Shown one piece after another: positions 1 through 64,000 of a stretch of DNA of 64,000 nucleotides. Position numbers and translations under genes: made by a program. Source of the stretch: an archaeon. Lineage in GTDB: Archaea; Nanobdellota; Nanobdellia; Pacearchaeales; GW2011-AR1. The notes under the pieces are model-generated. The model had not been told where the DNA came from and searched no databases. It was given only the letters and a program-made list of their open reading frames with translations. The DNA lies in assembly GCA_024278335.1 (NCBI GenBank), contig JAJRTJ010000003.1, positions 165,297 to 229,296 on the forward strand. Direction: 5' to 3'. Positions within the stretch are counted from its first letter, which is position 1; every line of letters starts with the position of its first letter.

Positions 1-25
1 AGAGGGATGGTGCTCGCTGGGTTGC

Positions 26-2476
26 TTAAAAATCTCCAAGAGTTGTTTGTTTTTTTCCTTCAATTAATTCTTTTGCATTTATTTTAAAAACCTGAAAAAT
101 ATTTTCTATTGCAGGAAGTATCTGCCTGTTAAGATAGTAGTCTATGTCATACTCTCCTTTTTCTTCTGGAAGTTTTACTTTATCTCTTATTAGTTTGGAT
201 TTTTTTCCTGGAGTTTCAGCAATATAATATTCAATTAAGTTTCCTTGGGTTATTGGGATTTTGAGCTCTTTCATTTTTTTTGCAGCAATAACATGCGGAC
301 CTTCTGCTTTATATTCTGCAAGAGGTTTTTTCAGCTGGGTTTTGATTATGAGTTCTTCTTTGCTTATTTTTCTCTGCTTGATTTTTTTTGCAATATCTTT
401 TACATATTCAAGTGCTTTTGTTTCATTCCCCTGCCTTAAAACTAATTGAATGACTTTATTCTGGGTTTCACGCGCAAGCTTGCACCAATCTCTTCTTACT
501 GTTTCAAAACCCCTGATTTTTAGTTTATTATTTTCTCCAAGCAAGGCATATTTTTTCTTTGCCCCCGTTGTTCCTGCTCTTGTTGTGACCCAAAGACCTC
601 GTTTAAAAAACCCTTCTAATTCCAGCTCCATTATTCCTGGAAGTGTTTTGTTTATTTTTTCTAAAAAATCACTGATTTGTTTTTTTGATTTATTTTGCAT
701 TAAAAATGCTATTGAATCTGTGTCAGAATAAATTGTTTTATATCCGTTTTTGTTTATTTTTGAAATTATTTGTTTTATAAAATCCCTGCTTATTGCAGTT
801 GCTGCTCCAGAAGCTTCAGGGCAATAATATCTTGCTCCAAAAAATCCCATGTATCCATAGCTTGAATTTGCCAAAAGCTTGTATGCATTGCTTCTTGCTT
901 TTTTTATTGCATTGGGATTTTTTTGAAGCTCTTTTTTGTATTTTTTTCTTTTTTCTATTATTTCTTCAAGCATTTTTGGAAAAAATCCCTTGTTTTTTGA
1001 AAAATAAATTTCCTTTCCTAAGACAACTGCTTTGTTTGAATTTTTCTCTTTTTTTTCAAGAAGTGTTGATTTAGACAAGTTAAATGTTACAATAATGCTC
1101 GGCCAGTAGCTTGTGAAGTCCCACATTGCAATATTTTCATAAAGTCCGGGTGTAGGCTCAAAAACAAAAGCCCCTTCATATTTTTCTCTGTTTCTTCTTT
1201 TTGAAATTTCGTCATGGTTTGGCCTTCGCTCCGGTATTTCATTGAACTTTTCAAGATTGTGAAGAATATATGATTCAACATTTTTTGACATTCCATTTCT
1301 TGAAATATCAAATATTGGCTCTTGGATTACATTTGAAAAACCAATAAAATCTGGCCAGAATTTTTCAAATAACTGATAAGTTAATACTGAATCATGAAGA
1401 TTGTATTCAAAGTATTTGTTCCAGTCTTTAATTTTCGAAGAATGCTGGAATTTAAATTGTTTTTTTGTGTCTCCGAGAAATTCTTTTGCCACTTCATTTA
1501 AAGAAAGTGTTTCAGACTGCATATACTGAGAGTAAGCAGTTTTTACAAATTTTAATAAATCAATGTGGACAATTCCATTTATTTTTCCAGTTAAGTTTAT
1601 TCCTCTTGAAAATTTTGGCTGGCTTTGGTCAATTCCTAAGGAAAGTTTTGTTTTATGAAATTCTGCTCTTGCTTTTAAATAAGGCAAGTCAAACCCATCT
1701 GAAAAATAGCCGACAAGAAAGTCAGGATTTGTTTTTTTTACATATTCACAGAACTTTTCTAAAAGTTCTGCTTCATCTTTTACTTCTTCTATATAATCTG
1801 CATGATTTTTTGTTTTTTTCCAGGTCAGGACTTTTTTGAAATTTTTTCCAACAAGAGAAATCATTAAAATTTCTCCTTCCCCTATTTTAAATTCATCTGT
1901 TTCTATGTCATAAGCAAGAATATTTGGTGAAAATTGTTTTTCTTTTATTGGATTAATCTCTTTTGCTTTAATGCATTGAGAAACATTTAAAGCCATGTCT
2001 ATTCCTCCAAATTCATGGGAATTGTTTAAAAGCTCTCCACTTACTTCATACCATTGCAGTGGGAGAAGCTGTTTTTCAATAATATAATGGGTTATAAATC
2101 CCAAGTCATATCCTCTTCTGTTTTCAATTTCTGGGAATTTTAAATTACTTGCAATCTCATGAAGGTCCTTGTAATTTGTTGCATAAATTTTAAGAGCCTT
2201 TACTTTTTTGCCTAAAAAATTCTTGTCTTTTATTTCTATTTTTTCTATTTTTGTTTTTCTTTGCTTTGAACTTATTGTTATTGTTTTTATTTTTCCAATT
2301 ATCTGATTTATTTTAGGTTGTTTTAAATTTTCTTTTAATATTGCCCAAAGATATGCAGGACAGGAATCAATAAGGCAGATTTTTTCTCCTTTTTCATTTC
2401 TACCAACTAATTTTGCATAGTTTTTGCCTTTCCAATCAAAATAATCATAATCAATTGGAATAAAAGATGTTTTCAT
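26..2476 (-). CDS. polB: Family B DNA polymerase (archaeal PolB)
   Basis: 816 aa ORF with exonuclease motif AYDIETD and polymerase motifs KLLANSSYGYMGF and YSDTDSIAF. Confidence 0.93.
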   Translation of the reverse strand: MKTSFIPIDYDYFDWKGKNYAKLVGRNEKGEKICLIDSCPAYLWAILKENLKQPKINQIIGKIKTITISSKQRKTKIEKIEIKDKNFLGKKVKALKIYATNYKDLHEIASNLKFPEIENRRGYDLGFITHYIIEKQLLPLQWYEVSGELLNNSHEFGGIDMALNVSQCIKAKEINPIKEKQFSPNILAYDIETDEFKIGEGEILMISLVGKNFKKVLTWKKTKNHADYIEEVKDEAELLEKFCEYVKKTNPDFLVGYFSDGFDLPYLKARAEFHKTKLSLGIDQSQPKFSRGINLTGKINGIVHIDLLKFVKTAYSQYMQSETLSLNEVAKEFLGDTKKQFKFQHSSKIKDWNKYFEYNLHDSVLTYQLFEKFWPDFIGFSNVIQEPIFDISRNGMSKNVESYILHNLEKFNEIPERRPNHDEISKRRNREKYEGAFVFEPTPGLYENIAMWDFTSYWPSIIVTFNLSKSTLLEKKEKNSNKAVVLGKEIYFSKNKGFFPKMLEEIIEKRKKYKKELQKNPNAIKKARSNAYKLLANSSYGYMGFFGARYYCPEASGAATAISRDFIKQIISKINKNGYKTIYSDTDSIAFLMQNKSKKQISDFLEKINKTLPGIMELELEGFFKRGLWVTTRAGTTGAKKKYALLGENNKLKIRGFETVRRDWCKLARETQNKVIQLVLRQGNETKALEYVKDIAKKIKQRKISKEELIIKTQLKKPLAEYKAEGPHVIAAKKMKELKIPITQGNLIEYYIAETPGKKSKLIRDKVKLPEEKGEYDIDYYLNRQILPAIENIFQVFKINAKELIEGKKQTTLGDF

Positions 2477-2536
2477 AATTTTTTATAGAAATTAGAGTTT
2501 AATAATTTTTATAAGTAAGGGTTTTTTAAAAAATAA

Positions 2537-2827
2537 ATGGAGAGAACAGATTTATTTGATAGTGAAGAACTAGAGCATTATCGTAATTCTTATTGCAGGG
2601 ATGGTCTTTCCAAAATATGTCCTCTTTTAAATATTGGGGGGAGTTTAGGATATGAGTTAAATAATTCTTCTAATTTTATTTGTAGTTTAGATGGGGAAAA
2701 ATATGATTCTCGAAGGGCTTGTCTAGAATTTAAAGAGAATTGCGGAAAATTTAAAGAATGTGAAAAAAATGGCACGCCTGCCCAAAAAGAGCAGATTCAA
2801 AGAGCAAAAGCCTTGGCAAGGAGTTAA
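2537..2827 (+). CDS. Hypothetical small Cys-containing protein
   Basis: 96 aa ORF with a TATA-like ttttataag about 30 nt upstream. No recognisable motif. Confidence 0.3.
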   Translation: MERTDLFDSEELEHYRNSYCRDGLSKICPLLNIGGSLGYELNNSSNFICSLDGEKYDSRRACLEFKENCGKFKECEKNGTPAQKEQIQRAKALARS

Positions 2828-2908
2828 AAATACAACATCTTGGGTAATTTGTAACTTTGAAGTAGTAAATATAGAAAAGTTTAAAAAGGATTGAGGGAGT
2901 TTTGTTTT

Positions 2909-3244
2909 ATGGAAAATTTAGATTACATTAATCCAGAGCAAGAACAAAGAAATGCAGAGCTTAGAGAAGCAGATGAGATTTATTTTGATAGATTGTATGG
3001 GATAGAAGAGGATTCTGGAGAAGAGCTTTCTAAACAGGTGTGGGAAGGAGAGCAAAAAGAACCAACTTCTGTTTGGGAGGATATTGGTTATGGGGGACAA
3101 GTTTCTTTGGAAAATCCAAAACCAACTGTTCATTTAGACAGCTTAGATCCATGTGCTTTGGCTAAATCTGCAAAAAGGTGTGAAAAAAGCACAGGTAAAA
3201 ATCCCCTTGATGAAATAAGAGGAATATTTGGCAAGAGTAGATAA
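2909..3244 (+). CDS. Hypothetical acidic protein
   Basis: ORF in the track from 2891. ATG at 2909 lies about 25 nt downstream of gtttaaaaagg. No recognisable motif. Confidence 0.3.
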   Translation: MENLDYINPEQEQRNAELREADEIYFDRLYGIEEDSGEELSKQVWEGEQKEPTSVWEDIGYGGQVSLENPKPTVHLDSLDPCALAKSAKRCEKSTGKNPLDEIRGIFGKSR

Positions 3245-3274
3245 TTATTTATAGAGTTTTTAATTTTAAATTAA

Positions 3275-4312
3275 ATGGGACTTTCAATAAAAGAGATTAT
3301 TCCAAGAAAAGAGATTGAAATTTCTCCTTTAAATGGGAAAATTGTTTGTGTTGATGCATTTAATGCACTTTATCAATTTCTTTCAACAATTCGACAGCCA
3401 GACGGAACTCCTTTAATGGATTCTCAAGGAAATATTACAAGCCATCTTTCTGGAATTTTTTATAGAAATATTAATTTAATGTCAGAAGGGATTAAGTTGG
3501 TTTATGTTTTTGATGGCAAGACTCCTGAGTTAAAAGGGAAAACTCATTTGAAGAGAGAGGGAGCGCGAGAGTTGGCAAGAGAGAAATATGAAACTGCAAA
3601 ACAAGATGAAGATATTGTTGCTATGAAAAGATATGGGAGTCAGTTAATTCGGCTTAATGAAACTATGATTAAAGAAAGCAAAGAATTGCTGGAGGCAATG
3701 GGAATCGCAGTTGTTCAAGCTCCTGCAGAGGGCGAAGCAGAAGCAGCTTTTTTATCCAAGAAAAACAAAGAAGTTGATGCAGTAGTAAGCCAGGATTATG
3801 ATAGTTTGTTATTTGGGGCTAAGAAGTTGATTAGAAATTTAACTCTTTCTCGGAGAAAAAAAACTATCTCTGGATATGTTGAGGTTAGGCCAGAAATTAT
3901 TGTTCTTGAAGATGTTTTAAAGGAATTAGAGATTAATCAAGAGCAGTTGATTTGTTTAGGGATTTTAGTTGGAACAGATTATAATCCTAAAGGGGTTTTG
4001 GGGATTGGACAGAAAAAAGCTTTACAACTTGTTAAGGAACATAAAACTCCTGAAAAGATTTTTGAAAGTGTTAAAGATAAGATTGAAACTCTTGATGAAG
4101 CCAGATTTGATTGGAAGGAGATTTTTGATTTGTTTGTAAATCATCCTGTTGAAGATGTTGAGTTTGATTTTAAGGAGATAGATGAAGAAAAAATAAAAGA
4201 GATTTTAGTTCAAGAGCATGAGTTTTCTGAAGAAAGAGTTGATAAGCAATTGGAAAAACTGAGGGTTTTAAGGGAAAAGAAAAAGCAGAAAGGATTGGGG
4301 GAGTGGTTTTAG
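3275..4312 (+). CDS. fen: Flap endonuclease 1
   Basis: N-terminal XPG-N pattern MGLSIKEIIPRKEI...VDAFNALYQFLSTIRQPDGTPLMDSQGNITSHLSGIFYR, followed by VYVFDG. C-terminal PCNA-interacting box QKGLGEWF sits directly before a TAG stop. Confidence 0.95.
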   Translation: MGLSIKEIIPRKEIEISPLNGKIVCVDAFNALYQFLSTIRQPDGTPLMDSQGNITSHLSGIFYRNINLMSEGIKLVYVFDGKTPELKGKTHLKREGARELAREKYETAKQDEDIVAMKRYGSQLIRLNETMIKESKELLEAMGIAVVQAPAEGEAEAAFLSKKNKEVDAVVSQDYDSLLFGAKKLIRNLTLSRRKKTISGYVEVRPEIIVLEDVLKELEINQEQLICLGILVGTDYNPKGVLGIGQKKALQLVKEHKTPEKIFESVKDKIETLDEARFDWKEIFDLFVNHPVEDVEFDFKEIDEEKIKEILVQEHEFSEERVDKQLEKLRVLREKKKQKGLGEWF

Positions 4313-4471
4313 GGGATTTGGGAGAAGTTGGTTTTGAGTGCAATAATGTTTAGGGAAAGAGGGGCTTATTCTGAGAAGATAAGTTAAATTAAAAACTTTT
4401 TACTAATTTCCTTCTTTTTAAAGCTGAGAAGTGTTGAGATAATTTTCTTAACCATGTCTTAAATTTATTAT

Positions 4472-5293
4472 CTATTCCTTTTTTAAATCTCCTGTTTTTT
4501 CTAATAACAACTCTAAAGCCATTTTCCAGTTCTTAGTCCTAATAGCATCTCCTTCTTTTTGTGCCTTGTCCAACCCGTCAGAATAAGACGATTCGCCGGA
4601 ATAAAGTTCTGAAGGGTCATCAACAGGGTAATGGTTAACAGCATTATAATATCCTTCAATGAATTGAGGGTTGGATTTTAAGTTTACTGCGAATAAGTCT
4701 TCTAAGTCTCTTTCATCAAATATCATTACTTCCATTTCATTTATCTTGATGATTGTTTCTTGAGCATCTCTTAAATCAAAGGTGGCTGCAAGAGGAGAGC
4801 TATGATGATTCATATCTGTTAGAATGGCAAATTTAGGAACTCCTAATCGAGAAGCTGTAAAAGCCAGCTCATATCCCAATACTGCTTCCATATAAGTATC
4901 TCTGCATGCAGGATTACCATAATCTCCTAAGGGAAACATTAAATCACTTAAAACAACATCAAAACGAGAGGTGTCCATTTCTTTAAAACTATAATAATCC
5001 TCAAATTCTCCATCAGTTAACTTTCCTAATGCTTCTCCGAAATCTTGTGCAATTGAAATATCGTGTCCCATTTCTCTTAATTGATATGCTGAAAATAAAT
5101 TTCTTGCATTATCATCAACTAAAAGTATTTTTAATCTATCTTGCCGAGGTCTATTTGTGCCACCATCTTTCCGATACTTAAACTCATTCAAGAAAGTATT
5201 CAATAGTGTTTCCAGTTTTAATCGATTTTCTCTGGATTCTCCTTCATATTTGTTTTCCATTTTATAAGGGTAAATTAGAAGATATATAAACAT
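4472..5293 (-). CDS. CheY-like receiver-domain protein (orphan) with an uncharacterised C-terminal extension
   Basis: KILLVDDN acidic pair, DVVLSDLMFP candidate phospho-acceptor Asp, then AILTD. No histidine kinase in the window. Confidence 0.45.
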   Translation of the reverse strand: MFIYLLIYPYKMENKYEGESRENRLKLETLLNTFLNEFKYRKDGGTNRPRQDRLKILLVDDNARNLFSAYQLREMGHDISIAQDFGEALGKLTDGEFEDYYSFKEMDTSRFDVVLSDLMFPLGDYGNPACRDTYMEAVLGYELAFTASRLGVPKFAILTDMNHHSSPLAATFDLRDAQETIIKINEMEVMIFDERDLEDLFAVNLKSNPQFIEGYYNAVNHYPVDDPSELYSGESSYSDGLDKAQKEGDAIRTKNWKMALELLLEKTGDLKKE

Positions 5294-5318
5294 TTGTGGT
5301 ATTGGAAGATACCATAAG

Positions 5319-5326
5319 ATTTAAAT
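5319..5326. promoter_or_regulatory. Palindromic TATA-like box ATTTAAAT shared by divergent genes
   Basis: Centre lies about 28 nt from ATG 5350 (+) and about 29 nt from ATG 5293 (-). Confidence 0.4.
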
Positions 5327-5349
5327 ATTAAAGCATCCTTAATATTGAT

Positions 5350-6114
5350 ATGGACTTAAAAAACCTCAAGGAATTGGGATTAAGCGAAGGGCAGATTAAT
5401 GTCTATTCTGCTGTTTTAGAACTCGGAATATCCAGTTTAAATAAAATACAGGAAAAAACAGGTATTGAAAGAAGAAATATCTATGATATTTTAAACAAAT
5501 TAATAGAAAAAGGACTGATTAGTTATACTATTGAAAAAGGGAAAAGAACATATCAATGCACACACCCAAACAAGATATTAGAAGAAATTAAAACAAAACA
5601 GGCATTATTAGAAGAACTGGAAAAAGAAATCCCTAAAATTAAAAATTTATTTGAACTTTCAAGGCCGGATATAAGAGCAGAGATTTACAGAGGAAACGAA
5701 TCTATTAAATCTCTGTTTAATGAGATTTTAGAATATAAGAAATCTTTTTGGCTTGGAGGGAATAGTTTTGAGGAATACAAAGCTGTTCCAAAGAGCTTAC
5801 AAATCTGGTTTCAGCATTGGATGAAAAAAAGAGCTGAAAAAAAACACATGATGTATGATTTGGTTGATTATGGAACATGGTTAAAAGGATTAGAACCAAA
5901 TAAAACAAAAAAACATAAAAAAATGTATTATAAATACTGCCAGCTTCCAAAAGACTTGCGTTCTCCAATGGTTGTTATTATATTCGGGAATAAAGTTGCT
6001 CAAATTCTTTGGGGAGAACAGTCATTTGCATTTGTTCTTGAGTCAGAAAAGATTAAAGAGAGTTTTATGAAATATTTTAATCATTTTTGGAAAGGCAAAA
6101 AAATTGAAGGGTAA
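5350..6114 (+). CDS. TrmB-family transcriptional regulator
   Basis: N-terminal winged HTH LGLSEGQINVYSAVLELGISSLNKIQEKTGIERRNIYDILNKLIEKGLISY, typical of TrmB. Confidence 0.7.
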   Translation: MDLKNLKELGLSEGQINVYSAVLELGISSLNKIQEKTGIERRNIYDILNKLIEKGLISYTIEKGKRTYQCTHPNKILEEIKTKQALLEELEKEIPKIKNLFELSRPDIRAEIYRGNESIKSLFNEILEYKKSFWLGGNSFEEYKAVPKSLQIWFQHWMKKRAEKKHMMYDLVDYGTWLKGLEPNKTKKHKKMYYKYCQLPKDLRSPMVVIIFGNKVAQILWGEQSFAFVLESEKIKESFMKYFNHFWKGKKIEG

Positions 6115-6145
6115 TCTTTAATAATCCTAAGCTTTTATTTTTTGA

Positions 6146-8899
6146 ATGGTGAAAAAAGAGATTTTATTGTTTATGCTTGTGTTTTTGATTAGCATTCCTT
6201 TTCTTTATTCTCAGGGAGTTTATTTTCGGCAAGTCCATACTTCTCTGGGCACAAGTGATGCAGAAACTTTGAAAGGAGATGTTTGGGTTATTATTGAATT
6301 GGATGAAGGGTCTCCTTCTTTGTTTAAAAAAGTGAAAACTATTTTTACTGGAAAGGGCGAGGGAGAGGATGTTTTAAGAAATAATTCTGCTTATAATTTT
6401 AGCAAGAATAAGTTTGCAAAAATTGTTAGTCATGAGGAGTTGGAAAAAATCAAAAAAAATCCTGCTGTTGAATCTGTTGAAGTGCATGGGTTTAAAAGGC
6501 TTTTTTTAGATGAATCTGTTCCAGTTGTTAATGCAACAGATGTTTGGAATATCTCTATTGATGGAATTTTTTTAGACGGTTCTGGAGAGACAGTTTGTAT
6601 TTTAGATTCTGGAGTTGATTTTTCTCACGATGATTTGCTGAATAAAAATCTTACTGGAGTAATTGATTGTATTGGAGGGAGCTGTGCTGAAAATGGGACT
6701 TTAGGAGACGGCAATGGACATGGAACTCATGTTGCAGGAATTGTTGGGGCAAATGGAACAAAAAAAGGCGTTGCTCCGGGGGTAAACTTAATCGGGCTTA
6801 AGGTCTGCACTGATGCAGGAGTTTGTCCAGATAATGCAATTTTGGCAGGAATGGAATGGTGCATTAATAATTCTGCAACATATAATATTTCTGTGATAAG
6901 CATGAGTTTAGGAAGCGATACTCTTTATGAATCTTATTGCGATTCAGTGGATTCAAGTTATACAAATCTTGTAAATCTTGCAGTCGGAGATAATATTTCT
7001 GTGATTGTAGCAACTGGAAATGATGCAAATTTTACAGCAATTTCTTCTCCTGCATGCATTGAAAATTCTACTGCAGTTGGAATGACGTATGATGGAGATA
7101 ATGGGGGATTGATTTGGGGAGGGGGCTTGTGCACGGATTCTTCTTCTACAAAAGACCAAATTGTTTGTGCTTCAAATAGAAATAATTTAACTGATTTAAT
7201 GGCTCCAGGAGCTTTAATTACTTCAACCTATCCTGGCAATACCTATGCTGAAAAAGGAGGAACTTCAATGGCTACACCCCATGTCTCTGGGGCATTTGCT
7301 ATTTTAAATGAATTTAAGAGATTAGAAGGAAAAGATACTACGCCTGCTTTGATTCAAAATGCTTTATTAGTTACTGGGAAAAATATTTCAGACGATGATT
7401 CTGTTAAGAATTATCCCCGGATTGATGTGAAGGCAGCGATTTTGTTTTTAGATGAATCCCCCCCTGCAGTGAATTTAAGTTTTCCTAAAAATAATCTTGT
7501 AAATCTTTCCCAGAATTTTAGTTTTTCTTGTAATGCTACAGAATTGTTGCAACCCCAGAATTTGACTCTTGTTATTTGGAACGCTTCTTCTAGCGAAGTT
7601 GTTTATAATTCAACAGATTCAAACATTCAAGCAAATTATACCTTGAATAGAAATGTAAGTTTGATAAATGAAAATTATGAATGGAATTGCCTTTCTTCTG
7701 ATATTAATGGAAATTCTGCTTTTGCTGTTTCTAATTTTTCCTTAGTTGTGCAGGAGATTTACACTACCTTGGATTCTCCAGCTGATTCTGATTATACTAA
7801 TTCAACTGAATTAAATTTTACATGCAGTTCAGAAGTTACTAACGGAGTTTTTGAAAATGTGACTTTTTATTTATGGAATTCTACTGGAGATTTAATTTAC
7901 AGCAAAGTTGTTAATATATCTGGAACAAGCAACTCTACTTTGTTTAATTATACTATTTCAGACGAGTTCACTTATTCTTGGAACTGTTTGTTTAATTCAA
8001 ATTCTTCAAATACTTTTGCTTCTTCTAATTTTAGTTTTAGTTTAGATGCTACTGCTCCTGTTGTTCTTTTGAATTCTCCTGCTAATGGATACAGCAATAC
8101 TGGAACTACTGAAGTGGTTTTTTCATATAATGTATCTGAAGCAAATCCTGCTAATTGTAGTTTGATTATTGGAGGGTCAATTGACCAGACAAACAGCTCT
8201 GCAGTAAGCACTTCTGAAGCAAATTCCTTTACAAAAAGCTTGTCTGCTGGAACTTATACCTGGAGAATCCGGTGTTTGGATTTGGCAGGAAATAGCCAAA
8301 GTTCTTCCTCTCGTTCTATTACAATTAATTCCGCATCTTCTTCTGGAGGGAGTTCTGGGGGAGGGGGTGGAGGAGGAAGTAGTGCAAGTGCCTTAACAAC
8401 CATTACAGAGCAAGAGTTAAAGCAAGGAGTATTAAAAACAATTAATAAAGGAGGAAAAATAAAGTTTTCTTTAAATCAAGAAGAACATTCCCTGGAATTA
8501 ACTTCCATTAATAATAAATTTGTAATTGTTACTATTTCAAGCAATCCGCAGACACTTTATATTTTTCCAAACCAATCGAGAAAAGCAGATCTTAATGCAG
8601 ATGGCTTTTATGACCTTGAGGTTAGTCTCTTGAGTCTCTCCTTTTCAAGTGCACAAATTAAGATAAAAGAAATTTATGAAAAAATTCCTGTAAAGAGGTT
8701 GTTTAATAATGAATCTGCAAAGAATGGGGGAGATTTTGGAGAAGAACCAAAGGCTATAAAAGATGAAGATAAAAGAAGGGTGGCTTTTAGTGGGGCTATT
8801 GTTGCTTTTGCATTTGTGATTGTTGTCAGTTCAGTAATTATTGTGGTCGTCTCTTATTTTAGGAAGAAAAAGAAAAAATCTAAGAAAAGAAAAAAATGA
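6146..8899 (+). CDS. Secreted, membrane-anchored subtilisin-like serine protease (S8) with Ig-like repeats
   Basis: Signal peptide. Catalytic triad contexts ILDSGVD, HGTHVAG and GTSMATPHVSG. Many N-x-S/T sequons, a Ser/Gly linker (SSGGSSGGGGGGGSS), a C-terminal TM helix and a Lys-rich tail. Confidence 0.85.
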   Translation: MVKKEILLFMLVFLISIPFLYSQGVYFRQVHTSLGTSDAETLKGDVWVIIELDEGSPSLFKKVKTIFTGKGEGEDVLRNNSAYNFSKNKFAKIVSHEELEKIKKNPAVESVEVHGFKRLFLDESVPVVNATDVWNISIDGIFLDGSGETVCILDSGVDFSHDDLLNKNLTGVIDCIGGSCAENGTLGDGNGHGTHVAGIVGANGTKKGVAPGVNLIGLKVCTDAGVCPDNAILAGMEWCINNSATYNISVISMSLGSDTLYESYCDSVDSSYTNLVNLAVGDNISVIVATGNDANFTAISSPACIENSTAVGMTYDGDNGGLIWGGGLCTDSSSTKDQIVCASNRNNLTDLMAPGALITSTYPGNTYAEKGGTSMATPHVSGAFAILNEFKRLEGKDTTPALIQNALLVTGKNISDDDSVKNYPRIDVKAAILFLDESPPAVNLSFPKNNLVNLSQNFSFSCNATELLQPQNLTLVIWNASSSEVVYNSTDSNIQANYTLNRNVSLINENYEWNCLSSDINGNSAFAVSNFSLVVQEIYTTLDSPADSDYTNSTELNFTCSSEVTNGVFENVTFYLWNSTGDLIYSKVVNISGTSNSTLFNYTISDEFTYSWNCLFNSNSSNTFASSNFSFSLDATAPVVLLNSPANGYSNTGTTEVVFSYNVSEANPANCSLIIGGSIDQTNSSAVSTSEANSFTKSLSAGTYTWRIRCLDLAGNSQSSSSRSITINSASSSGGSSGGGGGGGSSASALTTITEQELKQGVLKTINKGGKIKFSLNQEEHSLELTSINNKFVIVTISSNPQTLYIFPNQSRKADLNADGFYDLEVSLLSLSFSSAQIKIKEIYEKIPVKRLFNNESAKNGGDFGEEPKAIKDEDKRRVAFSGAIVAFAFVIVVSSVIIVVVSYFRKKKKKSKKRKK

Positions 8900-9199
8900 T
8901 TATTCTCTTCTATATTCAATAATTTTTCCGTTTTTTCTTACTGGAATGTCTTCTCCTTTTAAGGGGTAGTTTTTGTTTTTTCCAGTTGCAATGAAAATCA
9001 CTCCAAAGATTATTAAAATTATGCTAGCTATTAAAAGACTTTTTCCTTCTAATGGGAGACTTAATTGTAAAGCTTCTTTTATTTTTGGAATATTGGAAAT
9101 AGCTAGTCCCAAAATTCCTATTATTGACAAGAGATATCCAATAATCCTTTTTACCATCTTCTTAAAACTATGTTTTTTAAGTTTAAAATCTTTTTGCAA
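8900..9199 (-). CDS. Small two-TM membrane protein
   Basis: 99 aa ORF with two hydrophobic helices. No motif. Confidence 0.35.
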   Translation of the reverse strand: MQKDFKLKKHSFKKMVKRIIGYLLSIIGILGLAISNIPKIKEALQLSLPLEGKSLLIASIILIIFGVIFIATGKNKNYPLKGEDIPVRKNGKIIEYRRE

Positions 9200-9231
9200 A
9201 GGCTTTTAAGGTTTTATGATTATTATTTTTT

Positions 9232-10056
9232 ATGAAACAAATCAAACCAAAGGTTTTCACTACTTCGTCTTTAATTAAGCCAAAGCAAAGAGCTTTTGAT
9301 TTTTTTGGCAATGTTGTTTTAGTAAAATTTTCTAAAGATTTTAAGAAACAGGACAAAATAAAGTTTGCTAAAAAATTGTTAAAGCAAAATCCTGCAATTA
9401 AAACTGTTTTAGAAAAGGCAGAAAAGTTTTCAGGGAGGTTAAGAAAACTTAAGACAAGACACCTTGCTGGAGAAAAAACAAAGGAGGTTTTGTATAAGGA
9501 GAATGGATGTGTTTTTCGTTTTAATATTGATGAAAGTTATTTTTCTCCAAGGCTGAGTAATGAGAGAAAAGAGATTGCAAGTAAGATAAAAAGGAAGGAT
9601 TCTGTTTTGGTTATGTTTGCAGGTGTTGCCCCTTTTCCAATAGTTATTGCAAAATTTGCTACTCCAAAAAAAGTTGTTTCTAATGAGATAAATCGGAAAG
9701 CAAATGAATATGCAAAATTGAATTTAGATTTAAATAAATTGAAAGACCGGGTAGAACTTGTTCCTGGAGACATTAAACGCGTGGCGAAAAAGTTAAAGGA
9801 AAGATTTGATGTGGTTGTTATGCCTCGGCCTCAGTTAAAAGATAGTTTTTTGGAACAGGCTTTTGCTTTAAGCAAAAAAGGGACGAGAATTTTTTATTAT
9901 GATTTTTGTAAGATTGATGAAATTGCTAAGGTTGTAGAAAAAATAAAAGAGGAAGCAAAGAGAGCTAAGAAAAAAATTAAGATATTAAAGAAAAAACCTG
10001 CTGGAGAATTAGCTCCTTATAAAATCAGGCTGAGAATTGATTTTAAGGTTCTGTAA
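9232..10056 (+). CDS. trm5: tRNA (guanine37-N1)-methyltransferase, Trm5/Taw22-like
   Basis: SAM motif VLVMFAGVAPFPIVIAK, then SNEINRKANEYAKLNLDLNKL and FDVVVMPRP, matching the Met-10+/Trm5 pattern. Confidence 0.7.
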   Translation: MKQIKPKVFTTSSLIKPKQRAFDFFGNVVLVKFSKDFKKQDKIKFAKKLLKQNPAIKTVLEKAEKFSGRLRKLKTRHLAGEKTKEVLYKENGCVFRFNIDESYFSPRLSNERKEIASKIKRKDSVLVMFAGVAPFPIVIAKFATPKKVVSNEINRKANEYAKLNLDLNKLKDRVELVPGDIKRVAKKLKERFDVVVMPRPQLKDSFLEQAFALSKKGTRIFYYDFCKIDEIAKVVEKIKEEAKRAKKKIKILKKKPAGELAPYKIRLRIDFKVL

Positions 10057-10450
10057 TGGAGTTTTTTGGAAATCTTAAAACATCTTTAACCAGGATATCT
10101 TGACTTTTTTCTATGGAAATTTGAATTTTCCCGTTAGGATAGAGGATTACAAGTGAACCCTCTTTTTTGAATCGATATCCTAAATTATCTGAATCAGAAA
10201 GATCGTATCCTGCTTCAAAATAATTTTGTTGTTCTAAGAAAATTATTCTTTCTCTTAGGTCTGGAATTTCTTCCAGTTTCCTTTGAAGAGAAGGTTTTGG
10301 TTCCTTTTGATTAATTCTACAAGCTGTTGCATAAGCTCTTGCTTCTTCTGGAGGTGTTGAATATGGGTGCAGGGAATCTCTCAGATTTATCATAAAGGAA
10401 TATTTGGCTTTTGATTTATAAATTTTGTTATATTTCTCTTTCTGGTTCAA
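10043..10450 (-). CDS. Hypothetical protein co-oriented with and overlapping the HerA-like ATPase 3' end
   Basis: 135 aa ORF with a 23-nt overlap with the upstream ATPase ORF. No motif. Confidence 0.35.
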   Translation of the reverse strand: MNQKEKYNKIYKSKAKYSFMINLRDSLHPYSTPPEEARAYATACRINQKEPKPSLQRKLEEIPDLRERIIFLEQQNYFEAGYDLSDSDNLGYRFKKEGSLVILYPNGKIQISIEKSQDILVKDVLRFPKNSITEP

Positions 10451-10961
10451 CAGCCATTGGAGCTTCTCCTCCGTGCCAGGTTAATCTTGGGCGCATTCTC
10501 ATGGGATAAATTCTTTCAGAATTGTCATCAAGGATTATTGCAGAACCTTTTAATGTTGGAAGTTCGTCCATGTATTTTTTAATCCCTTCTAAAAGATAGC
10601 TTTGCATTATGTAGTTTAGTGCTTGAAGGTCTTGAGCAGAAGTTACTCTGTGTGCTAAGACAATATCTGATTGGGTCATTACATCTGTGTGGATTTTTCC
10701 AGGCTGTTGAGTTGCAAGAACAACTGAAATTCCTGGCTGTCTTCCTTCTCTAAGCAATTGAATTAATGCGTCTGTTGCAATAGTCTTTTTGTCTTTTGGC
10801 AGAAATTCGTGGGCTTCATCTATAAACATCCAGACAAGAGGGTTTTCCTTTTTTTCTTGAGTTCCAGAAAAATCAATCCCAGTTTCAATTGCTTTTATTT
10901 CTTCTTTTTTTCTTGAATCCATTCTTTGATTAAATATCTTTCTTGAAACCAAGCTTATCAC
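10428..10961 (-). CDS. HerA/FtsK-like P-loop ATPase, C-terminal part (Walker B)
   Basis: WMFIDEAHEFLP Walker B and LLREGRQPGISVVLATQQPG. This frame is actually open upstream to about 11195, so the GTG at 10961 is only a track artefact. Confidence 0.7.
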   Translation of the reverse strand: MISLVSRKIFNQRMDSRKKEEIKAIETGIDFSGTQEKKENPLVWMFIDEAHEFLPKDKKTIATDALIQLLREGRQPGISVVLATQQPGKIHTDVMTQSDIVLAHRVTSAQDLQALNYIMQSYLLEGIKKYMDELPTLKGSAIILDDNSERIYPMRMRPRLTWHGGEAPMAVEPEREI

Positions 10962-11155
10962 TAATGCTCTAACATTAAATGTTCCAACAGAATTATAAGT
11001 GCTTAAATCTAAGACAGTTGTTTTTCCTCTAGTAACTAATTTTTTAATCTGCGTTGCCTGGTTTTTTGTATTTGAAAAAATTCCCCATGTTTCTGCTGCT
11101 TCAAATAAGCCTGCTGCGGCATTTTTAATTTCTTGAGGATTTTTATGGTCGTGCT

Positions 11156-11740
11156 CTATTTCTTGGATAATTGTAGAGAGGTTGTAGTCTTTTTTTGGTT
11201 TTTTAATTTTGTAATAATTCTTGAAATTAATACTGCAACTGGGTGGGTCATTTCTAATCCAAAAGTTAATATCCAGTCTCCAGAAGTCATTTCAGTTATA
11301 TCTAATGCAAATGGCTCATCTACAGGAATTCCCTTTTGGGCATATTCTTCAAAGTGCCCTGCAGGAGCAAATACTTTGACAGGAAGACTTTGGGGGGATA
11401 ATTTCCATTCATTAAGCAAACCCCTGTCTTTTTCATTTGGATATTTCATTGTCCAGTAAATCCCCATTGTGTCAAAAATTAAAGATGCAATATTGTCGCT
11501 TGTTTCCTGAGGAAGATTTGTTAGTTCTTCTGCAATTACTCCAAGAGTGTAAGATTTTCCAGAGCCTCTTTTTCCTGCTACAAGAATTACATGGGACCTT
11601 GCTATGTCTAAAAGAAGCCTGTTGCTAAGAGAAGTATATTGGCCCATTTTTACATAACCTTTGCCAATATAAGTTAGTCCTTTTTGCTTTAGGGATTTTT
11701 TATCTGCTTCGTTTCTTCCAATGATTATGTCGTAGGGCAT
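11156..11740 (-). CDS. HerA/FtsK-like P-loop ATPase, N-terminal part (Walker A)
   Basis: HAS-barrel-like N-terminus and Walker A VAGKRGSGKSYT. It ends at a TAG 27 nt after an A7 run where the frame switches to the downstream part. Confidence 0.7.
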   Translation of the reverse strand: MPYDIIIGRNEADKKSLKQKGLTYIGKGYVKMGQYTSLSNRLLLDIARSHVILVAGKRGSGKSYTLGVIAEELTNLPQETSDNIASLIFDTMGIYWTMKYPNEKDRGLLNEWKLSPQSLPVKVFAPAGHFEEYAQKGIPVDEPFALDITEMTSGDWILTFGLEMTHPVAVLISRIITKLKNQKKTTTSLQLSKK

Positions 11741-11847
11741 TTATTCACCTCTTTTATTAATAGTATTGTTTGCTTTTAATTTTAATTGTTTTTGTTTGAA
11801 ACTATTTTCACCAAAATGTTTTTAAACAAGTTTTTTCTAAGCTCAAT

Positions 11848-12804
11848 ATGGAAGAGGATATGGGTCTTGAAAAAATTGAGTCTAAATTGATTAGTAATTT
11901 TAGAAAAAACCCTTGGATTTTATCAACTATTGTTTTAGGAATCATTACTTTAATTCTTTTGCTCACTTCATTTAATCTTGGAGATAGTAACTTTATTTCA
12001 GGAGAGGTTGCTGCAAATAATCTTGTTGATTTTTTAAATACTCGGGCAGATGGGCAAGTTAGTCTTGGAGAAGTTAGTGAAGAAAGTGGTTTATATAAGG
12101 TGGTGGTGGAATATCAAGGAGACTCAATTCCGCTTTATACAACTAAGGACGGGAAATATTTTATTCAGGGTGTTGTGCCTTTAACAGGAGAAGTTATTAA
12201 ACAAAATAGTCAAGATTCTACTCCAAAAGAAGTTCCAAAGTCAGATAAACCTCAAGCAGAGCTTTTTGTTATGACTTACTGCCCTTATGGAACTCAGGCT
12301 GAAAAAGGATTTATTCCATTTATTGAAGCAATGGGAGATTTAATTGATGCTAAAATAAGATTTGTTCATTATTTTATGCATGGAGATGATGAGGAGCAAG
12401 AAACCTATAGGCAGACCTGTATAAGAGAAGAGCAACCTGAAAAGTATTTAACTTATTTAAGAGCTTTTTTAGAAGAAGGAGATTTTAATTATGCTTTAAC
12501 AAAAGCAGGAATTGACAGCGTTAAATTAAATAATTGTATTTCTTCTGGAAAAGGAAAAGAGTATTATGAGCTTGACTCTTCTTTAAGTGAGCAATATGGA
12601 GTAAGAGGAAGTCCTACTTTGGTTGTTAATGGAGTGATTGTTCCAAGTGGGAGGAGTTCTGATGCTTTTCTTCAAACAATTTGCAGTGCATTTAACAACG
12701 CTCCTTCTGAATGCAGTTCTTTAACTCTTAATTCAGAAACTCCTAATCCAATGTGGGGATGGGATAGTTCTACAAATACTGGAACAACTGCGAGCTGCGG
12801 ATGA
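11848..12804 (+). CDS. Membrane-anchored thioredoxin-fold (DsbA-like) thiol-disulfide oxidoreductase
   Basis: N-terminal TM helix, CxxC active site in FVMTYCPYGTQ, and a GSPTLVVNG cis-Pro-type loop. Confidence 0.6.
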   Translation: MEEDMGLEKIESKLISNFRKNPWILSTIVLGIITLILLLTSFNLGDSNFISGEVAANNLVDFLNTRADGQVSLGEVSEESGLYKVVVEYQGDSIPLYTTKDGKYFIQGVVPLTGEVIKQNSQDSTPKEVPKSDKPQAELFVMTYCPYGTQAEKGFIPFIEAMGDLIDAKIRFVHYFMHGDDEEQETYRQTCIREEQPEKYLTYLRAFLEEGDFNYALTKAGIDSVKLNNCISSGKGKEYYELDSSLSEQYGVRGSPTLVVNGVIVPSGRSSDAFLQTICSAFNNAPSECSSLTLNSETPNPMWGWDSSTNTGTTASCG

Positions 12805-13212
12805 GTAGGAGTTAGTAAAAAAATATTTTTCTTCAAATCTTTCTTCTAAATCTTCTAATGTTTCTTTATCTAAAACCCTTTTTTCAAATCTTTTATTTTG
12901 TTTTTGCCTTATTTCCAGATTAGAATTAGTCACCCCCTCCATTATTAGTCTAATGCCCTCTCCGAAAAATAATCCATAGGGAGGATAATTTTTTGAAACA
13001 AAATAATAAAGAGAGACAGCATCAATTAAATTTGGGATAACTTTTCCTACAATAAGACTAATAGCTTCACAGGAATAAGATTGCCTTTTTAAGAGTCTTA
13101 AAATCTCTGGAGGAAAAATAAATTCTTCACTCCAAGCTCTTTCTTGTTTATGTTGTCTGTGTGTTTCTGTTCCTAAAAAATATTCACTCAAAAAGTTTAT
13201 TAGTTTTTTCAT
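12733..13212 (-). CDS. Hypothetical protein
   Basis: 159 aa ORF. Its last 72 nt overlap the convergent DsbA-like gene, so the C-terminal tail is doubtful. Confidence 0.25.
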   Translation of the reverse strand: MKKLINFLSEYFLGTETHRQHKQERAWSEEFIFPPEILRLLKRQSYSCEAISLIVGKVIPNLIDAVSLYYFVSKNYPPYGLFFGEGIRLIMEGVTNSNLEIRQKQNKRFEKRVLDKETLEDLEERFEEKYFFTNSYSSAARSCSSICRTIPSPHWIRSF

Positions 13213-13281
13213 GAGATTTTTGGTTTAGAAGGAATTATAAGTTTTTGTATTGCTGATTAGAGATAAAAGAACTTAAGAAGT

Positions 13282-14451
13282 TTATCCCTTTAGATACTCC
13301 ATCTCTTCTTCAGTGAGTTTAAGCTCTTTTGCAATTTGAGGATTGCTTTTAATAATTTGTTTTATTATTGGGAATTCATGCATTGCTCTTTTTTGGCCAA
13401 CATGAACTATTTGAGCGTATTTAATTGCAATTGATTTCTTTTTTGCAGTTCTTTGATTGTTCATCCAAATTTTTAAAATTCTTGTTGGCTTTTGATATTT
13501 TGTGAATCCTGTTTTGGGAACTTTTTTTGAGGCAGAAATTCCATAACTGAGAAAAATATTTTCATATAATAAAAATCTCCAATATTGTTGTTTGTAAATT
13601 CTTCCCCGGAAGACATCTGTTTTGCTCAATAAATCAAAAGCTCTTTCAAGCTCTTTTCCTGAATATTCCTCTGGGATATTTTTCTCCATCCATAAAATTA
13701 TGTCGTCAGTATGAAGCTTGACGTTGTCAAATATTTTTAAAGTTTCATTGCTTGGCATTGGCTGTAAAACATTTTTCATTGCATTGAAAATATCCACTTC
13801 CTTGTTTCTCTCTGAAAATTCTATTTTAGAGGGGTCTTTCATTTTTGAAGCAGCTTGAGCATCATTTATTGCTGCGCGAAGGTCTCCTTTTGCATTGACT
13901 GCAATTTTTGTTAATACTTCATTTGGAAGAAATTTGTTTTCTTTTCTTAGAATTTCAATTAAGGTTTCTTTAATTGTTCTGTAATCTATTTCCTTTAACT
14001 GAAGATGCTCTGCTTTTGCCCTTAATTTTGCCAGTCGCCTGTCCCATGCGTCATTTGCAGTTATAATAATTGGGTGGGATGTCAGCTCAATTATGGTCAG
14101 GAGCTCTTGAAGCCCCCCTCTATCTACAGTTGAGATTCCATCTACTTCATCTACGAGAATTACCTTTCTATTTTTTACAAGCGATTGCTGTTTTATTGCA
14201 GGATTGAGAATTTCCTGAAGCTTTTTTTTATTTCTTAAATCAGAAGCATTTAGTTCAAACAATTCTGCATTTATTTCTTTTGCAGCTGCAAGAGCAATTG
14301 TTGTCTTTCCAATTCCTGGCGGACCGCTTAGCAAGCATGCTTTTTTTCTTGCTGGAAAATTCAATAAAAATTCTTTTATTTTTTCTACAACTGTTGTTTG
14401 GCCTTTTATTTCAGAAAGATATTTTGGTCTGTGTTTTTCAATCCATGGCAT
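13282..14451 (-). CDS. rfcL: Replication factor C large subunit
   Basis: MPWIEKHRPKYLSEIKGQ, Walker A LSGPPGIGKTT, Walker B ILVDEVDGI. I chose the ATG at 14451, one nt after the rfcS stop. The track ORF extends to 14529. Confidence 0.9.
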   Translation of the reverse strand: MPWIEKHRPKYLSEIKGQTTVVEKIKEFLLNFPARKKACLLSGPPGIGKTTIALAAAKEINAELFELNASDLRNKKKLQEILNPAIKQQSLVKNRKVILVDEVDGISTVDRGGLQELLTIIELTSHPIIITANDAWDRRLAKLRAKAEHLQLKEIDYRTIKETLIEILRKENKFLPNEVLTKIAVNAKGDLRAAINDAQAASKMKDPSKIEFSERNKEVDIFNAMKNVLQPMPSNETLKIFDNVKLHTDDIILWMEKNIPEEYSGKELERAFDLLSKTDVFRGRIYKQQYWRFLLYENIFLSYGISASKKVPKTGFTKYQKPTRILKIWMNNQRTAKKKSIAIKYAQIVHVGQKRAMHEFPIIKQIIKSNPQIAKELKLTEEEMEYLKG

Positions 14452-14452
14452 T

Positions 14453-15415
14453 TTACTCTTTTCCCATACCTGCAAGGACAAAACTTGCGAGAAGGGCTTC
14501 AAGTTGAATAAAAGGGTCAGAGCCTTCAACGATTCTAAATTCTATCTCTCCTGTTTTTTCTGTAAGTCTTACTTTAATATCTGGCTCTATTGGGAGATTC
14601 CAAATTTCTTTTTGAATTGATTTAATTACATCTTGTCCAGAGATAGATTCTTTTAACATTACATCTAAAAGTTTTTCTCGTGCGTTTTGAAAATCTCCAG
14701 ATAATGCATAGTCAAGGACAACCTTGATGTCTTTTGGTTTTGCATTTGAAATTATTGTTGAAACCAAGTCTGGGGTAATATTTGGAGATATTGAAGCAGT
14801 AGACTGCAGGAGGTTTATTGAACGACGGCAGTCGCCTTCGCTTCCTTCATAAAGTGCATCCAAGGCTTCAGGAGTTATTGTTAAATTTTCTTGTGCAGCA
14901 ATTTTCTGTAATAGTTCTGAAATGTCAACTTTTTCTAAAAGTTTGAATCTAAAAATTGCACAACGAGATTGGATTGGGTCAATGATTTTGCTTGAGTAAT
15001 TACAAGACAAGATAAATCTGCACGTTGAAGAATAGTTTTCCATTGTTCTTCTTAGGGCTTGCTGGGCTTCAGGAGTAAGGGCATCTGCTTCATCTAAAAA
15101 AATAACTTTAAATGGAACCTTGCCCATTGCTTTTGTTCTTGCGAAATTTTTGACTTTTTCCCGAACAATATTAATTCCCCTTTCATCTGAAGCATTTAAT
15201 TCTAAATAATTTTCTTTCCAACTATCTTCAAAAAGTTCTTTTACAATTATTAAAGCAAGAGTTGATTTTCCTGTTCCTGCAGGTCCTGCGAAGAGTAGAT
15301 GAGGAATATTTAAAGAGCTTGTTAGGCCTTCTATTCTTTTAACAATATCTTCTTGACCTACAATTTCTGAGAATTTTATTGGACGATATTTTTCAGTCCA
15401 GATTTCACTCACCAT
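14453..15415 (-). CDS. rfcS: Replication factor C small subunit
   Basis: WTEKYRPIKFSEIVGQ, FAGPAGTGKST, IFLDEADALT and the SRC motif (IQSRCAIFRF). GGAGGT lies 5 nt upstream of the ATG. Confidence 0.93.
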   Translation of the reverse strand: MVSEIWTEKYRPIKFSEIVGQEDIVKRIEGLTSSLNIPHLLFAGPAGTGKSTLALIIVKELFEDSWKENYLELNASDERGINIVREKVKNFARTKAMGKVPFKVIFLDEADALTPEAQQALRRTMENYSSTCRFILSCNYSSKIIDPIQSRCAIFRFKLLEKVDISELLQKIAAQENLTITPEALDALYEGSEGDCRRSINLLQSTASISPNITPDLVSTIISNAKPKDIKVVLDYALSGDFQNAREKLLDVMLKESISGQDVIKSIQKEIWNLPIEPDIKVRLTEKTGEIEFRIVEGSDPFIQLEALLASFVLAGMGKE

Positions 15416-15524
15416 TGGGAACCTCCAGCGACCATGGGAAAAAATGCCTCTTTAATTGTCATACTTTATTAGAACCAGAATTGCTTATAAATATTGTTGT
15501 TGAAAATTTGTAGTTTGTTTATGA

Positions 15525-15641
15525 TTATCTTGCTCTTGCTCTCTTTATCTTACGTTTTCTTTTTTCTTTTCTGAGCTTTTTACGCTGCCATTTCCAGCGC
15601 ATTTGCCCTTTCTTTTTCCAACGTCTTGAGCTTCGCTTCAT
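15525..15641 (-). CDS. rpl41e: Ribosomal protein eL41 (L41e)
   Basis: Hand translation gives MKRSSRRWKKKGQMRWKWQRKKLRKEKRKRKIKRARAR (38 aa). The RRWKKKGxMRWKW core is typical of archaeal L41e. Below the ORF-track size cut-off. Confidence 0.75.
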   Translation of the reverse strand: MKRSSRRWKKKGQMRWKWQRKKLRKEKRKRKIKRARAR

Positions 15642-15665
15642 TGTATAAGTTAATTGAGAATTTGG

Positions 15666-15673
15666 TTTTTAAA
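15666..15673 (-). promoter_or_regulatory. TATA-like box for rpl41e
   Basis: Minus-strand TTTAAAAA, 25-32 nt upstream of ATG 15641. Confidence 0.35.
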
Positions 15674-15734
15674 GGTTTTTGTTAAGATTTTCTGCGTGAA
15701 TATTCTCTTTTAATCTTTGGATGTTTTATTCTTC

Positions 15735-16658
15735 TCAGCTGATTTTTTCTAAGGCTTTTTTTGGATTAAAATCATCTCTTTCAGAATCATGTTTTGATGC
15801 TCCTAATTTATGGTCTGTTAAAACCATATAAAAGTGATGGAATCTTCCTGTTAATGGAAGGGGATTTGTATTTCCTTTTTCTACTCCCCCCCTAGTTCTT
15901 AGAGCATTATTTAATGATTTAGCTAATTCATCTCCATTTTTTGCATATATTTCTTTAAATCTTGTTGAAGTTTTTCCAATATCTTTTATTCTATGTGCAT
16001 CTGAATTATGGGTCAGAGGAGCTCTACGTCTTTCACATAATCTTTCTGTTTTTGAGTTTTCTTTTTGAGAAACAGAGGCATTATATTCATAGGCATTGAT
16101 TGTTTCTAGTATTTCCCCAAACGAGATTTTTCCTTTTGCTATTAATCCTCCATGTGAAAAAGGGTGGTCTGATACAAGAGTTATATCCTTATGGGCATTT
16201 GCGTATGTCCTTATTTTCCTAAAAGTTATTTTGTCATGCTGGAGCTGTTCTCCAAAACTTAACCCTATTGGAATTAAAACATGCCCTTCAGGAGTGAATA
16301 ATTCTTCTCCAGGAATAAAAGTAAATATTCTTCCTTGAGGATTTATAACCTGGAGCATTTTTGGGTCTGCATACCATTTCCAATCTTTAGGCAAATCTGC
16401 AGCTTGAGAGGCAATTCTTTCTGGAAGCCAATCATCTTCTGCCCTTGTTAGTCCAAGAATATCTAATTTTGTTTGTTTCATTTGGTAGGTTATTGCTTCT
16501 AGTCCTCTTTTGGATTTTGTTTTTGGATTTCCAATTAAAGGCATGGCTTCCCTATATCGAACATTTGCAGGTTCTCTTGGGTTTGAAAAAACATGGCAGT
16601 GCAAATCTGCTTCTAGTGTTCCGGTTAATTTTTTTGCTTTTGATAGTCTTGTTGCCAT
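15735..16658 (-). CDS. PHP-domain metal-dependent phosphoesterase
   Basis: N-terminal DLHCHVFSN and C-terminal HNSDAH histidine clusters typical of the PHP fold. Confidence 0.55.
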   Translation of the reverse strand: MATRLSKAKKLTGTLEADLHCHVFSNPREPANVRYREAMPLIGNPKTKSKRGLEAITYQMKQTKLDILGLTRAEDDWLPERIASQAADLPKDWKWYADPKMLQVINPQGRIFTFIPGEELFTPEGHVLIPIGLSFGEQLQHDKITFRKIRTYANAHKDITLVSDHPFSHGGLIAKGKISFGEILETINAYEYNASVSQKENSKTERLCERRRAPLTHNSDAHRIKDIGKTSTRFKEIYAKNGDELAKSLNNALRTRGGVEKGNTNPLPLTGRFHHFYMVLTDHKLGASKHDSERDDFNPKKALEKIS

Positions 16659-16709
16659 TTTTGTTTAAATTTTATATTTGAGGGCTTTAAAAGGTTTTTG
16701 TTAAAAATC

Positions 16710-16717
16710 TTTATAAA
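16710..16717 (+). promoter_or_regulatory. TATA box for the intron-containing tRNA
   Basis: TTTATAAA, 30-37 nt upstream of tRNA position 1. Confidence 0.5.
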
Positions 16718-16746
16718 GGATTTTTGTGATTATCTGTTATCGGAAT

Positions 16747-16985
16747 GCCCCGATAGTTCAGTGGCCAAGAACGCCGCCCTCTCAATGATTAGAATAAGGA
16801 ATTTATCAATTTCTTATACGAAATTTTAAGTTCCAGAGAGAGGTGATCTAGTCTCGATGAGAGAAAAGGTCTTTGCATCTCAATGCAGCCGCTCTCAGGA
16901 AGAAGTTCATAGAACTTCTTACTTGCACAGAAAAATCTGTGCCTGGAGAACGGCGGTAACCCGAGTTCAAATCTCGGTCGGGGCG
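16747..16985 (+). tRNA. tRNA-Glu(CUC) with a 166-nt intron at canonical position 37/38
   Basis: Acceptor GCCCCGA/TCGGGGC, D arm GTTC..GAAC, anticodon stem CCGCC/GGCGG, T arm CCGAG TTCAAAT CTCGG. The spliced loop is CTCTCAC. Exons 16747-16784 and 16951-16985 give 73 nt. No CCA is encoded. The isotype call rests on the inferred splice sites. Confidence 0.75.
16785..16950 (+). other. tRNA intron (166 nt)
   Basis: Relaxed bulge-helix-bulge. The 4-bp helix is CTCT (16779-16782) with GGAG (16945-16948). It is flanked by 3-nt bulges CAA (16783-16785) and AAC (16949-16951). Internal hairpins lie at 16874-16887 and 16900-16920. Confidence 0.65.
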
Positions 16986-17050
16986 TTGAGTGTTTTTTCT
17001 TAATTGTTAATCAGAGCGAAATTTATAAACTCCTTTTATTTGTTTAAGAA

Positions 17051-17992
17051 ATGAAAAAAATTAAGAGGCCTAATTTTAGAAAATATTTGAGGCCAATTTT
17101 TGCAGTTTTCTTGTTTTTTCTTATAACACTTTTCTTATATTTAAATTTTAGAACAGGAATTTTTGACAGAGATTACTCTGAAATTAATATTCGTGATTTA
17201 AAAAAATGGAATTATTCTTCCAATAAGATAATCTCTGGAGCAGAAAGTTTTTATTTAAATGGGAGTATGAATGTCTGCTGGATTTTAATACATGGTTATG
17301 GCGCGACCCCCCTTGTGATGAAAGAACTTGCTACAAAAATTAACAGAGATTTTGGTGATTTTATTTATGCTCCAAGATTAAAAGGCCACGGAGCTGTTCC
17401 AGAAAATCTGCTTAATTATTCAATAAAAGATTGGTATTTTCAAGTTGAAAAAAATTTTGAGAACCTGTCTAAAAAATGCAAAACAATAAATTTAGTTGGT
17501 TCGTCTTTTGGAGGGGCGATTGCTTTAAAATTAGCAGAAGAAAAGAAGACGGGGAGAGTTTATCTTGCAAACTCTTTTTTAAGGATTGGGCGTAAATGGT
17601 ATTATCCTCTCTCGGGGGAAGATTCTTTGAGGGTGTTTTCTAAAATATTTCTTTATTCTAAAAAAAGAAAAGTAGCCCAAATTAATTCTCTTTTGGGATT
17701 AAAAAAACATATAGCGTATGTGAATATGCCTTTTCTCCCTATTGTTAATTCTCTTAAATTTATTCGGGATATTGAAAAAAACCTTTTTAAAATAACTGAG
17801 CCTGTTTTTATTTTTCATTCAATTAATGACAGGGTTGCTTGGGTGAAATCTGCTGATTTGATTTATAACAATCTTCAAAGCAGAATTAAAAGGAAAGATT
17901 TATATTTAAAATCAAACCATATACTTTTAATGGATTATGATAAAGAGGAGATTATTGAGAAAATTTTAAAATATGAAAAAGAGTTTAGATAA
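17051..17992 (+). CDS. Membrane-anchored alpha/beta hydrolase (esterase/lipase-like)
   Basis: N-terminal TM helix, HGYG oxyanion region, nucleophile elbow GSSFGG. Confidence 0.6.
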   Translation: MKKIKRPNFRKYLRPIFAVFLFFLITLFLYLNFRTGIFDRDYSEINIRDLKKWNYSSNKIISGAESFYLNGSMNVCWILIHGYGATPLVMKELATKINRDFGDFIYAPRLKGHGAVPENLLNYSIKDWYFQVEKNFENLSKKCKTINLVGSSFGGAIALKLAEEKKTGRVYLANSFLRIGRKWYYPLSGEDSLRVFSKIFLYSKKRKVAQINSLLGLKKHIAYVNMPFLPIVNSLKFIRDIEKNLFKITEPVFIFHSINDRVAWVKSADLIYNNLQSRIKRKDLYLKSNHILLMDYDKEEIIEKILKYEKEFR

Positions 17993-19466
17993 AAAGAAAT
18001 CTCAAAAAAGAGTTTTGAAAAAACAAGAAAATTATCTCTTAAAGCATAAGAAATCTTCTTTGCTGTTCTTGATTTTATTAATAATGGTTGTTGTGGGAGT
18101 TTATAATTATTTTAAACCTCTTCCAGAAGGAATAAGTCTTGAAGGAGAAATTTATAATCTTTCTGACAAGGAGGTTGAATTTTTATATGATTTGACTTAT
18201 GACAACTTTTCTTCTGAAAGGATTTATCAGCAAGAAATTTTTGATCGAATTTTTAAGGCAATTAATAATTCAGAAAGATATGTTTTAATTGATATGTTCT
18301 TGTGGTCTGGGAAAGAAGATGCTTACAGAGATTTAGGAAAAGAGCTTTCTAATGCCTTGATAATAAAGAAAAAAGAAAATCCTTCAATAGAAATTGTAGT
18401 TATAACAGATGCATTTAATACAAATTATAACTCTTTTAATTTAACTTATTTTGATAATTTAAGAAGGAATAATATCTCTGTTGTATTTACTGATTTAGAT
18501 GTTTTAAGAGATAGCAGGCCTATTTATTCTGCTTTTTGGAGGGTGTTTTTTTATCCCTTTGGATATGCAAGCCACGGATGGCTTAAAACTCCCTTCTTTC
18601 ACAAGAAAATTGCAATCAGAAGTTTTTTTAGATTATTAAATTTTAAAGCAAACCATAGAAAGATAGCAATAATGGATTCAGGAGATAAAATGATTTCTTT
18701 TGTTGTTTCTGCTAACCCTAGTGGGTCGAGCTCAAAGCATTCAAATATCGGGTTTTTAATTAAAGACAAAATTTATAAAGATATTTATAAGTCAGAAAAT
18801 GCAGTTTTAAGAATGTCTGGTTTTAAAGAACTGAATTGGAGTTTTGATTTTGTAAATTCTTTAGAAGAAAATAAAAATGTCCAAGTTCAATTTTTAACTG
18901 AAAAGAAAATTAAAGATTCTTTAATAAAAGAAATCGACTCCTCTCAGAAAGGAGACAAAATAAGAATTGCAATGTTTTATTTTTCAGAAAGAGATGTTTT
19001 AAATTCTCTGTTGAGGGCAAATAAAAGAGGGGTTGATATCGAGATTATCTTTGACCCCAGTAAATATGGTTTTGGAAGAGACAAATATGGGATTCCGTCG
19101 AGGATTTCTGCTGAAGAGCTTGTTAAAAAATCAAATGGCAAAATAAAAATTAAATATTATAAAACAAAAGACGAGGAGTTTCACACAAAGTTGGTTTTTA
19201 TAATTAAAAAAGACAAAATCATTATTTTTGGTGGTTCTGCTAATTTAACAAGAAGAAATATAGACAATTATAATCTTGAAGCAGATGTTAAAATTATTAC
19301 TCCCTTAAAAACCAATCTTTCTATGGAAATTCAAGAATATTTTAGAAATTTATGGGAAAATAGAAAAGGAATTTATACAATTGACTTTAACTCTTTTAGA
19401 AAAGCATCTTTATTTAGAAGGACTTTGTCTTGGATTCAGGAGTTTACAGGTTCTGGAACTTTTTAA
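17973..19466 (+). CDS. Phospholipase D / cardiolipin synthase-family protein
   Basis: N-terminal TM helix. First HKD motif NHRKIAIMD. Second partial motif FHTKLVFI...GGSANLTRRN. Confidence 0.75.
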   Translation: MKKSLDKKKSQKRVLKKQENYLLKHKKSSLLFLILLIMVVVGVYNYFKPLPEGISLEGEIYNLSDKEVEFLYDLTYDNFSSERIYQQEIFDRIFKAINNSERYVLIDMFLWSGKEDAYRDLGKELSNALIIKKKENPSIEIVVITDAFNTNYNSFNLTYFDNLRRNNISVVFTDLDVLRDSRPIYSAFWRVFFYPFGYASHGWLKTPFFHKKIAIRSFFRLLNFKANHRKIAIMDSGDKMISFVVSANPSGSSSKHSNIGFLIKDKIYKDIYKSENAVLRMSGFKELNWSFDFVNSLEENKNVQVQFLTEKKIKDSLIKEIDSSQKGDKIRIAMFYFSERDVLNSLLRANKRGVDIEIIFDPSKYGFGRDKYGIPSRISAEELVKKSNGKIKIKYYKTKDEEFHTKLVFIIKKDKIIIFGGSANLTRRNIDNYNLEADVKIITPLKTNLSMEIQEYFRNLWENRKGIYTIDFNSFRKASLFRRTLSWIQEFTGSGTF

Positions 19467-19474
19467 TCATTGGA

Positions 19475-19482
19475 TTTATAAA
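19475..19482 (+). promoter_or_regulatory. TATA box for tRNA-Gln
   Basis: TTTATAAA, 24-31 nt upstream of the tRNA start. Confidence 0.5.
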
Positions 19483-19505
19483 TGGCGGGGATTAATAATT
19501 TTTAA

Positions 19506-19578
19506 AGCCCCATAGTTCAGCGGTCAAGAATGCGAGGTTCTGGACCTCGCGACCCAGGTTCGAATCCTGGTGGGGCTA
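19506..19578 (+). tRNA. tRNA-Gln(CUG)
   Basis: Acceptor AGCCCCA/TGGGGCT (A1:U72, as in archaeal tRNA-Gln), anticodon arm CGAGG TTCTGGA CCTCG, T arm CCAGG TTCGAAT CCTGG, discriminator A. Confidence 0.9.
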
Positions 19579-19617
19579 TCCCAAAACATTTTTATACTTT
19601 GCTGTATGAAATAACTC

Positions 19618-19926
19618 ATGGCATTTGGGGTGATTATGCTGATTATTGCAGTGATTGTTGTTTTTATTTGGGTTAGTGTTGAACTTAAGAGATTGAGACA
19701 TAAACTTTTTGCTATTTTTTTAATTGGATTAATTATTTTAGGGTATTTAAGCACACTTATTGCATTTAAGGGGCAAGAAGTTGATTTGACAACTGTGTCT
19801 GGATTAGTGCGTGCCTCTAAGATTTATTTTGCATTTTTATCTGCAATTTCATCTAATCTTTTAGTTATTACTTCAAATGCAATTCATATGGATTGGACAA
19901 CTCCTCCAACAAATAGCTCTTCATAA
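19618..19926 (+). CDS. Small membrane protein
   Basis: 102 aa with 2-3 hydrophobic helices. The C-terminal AIHMDWT resembles the AVEMNWT of the next ORF. Confidence 0.35.
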   Translation: MAFGVIMLIIAVIVVFIWVSVELKRLRHKLFAIFLIGLIILGYLSTLIAFKGQEVDLTTVSGLVRASKIYFAFLSAISSNLLVITSNAIHMDWTTPPTNSSS

Positions 19927-19927
19927 A

Positions 19928-20131
19928 ATGAGGCTTTTTTGGATAATTTTAATTTTGTTTGCATTGGGATTTTTGTTGATTATTAGCAATAATAATCTTG
20001 CTCTTTATAAAGCAGAAAATTGGGTGGCTTTAAAAGAGCTGTCTTTTTCATGGCTAAACCAGATTTATAAAAATATACAAGTTCTAACTGGCAAGGCAGT
20101 AGAGATGAATTGGACTTTGCGTAATCTTTAA
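19928..20131 (+). CDS. Small membrane protein (paralogue-like of the preceding ORF)
   Basis: ATG at 19928 follows the previous stop (19924-19926) after 1 nt. One TM helix. Confidence 0.3.
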   Translation: MRLFWIILILFALGFLLIISNNNLALYKAENWVALKELSFSWLNQIYKNIQVLTGKAVEMNWTLRNL

Positions 20132-20155
20132 ATAGTGTTTTGTTTTTTAGAAACT

Positions 20156-20404
20156 ATGGTTAAAAAAAGAGGAAGACGAGTTAGTAAAAAAATTGTAACT
20201 ACAAAAAAGGTTGGTTTAGTTGTTAAAAATTTAGTTGTTTTTGCAATTTTATTTGCTGTTTCATTTATACTTTTTAATGCTTCAACAGAAGGTTCTTTAG
20301 CGAAAAATCTATTTTTCTTACTTTTTTTTATATTCGGGGCTCTTGCAGTTGCTCTGGTAATTGTTTATTTGATTCTATTTTTTCTTAAAAAAATGCGAGC
20401 ATGA
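20156..20404 (+). CDS. Small membrane protein with a basic N-terminus
   Basis: MVKKRGRRVSKK followed by two TM helices. Confidence 0.35.
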   Translation: MVKKRGRRVSKKIVTTKKVGLVVKNLVVFAILFAVSFILFNASTEGSLAKNLFFLLFFIFGALAVALVIVYLILFFLKKMRA

Positions 20405-20437
20405 TTTTGGATAAAAGTTTTAATTAAAATTTTTTCG

Positions 20438-20486
20438 CATAAACCACGTTCAAATCTCAAAGATAAAAAGCCACAGCTGAGATTTG
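20438..20486. repeat. Duplicate of the tRNA-Thr 3' end plus trailer
   Basis: cataaaccacgttcaaatctcaaagataaaaagccacagctgagatttg matches 20545-20586 apart from one substitution and a 7-nt insertion. The 18 nt at 20469-20486 copy the last 18 nt of tRNA-Thr. Confidence 0.75.
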
Positions 20487-20568
20487 GGCCTCACTAATAC
20501 TTGAAGCTCAACCTATGTCATTCCAAATCAAAGATTTGAAACAACATAAACTACGTTCAAATCTCAAA

Positions 20569-20642
20569 AGCCACAGCTGAGATTTGAACTCAGGACCTCG
20601 TCATTACCAATGACGCGCTCTAACCAACTGAGCTACTGCGGC
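20569..20642 (-). tRNA. tRNA-Thr(GGU)
   Basis: Minus strand reads GCCGCAG TA GCTC AGTTGGTTAGAGC G CGTCA TTGGTAA TGACG AGGTC CTGAG TTCAAAT CTCAG CTGTGGC T. Confidence 0.9.
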
Positions 20643-20740
20643 TTAAACCCGCTGATTATTATATATGTTTGTTTATATCTTAGTATAAAACTATTTTGCT
20701 TCTTGATTAACTTTATAAAAGGTTTTTGCGAATTTCTATT

Positions 20741-21238
20741 ATGGGAGATGATGAAAAGAGTCCTTTGGAGCAATTAAAGCAAGATTATTTGCCTTTACAA
20801 GAAAAATACTGCCTTCCTTGTTTTGACGAGTTAAACCAGGATTTTCAAATTGAGAAAATTGCAGGGATAGAGACAGATTATCTTATTAGAGAAATTGCAA
20901 AATTAGTTTCTGAGAGATTGTCTGATTTTATGAGATTTATTGAGGGAATTCTTAATCCAGTAAATGGCTCTATTTTGGTTTTTTCTATTTTAAGAGCTCT
21001 GGGCCAGGAAGAAAAAAAAGTTTTGGCAGAAGTCTATAAAACAATTGCAAAGACAGAACTAAAAATGATTCGGCTTGGCTTGGATTTTGATGAAAATAAG
21101 GAAGCAGAATTTATTAAAGAAGCAGTTTCTCTATGGAAAGAAGTTAAGCCAAAAATCTCTAAAATTTTAGATTCAATTGATTCTAATTGGGAAAAAGATT
21201 TTAGAATTAATGGGAGAGATAAATGTTATTTTAATTGA
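20741..21238 (+). CDS. Hypothetical protein
   Basis: ATG at 20741 lies about 25 nt after ctttataaaa. No motif. Confidence 0.4.
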   Translation: MGDDEKSPLEQLKQDYLPLQEKYCLPCFDELNQDFQIEKIAGIETDYLIREIAKLVSERLSDFMRFIEGILNPVNGSILVFSILRALGQEEKKVLAEVYKTIAKTELKMIRLGLDFDENKEAEFIKEAVSLWKEVKPKISKILDSIDSNWEKDFRINGRDKCYFN

Positions 21239-21524
21239 TTGAATTAATTTTCTTTTTTATATCTTCAGGAAGCTCTCCTGTTCTCCAAGAAGGATTTTTT
21301 TCAGTGTAAAAGAATACTTCTTCCTCTGTTTTTAGAAATCCACTAATCCCAAGATAGTTTCCTTCCCTATCATAAACATATTTAAATCCTCTTTTTTCTC
21401 CTTGTGGAAGTTTTTGCAAATACCATGTGTTTGGAACGGGGTCTTTCATTTTTTCTTTTGAAATTGGGGAATGTGCACATCCAATTAAAAACAAGGAAAG
21501 TAAAAGTTTGGAAATTTTTTTCAT
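21231..21524 (-). CDS. Small lipoprotein-like secreted protein
   Basis: Signal peptide ending in the lipobox-like LIGC. ATGA start/stop overlap with pheT. Confidence 0.4.
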   Translation of the reverse strand: MKKISKLLLSLFLIGCAHSPISKEKMKDPVPNTWYLQKLPQGEKRGFKYVYDREGNYLGISGFLKTEEEVFFYTEKNPSWRTGELPEDIKKKINSIN

Positions 21525-23167
21525 TTAAATATTTCCTCTAAATTTATTTCCAAAATAGCAACAGGCATTTTAATTCTCCAATTTTTAAGAATTTTAGGAT
21601 GAACTTCTCCAATTGTTCCAATTACCTTGTTGTTTATTAAAATATCTCCGGTTCTTCCGTCAATTAGGTGTGCTGGGATTTCTGTGCTTTCTTTTATTTT
21701 AATTTCTTTGTCTAACATTTTTGCAAGATATTCTAAAATTTGCTTTAATTCCGTAAAATTCCCTGGAGTTATTGCAATTGCAAGATTGTCCTGCTCTTTA
21801 ATTTCTCCCGAATTTTCAAAAAATGCAACTCTTCCTATTTCAAAAATGTGCTGCGGATATTCTGAATCAACATTTTCTGAAAAATTTTTGAGAAGGTAGT
21901 GGGAGAGATTTGACCGAATAATGTTATATTCTGTTTTTGATTCTTCAACTTCAATAAATCCTTGTGCCTGCTTTTCTTGAATTCCCATTTTTTTAAACAA
22001 ATCTTTTTTTGTTGTTAAGTGGTAATTAGATACTTCTAAAATTTTCAATCCTGTTAAGATGTCAGATATTTTTTTCTTTGTTGTTTCTTTTGGGTTTTCT
22101 TCTCCAATTGTTGAAATTTTTGGAATTTCTGGAATAAAGTTTTCATATCCATATGCAATTGCAACATCTTCAATTAAATCCACTTCATGCAAGAGGTCTG
22201 TTCTCCATGCAGGGCTTTCTACTTCTCCTTGTCCAAGATAATTATGCCCCATTTTTTCAAGATTTTCTTTTAATTGTTTTTCAGTTAATTTTAATCCAAG
22301 TAATTTATTTGTGTTTTTTAATGAAATTTTGTTTTTTTGAGGCTCTAAATCTGGAGTTATTTCTACTCCTTTTGGATGTTTGACTTTTATTTGATAAACT
22401 TTCCCTCCCATATCTGCAAGCGTTGTTATTATAATGTTTAGACATTGTTTCAAAATCTCAAGATTAAATCCTGAGCATTCAATAAAGATTTCTCTTGTTT
22501 TTTCCGTGATTCTCCCAGTCATTTCTGAATTTATTATTGGTGGAAGGCTTAGAATTTGATTTTTTGAATCTATAAATATTGGAAATTTTGATTTGCCTGC
22601 AAGAAGATGAGAGTATTCTCTTCCAGTTGGATGCCTTTGAAGTATTTCTAAGCCCGACATCTCTCTTGGCGACTCTAAAGGCTGGAATTTTATTTTATCT
22701 GGCTCAAGGGCCTTGAAAGTTATTGGAAGAGTTATTTTTTCAAGAGGATAAATTCCTATTGCTAATTTTTTTCTTTTTCTTCCAATTGTATTGTGAAGTT
22801 TTTCTTGAATATCAATAATCTCTTTAATTTTTTCTTTATTGAATTTTATTTTTTTAACAATTGCACATACCGTGTAAGGTCTTACTTCTTGAACCGACTT
22901 TTCAATTTTGACTAAATAACTTTTTTCTGGCTTGTTTATATTGTATTTTTTAAGCCCCTTCTTTTTTCCTAAAAAGGCAAGAAAACTTCTTTTAAATCCT
23001 TGATATGAAAGCAAATCCGGCCTGTTTGGAAAAATTTCTAATTCAATTTCTTCATCATCAAATCCTTCAAGAGTTGTCCCAAATAAAGCGATTTTTTGCT
23101 GCATTTCTTGGTCAAGTTTTCCTATTTCTTTTTCAAAAAGTTTTTTTGAAATTTTTATGTTTGCCAT
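21521..23167 (-). CDS. pheT: Phenylalanine--tRNA ligase beta subunit (archaeal type)
   Basis: 548 aa with the B3/4 and B5 domain pattern (FPNRPDLLSYQGF, WRTDLLHEVDLIEDVAIAYGY). Adjacent to pheS. Confidence 0.9.
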   Translation of the reverse strand: MANIKISKKLFEKEIGKLDQEMQQKIALFGTTLEGFDDEEIELEIFPNRPDLLSYQGFKRSFLAFLGKKKGLKKYNINKPEKSYLVKIEKSVQEVRPYTVCAIVKKIKFNKEKIKEIIDIQEKLHNTIGRKRKKLAIGIYPLEKITLPITFKALEPDKIKFQPLESPREMSGLEILQRHPTGREYSHLLAGKSKFPIFIDSKNQILSLPPIINSEMTGRITEKTREIFIECSGFNLEILKQCLNIIITTLADMGGKVYQIKVKHPKGVEITPDLEPQKNKISLKNTNKLLGLKLTEKQLKENLEKMGHNYLGQGEVESPAWRTDLLHEVDLIEDVAIAYGYENFIPEIPKISTIGEENPKETTKKKISDILTGLKILEVSNYHLTTKKDLFKKMGIQEKQAQGFIEVEESKTEYNIIRSNLSHYLLKNFSENVDSEYPQHIFEIGRVAFFENSGEIKEQDNLAIAITPGNFTELKQILEYLAKMLDKEIKIKESTEIPAHLIDGRTGDILINNKVIGTIGEVHPKILKNWRIKMPVAILEINLEEIFK

Positions 23168-23273
23168 GTTAAAACAACCTAAGCGGTTTTTTTATATTTT
23201 CCCTTCTTGTTCCTGCGAAGCGATGTTTTTCTATGCCTCTTTCGACATCGCGAAAAACGATCTAAGCGATTTT

Positions 23274-24791
23274 TTATTTTTCCCAAAATTTTATTTTTCT
23301 TAATTGAGTGATGTTGTTGCTATAAAGTTCTCTGATGTCTTTTATATTGTAAATCTTCATAAGCATTCTATCAAAGCCAGGTCCCCAAGCTAAAACAGGA
23401 ATTGCTTTTCCTAAAAGAGGTTTTGTGACTTCTGGTCTGAATATTCCTGCTGCAATAAGCTCCACCCATTCTTTTCTCTTAGGGTCCCAAACATCTCCTT
23501 CAAGAGAGGGCTCTGTATATGGAAAATAAGCAGGCCTGAATCTTATTTTTTCAAATCCTATTTTTTTTGCGAATTGCTTTAAATATCCTAAAAGATTTCT
23601 GAAATTCGCATCAGGGTCTATTACAATTCCTTCTGTTTGATTAAATTCAAATCCATGCGACCAGTCAATTGTTTCATTTCTAAAACATTTTCCAACTCCA
23701 AAGAATTTTGCAGGCAAGTCTTCTCGCTTTAATTTAGAAAGTGTTTGAGAGGATAAACAAGTTGTATGCGTCCTTAATAATGCTCTTTTGGCTTCTTCTT
23801 CCTTCCAATTATACTGCCATCCTTTGCCGTTTTCAACACCCTGTTCATGGGCTTTTTTTACTTGTTCAATTAATTCTTTATTTTCTGGGAGGTTTATTTT
23901 TTTGTCTATAAAAAAAGTGTCTTGCATTTCTCTTACTGGATGGTCTTGTGCAGTAAATAGGGCATCAAAATTCCAGAATGAACTTTGAATTATGTTTCCG
24001 GACATTTCTTTAAATCCCATTTCTGTCCATATTTTTCTTGCATAATCTGTAGCTTGATTAACGAAGTGCCTTTTTCCTCCGAAAATTTCTGGAACCGGAG
24101 ATTCAATATCATATCTTCTGAATTTTTTCCCCTTCCAGTTTTTTTCTGATTTAAGAACTTCAGGAGTTATTGCTTCAATTAATTCTCCTGCCTTAATTCT
24201 TGAATTCATTAATTTTCTTCCTAATTCAGTTATTTTTAATTCAATTTTCTTTTTTTCAGTTAATTCTATTATATTTTTTCTTTTTTTTAATGACTCAAAT
24301 GCAAAGTTTTGTTCAGGAGTAAGCTTGTCTTGTTCTAATTGAAGCGCTTCAATAAACTGCTCTTCTAAGGATTTTTTTGAAATTTCTTCTTGCTTGGCAT
24401 TTAAATAAATTTTTCCAGATTTTAATTCAATCATTGCTTTGTTTTTTAATGCTCCAATTGAGGCTTTAAATTCATCTGGAGAAAGTTTTGACTGCTTTTG
24501 GGCTTCTTGCAAGGGAATAATCCTTTTTTCAGCAAGCAAATTTAAAAGCCTCCTCTCAGGAAGGCCTTTTTTCTTGTAAAGAGCTCCGTTTATTCCAAGC
24601 TCAATTATCTTTGTTTCAGTTTGAGAAAGCTCTATTATTTTTTTGTTTTTTAAATATTCTAATGCTCTTAAAGTTGAAACCTTGTCAAGATTTGCTCTTT
24701 TTGATATTTCTGTTATGTTTCTTGTTTCTAAATGAGGCAGAATTTTTCTTTCGTTGGGGCTTAGGCTTTCAGCAAGTTTGTTTAAATCCAT
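23274..24791 (-). CDS. pheS: Phenylalanine--tRNA ligase alpha subunit (archaeal type)
   Basis: Class II motifs HPVREMQDTFF, FRNETIDWSHGFEFNQTEG and FRPAYFPYTEPS. Confidence 0.92.
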   Translation of the reverse strand: MDLNKLAESLSPNERKILPHLETRNITEISKRANLDKVSTLRALEYLKNKKIIELSQTETKIIELGINGALYKKKGLPERRLLNLLAEKRIIPLQEAQKQSKLSPDEFKASIGALKNKAMIELKSGKIYLNAKQEEISKKSLEEQFIEALQLEQDKLTPEQNFAFESLKKRKNIIELTEKKKIELKITELGRKLMNSRIKAGELIEAITPEVLKSEKNWKGKKFRRYDIESPVPEIFGGKRHFVNQATDYARKIWTEMGFKEMSGNIIQSSFWNFDALFTAQDHPVREMQDTFFIDKKINLPENKELIEQVKKAHEQGVENGKGWQYNWKEEEAKRALLRTHTTCLSSQTLSKLKREDLPAKFFGVGKCFRNETIDWSHGFEFNQTEGIVIDPDANFRNLLGYLKQFAKKIGFEKIRFRPAYFPYTEPSLEGDVWDPKRKEWVELIAAGIFRPEVTKPLLGKAIPVLAWGPGFDRMLMKIYNIKDIRELYSNNITQLRKIKFWEK

Positions 24792-24824
24792 TTTATTTTA
24801 TTGGAAATCTGAGTTAAAAAATGT

Positions 24825-25289
24825 TTAGTTAATTGGCTTAAACATCCAAGTAGGCATGCCAAGAAATTCTCCGAGTGCTTTTAGATCTCTTTTGTCTTTC
24901 TTATTTTTTTTAGAAGGAGAGATAAAAGTCATTTTTATTTTATTTTTATTGCATAGCTTAATGTTTTGCTTTGTTCTTGCAATTATTCTTGCTCTCAGAA
25001 TTGAGCCTGATTCAATAATTTCATCAAGATTTATTCCAATAATTATTTTATTTTTTTTTGCAAGCTTTGCCATTATTTGATTAAATCCAGAATTTCTTTG
25101 TTTTGAATAGTCTTTTCTAAAAGCTTGATTTATTAGAAGGATATTTATTGGGAGTTTTTCCAATACTTTTCTATTTAATTCATCATTGTCTGAGGTAAAG
25201 ATAATTGTTTTTTCTGAATTTTTTCTGATTAATTCCTTTAATCTGCTAAAGTTTGTTTCTGCTAAGATTAATGTTTCTTTATTCTTCAT
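24825..25289 (-). CDS. Possible short RNase P protein component 3 (Rpp30-like)
   Basis: C-terminal pattern IGINLDEII...RARIIARTKQNIKLCNKNKIKMTFIS...RDLKALGEFLGM resembles Rpp30. The protein is only 154 aa. Confidence 0.35.
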   Translation of the reverse strand: MKNKETLILAETNFSRLKELIRKNSEKTIIFTSDNDELNRKVLEKLPINILLINQAFRKDYSKQRNSGFNQIMAKLAKKNKIIIGINLDEIIESGSILRARIIARTKQNIKLCNKNKIKMTFISPSKKNKKDKRDLKALGEFLGMPTWMFKPIN

Positions 25290-25330
25290 AGGAGAATAAA
25301 CTTTTTAAGTGTTATAAATTTTTGTTTTTA

Positions 25331-25816
25331 ATGCCAAATCGAAGAGATGCATGTATTGCTGCCCGTATGGATCTTGGAAGATCTGACTCTAGTAGTTGGA
25401 GAAGCAGGGATTGTGAAAGATGGAGCAATGATGAGGCTTGTTTTGCTCCTTATGATGTAACTAATTTTATGCATAAAGTTTCTTTTGGAGAAGAGTTAGA
25501 AAACAGCGCTTTTGGTTTAGAAGAGGTTCTTAATCTTTTAGTAAACAATCCTGATTTCTTTTCTATTACTTGTGTGAGGATTAGTGGAGAAGAAGTTCCT
25601 GTGGGAGGAATTAAAGAGGGTTTTATTTATTATGACGAAAGCAAAAGGAGATTCTTGTGCCTTGTTTATGAGGATGGTTCAGCAGAAATTTATAATACTA
25701 CAAGAACTTGGAGGGGCTATTCAGTGGATTTTAATTCTGAAAGAAAAACTCCCAGAGAGGTAAAAGAGTTTTTATCTAAGTTAGGGGAAGAATTTGTAGA
25801 AATTGAATTAGATTAG
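25331..25816 (+). CDS. Hypothetical protein
   Basis: ORF only. The start is uncertain. Confidence 0.3.
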   Translation: MPNRRDACIAARMDLGRSDSSSWRSRDCERWSNDEACFAPYDVTNFMHKVSFGEELENSAFGLEEVLNLLVNNPDFFSITCVRISGEEVPVGGIKEGFIYYDESKRRFLCLVYEDGSAEIYNTTRTWRGYSVDFNSERKTPREVKEFLSKLGEEFVEIELD

Positions 25817-26502
25817 TTTTGAATAATTGTTCCTTTAAATGATTTGTTCTTTAGAAGCTTGTCTAAGTTAGTTAGGGTTGGTCCAAGAATGTAAGTAGGA
25901 ATTTTGTTTTTTAGGATTATTTCTGCAGCAGTCTGGTCTAATACGAAATGTTGTCCTGGTTTGAATTTTAACTTATTTGCTTTTTTATAAAAATCTTTCC
26001 AAGTTATTTTGGAAATGAATTTTGCATTTTTTGAAGTTTTTGGATTTTTATCATAAAGCCCGTCTATATTTGTAAGATTGATGAACTTTGCTTTGAATTT
26101 TTTTGCTATTGTTGCTGCTGTTGAATCAGATGTTTGTTGAGATTTATATTCAAGTGCTCCGCAAAATACAATGTCTTGTTTTTTTAGGTATTGCTCTACC
26201 TCTTTCATTGTGTGAGGTATTCCTTTTTGAGGATTTTGATTAAAGAAATAAGATACATATCTTGCATTCATTCTTGTTGCAGAGATTCCAGCAAAGTTTT
26301 GAAGGAGAGTAGAAGATTGAATGTTTTGTAAAGCAGAGATATATGTTCTTGCAATACTTCCTCCTCCACAAACTATAATGAATTTGTATTTTTTTGAATT
26401 TGCTTTTATTATTTTCCTGAATTTTTTAAGATAAGCAATATTAATCTTGTCTGGGACAATCATGCTCCCTCCAAGACTAATTACAATCACCTGTTTTTTC
26501 AT
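25813..26502 (-). CDS. pyrH: Uridylate (UMP) kinase, archaeal type
   Basis: Amino-acid-kinase fold motifs VISLGGSMIVP and VCGGGSIAR. Confidence 0.85.
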   Translation of the reverse strand: MKKQVIVISLGGSMIVPDKINIAYLKKFRKIIKANSKKYKFIIVCGGGSIARTYISALQNIQSSTLLQNFAGISATRMNARYVSYFFNQNPQKGIPHTMKEVEQYLKKQDIVFCGALEYKSQQTSDSTAATIAKKFKAKFINLTNIDGLYDKNPKTSKNAKFISKITWKDFYKKANKLKFKPGQHFVLDQTAAEIILKNKIPTYILGPTLTNLDKLLKNKSFKGTIIQN

Positions 26503-26539
26503 ATTTTAATAAGGAGAGAGGTATTTTTAAGGCTTAGGA

Positions 26540-26818
26540 TTATTTTACAGTAAATAATTTGTTGTCTTTTACTTTAAAAATATCTAACCGAACTCCGGAA
26601 TCAAGCCAGCCATGTGCATAGTTTAGTGCTGCGAAAGCATTTACAAAATCCTGCTTTTTTTTAAAATACTTTGCATCAGAAAGGTAGTTTTCCACCATTT
26701 CAATTATTTCTTTTGCATAGTTTTCTTTTCCTTTAATTATATTTTTTTTAACTTGCTTTAATGCCTTTGATGTTAAATTAAAATATTTGCTTAATTTTTG
26801 TTTTGTTATAGTTTTCAT
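26540..26818 (-). CDS. Small helical protein, DUF357-like
   Basis: 92 aa with the C-terminal motif LNYAHGWLDSGVRL. Confidence 0.35.
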   Translation of the reverse strand: MKTITKQKLSKYFNLTSKALKQVKKNIIKGKENYAKEIIEMVENYLSDAKYFKKKQDFVNAFAALNYAHGWLDSGVRLDIFKVKDNKLFTVK

Positions 26819-27543
26819 TGGACAATAAAATTATTAAACTATTTAAGTCATTCTATGATATGAAAAGAGGAAGGCCAGAAGTTAGTGTTGTTGTTCCTTG
26901 CTTAAATGAAGAGCAGGGAGTTGGCTTTTGCATTGATAGAATTAAAGAAGTTGTAGAAAGAAATAGAATTAATGCAGAAATAATTGTTGTAGATAATGGC
27001 TCTATTGATAAAAGCAGGGAAGTTATTTTAAAAAAAGGAGTTAAGCTTGTTGTAGAGCCGAAAAAAGGATATGGAAGTGCTTATCTTTCTGGATTTAAAA
27101 TTGCACGCGGGGAGTTTATAATTATGGGAGACAGTGATGGAAGTTATGATTTTTATGAAATCCCGAGATTTGTTTTTGAATTAAAAAAAGGATATGATTT
27201 TGTTATTGGAAATAGATTTAATAAAAAAATGAAAAAAGGAGCTATGCCTTTTTTGCACAAATATGTTGGTAATCCTATTTTAAGAATTTTACTTTGGATA
27301 AGGGGATTTAAGCAAAAAGAGGTTTGCACTGGTTTTGTTGGGATAAAAAAGCAAGAGCTTGATAAAATGAATTTAAAAAAAACTGGAATGGAATTTTCTT
27401 CTGAGATTTTAGTTAAAGCAGCGAAAAGAAAATTAAAAATCAAAGAAATTGACATTGTTTATGGAAATCGTTTTGGAAAATCAAAACTTAGAACTTTTAG
27501 AGACGGCTGGAGGCATTTTAGATATTTAGTTTTTGGTGAGTGA
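26818..27543 (+). CDS. Family 2 glycosyltransferase (dolichyl-phosphate sugar synthase-like)
   Basis: VSVVVPCLNEE, VVDNGSIDKS and MGDSDGSYD (DxD). Confidence 0.8.
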   Translation: MDNKIIKLFKSFYDMKRGRPEVSVVVPCLNEEQGVGFCIDRIKEVVERNRINAEIIVVDNGSIDKSREVILKKGVKLVVEPKKGYGSAYLSGFKIARGEFIIMGDSDGSYDFYEIPRFVFELKKGYDFVIGNRFNKKMKKGAMPFLHKYVGNPILRILLWIRGFKQKEVCTGFVGIKKQELDKMNLKKTGMEFSSEILVKAAKRKLKIKEIDIVYGNRFGKSKLRTFRDGWRHFRYLVFGE

Positions 27544-27583
27544 AATTAGAAAATTTATTAAACTTAGAAATTATTACTATGTT

Positions 27584-27826
27584 ATGGGTGAGGATAATTA
27601 TCAAGGGCTTCAAAAATCTACAAAACCCAAATATATTCCTTTAAGAGTGTTAATGGAAGGGGCAACTCCAACAACATTTGCAGAGGATGTTAGAAGAGAA
27701 TTAGATTGGGATGAAGAGAGAAGAGGGCCGGTTGATCCAGAGCTCTCGAGAAGATTACAAGACTGGAGTTTTTTAAATCAGCTTGTGGTTGGAGCAGAAG
27801 GCCCTGAGGACAGGCAATCTTTCTAA
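27584..27826 (+). CDS. Hypothetical acidic protein
   Basis: ORF only. I chose the internal ATG at 27584. Confidence 0.25.
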   Translation: MGEDNYQGLQKSTKPKYIPLRVLMEGATPTTFAEDVRRELDWDEERRGPVDPELSRRLQDWSFLNQLVVGAEGPEDRQSF

Positions 27827-27880
27827 AAAATAAGTTCTTTAGGATAGCAACCTTTAAATTCTCTTTATCTTGATAAACTT

Positions 27881-29581
27881 ATGAAAATCGCAATTTTTCA
27901 CAATTTTTTGGATAATATTGGAGGAGCAGAAATCGTTACTCTAACTCTTGCAAGAGAGCTCAAAGCAGATGTTTATACTACAAATATTGATTTTGAAAAA
28001 ATAAAGAAAATGGGATTTGAAGATATTGCTCCAAGGATTTATTCTATTGGCAAGGTTCCAATTAATGCCCCTTTTAGACAGCAATTGACAATGTGGAGGT
28101 TTAGGAATTTAAAGTTAGGGCAAAAGTATGATTTTTATATTATTTCTGGAGATTGGGCAATGGCAGGAGCAGTAAACAATAAGCCAAATCTTTGGTATGT
28201 TTATTCTCCAATTAGAGAAATTTGGGATTTGTATAAGTATACTCGAAACAATCTTGTCGAATGGTGGAAAAGACCAATTTTTGATATTTGGGTTTGGTTT
28301 AATCGTTATTTAAATAAATACTATCTTAAACATATTCAGAAAATTGCCTGTATTTCTAAAACAACTCAGGCAAGAATTAAAAAATATCTTAGAAGAAATG
28401 CAGATATTGTTTATCCTCCTGTTGAAACTAGAAAATTTAAATTTAATAAAAAAGGAGATTTTTGGCTGTCTGTGAATAGGTTGATTAAACATAAAAGAGT
28501 TGATATGCAATTAAAGGCATTTAAGAAACTGCCTAATGAAAAGCTGGTTATTGTCGGCAGTTATGAGAAATCAAAACACTTTCAGGAGTATGCTAATTAT
28601 TGCAAGAGAATTAAGCCAGAGAATGTTGAAATATTAAGTTGGATTGATGATAAAAAATTAAAAGAACTTTATTCAAACTGCAAGGGATTTTTGACAACTT
28701 CTTATAAAGAAGATTTTGGATTAACTCCTATTGAAGCAATGGCTTCTGGAAAACCAGTTATTGCTCCAAATGAAGCAGGGTATAAGGAGACAATTATCCA
28801 CGGAAAAACAGGAATTTTAATTGAGGATATTAATGAGGAAAAATTAGTGAATGCTATTAAGGAAGTTGGGAAAAATGTTTTGAAATATAGAAGAGATTGT
28901 GAAAAAAGAGCAAAAGAATTTGATGTTAAGGTTTTTATTGAAAAAGTGAGACAAAAAACAGGATTGAAAACCAATAAAGAAATATTTGATGAGATTCATA
29001 AAGAAAATAAATGGGGTTCATGTGAGACAGTTTCGGGACATGGTTCAACACTTTATGAAACAAAAACAATCAGAAAAGAAATTCCAAAATTATTAAAACA
29101 ATTTAAAATAAAATCTGTTTTAGATGCTCCTTGCGGGGATTTAAATTGGATTAAACACATTAAAAAAAATATCTGTGATTATTTTGGAGTTGATATTGTT
29201 GAAGATTTAATAAAAAATAATAGGAAAGAATATGGAAGCAAAAAAACAAAATTTGCTCTCTTGGATTTGACAAAAGATCCTCTTCCTAAGAAGGATTTAA
29301 TTTTGTGCAGAGATTGTTTGCCTCATTTTTCTTATGATAACATTAAAAAAGCAATTATAAATTTTAAAGAATCTGGTTCAAAATATCTTCTTACAACAAC
29401 ATTTACTGGAATTAAACAAAATAAAAATATTAAAACAGGAGGATGGCGGAAGATAAATCTTGAAGAAGCCCCTTTTAATTTTCCAAAACCCTTAAAAATA
29501 ATAAATGAAAACCATCCAGATGAGAGGGCAAATGACAAGAGTTTAGGATTATGGAGATTAAAAGACATTAATTTTTCATAA
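27881..29581 (+). CDS. GT4-family glycosyltransferase fused to a class I SAM-dependent methyltransferase domain
   Basis: GT-B motif EDFGLTPIEAMASGKPVIA (E-x7-E). The C-terminal 200 aa carry VLDAPCGDLNWI, a SAM motif I-like sequence. Confidence 0.75.
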   Translation: MKIAIFHNFLDNIGGAEIVTLTLARELKADVYTTNIDFEKIKKMGFEDIAPRIYSIGKVPINAPFRQQLTMWRFRNLKLGQKYDFYIISGDWAMAGAVNNKPNLWYVYSPIREIWDLYKYTRNNLVEWWKRPIFDIWVWFNRYLNKYYLKHIQKIACISKTTQARIKKYLRRNADIVYPPVETRKFKFNKKGDFWLSVNRLIKHKRVDMQLKAFKKLPNEKLVIVGSYEKSKHFQEYANYCKRIKPENVEILSWIDDKKLKELYSNCKGFLTTSYKEDFGLTPIEAMASGKPVIAPNEAGYKETIIHGKTGILIEDINEEKLVNAIKEVGKNVLKYRRDCEKRAKEFDVKVFIEKVRQKTGLKTNKEIFDEIHKENKWGSCETVSGHGSTLYETKTIRKEIPKLLKQFKIKSVLDAPCGDLNWIKHIKKNICDYFGVDIVEDLIKNNRKEYGSKKTKFALLDLTKDPLPKKDLILCRDCLPHFSYDNIKKAIINFKESGSKYLLTTTFTGIKQNKNIKTGGWRKINLEEAPFNFPKPLKIINENHPDERANDKSLGLWRLKDINFS

Positions 29582-30833
29582 GCTTATCAATAACCTTAAT
29601 CGCTTCCTTTGTTGCTGTTCCCAAATTATAATAAACTTCTTTTACTACTTTTTTTCTTTGAGGGGATTTTTCCTTTTTATTTTTTAAAGCATATTTTATC
29701 ATTCTTGGAAGTTCTTTTGGAGAATTAATAACATAGACTGCTTTTTCAAGCTTTTTTTCAATATAATTTAATTTCCCATGTATCTTAAACCACTTTTTGC
29801 TATTGAAAATAATAACTGGTTTATCACAAATAATTGCTTCAAATCCAGCACTTGTGGCCACATCTGTAATAACCACATCTGCGATGGGATAATAAAGAGT
29901 TGAGTCTGGTTCTTTTGCAATGTGAAGATTTGGATATTTTTTTTCCATTTTTAAGAGCTTTGAATTAAATTTTTTATAACCATAGACTCTTTTAATATGA
30001 TCATGAAGTTTTACAATTAAATTTATTTTCATTTTCAGCATTAATTTTATTAATTTTAATCCGAATTTATTCAAGCTGAAATATTTTATATGGTGTGGAG
30101 AGTAAACAATAATTGGCAAGTTTTTATTTTTGAAGGAAATTTTTTTTAAAATTTTTTTAAAATTGAATTTTTTGTTTGATAATTTGTCTAATTTGGGATA
30201 TCCTACTGGAAACCTATGGTCTGAATCACAATACTTCTCTAGTGCTTTTTCATACTGGGGTCCGACCATAAAATGGTAGTCAAACTTTTTTAAATTTTCT
30301 AAAATCCGATAATTTGATTTGATTTTTAGATTTTCTTGAAAAACAGAAGTTCCTGCTCCATGATACATTTGTATTTTTTTTGTTTTAAAAATTTTTAATG
30401 GTAGTTCTTCCACTATCCAACTAGAAATAAAAATTTTCCAATTTATTAGTTTTCCGTAGTTAGAGTGAATTATTTTATTTTTGGGAATTCCCTGTTTTAT
30501 TAAATAATTTTTATAATTTTCTGCCTCTCTTTTTTTACTTGGAATGATAAAATAAATTTCGTATTTGTTTTTTATTTTTTTATAAATTGTTTCAAATGCG
30601 TGAAAAACAAAGGGAGCATTTCCATAATATGCAATTAGTTTGTTTGAATGCAATGATTTTATGTTGAGAAAAATTACTAAGAAGAACTCCTTAATATAGT
30701 GAATATAATTAAATATTGATTTAATTGCTTCGCTTAATCTCCAAAAAAAATCTTTTACTAAGACTAGAAATTTCCAATAGATTTTTTCAGAGTTACGATG
30801 GCTTTCTATTGTTTTTCTTATTTTTTTAAACAT
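29568..30833 (-). CDS. CDP-glycerol glycerophosphotransferase-like (TagB/TagF family)
   Basis: Pattern IVYSPHH ... DVVITDVATSAGFEAIICDKPVIIF resembles the TagF catalytic region. It sits next to TagGH-like transporter genes. Confidence 0.55.
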   Translation of the reverse strand: MFKKIRKTIESHRNSEKIYWKFLVLVKDFFWRLSEAIKSIFNYIHYIKEFFLVIFLNIKSLHSNKLIAYYGNAPFVFHAFETIYKKIKNKYEIYFIIPSKKREAENYKNYLIKQGIPKNKIIHSNYGKLINWKIFISSWIVEELPLKIFKTKKIQMYHGAGTSVFQENLKIKSNYRILENLKKFDYHFMVGPQYEKALEKYCDSDHRFPVGYPKLDKLSNKKFNFKKILKKISFKNKNLPIIVYSPHHIKYFSLNKFGLKLIKLMLKMKINLIVKLHDHIKRVYGYKKFNSKLLKMEKKYPNLHIAKEPDSTLYYPIADVVITDVATSAGFEAIICDKPVIIFNSKKWFKIHGKLNYIEKKLEKAVYVINSPKELPRMIKYALKNKKEKSPQRKKVVKEVYYNLGTATKEAIKVIDKLMKN

Positions 30834-30839
30834 TTTTGT

Positions 30840-31586
30840 TTAAAGAATATTTGAGCTATATTGTTCATATGCGGCAACAACTTCTTTGGGATTGCCGATT
30901 TTTTTAATCTCCCCTTTTTCAATCCAAATTGCTTTATCACAATAGTCTTTTATTAACCGTAAATCATGGCTTGCGATTAAAATTGTTGCTCCTTTTTTCA
31001 TTATCACATCCACCTCTTTTTTTACTTTTTCTTTAAAATTTTTATCTCCTCCTGAACTAAAAACTTCATCTAACAGAAGAATATCACATTCTTTATTTTT
31101 TAAAAAGTTAATCCTTGTTGCAAAATTAAGTCTTGTTAACATTCCAGTAGAAAATTTATTTATTTTTACGTCGAGAAACCTTTCTAATCCTGAAAAATCA
31201 ATTATCCTTTTAAAAACTTTTTTTATTTTTCTTTTACTTAACCCAAAAATAGAGCCAATCAAAAAAATATTTTCTTTCATTGTTAGTTTTGATTTAAGCC
31301 CATTATTAAAACCACTTAAATAAATAGCTTCTCCATTAAGGATTATTTCTCCACAGTCTGGTTCGTAAATTCCTCCAATTATTTTCAAAAGCGTGCTTTT
31401 TCCTGAGCCATTGCTTCCAATTATTCCTATATTTTCTTTTTCTTTTGCTTCAAAAGAAATGTTTTTTAATGCTTCTAAAAAATCTTCAGAGTCACTAAAT
31501 GAAAGCAGTCTTCCTAAAAAACTTGAATCTTTTTTGCATAATTTGAATTTCTTGCGGATATTTTTTACAATAATTCTTTTTTCCAT
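30840..31586 (-). CDS. ABC transporter ATP-binding protein (TagH/Wzt-like polymer export)
   Basis: Walker A GSNGSGKST, signature FSTGMLTRL, Walker B ILLLDEV. Confidence 0.85.
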   Translation of the reverse strand: MEKRIIVKNIRKKFKLCKKDSSFLGRLLSFSDSEDFLEALKNISFEAKEKENIGIIGSNGSGKSTLLKIIGGIYEPDCGEIILNGEAIYLSGFNNGLKSKLTMKENIFLIGSIFGLSKRKIKKVFKRIIDFSGLERFLDVKINKFSTGMLTRLNFATRINFLKNKECDILLLDEVFSSGGDKNFKEKVKKEVDVIMKKGATILIASHDLRLIKDYCDKAIWIEKGEIKKIGNPKEVVAAYEQYSSNIL

Positions 31587-32353
31587 TACATTTCTTCTGC
31601 AAATTTATTTTCATATTTTTGAAAAATTTTCAATCCAATGAGCAGAGTTAATACAGAGATTATAAAAAGAGGGACTATTTTGCTTAAGGGAGGCAGAGAG
31701 TTGAATAAGAATATCTGTCTTGTAATTTCAATAAAATATGTGATTGGGTTAAAGAGATTTAGAATGTAGATTTTTGTTCCTTTATGCAAGACATAAAAAA
31801 TAGGAGTTGCAAACCAGAGAATTTTTGTGAAAACACCCCATACATTGCTAGTGTCATTAATAAAAGCTCCGAGTGTTGCTAAGATAAATGAAATTCCTAA
31901 AACAAATAAAAAATAGAAAAATAAAATTGGAATATAAAAAATTAAACTAGTTGGAGAAAGATCTGAATAAACCATAAAGATGGCAAGAATTATGAGTTCA
32001 AAGAAATGAGAAAAAACAAACTGGATTACTGTGGAAAGGACAAGAGCTTCTTTGTTTATTTTTATGGATTTTATTAAATTTCCATTGTTTCTTATGGAGT
32101 TTGTTGCTAAAGTGGTTGAGTTTTTGAAAAAATTAAACATAATTAAACCAAGAAGCAAATATAGGGGATAGTTTGGGATTGGATTGCCTCCAATATTGCC
32201 CTTTATTAAGATTATAATGATGAAAAGTGAGAGAGGTTCGAGTAAATACCATATAATCCCAAGGTAGCTTCCTTCATTTCTTAATTTAAAATTTGCTTTT
32301 GCTAAATTATATCCTAGCTCAATTGTTTTTGTTAGGTTTTTTTTATTTTTCAT
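31586..32353 (-). CDS. ABC-2 type transporter permease (TagG/Wzm-like)
   Basis: 255 aa with six predicted TM helices. Start/stop overlap with the ATPase gene. Confidence 0.75.
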   Translation of the reverse strand: MKNKKNLTKTIELGYNLAKANFKLRNEGSYLGIIWYLLEPLSLFIIIILIKGNIGGNPIPNYPLYLLLGLIMFNFFKNSTTLATNSIRNNGNLIKSIKINKEALVLSTVIQFVFSHFFELIILAIFMVYSDLSPTSLIFYIPILFFYFLFVLGISFILATLGAFINDTSNVWGVFTKILWFATPIFYVLHKGTKIYILNLFNPITYFIEITRQIFLFNSLPPLSKIVPLFIISVLTLLIGLKIFQKYENKFAEEM

Positions 32354-33815
32354 TTTTGTAAATGAAAGTATTTTTGTTGTATATTTGTTTTAGGAAACTG
32401 CAGTTTATTTTATTCTTTGAATAAATGTATTCTGCTTTATATTTTTTTAGTATTTGTTTTTTTTCCGAACAAGAAGAAACAAAAAAATCTCTTACTTGTT
32501 TTTTTGTTTTCTGATTGCCAATAAAATAAATATCTGCTATTGCATGGTTTTTTGAAATAGGGTAAATTGCAGATGCAGGGTTGATTTGAGAGAGGACCTT
32601 TTTATCTTGGGCTATTTGGCTGAGATGGTTAAATGCCTGATAGTCGCTTTGGTCTATTAAATAATAAAGCTCTGTTCCCTTATTTTGTTCTCCATAATTA
32701 TGGAAAACTGAAATAAAGAGGATTATTAGAATAATTATTGCTAATTTTTTTCCTGTTTTTTTTGACAAAAATTGAAAAAACTTTGAAGTTCCTATCCCTG
32801 CCAGGCAAACTAATCCAAGAAGGGAATAATAAAGCATTCTTTGGTGTGGAACAAGAGGAGAAATATGAAAAATATTAAATAAAAAGAGCGTGAATGTGCT
32901 ATAAATTGTCCAAATAAAAAAGATTTTGAGATTTTTATTTTTCAAAGAATAGTATAATCCTAATAATGCCAATAAAAAGGGGAAAATCCTAAAGAGGATT
33001 GGGAGAAAGTATTGACTAACTAAGAGGGTTGTATCGAAAAAATTGTAGTTAAGAGAGTTTGTTTCTAAGCCAAGTTCAAGGGGAGTCCATCCTCTTTGAA
33101 AAAGTAATTGGGAGAAAAACCAAGCAAGACTTTTTTCAGAGATTAAAATTAAGAAGAAAATTGCAGTTAAAATAATTGCTCCTCCTAAGACGAGTATCTG
33201 TGAAAATTTTTTTAAAAATATTTTTTTTGTTTTAAATTCTGTTGAAATATAAATTAAAGAAAGGATAATTATGAAGAGGGCTGTTGGAGGGTGCGTTATT
33301 AAAAGTAAAGCAATTGATAAAATAAATGCATAAAGGAGTTTGGGGTTATTTTCTTTTAATCCTTTGCACAAAAGAAAAATTGTAAGAAAAAGAAAGGGCA
33401 TGGCAAAGGTTAGGGGGGTTGCGAACCATAGCCCCAATAAATTTACATTGCTTTTTAAAGACGCAAAAAATAATATGCTAAAGAGGCTGGCAAGATAGTT
33501 TTGAGTTAAGTAATACATTAGTAGGAAGAGGGTTATTGCTGAAAAAACTGCAAAAAGTGCTGGAAAAAACTTGTATATTAAAACAAGATTAAATCCTATT
33601 TTGTATAGAATTGCTAAGAAAAGATGATACACTATTTCCAAGCTTGAAAGGCTTTTGAAAGAATATTCTTCTTCCGATAGTTTGATTCCCTGACTGATAT
33701 GATGCCATTCGTCTACATGAAAGGGGTAAGGATAATTTTTATGCGGAGAATAAACAAGTAAAAAAACTAAAAAAAGTGCTAAAATAAAGAAAGTTATTTT
33801 ATGGGTGTTTTTCAT
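32343..33815 (-). CDS. Polytopic membrane protein, possible GT-C-fold glycosyltransferase
   Basis: More than 10 hydrophobic helices. First-loop acidic motif FHVDEWHH. The ATG at 33815 is preferred because of ctttaaaaaaag about 27 nt upstream, and it avoids overlap with the divergent ORF. Confidence 0.4.
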   Translation of the reverse strand: MKNTHKITFFILALFLVFLLVYSPHKNYPYPFHVDEWHHISQGIKLSEEEYSFKSLSSLEIVYHLFLAILYKIGFNLVLIYKFFPALFAVFSAITLFLLMYYLTQNYLASLFSILFFASLKSNVNLLGLWFATPLTFAMPFLFLTIFLLCKGLKENNPKLLYAFILSIALLLITHPPTALFIIILSLIYISTEFKTKKIFLKKFSQILVLGGAIILTAIFFLILISEKSLAWFFSQLLFQRGWTPLELGLETNSLNYNFFDTTLLVSQYFLPILFRIFPFLLALLGLYYSLKNKNLKIFFIWTIYSTFTLFLFNIFHISPLVPHQRMLYYSLLGLVCLAGIGTSKFFQFLSKKTGKKLAIIILIILFISVFHNYGEQNKGTELYYLIDQSDYQAFNHLSQIAQDKKVLSQINPASAIYPISKNHAIADIYFIGNQKTKKQVRDFFVSSCSEKKQILKKYKAEYIYSKNKINCSFLKQIYNKNTFIYKNEK

Positions 33816-33896
33816 TAATATCCAGAAGACATTTCTTTTTTTAAAGATTGAGTTGTTTATAAATATCTTTATAAGTTTTGCATGTTTAGCATTAAT

Positions 33897-34298
33897 ATGG
33901 GGAAAAAAAAGGTTTTGTTTTGGATGATTATTTTTCTTATTTTTGTCTTTGCAGGGAATTTTAAGTTTCAAAGCAACACAGAATCTACTTCTTATGATGT
34001 CTTGGTAGTTGTTGGGAACAATGCTTCTTTTAATTCTAAAGGAAATAAACTATTTTTTGAGATTCCTGCAGGCAAAATTTTACAAGGAAGTGTGAAAATT
34101 CAAAATCCTCGTATGAAAAGAATGAAAATGCAAGTTTTTGTTTCTGGACAATTAAAGGATTTTAAAATAGTTGAAATAATGGAGCCTAATTTTGAGTTAA
34201 GTCCTAAAGAAATAAAGGATGTTCATATTAAAATAAGTGCTCCTTTGAGAAAAGGGGAGTATAAAGGAAAGATTTTGGTTGAAGGGAAGAGGGTTTGA
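33897..34298 (+). CDS. Small secreted beta-rich protein
   Basis: Signal peptide MGKKKVLFWMIIFLIFVFAG. TATA-like box about 25 nt upstream. Confidence 0.35.
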   Translation: MGKKKVLFWMIIFLIFVFAGNFKFQSNTESTSYDVLVVVGNNASFNSKGNKLFFEIPAGKILQGSVKIQNPRMKRMKMQVFVSGQLKDFKIVEIMEPNFELSPKEIKDVHIKISAPLRKGEYKGKILVEGKRV

Positions 34299-34373
34299 AG
34301 GAGAATTGAGAGGGTTTTATCAGAAAAACATTAAAACCATAAAGTTTATTAACTACTTTAAAGGAATAAAGTC

Positions 34374-35681
34374 ATGGGAGATACCTCTTTAAGAGGTGAT
34401 GATAGTTATGAAGCGGGTTTACTAGAATCAAAAGTAGATGGTTCTGTTGAAGAAGATAAAAAAGAGAGGAAATATTCATTTAATGATTTTAGAAAAGCTT
34501 TAGCCGAAGGAATTAGTTTTGCATTAAAACAGACGGGTGTTCCAGAGGATGTTGTTGAGAGTGCAAAAGAAAGAGGAATTGGTAGAAGGGAGATGATGAA
34601 ATTGCTGGGGGCTACAGTGGTTTCAGCAGGGGCTTTTTTGTTTGGAGGGCATATTTCTAGAAATTTATTCAATGGGAATATTTCCTTAGGGAAAGGCTCT
34701 CTTGAAGGAGAATTTTATCTGGGAAATTTAGACGAATTTTTGCAAAGAAGTAGAAATCCTTCTCAAGAACAATATTTAAGATTTATTGGAGGATTTCCGA
34801 ACAGACAACCTCTTGAATTAAAAATTATTGAAGAAGAAAATATGGGGGATGGATCTGGAATGGTTTTACAAAAAGTTGAATACAATGTTGGGGAAGAAAG
34901 GGTTGTATCTAATTTATTAATCCCCCCAGAATATAATCGTAAGCCAAAGGCAATTTTATGTTTTCCTCCTTATGGTTGGTCTAAAGATGATCTCGTTGAT
35001 CCTAGAAAGAGTCCTGGTTCTTATGGGATTGGGTTAGCAAGAAAAGGATATTATACTCTTTCCTTGGATGGAGCGACTTCTCTTAAAGGATTTAGAGAAT
35101 TTGAAGAGTGGGAGGGTCCTTCTCAAGATATTGACTTGAATGATGATTACCTTGTAGCAGCAAGAGCCATGCAAAAACAATTGCTTTTTGGAATGAGTAG
35201 GGGTGTTGATGTTTTACAGCTTATTCCGGGAGTTTCTCCAGAGAAAATAGGGTGCATTGGTCATTCTATTGGTGGAACTCAAACAACATTTTTAACTGCT
35301 TTAGATCCTAGAATTAAAGTTGCAGTATCAAATTGTGGTATCTCTACTTATCAAGATATTTTAAGATATAATGGAGATTATGATGAACAAGGAGGGTTTA
35401 TTCCTGATAAGCATTTTACTGGTTTGTTTGGTTTTTGGGAAAAAGAAAGAGATTTAGATCAGCTTGTAACTCTAATTCCTCCAAGACCTTTTTTGATTAT
35501 CTCTGGAGGGGAGAGAGATAGGGGTTTTCCAATTCAAGGAGTGAAAAAATGTTACAAGAGAATGCTTCCTCTATATGGAGAAAACAGCGAAAGAGTAAAT
35601 GTTTTGAATCATCGTGGGGGACATGATTTTAATTCTATTTCTCAGTTAGCTTCTGAAAGATGGTTTAATCAATGGCTTTAA
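34374..35681 (+). CDS. Alpha/beta hydrolase (dienelactone hydrolase / acetyl-xylan-esterase-like) with an RR-containing membrane anchor
   Basis: GRREMMKLLGATVVSAGAFLFG, then the nucleophile elbow GHSIGG and a C-terminal HRGGHDF. Confidence 0.6.
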   Translation: MGDTSLRGDDSYEAGLLESKVDGSVEEDKKERKYSFNDFRKALAEGISFALKQTGVPEDVVESAKERGIGRREMMKLLGATVVSAGAFLFGGHISRNLFNGNISLGKGSLEGEFYLGNLDEFLQRSRNPSQEQYLRFIGGFPNRQPLELKIIEEENMGDGSGMVLQKVEYNVGEERVVSNLLIPPEYNRKPKAILCFPPYGWSKDDLVDPRKSPGSYGIGLARKGYYTLSLDGATSLKGFREFEEWEGPSQDIDLNDDYLVAARAMQKQLLFGMSRGVDVLQLIPGVSPEKIGCIGHSIGGTQTTFLTALDPRIKVAVSNCGISTYQDILRYNGDYDEQGGFIPDKHFTGLFGFWEKERDLDQLVTLIPPRPFLIISGGERDRGFPIQGVKKCYKRMLPLYGENSERVNVLNHRGGHDFNSISQLASERWFNQWL

Positions 35682-35729
35682 TTTTTTGTTTACCGAAGAA
35701 TATTTAAGCAGTTTCTTATTTATTTTTTC

Positions 35730-38700
35730 ATGAGGTGTAAAAATATTTATCTGGTAGCAATTGTTGTATTTGTCCTTGGAGTTATTACTTTTCTTTCTGC
35801 AATTAATTCTCAATCCACAACCTTGCAAGAGTGGAAAATGTTTGGAAGAGATTTAAACAATACTCGTTATTATCCAGATAATCTCACTATTTTAGTTTCT
35901 TCAAGAGAACTTTTGAATTTTAGCACTTATGGGTCAACAATGCAATCTTCTCCAATTATCTCTGGAGACTATGTTTATTTTGGTTCTAATGATTCTCAGA
36001 TCTATCAGCTTAATGCTTCTACATTAAGTTTTATTGCAAATTTTTCAGCAGGGGCTTCAGTTATTGCTTCTGGGGCAGTTGCAGGAGGATTTTTTTATAT
36101 CGCAGCCCAAAACTCAAAGGTTTTTCAATTAAATGCTAGCAATATCTCTCAATTACTGGGGTCTTTTACTTCAGATGATGCTTTTGATTCCCCTCCGATT
36201 GTAGTAAATGATTTCGTTTATATTGCAGATTCTGGACCAGATGTTCTACAATTAAATGCTACAAACATTAGTAAACTTTTTGGGAAATATTCTGCTTTAG
36301 GAATAGCTCCTCCAGACAATTATCATGCAAGTTCTTTAACTTTTTATGACGGAAATATTTTCCTTTCTACGAGTGCTGGAAATATTTATCAACTAAGTGC
36401 TTTGAATGTAAGTAATAAAATAAAAAATATTAGTCTTGAAAATGCTTTTCAATCAACTCCTGTTTTTTACAAAGGAGCACTTTATCTTGGAGATAAGGCT
36501 GGAATTGTCTGGCAATTAAATGCTTCAAATATAGATCAAATGCTTTCTAATTTTTCTACTGGAAAAGTATTTACTGATTCTTTTGCAATTGCAAATGATT
36601 ATGCTTATATTGAAGGAGGGAATACTCTTTTTCAGTTTAATGCTTCAAATTTGAGTTTGCTAGTTGCTAATTTTACTTTGACAAACGGGATTTTTGCTGG
36701 TTCTCCTGCAGTTTCTGAAAATTATGTTTTTATTGGGGCAAATAATTCAATACTTTATCAATTCAATGCTTCAAATGTTAGTCAACTTATTTCTTCAAGA
36801 ACATTAGGGGCTGCAATTCAATCTTCTCCTGCAATCTCCAATAATTCAGTTTACCTTGCTTCAAGTGATATGAACCTTTATCTATTTTCCTCTACCCCTA
36901 TTTCTCCTTACGGATATAAAATTTCTCCTGCAAATGCTTCTTCCCCTTCTAATTCAAGAATTAACTTTGAATTTAATGTTACAGATCTTGGGGGGAATTT
37001 AAAAAATGCTACTCTCTGGGTATGGAATTTGAGCTATGCCGCAGATTTTACAAATGGCTTTAAAACAAATTTTACTCCCATTAGTGGAAGTTTCAATCAT
37101 ACAAATATTACATTGAGTTTTACAGAAAGTGGAAATTATTCTTGGAATGTATTAATTTATGACGCTTTGGATAATAGCAATTGGACAGGGGCAAGTAATA
37201 ATACCTTTGAATTTCTTGTTGATTCGATTATTCCAACATTTGAGGATTTGGCTAATTTTTCGGTGGTTTACCTGGGAGCAGTAAATCTTGATTTAAATGC
37301 AACAGATAATGTTGCTTTGGATTGTTTTTCTGTGAATGATTCTCGTTTTACTATAAATTGTACTGGTTGGCTTTCAAATATCGCTAGTTTACCAATAGGA
37401 TATTATGCTTTGAATATAACAATTAATGATACTTCCAATAACCTAAATTCAGACATTATCTACGTGAATGTAACTGCTCCACCAGACACTCTTGCTCCAT
37501 TTATCGGATTTATTAATCCAACTCCTAGTAATTCGACTTCTAATCCGAATGTTGATAGTTTTGAAATAAATATTTCCATAATTGAAGCTAATCTTAGTTC
37601 CCTTGTTTATAGTTGGAATTATACCAATTATACTATTTATAATGACTCTTTATTATTAATGTATAATTTTAATAATCTTTCTTCTCTTGGAGAAAATTCT
37701 ACACTTGTAAGAGATCTTGCAAATAATAGCGACAATGGAACCGTTTATCTAGCAGAGTGGACTCCTAATGGAAGATATGATGGAGCATATTTGTTTAAGG
37801 AAAATCATAGCTATATTGATGCTGGACCAATTATTGCCAATTCTGGGGCAATAGATCTCTCTTTGGAGGTTTGGATATATCCTCTCAATGTAACTACTTT
37901 TCAAACCATTTTTTTTGATAGTGGAAGTCGATTGGGAAATGATGTTTCACTTCAAATTCTTGGAGATGGTCAGCTAGAGTGTAAATCTGATACAGATTTT
38001 GATACTCAGGGAGACATCTATGGGGGAATCTTAACTTCGCCAGTAGAATCTGTGGTTTTAAATGAATGGCAACATATTGTTTGTGTTATTGATGATACTA
38101 ATGATAAAATTTCTCTTTTTATTAATGGGAAAGAAGTGGCAAGTCAAGTATTTACAACCACACTTCCAACAGATAATTGGCATTCTGTAATAGGATCTCA
38201 ATATGATTTGAACAGCGGAATTTCTTTTCGTACTTTTAATGGAACAATCGATGAATTCCGAATTTGGAATAGGTCTCTTTCTGAGCAAGAAGTTTATCAG
38301 CATTACATTTCTAATTTACAAAAAATTAATCAAACTCAATGGTATTTGTATGTTAATCAAAGTTTAAATGCAACAGATGGTTTGTTTGAGGGTAATTATA
38401 CTTATCAAGCTTTTGCAACAGACAGCGTGGGAAATGAAAACCAGACAGAATTAAGAAGTCTTGAAGTGACCACTACTAGTCCTGATACAACCCTCCCATA
38501 CTTCACATCAACATCATTCAGCGATAGTATAACCTACGGAACAGACTGGTCTGGGGTTAATCTAAATGCAACTGATGATGTCGAATTTGATAGTTTCTCT
38601 ATAAATGATTCAAGATTTACAATCAACTCTACTGGATTCTTAGATGAAATTAATACTCTGGGAGCAGGAATATATAACATTAATATTACAATTAATGACA

Positions 38701-40448
38701 CTTCTAATAATTTGAATTCAAGTATATTTACATTGACTGTTAACCAAGCAACTTCTGACCTATCTTTTTATCTAAATAATTCCGAGATAGACATCTCATT
38801 TATTTATGGAGGTTCTGTCAATGCTTCAGCAAATACAACTCTTGGAGAAGTGGATATTTTTAGAAATGGTGTGAACGTAAGTTCAGAAGAAAATACTTTT
38901 GTAACACTTGGAGTTGGAATATATAATTATACTGCTGTAAATTATGGAAATGAGAATTATAGTGAAGTAAGCAGGCAGATTAATTTAACAATTAATAAAG
39001 CAACAGGGGTTTTAACTCCTTATTTAAATAACACGAACGCTAATTACACTGCAAATAATGACAGCAAGGAAATTTGGATAAATGCTACATTAGAAACGGG
39101 TCTTGGAAATATTGAAGTTTATTTAAACGGAAGTTTGATTGCTAATAATACTGCTCCAAATAATCTTACTAATTTATCTCTTGGGTATTACAATATTACT
39201 TATATTTATAGAGGTAATGAGAATTATACTTCAGACGAGGAAGTCCTTTGGGTTAATTTAAGTGCAACTGCAGATACTATCCCTCCAACGCTCTCTTCAA
39301 TAACAGCAACTTCTATAACTTCTTCAGGAGCGACTATTACCTGGACAACAGATGAGCTTGCAAATTCAACTGTTTATTATGGTTCAACAACTTCAACAAC
39401 TTCCAGTTCTTTTTCAACAAGTTCTGTAACTTCTCATTCAATTTCTTTATCTGGGTTAGCCTCTTCTACACTTTATTATTATAATGTTTCAAGCTGTGAT
39501 AGTTCAGGTAATTGCAATACTTCAATTCAATATAATTTTACAACTTCTGCTGCTTCAACTGGCGGAGGCGGGGGAGGCGGAGGGGGTGGCGGAGGAGGAA
39601 CTGTCCTTTGTGAAGATGAGTGTGACTTAGGCGAAACACAAGCGGTTTGTATGGGAAACTTTAGTGTTGAAAAGAAAATTTGTGGAGAAGCAAATGACGG
39701 GGATACTTGCAGAGAGTGGGTTGTGCAAACTACAGGGGATTGTGGGGAGAAAGAAGTATGTGAAGAGGGAGTGTGCGTTAGAGCAAGGAATTGCACTCCT
39801 AATTTTCTTTGTGGAAGTTGGTCAAAATGTGTTAGTGAGGAGAGAATTCGTCCTTGTATTGATTTAAATGGATGCACTTCTGCATATCAAGATGAAAAAG
39901 AATGTAAGCTTGTTTTGTCGGGTTGTTCTATTGAACTTTCTCCGGGATGGAACCATAAATCTTTATGTAATAAATTTGAAGGGAAATCTATTAAAGAGAT
40001 CTTTGGAAAAGCATATGATGCTTTGGAATATGCACTTGCATGGAATAGCTCAAAACAAGAGTTTGATGTTTATTCAAAATACTCTGCTGAATTCCCTTTA
40101 GATTCACTTTCGCATAATATAAACAAGTATCATAGTTATTTCTTTTATATAAGGAAAGGAAATTACTTTCTTGATTATGGGAATGAGTCTTATAATTCTT
40201 TAGAGATTCCGGTTGATTCAAATAAATGGGAAAGTCCTTCTTTTATGTCTTTGAATTCTTCTTCTGTCAGGAAGGGTCAGGGAAATTTTAAGGGGTTGGA
40301 TATAAATTATTTATTAAAATGGGATAATTTGAATCAGGAATATGAAGTTTATAGTCCTCTTTCAAAAGAAACTGGTTTAACAATTTATCCTTCTGACGGG
40401 ATTTTTACATATAGCTCAAGCGGAGGTGGGTTGGTATATGATAATTAG
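35730..40448 (+). CDS. Giant secreted surface/adhesin-like protein
   Basis: 1572 aa with a signal anchor. About 8 PQQ-like blades carry a recurring YQLNASN(I/V/L)S motif. LamG motif FNGTIDEFRIWNRSLSEQEV. FN3-like PPTLSSITATSITSSGATITWTT. A run of 13 Gly. C-terminal module CGSWSKC...RPCIDLNGC. Very many N-x-S/T sequons. Confidence 0.8.
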   Translation: MRCKNIYLVAIVVFVLGVITFLSAINSQSTTLQEWKMFGRDLNNTRYYPDNLTILVSSRELLNFSTYGSTMQSSPIISGDYVYFGSNDSQIYQLNASTLSFIANFSAGASVIASGAVAGGFFYIAAQNSKVFQLNASNISQLLGSFTSDDAFDSPPIVVNDFVYIADSGPDVLQLNATNISKLFGKYSALGIAPPDNYHASSLTFYDGNIFLSTSAGNIYQLSALNVSNKIKNISLENAFQSTPVFYKGALYLGDKAGIVWQLNASNIDQMLSNFSTGKVFTDSFAIANDYAYIEGGNTLFQFNASNLSLLVANFTLTNGIFAGSPAVSENYVFIGANNSILYQFNASNVSQLISSRTLGAAIQSSPAISNNSVYLASSDMNLYLFSSTPISPYGYKISPANASSPSNSRINFEFNVTDLGGNLKNATLWVWNLSYAADFTNGFKTNFTPISGSFNHTNITLSFTESGNYSWNVLIYDALDNSNWTGASNNTFEFLVDSIIPTFEDLANFSVVYLGAVNLDLNATDNVALDCFSVNDSRFTINCTGWLSNIASLPIGYYALNITINDTSNNLNSDIIYVNVTAPPDTLAPFIGFINPTPSNSTSNPNVDSFEINISIIEANLSSLVYSWNYTNYTIYNDSLLLMYNFNNLSSLGENSTLVRDLANNSDNGTVYLAEWTPNGRYDGAYLFKENHSYIDAGPIIANSGAIDLSLEVWIYPLNVTTFQTIFFDSGSRLGNDVSLQILGDGQLECKSDTDFDTQGDIYGGILTSPVESVVLNEWQHIVCVIDDTNDKISLFINGKEVASQVFTTTLPTDNWHSVIGSQYDLNSGISFRTFNGTIDEFRIWNRSLSEQEVYQHYISNLQKINQTQWYLYVNQSLNATDGLFEGNYTYQAFATDSVGNENQTELRSLEVTTTSPDTTLPYFTSTSFSDSITYGTDWSGVNLNATDDVEFDSFSINDSRFTINSTGFLDEINTLGAGIYNINITINDTSNNLNSSIFTLTVNQATSDLSFYLNNSEIDISFIYGGSVNASANTTLGEVDIFRNGVNVSSEENTFVTLGVGIYNYTAVNYGNENYSEVSRQINLTINKATGVLTPYLNNTNANYTANNDSKEIWINATLETGLGNIEVYLNGSLIANNTAPNNLTNLSLGYYNITYIYRGNENYTSDEEVLWVNLSATADTIPPTLSSITATSITSSGATITWTTDELANSTVYYGSTTSTTSSSFSTSSVTSHSISLSGLASSTLYYYNVSSCDSSGNCNTSIQYNFTTSAASTGGGGGGGGGGGGGTVLCEDECDLGETQAVCMGNFSVEKKICGEANDGDTCREWVVQTTGDCGEKEVCEEGVCVRARNCTPNFLCGSWSKCVSEERIRPCIDLNGCTSAYQDEKECKLVLSGCSIELSPGWNHKSLCNKFEGKSIKEIFGKAYDALEYALAWNSSKQEFDVYSKYSAEFPLDSLSHNINKYHSYFFYIRKGNYFLDYGNESYNSLEIPVDSNKWESPSFMSLNSSSVRKGQGNFKGLDINYLLKWDNLNQEYEVYSPLSKETGLTIYPSDGIFTYSSSGGGLVYDN

Positions 40449-40484
40449 TGTAATATTTAAAAATAGAGAGGAATATATACTGAA

Positions 40485-41798
40485 ATGAGAAAAGAGGTAG
40501 CTTTGATTTTAGTTGTTTTGATGCTTGTCTTTCCATTTGTTAAAGCTCTTGGACCAAATCCTGGAGTTGTTGATGGATATGTTGATGATACTGAAGGCCA
40601 CCCAATCAGTGGGGCAATGGTTAGTGCAAATGGAGGTTCGGGAACAACAGACGATACTTCTTATTATGTCTTTAGTGCAGATAATCCAAAAAATGGGCCA
40701 GTTAAAGTTACTGCAACTTATGGGGGAGGAGAAGGTTCTGTGACTGTTACGTCTGATAATAGCAGAAATGCAAGAGCTTATGTTACAATATGCTATGCTC
40801 CAACAAAGCCTACAATTACTTCTTCTCCTTCAGGTCAGCATGAAACTACAATTAAATTAGAGTGGAATTCTGGAGAGGAGGTTAAGTTTGGATATCCTAC
40901 TTATGATGTTGTTACAATCAATGGGAAAGAATCAAAAATTGAAGGAGGGGGGAGTCATTCTTTAGTTGAAGAGATTAATTTTGGAAATTATGTTTGGAGT
41001 GTTAAAACATGTAATATTCCTCCAAAAGGAGTTGCTCATAATGATGTCTTTTGTTGTAGTGATGCTGTTGGAGGGGGGTATGGTGCTGGAAACAAGCCCC
41101 CTTCTACTCCAAGTGGAGAGGGTTCAAGCAACGAGGGATTAGCAACACTTTCTTGGGTTTCTGGAATAGACCCGGAAGGAGATGCAACTTATGATGAATT
41201 TAGGTTCAGCAATAGTTCAGTTGAAATTAGTCCTGCTGTTTCTCCTTATATTACCCCTGCAGAAGTTTTGATTAATTGGGAAATAAGAACTTGCGATATT
41301 TATGGAGCATGCAGTCCTTGGAATGAAATCCATACGGTTACTTGTTCAAAAATTTCTTCAGAATGCCCTTCTTCTGAAAAAGTTAATTCTTTACTTAAAG
41401 TGTTTTCTGAAAGCACTTCTCCTACAGAAGTATACTGCAATGGATTGAAATATAATGGTTCTCTTTTAAGACTGGATTTGAATTTTAAAGAAGGGAAGAA
41501 AATTTCTTTTAAAAATTCTTTAAATTCAATTGAAGACTTAAACAAATGCCCTTGGTGTTATGACGGCATAAAAAATTATGATGAAACAGAAGTTGATTGC
41601 GGGGGGGTTGGTTGCCCTTCTTGTTCTTTTTTAGAACAGAGAAAACTTCCTCTTTGGATTATTTGGATAATTCTTTTTTTAGTAGCCTTTATTTTCATTT
41701 ATTGGTATTACAAAAAGAAAAAAGGTCACGCAGGGGTAGAGTATTTTCATCCTATAAATCATCTTTCTTCAGATATTAAAAGAGTTTTAAGAGAATGA
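40485..41798 (+). CDS. Surface protein with a CarboxypepD_reg-like domain, FN3-like repeats, a juxtamembrane Cys motif and a TM anchor
   Basis: Signal peptide, VDGYVDDTEGHPISGAMVSA, CPWCYDGIKNYDETEVDCGGVGCPSC, a TM helix and a KKKK tail. Confidence 0.6.
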   Translation: MRKEVALILVVLMLVFPFVKALGPNPGVVDGYVDDTEGHPISGAMVSANGGSGTTDDTSYYVFSADNPKNGPVKVTATYGGGEGSVTVTSDNSRNARAYVTICYAPTKPTITSSPSGQHETTIKLEWNSGEEVKFGYPTYDVVTINGKESKIEGGGSHSLVEEINFGNYVWSVKTCNIPPKGVAHNDVFCCSDAVGGGYGAGNKPPSTPSGEGSSNEGLATLSWVSGIDPEGDATYDEFRFSNSSVEISPAVSPYITPAEVLINWEIRTCDIYGACSPWNEIHTVTCSKISSECPSSEKVNSLLKVFSESTSPTEVYCNGLKYNGSLLRLDLNFKEGKKISFKNSLNSIEDLNKCPWCYDGIKNYDETEVDCGGVGCPSCSFLEQRKLPLWIIWIILFLVAFIFIYWYYKKKKGHAGVEYFHPINHLSSDIKRVLRE

Positions 41799-42820
41799 AA
41801 ATGAAAAAGGGGTTGTTTTTTTTAGGTCTTGTTTTCTTAATGGCAGGAGTTTTTGCTCAATCTACTTGCGATAAAGCAGATTTTAATAGTGATGGTGTGG
41901 TGGATAAATATGATTTAGGGAAATTAGATAAGTATTTTAATTTTGAAGATTGTTCTTCTTCAGATTGGTGTGAAGGCACTGATTTAAATAAAGATGGAAA
42001 AGTTGATGTAATTGATTTTAACCTTTTTTCAGACGAGTATGGGGAAAGATGCACAGATTCAAAAGAGAGTTCTAAAGGATTTTTTAAAAAAGAAGAAAAG
42101 CCTTGTTTTTCTAAATGGTCTTGCGGAGAATGGGGGGGGTGTTTTACTTCTTACAATTTAGAAGATGTAGTTTTAGGATTAAGAGAGTCTAAGGGAATTC
42201 AAGAACGTGTTTGTGAAGATTTAAATAAATGTTCTCCTCCAGTTACTAAATCTCGAGAGTGTAAAGTTTCTATTCCAATTGAGGCAAGATTCTTAAAATG
42301 GTGTTTTAAGGATTATGTAGAGCTTGTTGATAAAAATACTGGGAATATAATTGGGAGGATAAGAAAAGAAGATTCTCTTTTAAAGGCAGATTTTAAAAAA
42401 ATAGACCTTTCTTTTACTGATTCTGAATTAAATGAAACTTGTGATTATTGTTTTGATGGGGTTATGAATTATGACGAGACGGGAGTTGATTGCGGGGGGT
42501 CTTCTTGTCCTGCATGTGTGGAAATTTATGAGATGGGCTTTAATTGGCTTGGACTGGTATTCTGGATTCTTTGGATTGTTTTGTTTTCTCTGATTTTACT
42601 CTTTTTTCAAAATGAAAAAAATATGGGGAGTTTTGGCGAGAGAGGACTTTTGCAGTCAAAATTTATTCTTGGAATTAAGAAACTTGTTAATCCTGCTGGA
42701 GAGAAACTCCGTTCGTTTGAGACTTATGCAGAGGATTTTGTTTCTGAGGTATTTCATCATGATTCTCTTGGAGAAGGTTCTGCAGGCGTTGAAGATGCAG
42801 GAGAATATTTTAAAGATTAA
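41795..42820 (+). CDS. Surface protein with dockerin/EF-hand-like repeats, a TSP1-like Cys module, a juxtamembrane Cys motif and a TM anchor
   Basis: DFNSDGVVDKYD and DLNKDGKVDVID. CGEWGGC...RVCEDLNKC. CDYCFDGVMNYDETGVDCGGSSCPAC followed by a TM helix. Confidence 0.55.
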   Translation: MKMKKGLFFLGLVFLMAGVFAQSTCDKADFNSDGVVDKYDLGKLDKYFNFEDCSSSDWCEGTDLNKDGKVDVIDFNLFSDEYGERCTDSKESSKGFFKKEEKPCFSKWSCGEWGGCFTSYNLEDVVLGLRESKGIQERVCEDLNKCSPPVTKSRECKVSIPIEARFLKWCFKDYVELVDKNTGNIIGRIRKEDSLLKADFKKIDLSFTDSELNETCDYCFDGVMNYDETGVDCGGSSCPACVEIYEMGFNWLGLVFWILWIVLFSLILLFFQNEKNMGSFGERGLLQSKFILGIKKLVNPAGEKLRSFETYAEDFVSEVFHHDSLGEGSAGVEDAGEYFKD

Positions 42821-42864
42821 ACTAAGAAAACCGGTTTTTTAAGGGATATTTTATTTCTTTGAAA
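42815..42864. repeat. Direct repeat copy A (50 bp) flanking the SGNH hydrolase pair
   Basis: gattaaactaagaaaaccggttttttaagggata... matches 45691-45740 at 47/50 positions, with the first 34 nt identical. It contains the palindrome aaaaccggtttt followed by a T run. Confidence 0.85.
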
Positions 42865-43837
42865 GATGGTTATAAAGTATCTCTGCTAACAATCTATGGC
42901 CCCTTGCATTTGGATGTGTTTTAGATTTTGTTCTCAAATCACCATATTTTAAATTGTGTTTTTTCATGTATTCTAAAGTGGGTTTTTGAATATCTATAAT
43001 CTCAAATCCTGCCTTCTTTGCTATTTCTTCCATTTTTATTTCAATATCTGTTGCACCAAATTCATTCATCTCCGGGTGAATGAGGTCATAATCTATAAAA
43101 AACAACACTCTTGCTTTTTGGTTTGCAGCTTTCTTTGAGATTCTGGTATATGCCATTTCAATGCTGTTAAGTCCAGCATAATCCCTGAATTTTCCCGCAC
43201 TTGTTGTATTATAGACAGGTAATCCTGTTTCAGGGTCTCTTGGAGCTCTTTTTAATCCTCCTATTTTTGGTTCATAAGAATTTCCTACTACTTTTGCAAA
43301 TGCAGTTTTACCAAGTTCAATTATAGGAGAATGGTATCCTGTTGGAATAAATTCCGGAATACACACATCGTTTTCTACACCACAAATTATAATTGTTTTT
43401 ATTCCTTCAAATCTTTTCATAAAATAGTCTACTGCTTCGCTCTCCTGAAGTGCATCATAACCAAAAACCCCTGCATTCAATACCTCATAACGCTTCCCTT
43501 TTACAGAAGTATTTAGCATCTCCTCTAATCTAGTTGGAAATATTTGGTCTTCTGCTACCTGGAAGCCAAATGCGTGAGAATCTCCTGCAACAAGTATTCT
43601 TTCTATTCCTTTTTGAACTTTTTCAGAATAGTTTTGATCTCTCATTCCATATTTATTTGTATGTAACGGAACTCCGGCATATGTTGTATTGAGATTTGCT
43701 TTAAGAGCATAAATTCTTCCATCTTTTGTTGGCGTTATTTTTGTAGTTTTATTAAGAAAAAGATTCATTGCAATTTCAGAAAGACCAGTAGTTATTCCCA
43801 ATGATGCTAAAGCAAGAATTAAGTTTCCTTTTTTCAT
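42851..43837 (-). CDS. Secreted SGNH/GDSL-family hydrolase
   Basis: Signal peptide, block I ILVAGDSHAFG, NAGVFGYD, block V-like KTHPNARGH. Confidence 0.75.
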   Translation of the reverse strand: MKKGNLILALASLGITTGLSEIAMNLFLNKTTKITPTKDGRIYALKANLNTTYAGVPLHTNKYGMRDQNYSEKVQKGIERILVAGDSHAFGFQVAEDQIFPTRLEEMLNTSVKGKRYEVLNAGVFGYDALQESEAVDYFMKRFEGIKTIIICGVENDVCIPEFIPTGYHSPIIELGKTAFAKVVGNSYEPKIGGLKRAPRDPETGLPVYNTTSAGKFRDYAGLNSIEMAYTRISKKAANQKARVLFFIDYDLIHPEMNEFGATDIEIKMEEIAKKAGFEIIDIQKPTLEYMKKHNLKYGDLRTKSKTHPNARGHRLLAEILYNHLSKK

Positions 43838-43842
43838 TTTAA

Positions 43843-45645
43843 TTATCTCATTTGATATTTAACTCCAGTAAATTTTCTTCCCTTTTTTTTAGAGGGTCTT
43901 CTGTTATGCCGTCTTCCAATTCTTATTGCATTTCTTCTGGTTCGTTCTATTCTTAATCTTTTGTTTCTTTCTTTTCTTTTTTCTCTTTCCGCTTTTATTT
44001 CTAATTCATGTTGAAGCCCTTTCCATTTACAAGATCTTAGAGCAAATTTGCATGTTGAAGATAAAACATGACCCCCCGGAGGATCAATTCCTGTATAGGT
44101 GATTTGAAGTGTATATTGTCCAGGAGAAAGTCCCTCTTGTATTCCTTCGGGGATTTGTAAATTAAAGGCATTTGTTGTATTACTATCAAGAAGGATGCGC
44201 ACGAGATTTTTTTCTTTTCTTTTATTCCCTCTGTTGTTATAAACAGATTGTAATTTTACTCCAGATTCTCTGTATATATCCACAAATAAAGGAAAATTTT
44301 CTGGAAAATAATTTTTCTTCCTGATTGTTCTATCTAAAACTATTGTGATTGGATGTTTATTTTTGTTTCTTACCTTTACCCTTACTCTCATAGGTTCCCC
44401 TTTTTTGAAGATTCTTCTTCCCCTGCATAAATTTCCCTCTCTCTTTAAAAAATTTGCTTGAAACTCAAACCTATCTAATAATTTGGAATTTAATGGTTTA
44501 GCGGATTGAACTACTCCTTCAAAATAAGGTAAGCCTCTGAAGAAATTTTTGGAAAGTTCAAAAGGAACAAGTTTATTGTTTGTTAAAGTTTTTAAAATTG
44601 TTAAAGCCATTACCATATTTGCTTCTTCTCTATAATGAAAGTCTGTAAGACTTACTTCTAATTCACTAAGTTTTTTATAACCATTGCTCTCTAAGAATTG
44701 GTTAAGTGATTCATGCGGATCTGCAATATAAAATCCTAAATGTCTTCCTGTCTCGATAATATTTTCTAATTCTTTTCTCTCTTTTTTTGGCATATCTTGC
44801 AATAAGTCATGATAAATTATACCTAAAACAATTGGTATGCTTCTTTCATTTCCCATTGCCCTTAATTCTTCATAAGCCTTTCTTACATCTTTGGGTTTTC
44901 CTGTAAAATATTTTCTATACCATTTTGGGAGATTTGCAGGATTATCTGGATCTAGTGGATTAATATCTCCTCCATTTATAAGCACAGCTTTTCTTGGATC
45001 AAATAAATCTTCATTAAAGAAAGATTTTTTAATTTCCTCTCCTGGAGACCATTCTTTTGGAACTTTGATCGTGCAGGGAATTCTTGCGTCATTGAAAAAT
45101 GCTCCGACTAGAATTAAATCAGGCGTATATTTTCTGAGGACTTTTTTATATGATTCTACTTCTTGAAGTGCATTATATCCTGTACATCCAGCATTTAAAA
45201 TTTCAATGTTTGAATTATTTCTTTCAAAAATCTTTCTTAGAATTCCAATATAGGAATCTTCCATTTCTGTTCCTACCCCAAAAGTAAAAGAGTCTCCAAT
45301 GACAGCTATCCTGAATGTTTCTGGATTTTTTTTGATAGGATAATCTCGGTTATCCCTCATTGAATCAGAATTTATTCTTGCTTGATATTCTCCGTGAGGA
45401 ATTGTTGCATTAGGAATATTTTGGTAGATTACCTTGGAATATCTGCTTGGCATAAAGAGATTTTCTGTAGGGGGATTATTTTCTTTGATAAAGGAAGAGG
45501 CGTTTTCTTTTGCAATTTTTTGAGCATAGCGAGTATCTATTTCGAGTTTTGTTGCACAGATACTTGTGATTAATAACTCTCCAGCTAATAATATCTTCCC
45601 TAACCCTTTTAACCAACTTGCTTTTCTCATGTGTAACTCCTCCAT
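43843..45645 (-). CDS. SGNH/GDSL-family hydrolase with a beta-sandwich extension and an Arg/Lys-rich tail
   Basis: TM/signal anchor, block I IAVIGDSFTFGVG, NAGCTGYN, DFH. The last ~50 aa are highly basic (REKRKERNKRLRIERTRRNAIRIGRRHNRRPSKKKGRK). Confidence 0.7.
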   Translation of the reverse strand: MEELHMRKASWLKGLGKILLAGELLITSICATKLEIDTRYAQKIAKENASSFIKENNPPTENLFMPSRYSKVIYQNIPNATIPHGEYQARINSDSMRDNRDYPIKKNPETFRIAVIGDSFTFGVGTEMEDSYIGILRKIFERNNSNIEILNAGCTGYNALQEVESYKKVLRKYTPDLILVGAFFNDARIPCTIKVPKEWSPGEEIKKSFFNEDLFDPRKAVLINGGDINPLDPDNPANLPKWYRKYFTGKPKDVRKAYEELRAMGNERSIPIVLGIIYHDLLQDMPKKERKELENIIETGRHLGFYIADPHESLNQFLESNGYKKLSELEVSLTDFHYREEANMVMALTILKTLTNNKLVPFELSKNFFRGLPYFEGVVQSAKPLNSKLLDRFEFQANFLKREGNLCRGRRIFKKGEPMRVRVKVRNKNKHPITIVLDRTIRKKNYFPENFPLFVDIYRESGVKLQSVYNNRGNKRKEKNLVRILLDSNTTNAFNLQIPEGIQEGLSPGQYTLQITYTGIDPPGGHVLSSTCKFALRSCKWKGLQHELEIKAEREKRKERNKRLRIERTRRNAIRIGRRHNRRPSKKKGRKFTGVKYQMR

Positions 45646-45690
45646 GGTTACAACAGAGAATTTGTCCTTTATAAACTTTTTTGTGATGTT

Positions 45691-45740
45691 GATTAAACTA
45701 AGAAAACCGGTTTTTTAAGGGATACTTTATTTTTTTGAGA
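45691..45740. repeat. Direct repeat copy B (50 bp)
   Basis: See copy A. Here the repeat encodes the last ~13 codons and the stop of ORF 45698-46333. Confidence 0.85.
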
Positions 45741-46333
45741 ATAAATTTTGAGCCAATTATGTCTGAAATAATAGCAGAAAGCTTTAAAGAACCGACTACA
45801 AAAGTGTTTAATCCCTGGTTTAGGGGAATGCCTGCTGTTTGGGCAAATCCTTTTATGAGAGTGTCTATTTCTTCTTTTGTTAGTTTTACCTTTGTTTGTT
45901 TTGGCTGAGGGGTTCGGAGGATTATTTCTTGATCTGGTCCTGGACATTCAACTGCCTGAACAGAAGGGTTGTTGATGAGTTTTTCTAATTTCCCTAATGG
46001 AATAGGATAGTTTGTTGGTATTGGCTGAATGTTTTGAAGGTGCATTGGCAATCTTGGTTCAGGAATCCTTAGAACAGGAAGAGGGAGATTTCTTTTTATT
46101 TTAAATGGTTGTGGAAGTTTTTTAAAAACAGGTTTGATTCCTACTGCTGTCCTTAGAGCAGGCATAGGAGCCATGGCAAGAATTTTCTCTTTTTCTTCTT
46201 TTAATTCTTGTTTTTTATTTTCTTTCCAAAGTTTTGTCTCTGGGCTTTCAGAATTTTTTATTAATTCTCTGACAAATAGTAATAAAATTTTTTTTCTTTT
46301 TTCTAAAGAAGCATCCTGAAGTTGGAGAAGCAT
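45698..46333 (-). CDS. Hypothetical protein resembling the N-terminal domain only of a GspE/FlaI/VirB11-type secretion ATPase
   Basis: LGKLEKLINNPSVQAVECPGPDQEIILR...LTKEEIDTLIKGFAQTAGIPLNQ...GSKFILKK follows the T2SSE N-domain pattern, but no Walker A follows. Confidence 0.3.
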   Translation of the reverse strand: MLLQLQDASLEKRKKILLLFVRELIKNSESPETKLWKENKKQELKEEKEKILAMAPMPALRTAVGIKPVFKKLPQPFKIKRNLPLPVLRIPEPRLPMHLQNIQPIPTNYPIPLGKLEKLINNPSVQAVECPGPDQEIILRTPQPKQTKVKLTKEEIDTLIKGFAQTAGIPLNQGLNTFVVGSLKLSAIISDIIGSKFILKKIKYPLKNRFS

Positions 46334-46334
46334 T

Positions 46335-46841
46335 TTACACCTCTGCCAGACTTTTTGTTCTTGGTTTTTGAGAGATTGGTTCTTGATACGAGTTTGTTTT
46401 TGGATTTGATTGCATTATTGAAGGGCTCTGAGCAGGAATTTCCTCTTGATGCATTGGGGGAGATGAATAACCCTCAGTATTTTGTTTGTTTTGCTGGGAT
46501 TCGTGCAGTAAAGAAAGACTCCTCGCTATAATTTTGTTTTGTTCAAAAAGTTTTTCCATTTGTTCATCTAATTTTTTTGATTCTTGGGGGGTTTCTTGAT
46601 TTTTAATTTCTTTTTCTGCCAATGTTTGCGCAGAAGTTTCGAAAAGCTCTAATAATTTGCTGATTTGTTTTGATAATGCATCAAATTTTATTGCAAGATT
46701 TGTGGTTATCTTCTGCAAAGCAAGGGTATTTTCCATAAGAGCTTTTTCTAAAGCAATATTTTTGGCAGATGTTTTTGTCCCAGAAATTTTCTTTCTCGTT
46801 GATTTTTTCTTTTTTGTAACACTCCTCTTTTTGCTTGCCAT
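46335..46841 (-). CDS. Hypothetical coiled-coil protein with a Lys-rich N-terminus
   Basis: 168 aa ORF, 1 nt from the next ORF and downstream of ppsA on the same strand. Confidence 0.3.
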   Translation of the reverse strand: MASKKRSVTKKKKSTRKKISGTKTSAKNIALEKALMENTLALQKITTNLAIKFDALSKQISKLLELFETSAQTLAEKEIKNQETPQESKKLDEQMEKLFEQNKIIARSLSLLHESQQNKQNTEGYSSPPMHQEEIPAQSPSIMQSNPKTNSYQEPISQKPRTKSLAEV

Positions 46842-46872
46842 AGTTTATATAAGAATTAATTATTTATAAAAC

Positions 46873-49227
46873 TTACTTGAAAGGATTATTAAATCTTTTT
46901 TCTGATTTTTCTTGAAAATTCTTCTTATTTGGCTGATATTGCCTTGGCTGCCTGCCTTGTATTTTTTCTATTTCTGCAACATAATCTGAAATTTCTTTTG
47001 CCATATCGACATTTACAGAGATGCTGTCTATTCCTGCTTTCACTAAAAAGTTTACCATTTCTTTTTTGCTTCCTGCTTGACCGCAGATACTTGTTTCAAC
47101 ATTATTTCTTTTACAGACTCTTATTACATATTCCATTTGTTTAGTGACTGCAGGATGCATTTCATTATAGAGCTCCTGCACTTTTTCATTTCCTCTATCA
47201 ACTGCTAAAATATATTGAGTAAGGTCGTTGGTTCCAAATGAAATAAATTCAATTCCTTGTTTGCAGAGTTCTTGAATTATTTGTATTGATGCTGGAGTTT
47301 CAATCATGACTCCTACTTTGCAGTTTTGAAACTGGATTTCATTTAAAATTTTTTTAACTTCATAAACTTCTTTTGAGTTTATCACTTGGGGCATTAAGAT
47401 TCCAATTTGCTTATTTGTTTGAGAGATTTTTTTTAGGGCGTTTAATTCTGCTTTGAGAAGTTCTTTGTGTTTTAGACTATATCTTATTCCGTGCATACCT
47501 AACATTGGATTTGCTTCTTTTTCTTTAGGAGCTCCTTCAAGATTTTGATACTCATCGCTTCTTATATCTGAGGTTCTTACCCATATTTTCTCAAAGTATT
47601 TTGCTATTTCAGATATTCCTTTAAAAATTGTTTCTTCATATTCTTGGAAGTTTTTGTTTGTTAGATAATAATTGGGGTGTTTTCCTGATTCTGTTATTAT
47701 GCCTTCAATTCTTGTCAAGCCAATTTCTTTTATTCCTGTTTGTGAAGCTCTCTGTGCAAATGTTGGAAGGTCTACTATTACTTTTATTTTTGTTTTTGTA
47801 TGTGCAGTAACTGGAAGGATTTTTTTCTCCTGCGTTGCTTGCACCTGCCCTGAATAAACTTTTCCAGTATATCCGTCAACAGTTACCTGTTCCCCTTCTT
47901 TTAAAATCTGCGTTGCATTTTCTGTTCCAACTATTCCAGGAATCCCCATTTCTCTTGAAACAATTGCTGCGTGAGCAGTCATCCCCCCATCATCGGTGAT
48001 TATTGCTGCAGATTTTTGCATAGTAACAACCATGTCTGGATTAGTCATTTTTGTTACAAGAATATCCCCTTTTTGTATTTTAGATAATTCATTTAAATTG
48101 TGAACAATCTTTACTTTTCCGCTTGCTATTCCAGGGGATGCAGGGAGTCCTTTGATTAATACTTCTCCTTGGATTTTTTGAGGAGATTGTTTTTCTATTC
48201 TCTTTTCCATTGTAGTAATGGGTCTTGTTTGAACAATCGAGATTTCTTCATTTTCAATTGCAAATTCAATGTCTTGAGGCTTTTGATAATGTTTTTCCAA
48301 TCTTTTTGCTATTTCTGCAAGCTGGGTTATTTGAAAATTTTTTAAGACCTGATGCTTTGATTTTTCTTCTGTTAATTTTACATAAGCTTTTTCTCCAGAG
48401 GAGTTTCTAACCATTGCAATTTTTTTATCTGCAATTTTTCTCTCTAATATTTCAATTTCTCTTGAAACAATATATTTATCAGGGGTTATTTTTCCAGACA
48501 CAATGCCTTCTCCCAATCCCCAAACTGCTTCAATAATAATGTTATTGTTTTTGTAAGAAGGGTCTTTAGAGAAAATAACCCCGGATTTTTCCGAATCAAT
48601 CATTTTTTGCACTACGACTGCCAAACTTACTTTTGAATGCTCAAACCCTTTTTTATGCCTGTAATAAACTGCTCTTGAAGTAAATAAAGAAGCAAAACAT
48701 TTTTTCACATGCTCTAAGAGGCTTTTGTTCCCTTTGATATTTAAATAGGTTTCCTGCTGGCCTGCAAAGCTTGCATCTGCAAGGTCTTCTGCAGTAGCAC
48801 TTGACCTAACTGCTACAAAAACCGGCTCTGCTGCAGTCTTTAAAATATCCAGAGCAGAGCCTTCGGCATTTTCAAATTTTTCTGTTCCAAGAATTTCATA
48901 AGATTCAAGTATCTCTTCTTTCATTTCTTCAGGAAGCTCTGCTTTAAGAATTAGTTTTCTTATTTGTTCAGTTGAAGAGTTTAATTCTGAAGTGTTTTCA
49001 TAATTTATTTTTTCAAGAATATTCTTTATTTTTTCTTTTAATCTTGCTTTGTCTATAAAATAATCATACGCTTGTGCAGTTATTACAAATCCCGGGGGGA
49101 CGGGGATTTCAAGATTATATATTTCTCCGAGGTTGGCTCCCTTGCCTCCAGCTATTTTTCCAGAATTTTTATTTAATTCCGAGAACCATTTGACGAACTC
49201 TACTTTGTTTTCCTCTTTTTCTTGCAT
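46873..49227 (-). CDS. ppsA: Phosphoenolpyruvate synthase (pyruvate, water dikinase)
   Basis: ATP-grasp GGKGANLGE, phosphohistidine swivel GGMTAHAAIVSREMGIPGIVG, C-terminal PEP-utilising TIM barrel. Confidence 0.92.
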   Translation of the reverse strand: MQEKEENKVEFVKWFSELNKNSGKIAGGKGANLGEIYNLEIPVPPGFVITAQAYDYFIDKARLKEKIKNILEKINYENTSELNSSTEQIRKLILKAELPEEMKEEILESYEILGTEKFENAEGSALDILKTAAEPVFVAVRSSATAEDLADASFAGQQETYLNIKGNKSLLEHVKKCFASLFTSRAVYYRHKKGFEHSKVSLAVVVQKMIDSEKSGVIFSKDPSYKNNNIIIEAVWGLGEGIVSGKITPDKYIVSREIEILERKIADKKIAMVRNSSGEKAYVKLTEEKSKHQVLKNFQITQLAEIAKRLEKHYQKPQDIEFAIENEEISIVQTRPITTMEKRIEKQSPQKIQGEVLIKGLPASPGIASGKVKIVHNLNELSKIQKGDILVTKMTNPDMVVTMQKSAAIITDDGGMTAHAAIVSREMGIPGIVGTENATQILKEGEQVTVDGYTGKVYSGQVQATQEKKILPVTAHTKTKIKVIVDLPTFAQRASQTGIKEIGLTRIEGIITESGKHPNYYLTNKNFQEYEETIFKGISEIAKYFEKIWVRTSDIRSDEYQNLEGAPKEKEANPMLGMHGIRYSLKHKELLKAELNALKKISQTNKQIGILMPQVINSKEVYEVKKILNEIQFQNCKVGVMIETPASIQIIQELCKQGIEFISFGTNDLTQYILAVDRGNEKVQELYNEMHPAVTKQMEYVIRVCKRNNVETSICGQAGSKKEMVNFLVKAGIDSISVNVDMAKEISDYVAEIEKIQGRQPRQYQPNKKNFQEKSEKRFNNPFK

Positions 49228-49262
49228 TGTCTTTTAATGAATTTTTATTTAATAAAGTTTTT

Positions 49263-49433
49263 CTATTCTGAAATTGCGTCAACAGGGCATTCTTTTATTG
49301 CTTCTTTTACGCAAGGAAGGGATTTTTGGGATTTGACAGAAGCTTTGTTTTCTTCATCCATTTCAAAAACCTCGTTGCAAATCGCTGCACAAAGACCGCA
49401 TCCGAGACATTTTTCCTTGTCTATTTTTACCAT
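49263..49433 (-). CDS. Single-cluster 4Fe-4S ferredoxin
   Basis: Hand translation gives MVKIDKEKCLGCGLCAAICNEVFEMDEENKASVKSQKSLPCVKEAIKECPVDAISE (56 aa) with CxxCxxC...CP. TATA-like cttataaacc lies about 25 nt upstream. Below the ORF-track cut-off. Confidence 0.7.
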   Translation of the reverse strand: MVKIDKEKCLGCGLCAAICNEVFEMDEENKASVKSQKSLPCVKEAIKECPVDAISE

Positions 49434-49534
49434 TTTTATTTAAAGAAAAATTGGTTTATAAGTTTAATTTATCTCTCTTATTTATTGTTTTCTATTATCT
49501 AAATTCTTTTAAGTAAGAATTTTAATGTTTTTTT

Positions 49535-49819
49535 ATGATAATTCAATATTATTTTAATACAACGATTAAACGACTTTTTCATTTATATAGTAAATTTAAG
49601 AGAGATTATGGCAATAATCTGGAGCTTGTTGGTTCTGAAGGGGGTTTGTATAAAATTTCTGGTCTTGAAGAAGAATTGAAGAGTGTTGCATATAGGAATA
49701 AAAATGCTCATGCAAATGGAAAAAATCATAAGGCAAGAAGGAGATTGGGTAATAAATGGAAACAGCGAGGCGGAAAGAGAACTAATTCTAAAGAGAGAAA
49801 AAGAAAGAGTGAAAAATAA
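49535..49819 (+). CDS. Hypothetical protein with a basic C-terminus
   Basis: ORF only. Confidence 0.2.
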   Translation: MIIQYYFNTTIKRLFHLYSKFKRDYGNNLELVGSEGGLYKISGLEEELKSVAYRNKNAHANGKNHKARRRLGNKWKQRGGKRTNSKERKRKSEK

Positions 49820-49861
49820 TATTATAATTAATTTTATAAACTTTTGAAATTTATTTTATTT

Positions 49862-50752
49862 ATGGGATTTTTAAGAAACTCTGGATTTATTTTGATAAGC
49901 ATAATTTTGTTTTGCTTGTTGGTGGTTATTGGGACTTTTTTAACAATTTCTTATTCTCTTGAATATGATACCCTTGAACCTAATTTAAATAACGCTGTTC
50001 AGGAATTTTTGAACGCAGAAGTTGATATAGGGGGGATAATTAATCAAAGCGGAGATAACCTTTTTGACTATTGTTCTGCCCACAATATTTTTTCTTATGA
50101 AAGCAGGAAAGGAGAGATTAAGATTCCTTGCTCTATAATTGAAAATGGATTTGAAAATGTTGTTGCTTTTTTTGTTGCAGATTCAAGATTCTCTGAGGGA
50201 TTAGATATAACAACCCAAAAAGAATTGTCAGGCAATTATAAATCAATGCTTGATTATTGTTCGGCTCATGATTATTATTTTTTTAGAGAGCCGGTTTTTT
50301 CTTATGAATCAAATATTGACTGCAATAAATTTTTATCTAAGGAAGCTTCGCTTGTTGAACTTGCTGTTGGGGGGTTTATTTATGAAATTTATTATCAAGA
50401 TTATGACTGCGGTTTTTTTGATTGTTTTTCAAAGACCGGCTCAATTTTCTTTTTAATTTCTCAGCATAGTGCAGATTATTTTAAGGCAAAAGTTAGTTTA
50501 TTTTCGTTAATTGCCTTGATTTGCATTGGCATTTTACTTGTTTTAGCAGAAAAAAGAAGTATGGTTTTAATTGTCAGCGGAGCTTTGCTTATTTTAGCTT
50601 CTTTTTTTATCCGGATTTTTATTAATACTTTGCTTTCTTTAGGACTTAATAAATTTATTAATTTTCAAGAAATGAATTTTGATATTAATGTTTTTTTCAA
50701 ATTGTTTTTTACTCAGCTTTCGTTTGTTTCTACTTTGTTTATTTCAATTTGA
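49862..50752 (+). CDS. Membrane protein whose reading frame stays open past an in-frame TGA to 50881
   Basis: ATG 49862 lies about 25 nt after TTTATAAA. N-terminal TM helix, Cys-containing ectodomain, C-terminal TM helices. The TGA at 50750-50752 sits inside a hydrophobic stretch. Confidence 0.4.
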   Translation: MGFLRNSGFILISIILFCLLVVIGTFLTISYSLEYDTLEPNLNNAVQEFLNAEVDIGGIINQSGDNLFDYCSAHNIFSYESRKGEIKIPCSIIENGFENVVAFFVADSRFSEGLDITTQKELSGNYKSMLDYCSAHDYYFFREPVFSYESNIDCNKFLSKEASLVELAVGGFIYEIYYQDYDCGFFDCFSKTGSIFFLISQHSADYFKAKVSLFSLIALICIGILLVLAEKRSMVLIVSGALLILASFFIRIFINTLLSLGLNKFINFQEMNFDINVFFKLFFTQLSFVSTLFISI

Positions 50753-50911
50753 ATAGTTCTCTTTATACTTGGCATTGTTTTTAGATTTTGGATTTTTAGA
50801 ATGATTAAAAATAAATTCTTTGAAAAAAAAGTGGGGAAGATTGTCAAGAAAGAGATTGAGAAGAATAAGCCAAAGCAATAGTTTTTTAATCTTGGTTTTC
50901 AAATTTTTTTT

Positions 50912-51799
50912 ATGAAAAAGAAAGCTTTGGTTTTATATTCTGGAGGATTGGATTCGCGCTTAGCTGTGAAACTCTTGATGGAGAAAGGGTTTGAAGTTGA
51001 GGCTTTACATTTTAATTTGCCGTTTGGATGCGGGTGCTGTAATTTTCTTTGTAATTTTGGATTTACTCAGAGAAATGAAGTTAAAATGACTTTATTTGAT
51101 TGTTGTAAAGGGAAATTGTTGAAAGAATATCTGGAAGTTTTAAAACAAGCAAAACATGGGACTGGGGCAGGAGTTAATCCTTGCATTGACTGCAAAATTT
51201 TTATGTTTAAGAAAGCAAAGGAGTATGCAGATACCCTCAAGAGCACAAGTAAAGAAGGAATTAATATTATTGCTACAGGAGAGGTTTTGGGGCAGAGGCC
51301 AATGAGCCAGACTTCTAAAGCAATGAAAATTATTGATAAAGAAATTGGTTTTAAACTGGCTCGGCCGTTAATGGATCTGGGAATTAAAGGAAGAACTCGG
51401 AAAAAGCAAATGGAGCTTGCAGAAAAGTTTGGGATTAGGTATCCAACTCCTGCCGGCGGGTGTTTGCTTTGCGAAAAGCAATTAGTAAAGAGATTTAAGG
51501 TTTTGTTTGAAAATGATTTGATTGATGAAAAGAGCTTGCCTCTGACAATGATTGGAAGGCATTTTTTTATTGAAGATTGCTGGTTTGTTGTTGCTCGTGA
51601 TGAAAAAGAGTGCAAAATTATTGAAAAATCTGAGAGTTTTATTGAAGGGAGAAAAGGAAAGCCCGCTGTTTATTGGAAATTTGTGAAAAGTAAGAAAAAG
51701 GAGAAATGGGCAAAAGAAAAAGCACTTGAATTACAAAAAGCTTATTCTACTAGGAAGGATAAGAAAAAAAGAGTTGAGTTTGAAAAGTGGAAGATATAA
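50912..51799 (+). CDS. ThiI-like PP-loop ATP pyrophosphatase (tRNA thiolation family) without a THUMP domain
   Basis: PP-loop LVLYSGGLDSRLA, CIDCK, TGEVLGQRPMSQT (compare ThiI TGESLGQVASQT), GGCLLCEK. Confidence 0.55.
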   Translation: MKKKALVLYSGGLDSRLAVKLLMEKGFEVEALHFNLPFGCGCCNFLCNFGFTQRNEVKMTLFDCCKGKLLKEYLEVLKQAKHGTGAGVNPCIDCKIFMFKKAKEYADTLKSTSKEGINIIATGEVLGQRPMSQTSKAMKIIDKEIGFKLARPLMDLGIKGRTRKKQMELAEKFGIRYPTPAGGCLLCEKQLVKRFKVLFENDLIDEKSLPLTMIGRHFFIEDCWFVVARDEKECKIIEKSESFIEGRKGKPAVYWKFVKSKKKEKWAKEKALELQKAYSTRKDKKKRVEFEKWKI

Positions 51800-51835
51800 G
51801 AAAGGTATTTAAATTGCTCGTTCCTTTGTTTTTTT

Positions 51836-52009
51836 ATGAAGTATAAAAGGGGAAATGTTCATTTGCAATTAATTGATGTTATTGCAGGGACAATCATAAT
51901 GGCCGGAGGAGCAGTAGTTGCTTTTGGAATGATAAATTTTGGAAGTTTGCTGGCCTCTTTTGGTTTAGTTGTGGAATTAATTAAATTAATTCTAGAGAAG
52001 GAATTATAA
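51836..52009 (+). CDS. Possible small membrane protein (57 aa)
   Basis: Hand translation gives MKYKRGNVHLQLIDVIAGTIIMAGGAVVAFGMINFGSLLASFGLVVELIKLILEKEL. Confidence 0.25.
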   Translation: MKYKRGNVHLQLIDVIAGTIIMAGGAVVAFGMINFGSLLASFGLVVELIKLILEKEL

Positions 52010-52010
52010 A

Positions 52011-52154
52011 ATGGAACTGAATGTTATTGTTGGGATTTTGATTATTATTTTGAATGCCTTTCCTTTGATTTTTAAAAAGCCCAGATACATTGTTCTTATT
52101 GGAGCTATTTCTCTTTTTATTTTATTAATGCTGAGCTTTATAGAAAAACCTTAA
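52011..52154 (+). CDS. Possible small membrane protein (47 aa)
   Basis: Hand translation gives MELNVIVGILIIILNAFPLIFKKPRYIVLIGAISLFILLMLSFIEKP. It starts 1 nt after the previous stop. Confidence 0.25.
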   Translation: MELNVIVGILIIILNAFPLIFKKPRYIVLIGAISLFILLMLSFIEKP

Positions 52155-52178
52155 AACTGGATTTTCTTTTTATTAATT

Positions 52179-52757
52179 ATGTGCAATCTATGTAATATAA
52201 AACCTGTTTATGAATTTACAAATAAAAGAAAGCTTTGCTCTGCTTGTTTTATTAGGTGGTTTAGAAAAAAAGTGTTTTATACAATGAGGAAATTTGGAAT
52301 GGCTAAGAGGGGAGATTGTATTTATTATCCAGAAAGAAGGGATTTTAGAAATGTTGTTTTAGAGGAAGTTTTAAAGATATGGTCAGAAAAGGCAGGAGTT
52401 GAATTAGTCAGTAGAAAGAAGAAAGGGAGCCGCTCGGCATACCCCAAAATGCGGAATTCTGGGGCATGTTTAATTGCTGTTGCTGATACTTTGGATATTA
52501 CTTGTTTGAATTTTATTGAGGAAGTGTTTGGGAGAAAAAAAGAGAATTTACTTCCAGTTGTTGGGGGGGCCATCAAACCTTTGTATTTATTTTTAGATGA
52601 GGAAGTTGAATTATATGCTAAATTATTGAAGTTGAAATTTAATAAAAATAAAGAGAGGAAAAACAAGCTTGCAGATTTTATTAATTCTTTAGAAAAAAAT
52701 CATCCTGAAGTCAAAAGAGCTGTGGTTAATAGTTATTTGGAATTGTTTTATAATTGA
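52179..52757 (+). CDS. Zinc-finger protein resembling the N-terminus of TtuA/Ncs6/TilS-type PP-loop enzymes, with a degenerate PP-loop
   Basis: CNLC...CSACF N-terminal finger followed by a PP-loop-like but non-canonical region. It contains the 39-nt element in frame. Confidence 0.3.
   Translation: MCNLCNIKPVYEFTNKRKLCSACFIRWFRKKVFYTMRKFGMAKRGDCIYYPERRDFRNVVLEEVLKIWSEKAGVELVSRKKKGSRSAYPKMRNSGACLIAVADTLDITCLNFIEEVFGRKKENLLPVVGGAIKPLYLFLDEEVELYAKLLKLKFNKNKERKNKLADFINSLEKNHPEVKRAVVNSYLELFYN
52428..52466. repeat. 39-nt GC-rich palindromic element, copy 1 (in frame, encodes SRSAYPKMRNSGA)
   Basis: agccgctcggcataccccaaaatgcggaattctggggca is 34/39 identical to 62788-62826. Confidence 0.85.
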
Positions 52758-52758
52758 A

Positions 52759-54795
52759 TTATTTCTTTTCTTGAGATTTTTCTTTTTTATCTTCTTTCAT
52801 CCTATCCATGAAATTTCTTATGAATTTTTTATTTTCTTCGTTGTCTTTTCTTATTTCAAGAATTGTATAATAATCTAAATTTCCTTGCGTGTGCTTTTCT
52901 GTTTTAAGCTCTGCAATAGTTTTATTTCTAAAATTTTTACTTAAAATCAATTCTCCCTTTGAAATGCCTGCAAGTTTTTTTGCGCTTGCAATAAATGTCC
53001 CCATGCTCATGAAAACAAACTGATTTTTCTCTTGCTTTGCAATTATTGTTCCGCTGTTTATTGCAATTCCATAATCAATTTTTTCTTTGAAGGTTTTATT
53101 ATGATTTTCCAGTTCTGCCTGTATTTCCTGAGCTAATTTTACTGCTATTTTTTCATTTTTAAATGTCTTTGTTTTAAGGGGGGATAAAATAAATACAATA
53201 TTGTTTTGGTTTTCATAGATTACTGCTTTCATATTTTCTGCTAAATTAATTATTTTTTGCAAGGTTTCTTCTATTACTCCTTTTTTTGATTCTATTTCCT
53301 TTAAGTTTTTAATCTGAAGAGAAATTAAATCTGCGTTTTGTTTTGTTCCATGCAAGGATAAAGAGACTTTTGCCGGGTTTGTTGTTTTAACTAAGGAGTC
53401 TTTTTTTAAAGGGACAGCAAGGATTTCTTCAGAATATTTTTTGTTTTTTCTGTTTTTGATATATCCAATAAAACTCTTTTTGTAGCCTTTTTTAAAGATT
53501 ATCAATGCCACTAATATTAAAATGATTATTATAAAAATCCATGAAAGAGGATGGCTGCTGATTTTAACTATTGTTTCTGAGGTTTCTTTGATTGCAATTG
53601 CATTTCCAGTAAGAAGGACCTGCTGTTTATTTACTATGCTTTCTCCTTGAGAAGAGAGTATTTCTATGTCATAGGTTCCTTCAGGAGCTGTAAGCAAATA
53701 TGTTTTTTCTTCTCTTAATTTTAATGTTGCGTTAAATTTAATTGTTTGGTTTCCAATTAATGCAATTATTTCATCGTTGTAAGGTATGTTTCCGATGTTT
53801 TGGACAATAAGGGTGTTATTTATTAAGTCTACCTTTACTTCGGGGTTTTCTAAAACCTGAATTTCCCCTGTTGCTTCAAGGCCTTCTGATTTTGCGATTA
53901 TTATTAATTTTACTGGCTTATGGTTTGAAGCAATCGGATATTCAAGTCCTGAAGTTGTTGAAATTTCCTGCTGAAGCAATATATTTTCAAATTCGTCTTT
54001 AACCATTATGCTGACTTTTTTTTCTATGTTTTCTCCGGTCTGGTCATGTAAAATTGCCTTTATGTTGAGTGTTTCTTTTGGCATTATTTCCTCTTGTTCT
54101 GTTATTAATTCTAAATTTGACGGGACTTGCTTGATTTGAATGTTTTGATTTATAAAGCCCTTGTTTGTAATGTTTTCTCCTTTTGTTTCAACTGCTTCTA
54201 TTGAAAGCAAATAATTTCCTGCTGCAAAGTCTTCTGGAATTTGTGTTGTTATTTCAAAATAACCGTTGTGAATTGTGTCTTGGTATTTTACTTTTTCTTC
54301 TCCTTCTGAGATAATTTTTAAATTTATTTTTCCATTTGAGGCTTCTTGGTTTTCTTTTATAGCATTTCCACTTATTGTTATTGAATCTCCTGGAGCATAT
54401 TCTGTTGCAAATTCTTTTATCTCAAGATTAATAAGGTTTGATACTTGAAATTCTTTTGTTAATTTGTATTCTTCTCCTAAGGAAAATTTTATCTTGCAAG
54501 TTCCATAGGTTTTTCCCATTGTTGCGACAGTCAAGGGGATAGTCGGAGTGATGCTTTTTTCTTCTCCTGAGGCAAGGGAAATAAATTCTTTATACACTTC
54601 ATTGATTTGGCCGTCGCATAATAAACTTCCAGAAATAAAGCTGTCGATGTTGTTTTCTGCTTTTATTTTTGCAGGTATTTTTATCATGTCTCCTGAATTA
54701 TAGATATCTGCAGGCTCTGAGTTGATTATTATTTCTGCAGAGATGAAGCCTAACAGCAGGATAGTGAAGACAAAAAGTAAAATTTGCTTTTTCAT
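52759..54795 (-). CDS. Receptor-like single-pass membrane protein with a beta-sandwich ectodomain and a degenerate class III cyclase-homology-like cytoplasmic domain
   Basis: Signal peptide, about 420-aa ectodomain, TM helix SWIFIIIILILVALIIF. The cytoplasmic DLISLQIKNL...IDYGIAINSGTIIAKQ...MGTFIASAKKLAGISKGELILS follows the CHD pattern, but the metal-binding Asp positions are not conserved. Confidence 0.4.
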   Translation of the reverse strand: MKKQILLFVFTILLLGFISAEIIINSEPADIYNSGDMIKIPAKIKAENNIDSFISGSLLCDGQINEVYKEFISLASGEEKSITPTIPLTVATMGKTYGTCKIKFSLGEEYKLTKEFQVSNLINLEIKEFATEYAPGDSITISGNAIKENQEASNGKINLKIISEGEEKVKYQDTIHNGYFEITTQIPEDFAAGNYLLSIEAVETKGENITNKGFINQNIQIKQVPSNLELITEQEEIMPKETLNIKAILHDQTGENIEKKVSIMVKDEFENILLQQEISTTSGLEYPIASNHKPVKLIIIAKSEGLEATGEIQVLENPEVKVDLINNTLIVQNIGNIPYNDEIIALIGNQTIKFNATLKLREEKTYLLTAPEGTYDIEILSSQGESIVNKQQVLLTGNAIAIKETSETIVKISSHPLSWIFIIIILILVALIIFKKGYKKSFIGYIKNRKNKKYSEEILAVPLKKDSLVKTTNPAKVSLSLHGTKQNADLISLQIKNLKEIESKKGVIEETLQKIINLAENMKAVIYENQNNIVFILSPLKTKTFKNEKIAVKLAQEIQAELENHNKTFKEKIDYGIAINSGTIIAKQEKNQFVFMSMGTFIASAKKLAGISKGELILSKNFRNKTIAELKTEKHTQGNLDYYTILEIRKDNEENKKFIRNFMDRMKEDKKEKSQEKK

Positions 54796-54828
54796 TTTAA
54801 CTCTTTTGATGTAAACTAAAGAGTCTTG

Positions 54829-55092
54829 TTATTTATAAAGATTATGGGGAGTTATTTTTTGATTCTCTTGGGAAATGTATCTATATGTTGTATTTAAAAC
54901 TGCATTGTTTATTTCTCTCTTTGGCGAAACTAGTTCTTTATCTTTTTTGTATCTCTCTACTGTAGATAAAACTTGGTGTCTAAATATTGCTCTGCCATAA
55001 GCAGTCATTTTAATTCCTGCATCTCGAATGATTCTCCATGCGCGGTCCATGTTTCCTCTTAAATTATTATCCTCTGGTTCGTAAGTTTTCAT
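54829..55092 (-). CDS. Hypothetical protein (87 aa)
   Basis: The ATG at 55092 lies 1 nt after the stop of the upstream PIN ORF. The track ORF extends to 55176. Confidence 0.3.
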   Translation of the reverse strand: MKTYEPEDNNLRGNMDRAWRIIRDAGIKMTAYGRAIFRHQVLSTVERYKKDKELVSPKREINNAVLNTTYRYISQENQKITPHNLYK

Positions 55093-55093
55093 T

Positions 55094-55615
55094 TTATTCT
55101 CTGAAATTTCTCCACATCTTTTGAATAAGTTCTCTAGCTCCATTTTCTTTATCACTTGGAATTTTATGCAAAACAAATTTGTCTCTATATTCCATTTCTC
55201 TTGTATTAACTCTTATCTCATATTTTCCATCTCTATTTTTATGATAAACTTTTACAGGATTTTGTTCTAGAGACTTTCTGAAATGCTGATTGCCTTCAAA
55301 TTCATGTGCACCGAGCAACCTTCCGGTAATCCAAAAAAGCCTTGTAAAATCTCCATCTCTTGTTATTAATATGGGCTGTTTATCTGAAAACATTGAAATC
55401 CAATAAGCAGTTGCTACAATTCTTTCATCTGTATCTGAAAGGCCTCTTTTGGTAATTGTTTCGTAAAATTTGTTTGTGTCTTGTTTTAATTCAAGTATTT
55501 TGCCAAGAGTTTTTATAACATTCACTAAATCTTCATAAGACCCTCCATGAATCCTGATTTCGCTTTTTTTGGATAATTGCCTTAAATCAAAAACTCTTTT
55601 TTGCCCATCTTCCAA
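55094..55615 (-). CDS. PIN-domain protein, C-terminal part
   Basis: SDTDERIVATAYWIS...PILITRDGDF is typical of the distal PIN acidic residues. The frame is open upstream to the TAG at 55754. Confidence 0.5.
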   Translation of the reverse strand: MEDGQKRVFDLRQLSKKSEIRIHGGSYEDLVNVIKTLGKILELKQDTNKFYETITKRGLSDTDERIVATAYWISMFSDKQPILITRDGDFTRLFWITGRLLGAHEFEGNQHFRKSLEQNPVKVYHKNRDGKYEIRVNTREMEYRDKFVLHKIPSDKENGARELIQKMWRNFRE

Positions 55616-55753
55616 TAGCCTTTGCTGTTCTGAGTGTCTCTCTCCATATCTTTTTTTTCTTTTTTTTAAGTTTTTGTGCGACTTTTTTCCACCCCCTCTT
55701 ATTAAGCTTCCGGGAATACTTTTTCTACAGAATGAAATTTTTTCCTTTATTAT

Positions 55754-56011
55754 CTATTCTAAATTTCCTATCTCTCTAGTGATTTCCGGGATTGTTGCTG
55801 CATTTGAGAATGAAAGTGCATGTTCTAAATATTTAACATATGATTCTAAATTTTCCATGTCTTCGCAGTCTAGTGCTGAAAACTCTCTGACACAATATAC
55901 ACTATTCCCAAAATTTTTTGCTTGATCTGTGTTTCTTACACTTGTGTCTACAAGAACTATTGCATCTTCATTAAAAATCTCTTCTAAATTTTTTGATTTA
56001 GTATTTTGCAT
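55754..56011 (-). CDS. PIN-domain protein, N-terminal part
   Basis: AIVLVDTSV (first PIN Asp) and TIPEITREI. It ends at a TAG that is in frame with the C-terminal part. Confidence 0.5.
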   Translation of the reverse strand: MQNTKSKNLEEIFNEDAIVLVDTSVRNTDQAKNFGNSVYCVREFSALDCEDMENLESYVKYLEHALSFSNAATIPEITREIGNLE

Positions 56012-56034
56012 TGTAAAATCATTAGAGGGATTTT

Positions 56035-56676
56035 TTATTTTAAATTTTCTCTTATCTCCTTTATGTTAATATTTTTTCCAGGGCACAAAGTTGCCTTTAA
56101 TTCTCTATGTCCATAAAACTTATCCCTTGTAAGGTGGTATTTATCTTTTATTGTGTTCAACACTTGATATAAGGAATCTAATTGGGCTTGGGTTGGGGAC
56201 GTTATTTCAAAATTTCCAATCATAGCAATTCCTATTGACCCTACATTTTTTCCTTTGCAATGTGCTCCTTGTTTTGAAACTGGTCTCCCATAATCTTCTC
56301 CATATTCTATTGTTCCGTCTTTTGATATGACTACATGGTATCCTATTGCATCCCATCCTCTTGCTCTGTGCGCCTGGTCAATTGAAGAGGCACTTCCCCT
56401 TTCTGATGCAGTGTGGTGAATAACTGCGAAAGAGATATCTCTTTCTGTTTGATATAATTTTCTTTCTAGTTCTGTCTCTTCCCTATAACTTTTTTCAGAA
56501 AATCCTTGTCTTTGAGGAGTATTAACTTGTTCTTGAATTGTTTTTTGTGGGGGGGTTTCTCTTCTTAAAAGTGTTGAAAGTCTTTTGGCAAAAGGAGACC
56601 CCATTACTACAACTCCTCCTGCTGTTAAAGCAGTTGTTAGAAAATTTCTTCTTGTTAAATTGTTTCTTTTTCTCAT
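56035..56676 (-). CDS. Tat-signal N-acetylmuramoyl-L-alanine amidase (Amidase_2 / PGRP-like)
   Basis: Twin-arginine signal TRRNFLTTALTAGG. Zinc and catalytic contexts AVIHHTA, GWDAIGYHVVI, HCKGKNVGSIGIAMIGNF and HRELKATLCPG. Confidence 0.85.
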   Translation of the reverse strand: MRKRNNLTRRNFLTTALTAGGVVVMGSPFAKRLSTLLRRETPPQKTIQEQVNTPQRQGFSEKSYREETELERKLYQTERDISFAVIHHTASERGSASSIDQAHRARGWDAIGYHVVISKDGTIEYGEDYGRPVSKQGAHCKGKNVGSIGIAMIGNFEITSPTQAQLDSLYQVLNTIKDKYHLTRDKFYGHRELKATLCPGKNINIKEIRENLK

Positions 56677-56795
56677 AATTTTGTTGTTAATTAAATGTTT
56701 ATAAATCTTTCTATTTTGTTGTTTCTGGAAAGTGGTGAATAATATTTGTTTTAAATCATAAGTATATTAATAAAGCTTTATAGAAATTTTTTCTT

Positions 56796-57434
56796 ATGGT
56801 TAAAAGAAAAAATAAAGCAGGCAAAAAAAGAGTTGCAAAACCGAGAAAAAGTATTCGTGATTTTAGTTTTATGCAAAACCTTTATTCTGGCATTGGATTA
56901 ATAGATGTTGCAAATTATGAAATTAAACCAACTGAACAGGTGTTGGCTCTTTTTGATGTTGGTTCTGAAGGAGAGTATAAATCTCCTGCTAAACAAAGAA
57001 CAGATACGCGCTGTTCTATTGGTCGTTTTTATGAATTTTTAATGGAGGGAATATTTGGAGGAATGCATCACCATAGAGTTGATTTAGATGAATTTCCCTT
57101 AATGTGTGAACCTGATGTTACTGATTATGAGAATGGGGTTCATAGGGAAGCTAAGGGAGTGAGCAATGCTGGAGGAAATTTTCGATTAACCAAGAGCCAG
57201 ACTGATAAATATTTTTTAATGCAGATGGGAGAGGGGTTGTTTCCTTCTCCGCTTATAGAACATTGTGTTTTTCTTCATGATACTGGAGGAATTATTAAAA
57301 GAACAAAAGGAGATGAAAGAGCAATTGCAAAAGAATTATCTCAGAAAACTATGTTTATGGTAAACCTTCCGCTTTCTGTTTCTTGGCAGATTTATCTTGC
57401 AGAAAAACATACTACTTTTTGGAGGGTTGTTTAA
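56796..57434 (+). CDS. Hypothetical protein with a possible PD-(D/E)xK nuclease motif
   Basis: Basic N-terminus, then CEPDVTDYENGVHREAKGV (PD...ExK spacing). Confidence 0.3.
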   Translation: MVKRKNKAGKKRVAKPRKSIRDFSFMQNLYSGIGLIDVANYEIKPTEQVLALFDVGSEGEYKSPAKQRTDTRCSIGRFYEFLMEGIFGGMHHHRVDLDEFPLMCEPDVTDYENGVHREAKGVSNAGGNFRLTKSQTDKYFLMQMGEGLFPSPLIEHCVFLHDTGGIIKRTKGDERAIAKELSQKTMFMVNLPLSVSWQIYLAEKHTTFWRVV

Positions 57435-57514
57435 AGAGACTATAGAAAGGGGCTGGAAAGAGAAATTTCAAGAGATCCGATGTCTTTGTTGTTCCAAAAA
57501 CCCTTTATGAATTT

Positions 57515-57844
57515 ATGACTACTCCCTCAAAAGCATTGGAAGAATTTGGGCTTGTTCCTGAGAATTATAAATTTAAAAGAAGAGTTCTTCCTAATGGAGT
57601 TAGAGTTTTTGGAGAAGAAGTTAAACCTTTTCCAATTATGATTATTCAAGACAGGGATCATGAGGCATGGGCTGACAAGTTTAGAAATGAGTATGCACAT
57701 TTGGTTGAAGAGACAATAAAAGCAGTTGAAGAATATGAAGGAATGCCTCTTTTTTCAAGAGAGCCTAAGGAGGCAGTTGTTGATGAAGATGAAATTTATA
57801 TTCCTGGAGGAGATGCTCAAAATGATGAAGAAGTTCCGTTTTAA
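57515..57844 (+). CDS. Hypothetical acidic protein
   Basis: ORF only. The frame is open upstream to about 57447. Confidence 0.3.
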   Translation: MTTPSKALEEFGLVPENYKFKRRVLPNGVRVFGEEVKPFPIMIIQDRDHEAWADKFRNEYAHLVEETIKAVEEYEGMPLFSREPKEAVVDEDEIYIPGGDAQNDEEVPF

Positions 57845-57880
57845 CACTAATTTTAAAAACAAGGTTTTCTTTATGGCTTT

Positions 57881-59572
57881 ATGAAGATTTTATTATTGCA
57901 TGTTGATTATATTAAATTCAAGCCTCTGAAAAAAGCACTGAAAAAAGTAGAAGAGCTCTCTGAAAAAGAGAAAAAAGGAGATTCTGTAAAAGAGGCTTTG
58001 GTTGTTTTAACTGCTGTTGAAAAAGGAGACGAGAATGTGAAAGCTGCTGTTTCTGAGTTAGTGAAAAATGTGGAAGATGTTGCAAAGCAAGTTAAAGCAA
58101 AGAATGTTGTTTTGTATCCATATGCACATCTTTCTAATAATTTATCCAGCCCTGAAATTGCTGTTGAGGTTTTAAATATGGCTGAGAAAGAACTTTCTAA
58201 AAACTTCAAGGTTTCAAAAGCTCCTTTTGGATATTATAAAGAGTTTGAGATGAAAGTTAAAGGGCATCCTTTAAGTGAGTTGAGTAGGGAGATTGTTGTT
58301 GGTCAAAAAGGAGGGGAGGAATATGATCCTAAACAATTATTAAGAGAGATTTCTAAGTCAAGATTAGATACTTCAAAACTTAAGGATAATGACCACAGGA
58401 TTATTGGACAGCAAATGGATCTTTTTAGTTTTTCAGAAGTTGCTCCAGGGATGGTGTTTTGGCATAATAATGGATTGATTATAAGAAATGCTTTAATTGA
58501 TTTTTGGAAAGAAATGCATAAAAAAGAAGGATATAAAGAAATTAAAACTCCTCAGATTTTGGATAAAAAGCTTTGGCAAATCTCTGGGCATTGGGAGAAA
58601 TATAGAGACAATATTTTTTTAACAGAATATGATAATAATGAATTTGCAGTTAAGCCTATGAATTGTCCAGGAGGACTTTTGGTTTATAAAAATAGTCCTA
58701 AAAGTTATAAGGATTTTCCACTAAGAGTTTCAGAGTTAGGAGAAGTTCATAGGCAAGAATTATCTGGTGTTCTTGGAGGGCTTTTTAGAGTTATCCAGTT
58801 TACTCAAGATGATGCTCATATTTTTTGCACAGAAGAGCAAGTTGAGAAAGAGATTATGAATATAATTGATTTAATTGATGTTTTTTACAAAAAATTTGGG
58901 CTTTTGTTTAGAGTAGAAATTTCAACTCGTCCTGAAAAAAGGATTGGCTCTGATGAAATTTGGGACAAGACAGAAAAAATATTAAAAAAAGTTGTTAAAG
59001 AAAAAGGCCTAAAGTCTAAAATTAATGAAGGGGATGGGGCTTTTTATGGTCCAAAAATTGATTTTCATGTAACTGATTCTCTTGGAAGAGAGTGGCAAAC
59101 TGCCACAATTCAATTAGATATGTCAATGCCAGAAAGATTTGGCTTAGAATATACGGATAAAGATAATAAACGAAAACAACCGATTATGCTTCATAGAACT
59201 ATTTACGGGAGTCTTGAGAGATTTATTGGGATTTTAATTGAGCATTCTCGAGGCCGTTTTCCAACATGGCTTGCTCCTGTTCAGGTGAGGGTGATTAATT
59301 TTACAGATAGAAATGAAAAATATGCTAAGAAGATAATTAAACAGATTGGAGAGATTGTTCCAAACATCAGAATGGATGCAGATTTCCGGCAGGTTGGTGT
59401 TTCTGCAAAGATAAAGGATGCAGAGATTATGAGAATCTCTTATATTATTGTTGTAGGAGATAAAGAAGAAAAAGAAAAGAAGCTTGCAGTTAGGCAAGCA
59501 GGAAAAGTTAAGCAAGTTGAGATTGATGATTTTATAGAGAAAGTGAAAAAAGAGATTGAAGAAAGGAAATAA
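57881..59572 (+). CDS. thrS: Threonine--tRNA ligase, archaeal type with an N-terminal editing domain
   Basis: N-terminal MKILLLHVDYIKFKP (archaeal ThrRS editing domain), class II core HRQELSGVLGGLFRVIQFTQDDAHIF, and a C-terminal anticodon-binding domain. Confidence 0.92.
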   Translation: MKILLLHVDYIKFKPLKKALKKVEELSEKEKKGDSVKEALVVLTAVEKGDENVKAAVSELVKNVEDVAKQVKAKNVVLYPYAHLSNNLSSPEIAVEVLNMAEKELSKNFKVSKAPFGYYKEFEMKVKGHPLSELSREIVVGQKGGEEYDPKQLLREISKSRLDTSKLKDNDHRIIGQQMDLFSFSEVAPGMVFWHNNGLIIRNALIDFWKEMHKKEGYKEIKTPQILDKKLWQISGHWEKYRDNIFLTEYDNNEFAVKPMNCPGGLLVYKNSPKSYKDFPLRVSELGEVHRQELSGVLGGLFRVIQFTQDDAHIFCTEEQVEKEIMNIIDLIDVFYKKFGLLFRVEISTRPEKRIGSDEIWDKTEKILKKVVKEKGLKSKINEGDGAFYGPKIDFHVTDSLGREWQTATIQLDMSMPERFGLEYTDKDNKRKQPIMLHRTIYGSLERFIGILIEHSRGRFPTWLAPVQVRVINFTDRNEKYAKKIIKQIGEIVPNIRMDADFRQVGVSAKIKDAEIMRISYIIVVGDKEEKEKKLAVRQAGKVKQVEIDDFIEKVKKEIEERK

Positions 59573-59612
59573 ACTCAATTAATTTTATAAACTCTTTATC
59601 TTCTGTATTCCT

Positions 59613-60143
59613 ATGAACTTTCAATTTTATACTGAAAAACTTTTTGCTTCGCAGGAATTTGCTGATTTTAAAAAAGAATTTCCTGATGCGTTTTTGACTT
59701 CGGGGTTTTTCTCTATTGATAAAGATAAAGAAAAACAAGGGCAGGACCAGTTTCATCTTGATTTTTATGCGCCTTCAATTAAGAAACTTTTTTCCTTTAA
59801 ATTAGAAAAAGGTGTTGAGAAATTACCTATGGAAATTCTTGAAGGCCAAAAATTTGAAAAAATCTCTGACGGGCAGAATTTTAGTTTTGAGGAATTGGAA
59901 GAGATGATTAAAAAAGAAATGGATAAACAGGACATTAAAAATACAATTCAAAAATTTATTTATTCTCTGCAAAAAAGCAATGGCAGGGAAGTTTTGTTTG
60001 TCAGTGTTTTTATTTCTGGTTTTGCTATTTTAAAGGTTAGTATTGACCTTCGGGAAAAGAAAATTATTTCCTTCGAGAAAAAGAATTTTATGGATTTCTT
60101 GAAGGTTAGTGGGTCTAAGAAAGAGGGGAAAGAGAAAAATTGA
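59613..60143 (+). CDS. Hypothetical protein
   Basis: ORF with ttttataaac about 25 nt upstream. Confidence 0.3.
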   Translation: MNFQFYTEKLFASQEFADFKKEFPDAFLTSGFFSIDKDKEKQGQDQFHLDFYAPSIKKLFSFKLEKGVEKLPMEILEGQKFEKISDGQNFSFEELEEMIKKEMDKQDIKNTIQKFIYSLQKSNGREVLFVSVFISGFAILKVSIDLREKKIISFEKKNFMDFLKVSGSKKEGKEKN

Positions 60144-60202
60144 TTATGTATTCTTGGTCTGTTAAGCTAATGAGTCTTCCACTTGCTTAATATAAATTGT
60201 TT

Positions 60203-60826
60203 TTATGAATGGGTTTGCGAATTAAATTTTTCAACAACAAAGTTAATCATCATCTCGCTGTTGCGTGTGGAGATAATTTTAAATCCAACATTTTGAAATT
60301 GTTTATGGATTTCTTCTTCGTAATAAAGATAGTAGTATCTTTTTCCTTTGTCTCTCCAACCTATGAGTTTTTCTTTTGCTTTGTCTTTAAATCTTTTTGA
60401 CCTCGCATTCCATACTCCGATTAGAGCTTGAGCTTTTGGTTTTAAAACCCTATAAAGCTCTTGAATTGATTTAATTCTTTTTTTCTCCCCTTTAATGCAG
60501 TGCAAAACAGAAATGCAAATTGCAGAATCAAAGAAATTATCTTCATAAGGCAGGTTGAAAAGTTCTGCTTTTTTTGTTTCTATCTTTATTTTTAGTTTTT
60601 TTGCTTTTTGTTCTGCGAGATTAAGCATATTTTCAGAAAAATCTACAAGATACATTTGGCCTTGTTTTATTTTTTGAAGATTCCTTCCTGAACCAGAGCC
60701 TAAATCAAGAACTTTTCCTTTTTGTTTTTTAAGAAAATCTTTTACATGCTGTGCAGGAATTTGTTTGAATTCATGCCATTCTGGTGCAATTGAATCCCAA
60801 AGTTTTTGTTGTGAGGATGATTTCAT
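60203..60826 (-). CDS. Class I SAM-dependent methyltransferase
   Basis: Motif I VLDLGSGSGRN and post-I acidic LVDFS. Confidence 0.7.
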   Translation of the reverse strand: MKSSSQQKLWDSIAPEWHEFKQIPAQHVKDFLKKQKGKVLDLGSGSGRNLQKIKQGQMYLVDFSENMLNLAEQKAKKLKIKIETKKAELFNLPYEDNFFDSAICISVLHCIKGEKKRIKSIQELYRVLKPKAQALIGVWNARSKRFKDKAKEKLIGWRDKGKRYYYLYYEEEIHKQFQNVGFKIISTRNSEMMINFVVEKFNSQTHS

Positions 60827-60881
60827 ATAATATAGGATAAAAGAGAGATATATTTAAAAATTAGCCTATCTTTTCTTTTTT

Positions 60882-61253
60882 ATGAGTTTTATATATAATT
60901 ATTTAGAGGTGCGAGACGGAAAAGTTCTTGAAGATGGTCTTGCTGGCAAAATTGAATTGGATTGTCCTGCCTTTAAGAATTTAGAATTATCTCTCCCTGT
61001 TTTTTCTACTCCGATTATGGGGGGAGGAGATCAAGTTAATTATGGGATTTTTAAGGTTACTGGAATGAGAAGTTATAATGAATGGTTGTTTACAGAGGAT
61101 TGGAGAAGGTTATCAAGAAGAACGAAAAAGAAAAAAATGTTGCAAGAGGAAACTCCTATGCAAACTGTTTTGTTTGTTGAAAAAGTTCCAGTTGAAAGGA
61201 AAATAGAAACACCTTTTGAAAGAATGATTCAAGAGGCTGCTGAAGATTTCTAA
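60882..61253 (+). CDS. Hypothetical protein
   Basis: ORF with atttaaaaa about 30 nt upstream. Confidence 0.3.
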   Translation: MSFIYNYLEVRDGKVLEDGLAGKIELDCPAFKNLELSLPVFSTPIMGGGDQVNYGIFKVTGMRSYNEWLFTEDWRRLSRRTKKKKMLQEETPMQTVLFVEKVPVERKIETPFERMIQEAAEDF

Positions 61254-61262
61254 TTTTGGTTT

Positions 61263-61541
61263 TTACTTTTCTTTTTTATTTTTTGCTATTTTTTTATCTT
61301 CTTGACATTGGCGTTCATATAGCTTGTGCATTTCTTTTAATTCTTTCTCATATTCAGAGGTCCCTTTTCCTTGCTGGTTTAATTTGTTTATGTATCTTTC
61401 ATATTTTCTTAATTGAGAAGGGCTTATTCTCCCCGGCCCTTCGTGGCAATTTTGTTTTAATCTGATGAGTATTCCTTTTTCATTTTTGGTAAGGGGCATT
61501 GTTTGAGAAATAAATGGAAATAGTCTTTTTAACAAACTCAT
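61263..61541 (-). CDS. Hypothetical basic helical protein
   Basis: ORF only. Confidence 0.3.
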   Translation of the reverse strand: MSLLKRLFPFISQTMPLTKNEKGILIRLKQNCHEGPGRISPSQLRKYERYINKLNQQGKGTSEYEKELKEMHKLYERQCQEDKKIAKNKKEK

Positions 61542-61593
61542 AAAAAAATTATTTTAAAAGCATTTATAAGGATTTTTGGGATAAAATAGCTAT

Positions 61594-62997
61594 ATGAAAA
61601 AACCAGAAAAAGGAGAAATAAGAAAGCCGACAAGGACAATTTCCGGGATTACTCCTGTTGCAGTAATGCTGCCTCCTCGGGCATGTGAGCATGGAGAGTG
61701 TGTTTATTGTCCGAATTTGAATGTTCCTCAAAGCTATACTCCTCGGAGTCCGGTTGTTATGAGAGCAAGTGCAGTAAATTATGATTCTTATAAACAGACT
61801 CAGGCAAGATTAGAGGCATTTAAGGCAATGAATCATCCAACAGACAAGATTGAAATTATTGTTATGGGAGGGACTTTTCTTCAATATTCAAAGAAATTTC
61901 AATATGAGTTTATTAAGGGAATTTATGATGCTTTGAATAATTCTAAATCAAAGAGTTTGGGAGAAGCAAAAAAGAAAAATGAAAGAGCAAAACATCGGTG
62001 TGTTGCTTTGTGCTTGGAAACTAGACCAGATGCTTGTGTTGAGTTTATTGATAGAATGAGAGAATTTGGGTGCACGCGGGTTGAATTAGGAGTTCAGATT
62101 ATTGATGATAGGATTTACAAGTTAGTTAAAAGAGGGCATACAGTTGAGGATGTTGTTAAGGCGACTAAAGCATTGAAAGACGCGGGATTTAAAGTTGGTT
62201 ATCATCTTATACCAGGCCTTCCTGGAAGTAATTTAAAAAAGGATTTAAGATTGTTTAAAAAGATTTTTTCTGACGAAAAGTTTAAGCCAGACCAAATTAA
62301 ATTATATCCTTGTCAGGTTATGCCTGGCTCAGAACTTGAGAATTTATATTGGAATAAAAAGTATAAACCTTACACTAAAAAAGAAATTGAGAAGATTTTG
62401 ATTCAGATGTTAAAAATTGTTCCGAGATATTGTCGTGTTATGAGAGTAATGAGGGAGATTCCTCCAGAGTATATTGTTGCTGGAACAATTCATATTGATT
62501 TAAGAAAAGATATTGAAGCAGAGTTGAGAAAGAAAGATTCAAAACTTAAAGAGATTCGGTATAGGGAAATTGGTTTTGCTTTAAGGGAAGGTAAGGAGAT
62601 TGATTGTAATTTAAGATTAAAGATTACGAGGTATATGGCATCTGGGGGGGAAGAATATTTTTTAGAAATTGTGAATAAGCAGGATATTTTGTTTGGACTT
62701 TGTAGGTTGAGGGTTGTTAGGGGGAAGGCGGTTGTTAGAGAGCTCCATGTTTATGGGCCTGCTTTAAAATTAGGAGAAAAGGGATGGTGCCGATCGGCAT
62801 GCCCCCAATTGCGGAATTCTGGGGCACAACATACTGGTTTGGGGAAATGGCTGATAAGTGAAGCTGAAAAAATTGCTAAAGAAAAATGCATTAAAAAATT
62901 AAAAGTTATTAGTGGGGTTGGCGTAAGAGAGTATTATAAAAAGTTAGGATATAAATTAGATAAGGGAAAAGGGGGGTATATGGTTAAAGGTTTATAA
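61594..62997 (+). CDS. elp3: Elp3-type radical SAM / GNAT tRNA uridine(34) acetyltransferase
   Basis: Radical SAM CEHGECVYCP. GNAT region VRELHVYGPA...QHTGLGKWLISEAEKIA. It contains the 39-nt element in frame. Confidence 0.85.
   Translation: MKKPEKGEIRKPTRTISGITPVAVMLPPRACEHGECVYCPNLNVPQSYTPRSPVVMRASAVNYDSYKQTQARLEAFKAMNHPTDKIEIIVMGGTFLQYSKKFQYEFIKGIYDALNNSKSKSLGEAKKKNERAKHRCVALCLETRPDACVEFIDRMREFGCTRVELGVQIIDDRIYKLVKRGHTVEDVVKATKALKDAGFKVGYHLIPGLPGSNLKKDLRLFKKIFSDEKFKPDQIKLYPCQVMPGSELENLYWNKKYKPYTKKEIEKILIQMLKIVPRYCRVMRVMREIPPEYIVAGTIHIDLRKDIEAELRKKDSKLKEIRYREIGFALREGKEIDCNLRLKITRYMASGGEEYFLEIVNKQDILFGLCRLRVVRGKAVVRELHVYGPALKLGEKGWCRSACPQLRNSGAQHTGLGKWLISEAEKIAKEKCIKKLKVISGVGVREYYKKLGYKLDKGKGGYMVKGL
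62788..62826. repeat. 39-nt GC-rich palindromic element, copy 2 (in frame, encodes CRSACPQLRNSGA)
   Basis: tgccgatcggcatgcccccaattgcggaattctggggca contains the palindromes tgccgatcggca and tgcccc...ggggca. Confidence 0.85.
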
Positions 62998-63031
62998 TAA
63001 TAAATATAAAGTGATTCTTTGAAGTTTTTTT

Positions 63032-63358
63032 ATGACACAGGCTGAATTTGGCTATGAAGTTATTGAGAAAAGACTTTTGAGAAGAGGTATTAAGTTTAAA
63101 GTTGAGCCAACAGAAGAAGGAGAGAGAAAATTGAGGGAAGTTTGGGATTGTTCGGGGTATGGTCCGGAAAATACTATTATTGATTTTAATCCTGAACTAA
63201 AACTGGTTGGATTTAATTATTGGGATGCTGAATGGAATTATTCTGTTTTTTTAGAACATGGTATAGAAAGGGTTATCTATCATAATGACCCTTTTAAAGG
63301 ACCTTTTATTCACGCGAGAAGGAGAATCTTTTTAGAGCAAGGTTGGGTTTTTGAATAG
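63032..63358 (+). CDS. Hypothetical protein
   Basis: ORF only. Confidence 0.3.
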   Translation: MTQAEFGYEVIEKRLLRRGIKFKVEPTEEGERKLREVWDCSGYGPENTIIDFNPELKLVGFNYWDAEWNYSVFLEHGIERVIYHNDPFKGPFIHARRRIFLEQGWVFE

Positions 63359-63488
63359 TGAGATGTTATAACAATATTTAAAAACTTGGTTTTCTCTATA
63401 TTCTTATGAGTAGTGAGCTTAGCTTTAGATTTTGGTTTTATTTTTTTAGCTAAAGCTCCGGATTTCTAATTAAATTACGGAGGTTAAA

Positions 63489-63692
63489 ATGACTGATAGA
63501 GTTAATGCTGTCTATGAGGAAGGTTCTTCTCAGCCTTGCAAGTATGCAGGACGATGCAGTAGCAGGGAGGAGTGTGGGTATAAAAATTCCTCTGAGCAAG
63601 AAAGAGCAGAAGAATGCTGGAGATATGTGGTCAAGCAAGAACGAGAAAAAAATCCTTTCCGCGAGGTTCTTTGCTGTCCAACAAGAAAGTAG
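63489..63692 (+). CDS. Small Cys-rich protein
   Basis: 67 aa. GGAGGT lies 4 nt upstream of the ATG. Confidence 0.3.
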   Translation: MTDRVNAVYEEGSSQPCKYAGRCSSREECGYKNSSEQERAEECWRYVVKQEREKNPFREVLCCPTRK

Positions 63693-63702
63693 ATTTTTTG
63701 TT

Positions 63703-64000
63703 TTATATTTTTATTTTTCCTTGCTGAAAGTCTTTGAGGATGAGTCTTGAAGTTTTGTCTTCATCTATAACTCCTCCTTTTTTGAGAAAACCTTTTTGCT
63801 TTCCAAGAGTTTCAATTAGTTTTTCAGAATCTCCATTAGCAGGTATTTTGTAAAATTTTTCAATTTGTTCTGAAAATTCTTTCATAAGCTCTGAAACAAC
63901 AATTTCTGGATTTTTAACCTGGCTGTGGCTTTTCCCCCCAAGTTTTGTATGGAGAGATATTTTTTCTAAATTTGTTGTAGAATAGTGTGTGTCTGGAATT
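63703..64000 (-). CDS. C-terminal part of a YlqF/RbgA-like ribosome-biogenesis GTPase (partial, runs off the window)
   Basis: The frame is open to the window edge. The C-terminal KQKGFLKKGGVIDEDKTSRLILKDFQQGKI matches the RbgA tail pattern. Confidence 0.4.
   Translation of the reverse strand, partial: IPDTHYSTTNLEKISLHTKLGGKSHSQVKNPEIVVSELMKEFSEQIEKFYKIPANGDSEKLIETLGKQKGFLKKGGVIDEDKTSRLILKDFQQGKIKI

What the first reader, a model, noticed from the sequence alone, without database searches (positions are those of the whole stretch)
52428..52466. Second in-frame copy of the same 39-nt element in an unrelated zinc-finger / PP-loop-like ORF
Seen in sequence: agccgctcggcataccccaaaatgcggaattctggggca encodes SRSAYPKMRNSGA between ...VSRKKKG and CLIAVADTLD. 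It differs from the Elp3 copy at 5 of 39 positions. Four of the five substitutions change an amino acid (S/C, Y/C, K/Q, M/L) and one is synonymous (both Arg). The 3' 17 nt (tgcggaattctggggca) and the central tcggcat are invariant. Nucleotide-level conservation inside two non-homologous proteins points to selection or recent spread at the DNA or RNA level, not protein homology. The first hairpin is less perfect here (gccgctcggc versus gccgatcggc).
Basis: seen in the sequence. Interest (0 to 1): 0.65.

Follow-up and report, generated by a model that had tools for sequence, protein, structure and literature searches.

The report
In-frame hairpin mini-element in DPANN genes
The 39-base sequence is one copy of a previously undescribed family of tiny, G+C-rich, two-hairpin repeats that have inserted again and again into unrelated genes of small DPANN archaea, always in lengths divisible by three, so the host proteins just gain a short extra loop.

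Summary
Window 52428-52466 and 62788-62826 are 34/39 identical. They lie in frame in two non-homologous genes: a TtuA-fold zinc-finger protein and Elp3.

Pattern scans found about 140 further copies in Pace-, Woese- and Nanoarchaeota MAGs and metagenomes. None were found in viral contigs.

The unit is (G) hairpin 1, TA, hairpin 2 (CCCC...GGGG), CA(AA). Both stems show compensatory changes. Loop positions vary freely except AAA and GAAT.

Lengths are 33, 39, 45, 57, 69 or 99 nt: 101 of 103 measured copies are multiples of three.

Copies occur in all three sense frames, rarely antisense, and also between genes. Hosts include DNA polymerase B, GyrA, CysRS, GatD and IscS. Most orthologues of both window genes have an empty site. 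Others carry independent insertions in the same loop.

AlphaFold puts the inserted 13 residues in a low-confidence loop.

Best explanation: a selfish, non-autonomous mini-element that is translated through and survives only where a hydrophilic loop is tolerated. What mobilises it is unknown. A BHB intron, translational bypass, a CRISPR repeat and a classical MITE were each tested and do not fit. I found no published description.

The parts
52428..52466 (+). Element copy 1 (39 nt). Hairpin 1 is 52428-52439 (aGCC-gctc-GGCa), linker TA 52440-52441, hairpin 2 52442-52464 (CCCC...GGGG), CA 52465-52466. It encodes SRSAYPKMRNSGA, residues 84-96 of the host protein.
   Evidence: (59.2 bits, E 3.6e-15)
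62788..62826 (+). Element copy 2 (39 nt). Hairpin 1 is 62788-62799 (TGCC-gatc-GGCA), linker TG 62800-62801, hairpin 2 62802-62824, CA 62825-62826. It encodes CRSACPQLRNSGA in the Elp3 loop just before the QHxGxG motif.
   Evidence: (58.3 bits)
52179..52757 (+). Host gene 1: a 192-aa protein with an N-terminal CxxC...CxxC zinc finger. It has a TtuA/NcsA-like fold but no SGGxDS PP-loop motif. The family is conserved in DPANN, and most members are about 180 aa without the insert.
   Evidence: pLDDT 88; the insert lies in a coil that is mostly low-confidence: block 81-90 mean pLDDT 51, block 91-100 mean 77, residues 84-87 below 50; Foldseek TtuA, E 8e-10, TM 0.74
61594..62997 (+). Host gene 2: Elp3, the radical SAM/GNAT tRNA U34 modification enzyme, 467 aa. 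Typical relatives are 453-454 aa.
   Evidence: (TIGR01211, 515 bits)

Best explanation
The sequence is a copy of a small, non-autonomous, selfish DNA repeat family specific to Nanoarchaeota-type DPANN archaea (Pace- and Woesearchaeota).

The unit is 33-99 nt, mostly 39 nt plus a conserved G before and AA after. It consists of two short G+C-rich hairpins joined by TA and closed by CA(AA).

Copies land throughout the genome. Within genes, only insertions that keep the reading frame and give a tolerable, hydrophilic, Pro/Gly/Arg-rich surface loop survive. This explains several features: all size variants are multiples of three; most copies are stop-free in the frame used; intragenic copies are almost all in the sense orientation; and the same permissive loops (the Elp3 loop before QHxGxG, the TtuA-like beta-beta loop) are hit repeatedly.

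The element is transcribed and translated as part of the host protein. Its conserved stems and a few fixed loop bases are what an unidentified trans-acting enzyme recognises to copy or move it.

Shown here: family membership, empty sites, stem covariation, the 3n lengths, the frame and orientation distribution, and the loop location.

Inferred: translation of the insert, selection as the cause of the sense bias, and the existence of a mobilising enzyme.
For: Two copies in the window, against 0 expected by chance.

28 DPANN loci from a hairpin 2-anchored genome scan and 105 non-redundant copies from a hairpin 1-anchored metagenome scan.

Stem covariation in hairpin 1 and hairpin 2.

Lengths are 39 (89 copies), 33 (6), 45, 57, 69, plus a 99-nt form. 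Only 2 of 103 are off-frame.

Copies sit inside verified housekeeping genes: PolB, TctA, CysRS, GatD, IscS and radical SAM by Pfam, and GyrA and PpsA by eye.

Frame use is 26:33:6, with 5 antisense. A gene-context census gives 110 sense and 2 antisense. Intergenic copies show no clear bias: 4 to 3 between co-directional genes.

Sense-frame peptides are hydrophilic (GRAVY -0.4 to -1.0). Antisense frames are richer in C/W/F/I.

Empty sites exist in most orthologues. There are independent insertions at different codons of the same TtuA-like loop and at another site in that family. Different subfamily members occupy the same Elp3 junction in proteins 88% identical, and an empty site occurs at 86% identity.

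AlphaFold places the insert in a coil between two strands that is mostly low-confidence. The solved Elp3 structure 5L7J has a gap there.
Against: No transposase or other candidate mobilising gene was found. No recurrent family lies near the copies, and no hairpin 1 and hairpin 2 were seen flanking a cargo.

There are no terminal inverted repeats and no clear target duplication.

Within-genome copies are not significantly more alike than between-genome copies (p = 0.16), so recent intragenomic bursts are not demonstrated.

Translation of the insert is inferred, not observed. No transcript or peptide data were available.

All four element-bearing Elp3 genes share exactly the same right junction. 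This could mean old vertical inheritance with conservation rather than repeated insertion.

Both scans required exact matches to conserved cores, so decayed copies are under-sampled.
Confidence: 0.7

Rival explanations
1. The element acts at the RNA level in the sense strand of mRNAs. It could be an excised mini-intron, a site of ribosomal bypass, or a binding or processing site for an RNA-binding protein. On this view the 3n length is only a fail-safe.
For: There is a strong sense bias inside genes. Loop bases A19-21, G27, A28, T30 and A40 are invariant while neighbouring positions are free. CCCC/GGGG is a 4-bp helix, and each strand is followed by three conserved bases (AAA, CAA), which superficially resembles the core of a bulge-helix-bulge motif. 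The same window carries a tRNA with a long intron, so the splicing machinery is present.
Against: The helices that should flank a BHB are not supported. There is no covariation between positions 22-26 and 31-33, and no pairing with the variable flanks.

Cleavage in the two 'bulges' would remove 19 nt (13 nt in the 33-nt form) and shift the reading frame, yet host frames run straight through the whole element.

An intron model does not predict 3n lengths or uneven frame use (26:33:6).

Real antisense copies exist in PolB and TctA.

Stem mismatches are C.A as often as G.U, so there is no RNA-specific wobble signal.

There are no matched take-off and landing codons and no stop after the 5' junction, as bypass would need.

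No Rfam family matches.
Confidence: 0.1
2. The element is not transposed. Copies spread and are kept uniform by recombination, either gene conversion between copies or templated repair at breaks in purine-rich tracts. A few old insertions were inherited vertically and occasionally lost.
For: All Elp3 copies share an identical right junction, and two of them share the unusual GATC loop (window and L158). Two close Elp3 relatives carry different family members at the same junction, as if one replaced the other. No transposase, TIR or TSD was found.
Against: Conversion cannot create copies at new sites. Copies are found in more than 100 different genes and in intergenic regions. They sit at several different codons within one loop of the TtuA-like family. 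Empty sites dominate among orthologues.
Confidence: 0.12
3. The 13 residues are a conserved functional peptide motif shared by the two proteins, and the nucleotide similarity follows from that.
For: The same reading frame (xRSxYPKLRNxGA) is used in both window copies and in many other hosts.
Against: Four of the five differences between the window copies change the amino acid. The same DNA is read as (A)PLGVPQIAE... and TARCTPNCG... in other genes, and antisense in PolB and TctA. Copies also lie between genes. Most orthologues lack the insert. The model gives it very low confidence over residues 84-87 and no regular structure.
Confidence: 0.02
4. The match is a chance similarity or an assembly artefact.
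For: None beyond the short length of the sequence.
Against: Shuffles give 0 matches. The covariance model gives E about 1e-15 for both copies. The same element appears in independent assemblies from many studies.
Confidence: 0.01

Closest known systems
Rickettsia palindromic elements (RPE), 'selfish DNA in protein-coding genes' (reviewed in PMC10969869)
   Same: A repeated, hairpin-forming element is inserted in frame into many unrelated housekeeping genes of a reduced genome. It is translated as an extra surface segment compatible with the fold. Orthologues lack it. The mobilising enzyme is unknown.
   Different: RPEs are about 100-150 bp, bacterial, and unrelated in sequence. This element is 33-42 nt (up to 99), archaeal, built of two G+C-rich mini-hairpins in an A+T-rich genome, used in all three sense frames, and modular.
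Mobile G+C clusters of yeast mitochondrial DNA and their derivatives, the 'byp' elements of Magnusiomyces (own knowledge; byps are mentioned in PMC8211752)
   Same: Very short (about 30-60 nt), G+C-rich, hairpin-forming, modular repeats scattered through an A+T-rich genome, including inside coding regions. The transposition mechanism is unknown.
   Different: Those elements are in eukaryotic organelles. Byps break the reading frame and are skipped by the ribosome. Here the frame is preserved and no bypass signals are present.
REP/BIME elements with RAYT transposases, and IS200/IS605-derived palindrome-associated elements
   Same: Comparable size (about 35-40 nt). Structure-defined hairpins with compensatory changes and a few fixed unpaired bases. 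No TIR or TSD. This makes single-strand hairpin recognition by an HUH-type enzyme a plausible way for the element to move.
   Different: REPs are extragenic, carry a 5' GTAG, and co-occur with a RAYT gene. Here most copies are intragenic, there is no GTAG, and no Y1/HUH gene was seen near any copy.
Classical prokaryotic MITEs (census in PMC11602168)
   Same: Non-autonomous, multicopy and lineage-specific.
   Different: There are no terminal inverted repeats and no evident target duplication. The element is below the 50-bp lower limit used by MITE finders. About 89-90% of catalogued MITEs are intergenic, whereas these are mostly intragenic.
Archaeal bulge-helix-bulge introns in mRNAs (e.g. cbf5 of Crenarchaeota; own knowledge)
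   Same: An archaeal, short, structured insert within a protein-coding gene.
   Different: The BHB geometry is incomplete. The predicted cut would shift the frame. The element is a dispersed repeat constrained to 3n length and is found in both orientations.

Membership tests
RPE-type in-frame intragenic selfish repeats (functional class) | The same repeat lies inside unrelated protein-coding genes without breaking the reading frame | tested here: met
   Found in Elp3, the TtuA-like protein, PolB, GyrA, PpsA, CysRS, GatD, IscS, TctA and a radical SAM protein. 101 of 103 lengths are multiples of 3.
RPE-type in-frame intragenic selfish repeats (functional class) | Orthologues without the insert exist (empty sites) | tested here: met
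   L160 is empty while L158 is filled, at 86% aa identity.
RPE-type in-frame intragenic selfish repeats (functional class) | The insert falls in a surface loop compatible with the fold | tested here: met
   In the AF2 model, residues 84-96 lie in the coil between strands 75-79 and 97-100; pLDDT falls below 50 only at 84-87, with block means of 51 (81-90) and 77 (91-100). The Elp3 insert aligns to a gap in 5L7J.
Rickettsia RPE families proper | About 100-150 bp, with sequence related to RPE-1 to RPE-10, in Rickettsiales | tested here: not met
   The unit is 33-99 nt and the hosts are DPANN archaea. Sequence relatedness to RPEs was not aligned directly.
MITE | Terminal inverted repeats | tested here: not met
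   The ends are (G)CACC... and ...GGGGCA(AA), which are not complementary.
MITE | Target-site duplication | tested here: inconclusive
   The flanks show G at -1 (65%) and AA at +1/+2 (96% and 75%), but no matching repeat from copy to copy. No near-identical filled/empty pair was available to fix the exact ends.
MITE | A related autonomous IS with the same ends | tested here: not met
   No hairpin 1...cargo...hairpin 2 arrangement was found among 116 metagenome hits, and no recurrent transposase lies near copies. Whole genomes were not searched.
REP/RAYT or IS200/IS605-derived hairpin elements | Hairpin with compensatory changes plus fixed unpaired bases | tested here: met
REP/RAYT or IS200/IS605-derived hairpin elements | Extragenic location, a 5' GTAG, and co-occurrence with a Y1 transposase gene | tested here: not met
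   Most copies are intragenic. There is no GTAG. No Y1/HUH gene was seen in about 0.9 Mb of flanking DNA. Genome-wide co-occurrence cannot be tested here.
Archaeal BHB intron | A 4-bp helix flanked by two 3-nt bulges on opposite strands, plus outer and inner helices | tested here: not met
   The core CCCC-AAA / GGGG-CAA is present, but the flanking helices are neither supported nor covarying.
Archaeal BHB intron | Excision restores the reading frame | tested here: not met
   The predicted excision is 19 nt or 13 nt, whereas the frames are continuous through the whole element. No RNA data were available.
Programmed translational bypass (T4 gene 60 / byp) | Matched take-off and landing codons, a stop or frame break inside the gap | tested here: not met
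   There is no conserved codon match at the two junctions, and the used frame is open.
CRISPR repeat | Regularly spaced arrays | tested here: not met
   Copies are single or irregularly spaced in all loci.
Any Rfam RNA family | A score at or above the gathering threshold | tested here: not met
   Only two tRNAs reach threshold in the window. Near the element the best hit is ROSE_3 at 11.5 bits, against a threshold of 43.

The most novel reading that the evidence does not exclude
The element may not be passive junk. It could be the substrate of an undescribed, structure-guided copying system of DPANN archaea: an enzyme that recognises two mini-hairpins and the fixed UA / AAA / GAAU / CAA bases, possibly on single-stranded DNA or on RNA. 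Its sense-strand copies in mRNAs of housekeeping genes could also have a function, such as a protein binding site, local control of translation, or removal by an unknown route. Either would be a new kind of mobile or regulatory element in archaea.
Probability: 0.15. Interest if true: 0.85.

Novelty: new variant of a known kind. Interest (0 to 1): 0.62.

Why it matters
It would be the first archaeal counterpart of the Rickettsia in-frame palindromic elements, and much smaller than any catalogued MITE.

It shows that even highly reduced DPANN genomes tolerate and propagate selfish DNA inside essential genes such as DNA polymerase, gyrase, tRNA synthetases and Elp3.

There are practical consequences. 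These inserts lengthen proteins in MAG annotations. They create spurious shared 'motifs' between unrelated proteins. They mark permissive loops in enzymes, and they can serve as lineage markers.

The strictly structure-defined architecture, with no transposase in sight, points to a mobilising activity that is not yet known.

Tried and rejected
- **BHB intron:** the 4-bp helix with two conserved triplets looked promising, but the flanking helices are absent and the predicted cut shifts the frame.
- **K-turn, T-loop or anticodon-loop mimicry of hairpin 2:** considered by inspection. The positions of the G-A bases do not fit.
- **Guide-target pairing between variable loop bases and flanks:** mutual information with permutations gave nothing beyond what multiple testing would produce.
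- **Pseudoknot between CCGC of hairpin 1 and GCGG of the hairpin 2 loop:** not conserved in the Elp3 copy or in other subfamilies.
- **Viral vector:** viral contigs gave no true copy; two chance hits only.
- **More copies in the window:** a covariance-model search with filters off and a structural regex found none.
- **Nearby transposase:** clustering of ORFs from all loci found only housekeeping families.
- **Purine-rich target as the cause of the sense bias:** only 2.6-fold, so too weak on its own.
- **Within-genome homogeneity as a sign of recent bursts:** not significant.
- **Exact look-up of the host protein in the contig index:** not on record.
- **Literature:** six full-text searches found no description of such an element in DPANN.

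Full report
**1. The observation**

Window 52428-52466 reads agccgctcggcataccccaaaatgcggaattctggggca. It lies in frame in ORF 52179-52757 and encodes SRSAYPKMRNSGA. A second copy at 62788-62826 lies in frame in ORF 61594-62997.

The shared 17-mer has 0 matches in 100 dinucleotide shuffles. A covariance model built later scores the two copies at 59 and 58 bits. With filters off, nothing else in the 64 kb exceeds 11 bits. The window is about 32% G+C, whereas the element is 60%.

**2. The host genes**

- ORF 61594-62997 is Elp3 (TIGR01211, 515 bits).
- ORF 52179-52757 has no Pfam hit and only weak TtuA/TIGR00269 matches.
- Its AlphaFold model (pLDDT 88) matches TtuA and NcsA structures (E about 1e-9, TM 0.65-0.75).

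The two hosts are unrelated. Homologues of both carry Pacearchaeota, Nanoarchaeota or 'archaeon' labels, so the window comes from a DPANN archaeon.

**3. Empty sites**

Most homologues of the TtuA-like protein are about 180 aa and lack the 13 residues. In Elp3, 97 of 120 close homologues have the short loop KG-x-x-x-QH. The solved Elp3 structure 5L7J aligns with a 10-residue gap at the insert. In the AlphaFold model, the inserted residues form a coil between strands 75-79 and 97-100, with pLDDT below 50 at 84-87.

**4. A large family**

Some homologues carry a related peptide. In the TtuA-like family:

- P0002 and P0006 have it in the same loop.
- P0016 has it at a different place in the protein.
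- Two of these elements are 39/39 identical in DNA, although they sit at different sites in different samples.

A genome-collection scan with a hairpin 2 pattern returned 33 loci. Of these, 28 are low-G+C DPANN contigs carrying an intact element. One MAG has at least 9 copies. The other five are high-G+C bacterial chance hits without hairpin 1.

A metagenome scan anchored on hairpin 1 returned 116 stretches, giving 105 non-redundant low-G+C copies. The covariance model found further diverged copies within the fetched loci. Viral contigs hold none.

**5. Anatomy**

The consensus is (G) CACC-GCTC-GGTG TA CCCC AAA N5 GAAT N3 GGGG CA (AA).

In 81 hairpin 1-anchored copies:

| Position | Composition |
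|---|---|
| 22-26 and 31-33 | free to vary |
| G27 | 81/81 |
| A28 | 80/81 |
| T30 | 71/81 |
| A40 | 78/81 |
| A41 | 61/81 |
| base before the element | G in 65% |

The unit is therefore probably 42 nt. The window copies have the G but not the AA.

Evidence that the stems are maintained as structures:

- Hairpin 1 covaries. Pair 5-14 is A-U in 13 copies and G-C in 11, with none unpaired. Pair 7-12 is C-G in 19, A-U in 3 and U-A in 2. No shuffle or slid control approaches this.
- The hairpin 2 stem occurs as CCCC/GGGG, CACC/GGTG and TCCC/GGGA.
- Relatives with entirely different stems keep the plan G-hairpin-TA-hairpin-CAAAG.
- Longer forms of 57, 69 and 99 nt add extra G+C mini-hairpins between the two.

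No Rfam family matches.

**6. Coding context**

Measured from the start of hairpin 1 to GGGGCA, lengths are 39 (89 copies), 33 (6), 45 (1), 57 (2) and 69 (3). One copy each is 34 and 40 nt. A 99-nt form was seen.

Copies lie inside long ORFs in all three sense frames: HRSVYPKLRNxGA, (A)PLGVPQIAExxGK and TARCTPNCGxxGQ. The counts are 26, 33 and 6, with 5 antisense.

Hosts confirmed by Pfam are family B DNA polymerase and TctA (both antisense copies), CysRS, GatD, a class V aminotransferase (IscS/NifS) and a radical SAM protein. GyrA and PpsA are evident from the translations.

A gene-context census gives 110 intragenic sense copies against 2 antisense. The 30 intergenic copies show no clear orientation preference; between co-directional genes the split is 4 to 3. 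Three copies in L013 sit in one intergenic spacer.

Antisense frames rarely contain stops, so stops do not explain the bias. However, the antisense frames encode more hydrophobic, Cys/Trp/Phe/Ile-rich peptides than the sense frames (GRAVY -0.1 to +0.5 against -0.4 to -1.0). A purine-rich target would favour the sense strand only 2.6-fold.

Taken together, the 3n lengths, the uneven frame use and the contrast between intragenic and intergenic orientation point to selection on a translated product.

**7. Recurrent insertion**

In the TtuA-like family the element sits at three or more different codons of one loop, in different frames and size classes, and at one distant site.

In Elp3, 12 of 120 homologues have an enlarged loop, in at least six separate clades whose nearest relatives mostly have the short loop. 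At the DNA level:

- The four element-bearing Elp3 genes examined all end ...GGGG(C/T)(A/T) directly before CA(A/G)CAT.
- One of them has the compensated CACC/GGTG stem.
- Two proteins 88% identical carry a 39-nt and a 54-nt family member at the same junction.
- A filled gene and an empty gene are 86% identical.

This fits a permissive hot spot with repeated gain, loss or copy-to-copy replacement. It also leaves room for older, vertically inherited copies.

**8. Mechanism**

What moves the element is not known. Specifically:

- There are no terminal inverted repeats and no consistent target duplication.
- The variable loop bases do not covary with the flanks.
- No transposase recurs near copies.
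- Hairpin 1 and hairpin 2 were never seen around a cargo.
- Within-MAG copies are only slightly and not significantly more alike than between-MAG copies.

The structure-defined conservation, with a few fixed unpaired bases, resembles substrates of hairpin-recognising single-strand enzymes such as those acting on REP or IS200/IS605 ends. That is a resemblance only.

A BHB intron was considered, because CCCC/GGGG is a 4-bp helix whose strands are each followed by three conserved bases. The flanking helices are missing, however, and the implied 19-nt excision would destroy the reading frame. Bypass signals and CRISPR-like arrays are absent.

**9. Comparison and novelty**

The element behaves like Rickettsia palindromic elements (in-frame selfish DNA in housekeeping genes; PMC10969869) and like the mobile G+C clusters of yeast mitochondria. 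It is not a member of either family. It fails the defining tests for MITEs, which require TIRs and TSDs, and it is shorter than the 50 bp that the large census PMC11602168 gives as the lower end of the prokaryotic MITE size range.

Six full-text searches found no description of such an element in DPANN archaea. The library does not cover all journals, so prior description cannot be excluded.

I rate it a new variant of a known kind.

**10. Verdict**

The two window copies are moderately diverged members of a widespread DPANN mini-element family. They lack the terminal AA and carry 2-3 private changes each relative to their likely common source. They are most likely translated as tolerated loops.

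Noticed in passing
window 16746-16985 (+): A tRNA gene interrupted by an intron of about 150 nt in the anticodon loop. The acceptor, D and T arms are readable by eye. ARAGORN and the Rfam gathering search both missed it.
   Followed up: partly
window 50912-51799 (+) and 52179-52757 (+); L005 729-2125: A ThiI-like PP-loop ATPase gene lies directly upstream of the TtuA-fold zinc-finger gene, which lacks the PP-loop motif. The same gene order occurs in L005. This may be a two-protein tRNA thiolation pair.
   Followed up: no
Elp3 homologues P0134, P0239, P0148, P0190, P0227 (loop aligned to window 62779-62826): The same Elp3 loop holds other inserts of 17-20 extra residues with unrelated-looking sequences, e.g. 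ISQHSGLLEGAISLRENAEQV. These may be other element families or decayed long forms.
   Followed up: no
L023 597-701; L028 1454-1528; L030 526-600; L161 (Elp3 loop): Modular long forms of 54-99 nt, with extra G+C mini-hairpins or an A+T-rich inner hairpin between the two standard hairpins. All are multiples of three.
   Followed up: partly
L076 and L096 (metagenome loci): Two different family members lie in tandem within about 30 nt of each other, with different stems but the same G-hairpin-TA-hairpin-CAAAG plan.
   Followed up: no
L121, L053, L084, L113, L148, L152 and others: Many copies end a few bases before a start codon or form the last codons of the upstream gene, and several lie in ribosomal-protein gene clusters. 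In L121 a copy sits immediately before an Elp3 start.
   Followed up: no
L142 94-147 (-): An element copy abuts the 3' end of a tRNA gene encoded on the other strand.
   Followed up: no
L021 (contig labelled Candidatus Omnitrophota bacterium): An intact element lies on a 39% G+C contig binned as a bacterium. The contig is probably a mis-binned DPANN contig.
   Followed up: no
window 39541-39613 (+): The most G+C-rich stretch of the window (up to 87% in 30 nt) is a GGN run coding poly-Gly inside the 1572-aa ORF 35730-40448. It is unrelated to the element.
   Followed up: no

Follow-up and report, generated by a model that had tools for sequence, protein, structure and literature searches.

The Elp3 gene of the archaeal DNA analysed here (64 kb in all, hereafter the window) carries a GC-rich segment of 39 nt within its reading frame, which raises the question of what this segment is and how it is accommodated by an otherwise ordinary housekeeping gene. 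The segment, TGCCGATCGGCATGCCCCCAATTGCGGAATTCTGGGGCA (copy 1), contains 24 G+C among its 39 positions in a window of ~32% GC, and it reads in the Elp3 frame as CRSACPQLRNSGA, flanked by ...LKLGEKGW and QHTGLG. A second copy, AGCCGCTCGGCATACCCCAAAATGCGGAATTCTGGGGCA, lies inside ORF192, where it reads as SRSAYPKMRNSGA in the same codon phase as copy 1. The features concerned are listed below.

52179–52757, + strand: ORF192, conserved, without Pfam match, adjoining a ThiI-like gene (ORF, Pfam scan; syntenic orthologues in loci L001 and L005)
52428–52466, + strand: element copy 2, 39 nt, SRSAYPKMRNSGA, in ORF192 (pattern match; nhmmer family profile, E = 5.9e-13)
61594–62997, + strand: Elp3, a radical SAM + GNAT tRNA U34 modification enzyme, 467 aa (Pfam Radical_SAM, Radical_SAM_C and Acetyltransf_1; homologues named Elp3)
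62752–62832, + strand: Elp3 residues 387–413, the acetyl-CoA blocking loop between strand ...ELHVYG and helix QHTGLG..., containing the element (AlphaFold2, DmcElp3 alignment)
62788–62826, + strand: element copy 1, 13 codons, CRSACPQLRNSGA, in Elp3 (pattern match; nhmmer family profile, E = 2.6e-10)
62788–62799, + strand: hairpin 1 of copy 1, TGCC-GATC-GGCA, 4-bp stem and 4-nt loop (fold; family-wide covariation)
62800–62826, + strand: hairpin 2 of copy 1, TGCCCC...GGGGCA stem and variable 15-nt loop with AATT-GCGG-AATT (fold)

An earlier note on this DNA had described two adjacent palindromes in Elp3 and a second copy in the same codon phase, and both descriptions hold. Specifically, both hairpins form in the predicted folds (−15.8 and −13.1 kcal/mol), with energies that are unexceptional for the base composition of the window copies (z about −1), and the two copies are identical at 34 of 39 positions. 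The degenerate pattern proposed in that note matches the window at exactly these two sites with 0 mismatches, where 100 shuffles give an expectation of 0.00, and the similarity between the two loci ends at the element borders.

Both copies belong to a larger repeat family with the consensus CGCCGCTCGGCGTACCCCAAATTGCGGAATnnnGGGGCA. A scan of genome contigs found the full element at 14 loci in nine Woese-, Pace- and Nanoarchaeota MAGs (the 25 other matches being GC-rich bacteria in which only the 20-nt pattern matched), and a metagenome scan found 35 further loci. With the nhmmer profile, the 436 kb searched yielded 73 matches in 51 distinct contexts. The search of relatives for further copies that the earlier note had suggested has thus produced at least 51 distinct copies in Woese-/Pace-/Nanoarchaeota MAGs and metagenomes, with their coding phase recorded. 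The viral contigs searched contained 0 copies, and a peptide-level census with a concatenated-peptide query gave no match, words being shared with four candidates only. The unit is exactly 39 nt and is composed of hairpin 1 (NGCC-NNNN-GGCN) followed by hairpin 2 (TRCCCC, a 15-nt variable loop, GGGGYA); the consensus starts with CGCCGC and ends with GGGGCA, and the flank logo places an A-run 3′ of the element in about 75% of copies. The hosts, whose genomes have 27–40% GC, are more than 15 different proteins, including Elp3, Kae1, PolB, LysRS, a ValRS-type enzyme, CysRS, uL22, eL32, IscU, AA-kinase, OFOR-beta and RNase P p30. A search of the window against Rfam 15 returned only two tRNAs above the gathering threshold, and the element itself has no credible Rfam match at E ≤ 10. 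The earlier note knew of no described equivalent in this kind of archaeon, and full-text literature searches likewise turned up no report of elements of this type from DPANN archaea. The 39 nt are thus probably one copy of a previously undescribed double-hairpin repeat family of Woesearchaeota/Pacearchaeota-type DPANN (GTDB Nanoarchaeota), and we extend the same degree of confidence to the explanation as a whole, namely that the element is translated, is non-autonomous and survives where an added loop is tolerated.

Comparison of filled and empty sites points to insertion as a discrete unit. In particular, at site 2 of Kae1, loci L058 and L064 gain exactly 13 codons (39 nt) relative to the empty sites of L051, L068 and L081, without duplication and with unrelated flanks, and the PolB of L055 is longer by exactly 26 residues, corresponding to a tandem pair, than the window's own PolB and that of L047. 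The ORF192 orthologue in L001 lacks the insert and shows a 12-residue gap at the element, which in ORF192 occupies a variable Lys-rich linker. The net length differences at Elp3, Kae1 site 1 and AA-kinase are 10–12 codons, not 13, indicating that insertions are not always clean or were followed by later indels. Two candidate target features were rejected: a target-site duplication, for which the A-rich flanks are repeat-like in L007 and L053 but the Kae1 sites show an exact 39-nt gain, and an att-like core, for which the PolB empty site GGGGCG/AAGAAG resembles the element 3′ end and flank but the upstream flanks of other copies do not.

The variable loops of the element are more similar within genomes (identity 0.70) than between genomes (0.55; p = 0.001), and the window pair matches at 11 of 12 loop positions, compared with 7–8 of 12 for positional orthologues. 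Copies of one genome being more alike than positional orthologues suggests recent within-genome spread or gene conversion. Pfam scans of the 53 ORFs of the window, which encode housekeeping and surface proteins only, and the Pfam annotations of the look-up loci revealed no transposase, integrase or HUH protein, so the case for mobility is drawn from the distribution of the copies.

In Elp3, the element is inserted into the acetyl-CoA blocking loop, as defined in PMC6367351. The aligned loop stretch comprises 35–37 residues in 95 of the 120 closest homologues and 47 residues in the window protein; DmcElp3 (5l7j) has a 10-residue gap opposite the insert, and yeast Elp3 is also gapped here. The 13 residues are therefore an insertion, as the earlier note had proposed, but its assumption that the preceding strand runs straight into QHxGxG is incorrect, since Elp3 orthologues have a native loop of ~12 residues between ...ELHVYG and QHxGxG and the element lies inside that loop. 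In the AlphaFold2 model of Elp3 (mean pLDDT 85.9), residues 393–395 and 397–413 have pLDDT values below 50. The blocking loop of MinElp3 can be replaced by GSGSG with retention of tRNA-induced acetyl-CoA hydrolysis (PMC6367351). The Elp3 copy sits in a flexible, dispensable loop, one that would tolerate insertion.

A small number of close Elp3 relatives have a related copy in the same loop. In an NJ tree of poor resolution, carriers of a copy at the blocking-loop site are found in at least three positions, and P0026 contains a different element family at the same site, which disfavours a single ancient insertion and would require either repeated gain or many losses. Several insert families occur among the Elp3 homologues. 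The GNAT domain of the window Elp3 scores 20.7 bits against a Pfam cut-off of 20.7.

The relation of the element to the reading frame is strongly biased. Among the 51 copies, 39 lie inside ORFs (28 in the main sense frame, 4 and 5 in the two other sense frames, and 2 antisense) and 12 are intergenic or at ORF ends. The codon phase recorded in the earlier note thus describes 28 copies, but not the 9 copies in the two other sense phases, the 2 antisense copies or the 12 outside or at the ends of ORFs. In the main frame the peptide is RRSAYPKLRNxGA, with the SAYPK core and the terminal GA most conserved, while the other sense frames read AARRTPNCG... and PLGVPQ..., and the antisense frame reads APERSNLGYAE. 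The absence of stops and the multiple-of-3 length, first noticed in the two window copies, extend to all intra-ORF copies (39, 54 or 57 nt), and TAG-bearing variants (CGCCAATAGGCA, main frame) are confined to ORF ends and intergenic positions. Furthermore, the Kae1 orthologous copies, which are read in the third frame, show three differences that are all synonymous in that frame, and decayed copies (L005, L083 and L001) have kept the frame after loss of GC and part of the pairing. From these coding patterns, we infer that the 13 codons are probably translated as extra residues of the host proteins. Insertion 5′ of Lys-codon A-runs was considered as the source of the frame bias and discarded, because A-runs in coding sequence start evenly across codon positions (864/754/774); A5 runs exceed T5 runs by only 2.3 to 1. 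Since the target explains neither the frame excess (28 versus 4 and 5) nor the sense excess (37 versus 2), peptide-level selection or some further bias is needed.

We propose the following pathway. The element would insert as exactly 39 nt, with no target-site duplication and usually just 5′ of an A-run. The inserted 13-codon, GC-rich unit would contain no stop in any frame and, owing to this property and its length, would neither shift nor end the host reading frame. It would be transcribed and translated into an extra 13-residue loop, mostly basic and containing Pro and Gly, and copies would survive only at sites that can accommodate it, namely disordered linkers, tails and surface loops, of which the Elp3 blocking loop and the Lys-rich linker of ORF192 would be the examples in the window. 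The element would be non-autonomous, its copies reflecting recent spread within the genome or gene conversion.

Such behaviour recalls the Rickettsia palindromic elements (RPEs; Ogata et al. 2000; reviewed in PMC10969869), elements of about 100–150 bp from an alpha-proteobacterial lineage. Like RPEs, the element is a repeated palindrome found in frame in unrelated housekeeping genes, with its peptide at fold-compatible sites, as well as between genes, and it encodes no transposase. The earlier note's central proposal, a miniature palindromic element maintained in frame in the manner of RPEs, is supported by the size of the family (at least 51 copies, with more than 15 host proteins), by orthologues that lack the insert and by open-frame insertion at permissive sites. 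The element differs from RPEs in being 39 nt long, GC-rich in AT-rich genomes, confined here to DPANN archaea and built of two adjacent hairpins; size and host set it apart from RPE-1 to RPE-10, and a relationship in sequence would not be expected.

Other short repeats share part of these properties. REPs and REPINs, mobilised by RAYTs (IS200/IS605-like Y1 transposases), and the IS200/IS605-derived PATEs are imperfect palindromes of 20–40 nt with G+C-rich stem-loops, and are non-autonomous, strand-asymmetric and free of target-site duplication; correspondingly, the element has a short A/T-run flank and a better hairpin on one strand. However, REPs are by definition extragenic, with a GTAG or CGTC tag at one end (PMC3733652), whereas the element is mostly intragenic (39/51) and its consensus ends carry neither tag; the 64-kb window contains no RAYT/TnpA gene. 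Archaeal MITEs (Sulfolobus, Halobacterium and others; PMC10969869) are small non-autonomous repeats with terminal inverted repeats matching a parent IS and with target-site duplications. The element is also small, non-autonomous and genome-dispersed, but it has no terminal inverted repeats (only its two internal hairpins are inverted) and no target-site duplication, its 39 nt are far below the usual size, and no autonomous parent IS with a transposase lies within the 64-kb window. Yeast mitochondrial GC clusters and the 'byp' elements of Magnusiomyces, both organellar, are short, mobile, GC-rich palindromes of very AT-rich genomes, some of them intragenic; the length of byps is not divisible by 3, and the ribosome skips them. 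In contrast to byps and gene 60 bypassing, the inserts described here are open and multiples of 3, indicating plain read-through, and their flanking codons differ. BHB introns of archaeal protein-coding genes, such as cbf5 of Crenarchaeota, are likewise short structured inserts in an ORF, but the element has no BHB motif and behaves as coding sequence.

The hairpins themselves suggest an alternative, namely that the repeat is kept for a nucleic-acid function (as a DNA site that binds protein or has a structural role, as an antisense-strand signal, or as an mRNA hairpin acting in translation or stability) and that its presence in genes is secondary. In hairpin 1, pairs 1–12 (CG 27/UA 5), 2–11 (GC 37/AU 5) and also 4–9 covary, and in hairpin 2 the CCCC/GGGG stem is nearly invariant. 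Seven pairs are changed on both sides, for example CGCC/GGCG to CACC/GGTG, or ACUG/CAGU in L005, and the observed covariation score is reached in 0 of 500 shuffles, as expected if stems compensate while loops vary; founder-copy subfamilies could mimic this covariation, however, and part of the apparent conservation of the two stems is due to ascertainment, since some of their positions were prescribed by the search patterns. Pairing is better on the minus strand than on the plus strand (96% versus 85% of cells; MFE −14.1 versus −12.1, p = 8e-6), an advantage that rests mainly on the family-wide position 14–38, which is G-C in copy 1, A-U in L002 and A.C (G.U on the minus strand) in most copies. 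A nucleic-acid function is also consistent with the A-run that follows most copies, with the T-run at the start of the element complement, which is the archaeal termination signal and would suit an antisense signal, and with the persistence of GC-rich codons in AT-rich genomes even at apparently old orthologous sites. It is at odds with the lack of an Rfam family and with the tolerance of decayed copies, and a site-specific function is at odds with positions that are scattered over unrelated genes and sites and patchy among orthologues. We consider this alternative unlikely.

A selected protein module, in which RRSAYPKLRNxGA would be a short linear motif recruited repeatedly and the DNA similarity a by-product, is less likely still. 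The dominance of one frame (28 of the 37 sense intra-ORF copies), for which A-run target phase offers no explanation, the conservation of the SAYPK core and terminal GA, and the clustering of copies in Lys-rich tails of ribosomal and nucleic-acid-binding proteins fit such a module. Yet the same DNA is found in two other sense frames, in antisense and between genes, and hairpin covariation alters the peptide (RRSA to HRSV). In addition, the element codons (CGC CGC TCG GCG TAC CCC) are atypical for AT-rich genomes and conservation reaches synonymous positions, which argues for DNA homology and not convergence.

Removal of the 39 nt from the mRNA, by the BHB splicing endonuclease or other processing, or bypass by the ribosome, would leave the peptide unmade. 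RNA splicing does take place in the organism, whose tRNA-Glu(CUC) gene (16746–16986) has a 166-nt intron; the element forms compact GC-rich hairpins, and its strong sense-orientation preference is what an RNA-level signal requires. A BHB motif places a 4-bp helix between two 3-nt bulges at the exon–intron junctions. A relaxed scan, which recovers the tRNA-Glu intron exactly (16785–16950) as a positive control, finds only 3 candidates among 43 contexts that would excise exactly 39 nt, with no recurrent position, compared with 1.7 ± 1.1 in shuffles, and a strict scan, which misses the genome's own tRNA-Glu intron, gave 0 of 45; moreover, different copies have unrelated sequences in the exon flanks from which a BHB would have to form. 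A removed segment need not be a multiple of 3, stop-free or limited to synonymous changes, yet all three properties hold in intra-ORF copies, and decayed copies with weakened hairpins remain in frame. For bypass, the window copies offer no matching take-off and landing codons (TGG...CAA; GGG...TGT). RNA-level removal, raised as an option in the earlier note, is thus highly improbable, as is bypass. Finally, an assembly or chimera artefact is almost certainly not the explanation, as related copies occur in independent NCBI, ENA, JGI and Logan assemblies and identical gene contexts are found in more than one sample (L002, L003 and L004 being three different ENA assemblies).

For the translated, non-autonomous element favoured here, exact duplication-free insertion next to an A-run and the better minus-strand hairpins make a single-stranded-DNA hairpin mechanism of the REP/RAYT or IS200/IS605 type our leading guess as to how it moves. 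In a wider and rather doubtful version, Woese-/Pacearchaeota-group DPANN would harbour an undescribed mobilisation system of this kind, REP/RAYT-like or minimal IS200/IS605-like, that makes exact 39-nt duplication-free insertions by A/T runs and continually adds 13-residue loops to essential proteins, with the hairpins on the mRNA-complementary strand as the recognition structure, or else the hairpins would have a cellular function of their own.

If our interpretation is correct, selfish DNA in protein-coding genes, best known from the RPEs of Rickettsia, also exists in ultra-small, genome-reduced archaea, in a form of only 13 codons. The element would then be a concrete source for many lineage-specific short inserts in DPANN housekeeping proteins, inserts that also matter for annotation, as they depress domain-model scores (the Elp3 GNAT domain, at the Pfam threshold, being an example). 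Its copies would amount to natural experiments that reveal the loops of essential enzymes able to accept 13 more residues, and they would raise the question of how a 39-nt pair of hairpins is moved without duplicating its target in organisms nearly devoid of recognisable transposases.

The 467-aa ORF at 61594–62997 is Elp3, composed of Radical_SAM, Radical_SAM_C and GNAT domains (Pfam) with homologues named Elp3, and contains one copy of the element, which translates to CRSACPQLRNSGA and is flanked by ...LKLGEKGW and QHTGLG.
62788–62826, + strand: element copy 1, TGCCGATCGGCATGCCCCCAATTGCGGAATTCTGGGGCA, in frame within the Elp3 ORF (61594–62997)
52428–52466: element copy 2, 34/39 identical to copy 1, within an unrelated ORF of 192 aa (ORF192) and read in the codon phase of copy 1

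The earlier note had described a GC-rich 39-mer in frame in Elp3, built of two adjacent palindromes, with a second copy (34/39) that shares its phase and lies in another, unrelated ORF, and all of this is borne out: 24 of the 39 nucleotides of copy 1 are G or C in a window of 26–35% GC, and fold prediction recovers both hairpins as described. The search pattern given there matches the two window sites alone, where shuffled sequences are expected to give none, and the likeness between the two loci stops at the element borders. The element at Elp3 is a real feature and not an artefact.

The two window copies are members of a repeat family. Most of the 120 homologues closest to the window Elp3 are ~453 aa long, while ~20 are longer and have in-frame inserts at various sites; inserts resembling the window peptide are present in several homologues (RSAYPKLQNEGV, RSAYPKLWNK, HCPVYPKVLNE, CSVYPKLQSKGA, HLAYPKNLNS...), and their DNA is the same element. 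With a 20-nt pattern from the element's 5′ half, a scan of prokaryotic genomes, one per species, gave 39 loci; the element is complete in 14 of them, which come from nine Woesearchaeota/Pacearchaeota/Nanoarchaeota MAGs, and the remaining 25 are GC-rich bacterial loci matching the 20-nt pattern alone. A metagenome scan with a pattern across hairpin 2 added 35 loci. An nhmmer profile built from the copies gave 73 hits, corresponding to 51 distinct contexts, across AT-rich loci totalling 436 kb; the family consensus is CGCCGCTCGGCGTACCCCAAATTGCGGAATnnnGGGGCA. The scanned viral contigs contain no copies, and no Rfam family matches the element.

Comparison of homologous sites identifies the element as an insertion. 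The aligned stretch across the Elp3 loop is 35–37 residues long in 95 of the 120 closest homologues vs 47 in the window protein, and alignment with DmcElp3 (5l7j) places a 10-residue gap opposite CRSACPQLRN of the window Elp3. In the syntenic locus L001, the orthologue of ORF192 aligns with a gap of 12 residues at the element. At the second site in Kae1, alleles with the element (loci L058 and L064) and without it (L051, L068 and L081) differ by exactly 13 codons with no duplication of the flanks, and removal of 39 nt from L058 restores the length of the empty alleles (AGKS/KKYIEL vs AKESKTYVEL). The family-B DNA polymerase (PolB) of L055 has exactly 26 residues more than the window's own PolB and that of L047. 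At other sites the net gain is 10–12 codons, which implies imprecise insertion in some cases or subsequent indels. An A-run forms the 3′ flank in ~75% of copies (A at +1 in 33/44 and at +2 in 35/44), and G occupies position −1 in 24/44; the A-run is already present in the empty alleles of Kae1 site 2 and therefore belongs to the target. The empty PolB site (L047 1368–1430, compared with L055) reads GGGGCG/AAGAAG, like the 3′ end of the element with its A-rich flank (GGGGCA/AAAAA), which could be junction microhomology or coincidence.

In the AlphaFold2 model of the window Elp3 (mean pLDDT 85.9, pTM 0.89), the insert (residues 399–411) is positioned in the loop between strand 378–386 and helix 416–430, and pLDDT falls below 50 at residues 393–395 and 397–413. 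By alignment to DmcElp3, this loop corresponds to the acetyl-CoA blocking loop (DmcElp3 390–406, MinElp3 466–486; PMC6367351); the earlier proposal of a strand leading directly into QHxGxG was thus not right. Replacement of the MinElp3 blocking loop by GSGSG leaves tRNA-induced acetyl-CoA hydrolysis robust (PMC6367351). The loop is an especially permissive site and, in keeping with this, four or more further types of insert occur there among Elp3 homologues. Element carriers occupy at least three places in a poorly resolved NJ tree. Where carrier P0003 has the element, its sister P0026 instead has another hairpin element, 54 nt long. A single ancient event fits less well than repeated gain or loss of copies that survive because the site is permissive.

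The 54-nt element of P0026 (GTCCCCCAAGGGGGTACCCCGAAACATTTTCTAAAAAAATGTTTACTAGGGGCA, peptide VPQGGTPKHFLKKCLLGA; Elp3 gene at L081 3235–4683) has the TACCCC...GGGGCA stem in common with the 39-nt element and differs in its 5′ hairpin and internal frame. Homologue P0107 has a comparable insert, PQGGTPK.... In P0014 and P0119, the insert immediately before QHKGLG, QHSGLLEGAISLRENAEQV, seems to have arisen by partial tandem duplication of QHxGLG and not from a hairpin element.

Placement of the 51 distinct contexts, confirmed by translation, and the host genes
28 copies: sense, in the frame of the window copies (S1, RRSAYPKLRNxGA), in long ORFs
4 copies: sense, frame 2 (AARRTPNCG...)
5 copies: sense, frame 3 (PLGVPQ...)
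2 copies: antisense, both within one RNase P p30 gene
12 copies: intergenic, ORF-end or unassigned
Elp3: at least three sites
Kae1/TsaD: two sites, in two different frames
PolB: tandem pair in L055, frame-2 copy in L047
Synthetases: class I LysRS, ValRS-type synthetase, CysRS
Ribosomal proteins: uL22, eL32 (two copies)
Others: IscU, amino-acid-kinase-fold protein, OFOR beta, GatD-like protein

The hosts are core housekeeping proteins, and with orthologous sites collapsed the ratio S1 : frame 2 : frame 3 : antisense is roughly 20 : 4 : 3 : 2. The target does not explain the frame and strand bias, because A5 runs in coding sequence begin equally at the three codon positions and exceed T5 runs only 2.3-fold. 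Selection on the encoded peptide is probably the simplest remaining account of the bias. The S1 peptide is basic, hydrophilic and Pro/Gly-rich and would fit Lys-rich linkers, the other readings being more hydrophobic. Antisense insertion would also give the mRNA a T-run, the archaeal termination signal.

The sequence comparisons support translation of the element rather than its removal from RNA. All element lengths inside ORFs are divisible by 3 (the standard unit is 39 nt, two variants reach 57 nt through an 18-nt internal addition, and 54 nt belongs to the related family in L081) and the frames are open; a subfamily whose S1 frame contains TAG (CGCCAATAGGCA) is confined to intergenic positions or exact ORF ends, where the TAG terminates the ORF; orthologous frame-3 copies in Kae1 have three differences, all synonymous in that frame; and decayed copies (L005 at 44% GC, L083 and L001) remain in frame despite erosion of hairpin 2, all of which favours translation. 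Removal at the RNA level had been offered as the alternative and is not supported. A strict bulge-helix-bulge (BHB) scan of the element contexts found nothing, although the same scan misses the tRNA-Glu(CUC) positive control; a relaxed scan, validated by exact recovery of the 166-nt intron of that tRNA in the same genome, gave 3 candidates in 43 contexts, at chance level (1.7 ± 1.1 in shuffles) and none recurrent, so a BHB intron is rejected. The flanks are unlike between copies and therefore cannot provide the exon pairing required by a BHB, and a bypass element is rejected because no matching take-off/landing codon pairs lie beside the window copies.
16746–16986, + strand: tRNA-Glu(CUC) gene split at the canonical 37/38 position by an intron of 166 nt
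This gene is missed by default ARAGORN and Rfam and found by ARAGORN with intron search; its junctions (16785/16950) fit a relaxed BHB with an outer helix, a 4-bp helix and two 3-nt bulges.

Among 46 distinct copies, both stems taken together have 85% of their cells paired on the mRNA strand vs 96% on the complementary strand, with parts of both stems fixed by the search patterns. Hairpin 1 has both-sided changes at 3 of 4 pairs (CG 27 / UA 5; GC 37 / AU 5; CG 42 / AU 1 / UA 1), and the observed covariation score is reached by 0/500 shuffles, although subfamily ancestry can mimic covariation. The recurring peptide change RRSA to HRSV is exactly a G2-C11 to A2-T11 swap, the L005 stem is ACUG/CAGU, and there is free variation at positions 5–8 and in the 15-nt hairpin 2 loop. 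On the mRNA strand most copies have A.C at pair 14-38, which corresponds to G.U or G.T on its complement; of the 46 copies, 34 fold more stably as the complementary strand (p = 8e-6), an asymmetry that rests largely on one position.

Variable loops are more alike within a genome or contig (0.70) than between genomes (0.55; permutation p = 0.001). The window Elp3 copy matches the ORF192 copy at 11/12 loop positions and positional Elp3 copies of other genomes at only 7–8/12; both comparisons indicate recent within-genome spread or gene conversion. Furthermore, a tandem pair shows local amplification by slippage besides dispersal.
L055 9319–9284 and 9280–9244, − strand: perfect tandem pair, 2 × 39 nt, NRSAYPKLRSIGA twice, in the polymerase domain of PolB

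At L070 5575–6046, two inverted copies and a degraded third bracket a minus-strand tRNA gene, accompanied by a duplicated ~40-nt stretch (TTTACGTGACTT[A/G]GAATCCTG...), and one copy gives the stop codon (…GRQ-stop) of the adjoining Lys-rich 220-aa ORF. A second in-frame repeat, of 27 nt (TCCCCAAGGGATGACTCTGGTGAGCCT), encodes SPRDDSGEP, identical in two unrelated proteins, a ValRS-type gene (L042; L075 11584–11610) and Elp3 homologue P0029. Among 53 ORFs of the window, none is transposase-like. Two other loci in the window were recorded.
10431–10922 and 11159–11740, − strand: HerA-like helicase domains divided between two separate ORFs (DUF87/HerA central domain; HerA_C/Zot-like), possibly a split gene or pseudogene
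56038–56676, − strand: N-acetylmuramoyl-L-alanine amidase (Amidase_2) with an N-terminal RRNFL twin-arginine-like signal, by domain a putative peptidoglycan hydrolase in an archaeon without murein of its own

Functionally, the closest known system is the Rickettsia palindromic element (RPE), likewise in-frame, palindromic and located at tolerated sites of housekeeping genes (PMC10969869), although RPEs are ~100–150 bp long and differ in composition, architecture and domain of life. REP/RAYT and IS200/IS605 systems resemble the element in size, absence of target duplication, flank preference and strand asymmetry, whereas the element is intragenic, lacks a GTAG/CGTC tag and has no transposase among 53 ORFs of the window. 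A MITE is rejected, as there is neither a TIR nor a TSD. The full-text literature covered, with most subscription journals outside it, nowhere describes elements of this kind from DPANN archaea. The family, its in-frame lengths and the filled and empty sites support the earlier suggestion of an RPE-like palindromic element kept in frame. The element is best classed as an RPE-like in-frame selfish repeat, whose mechanism of mobility is potentially interesting.
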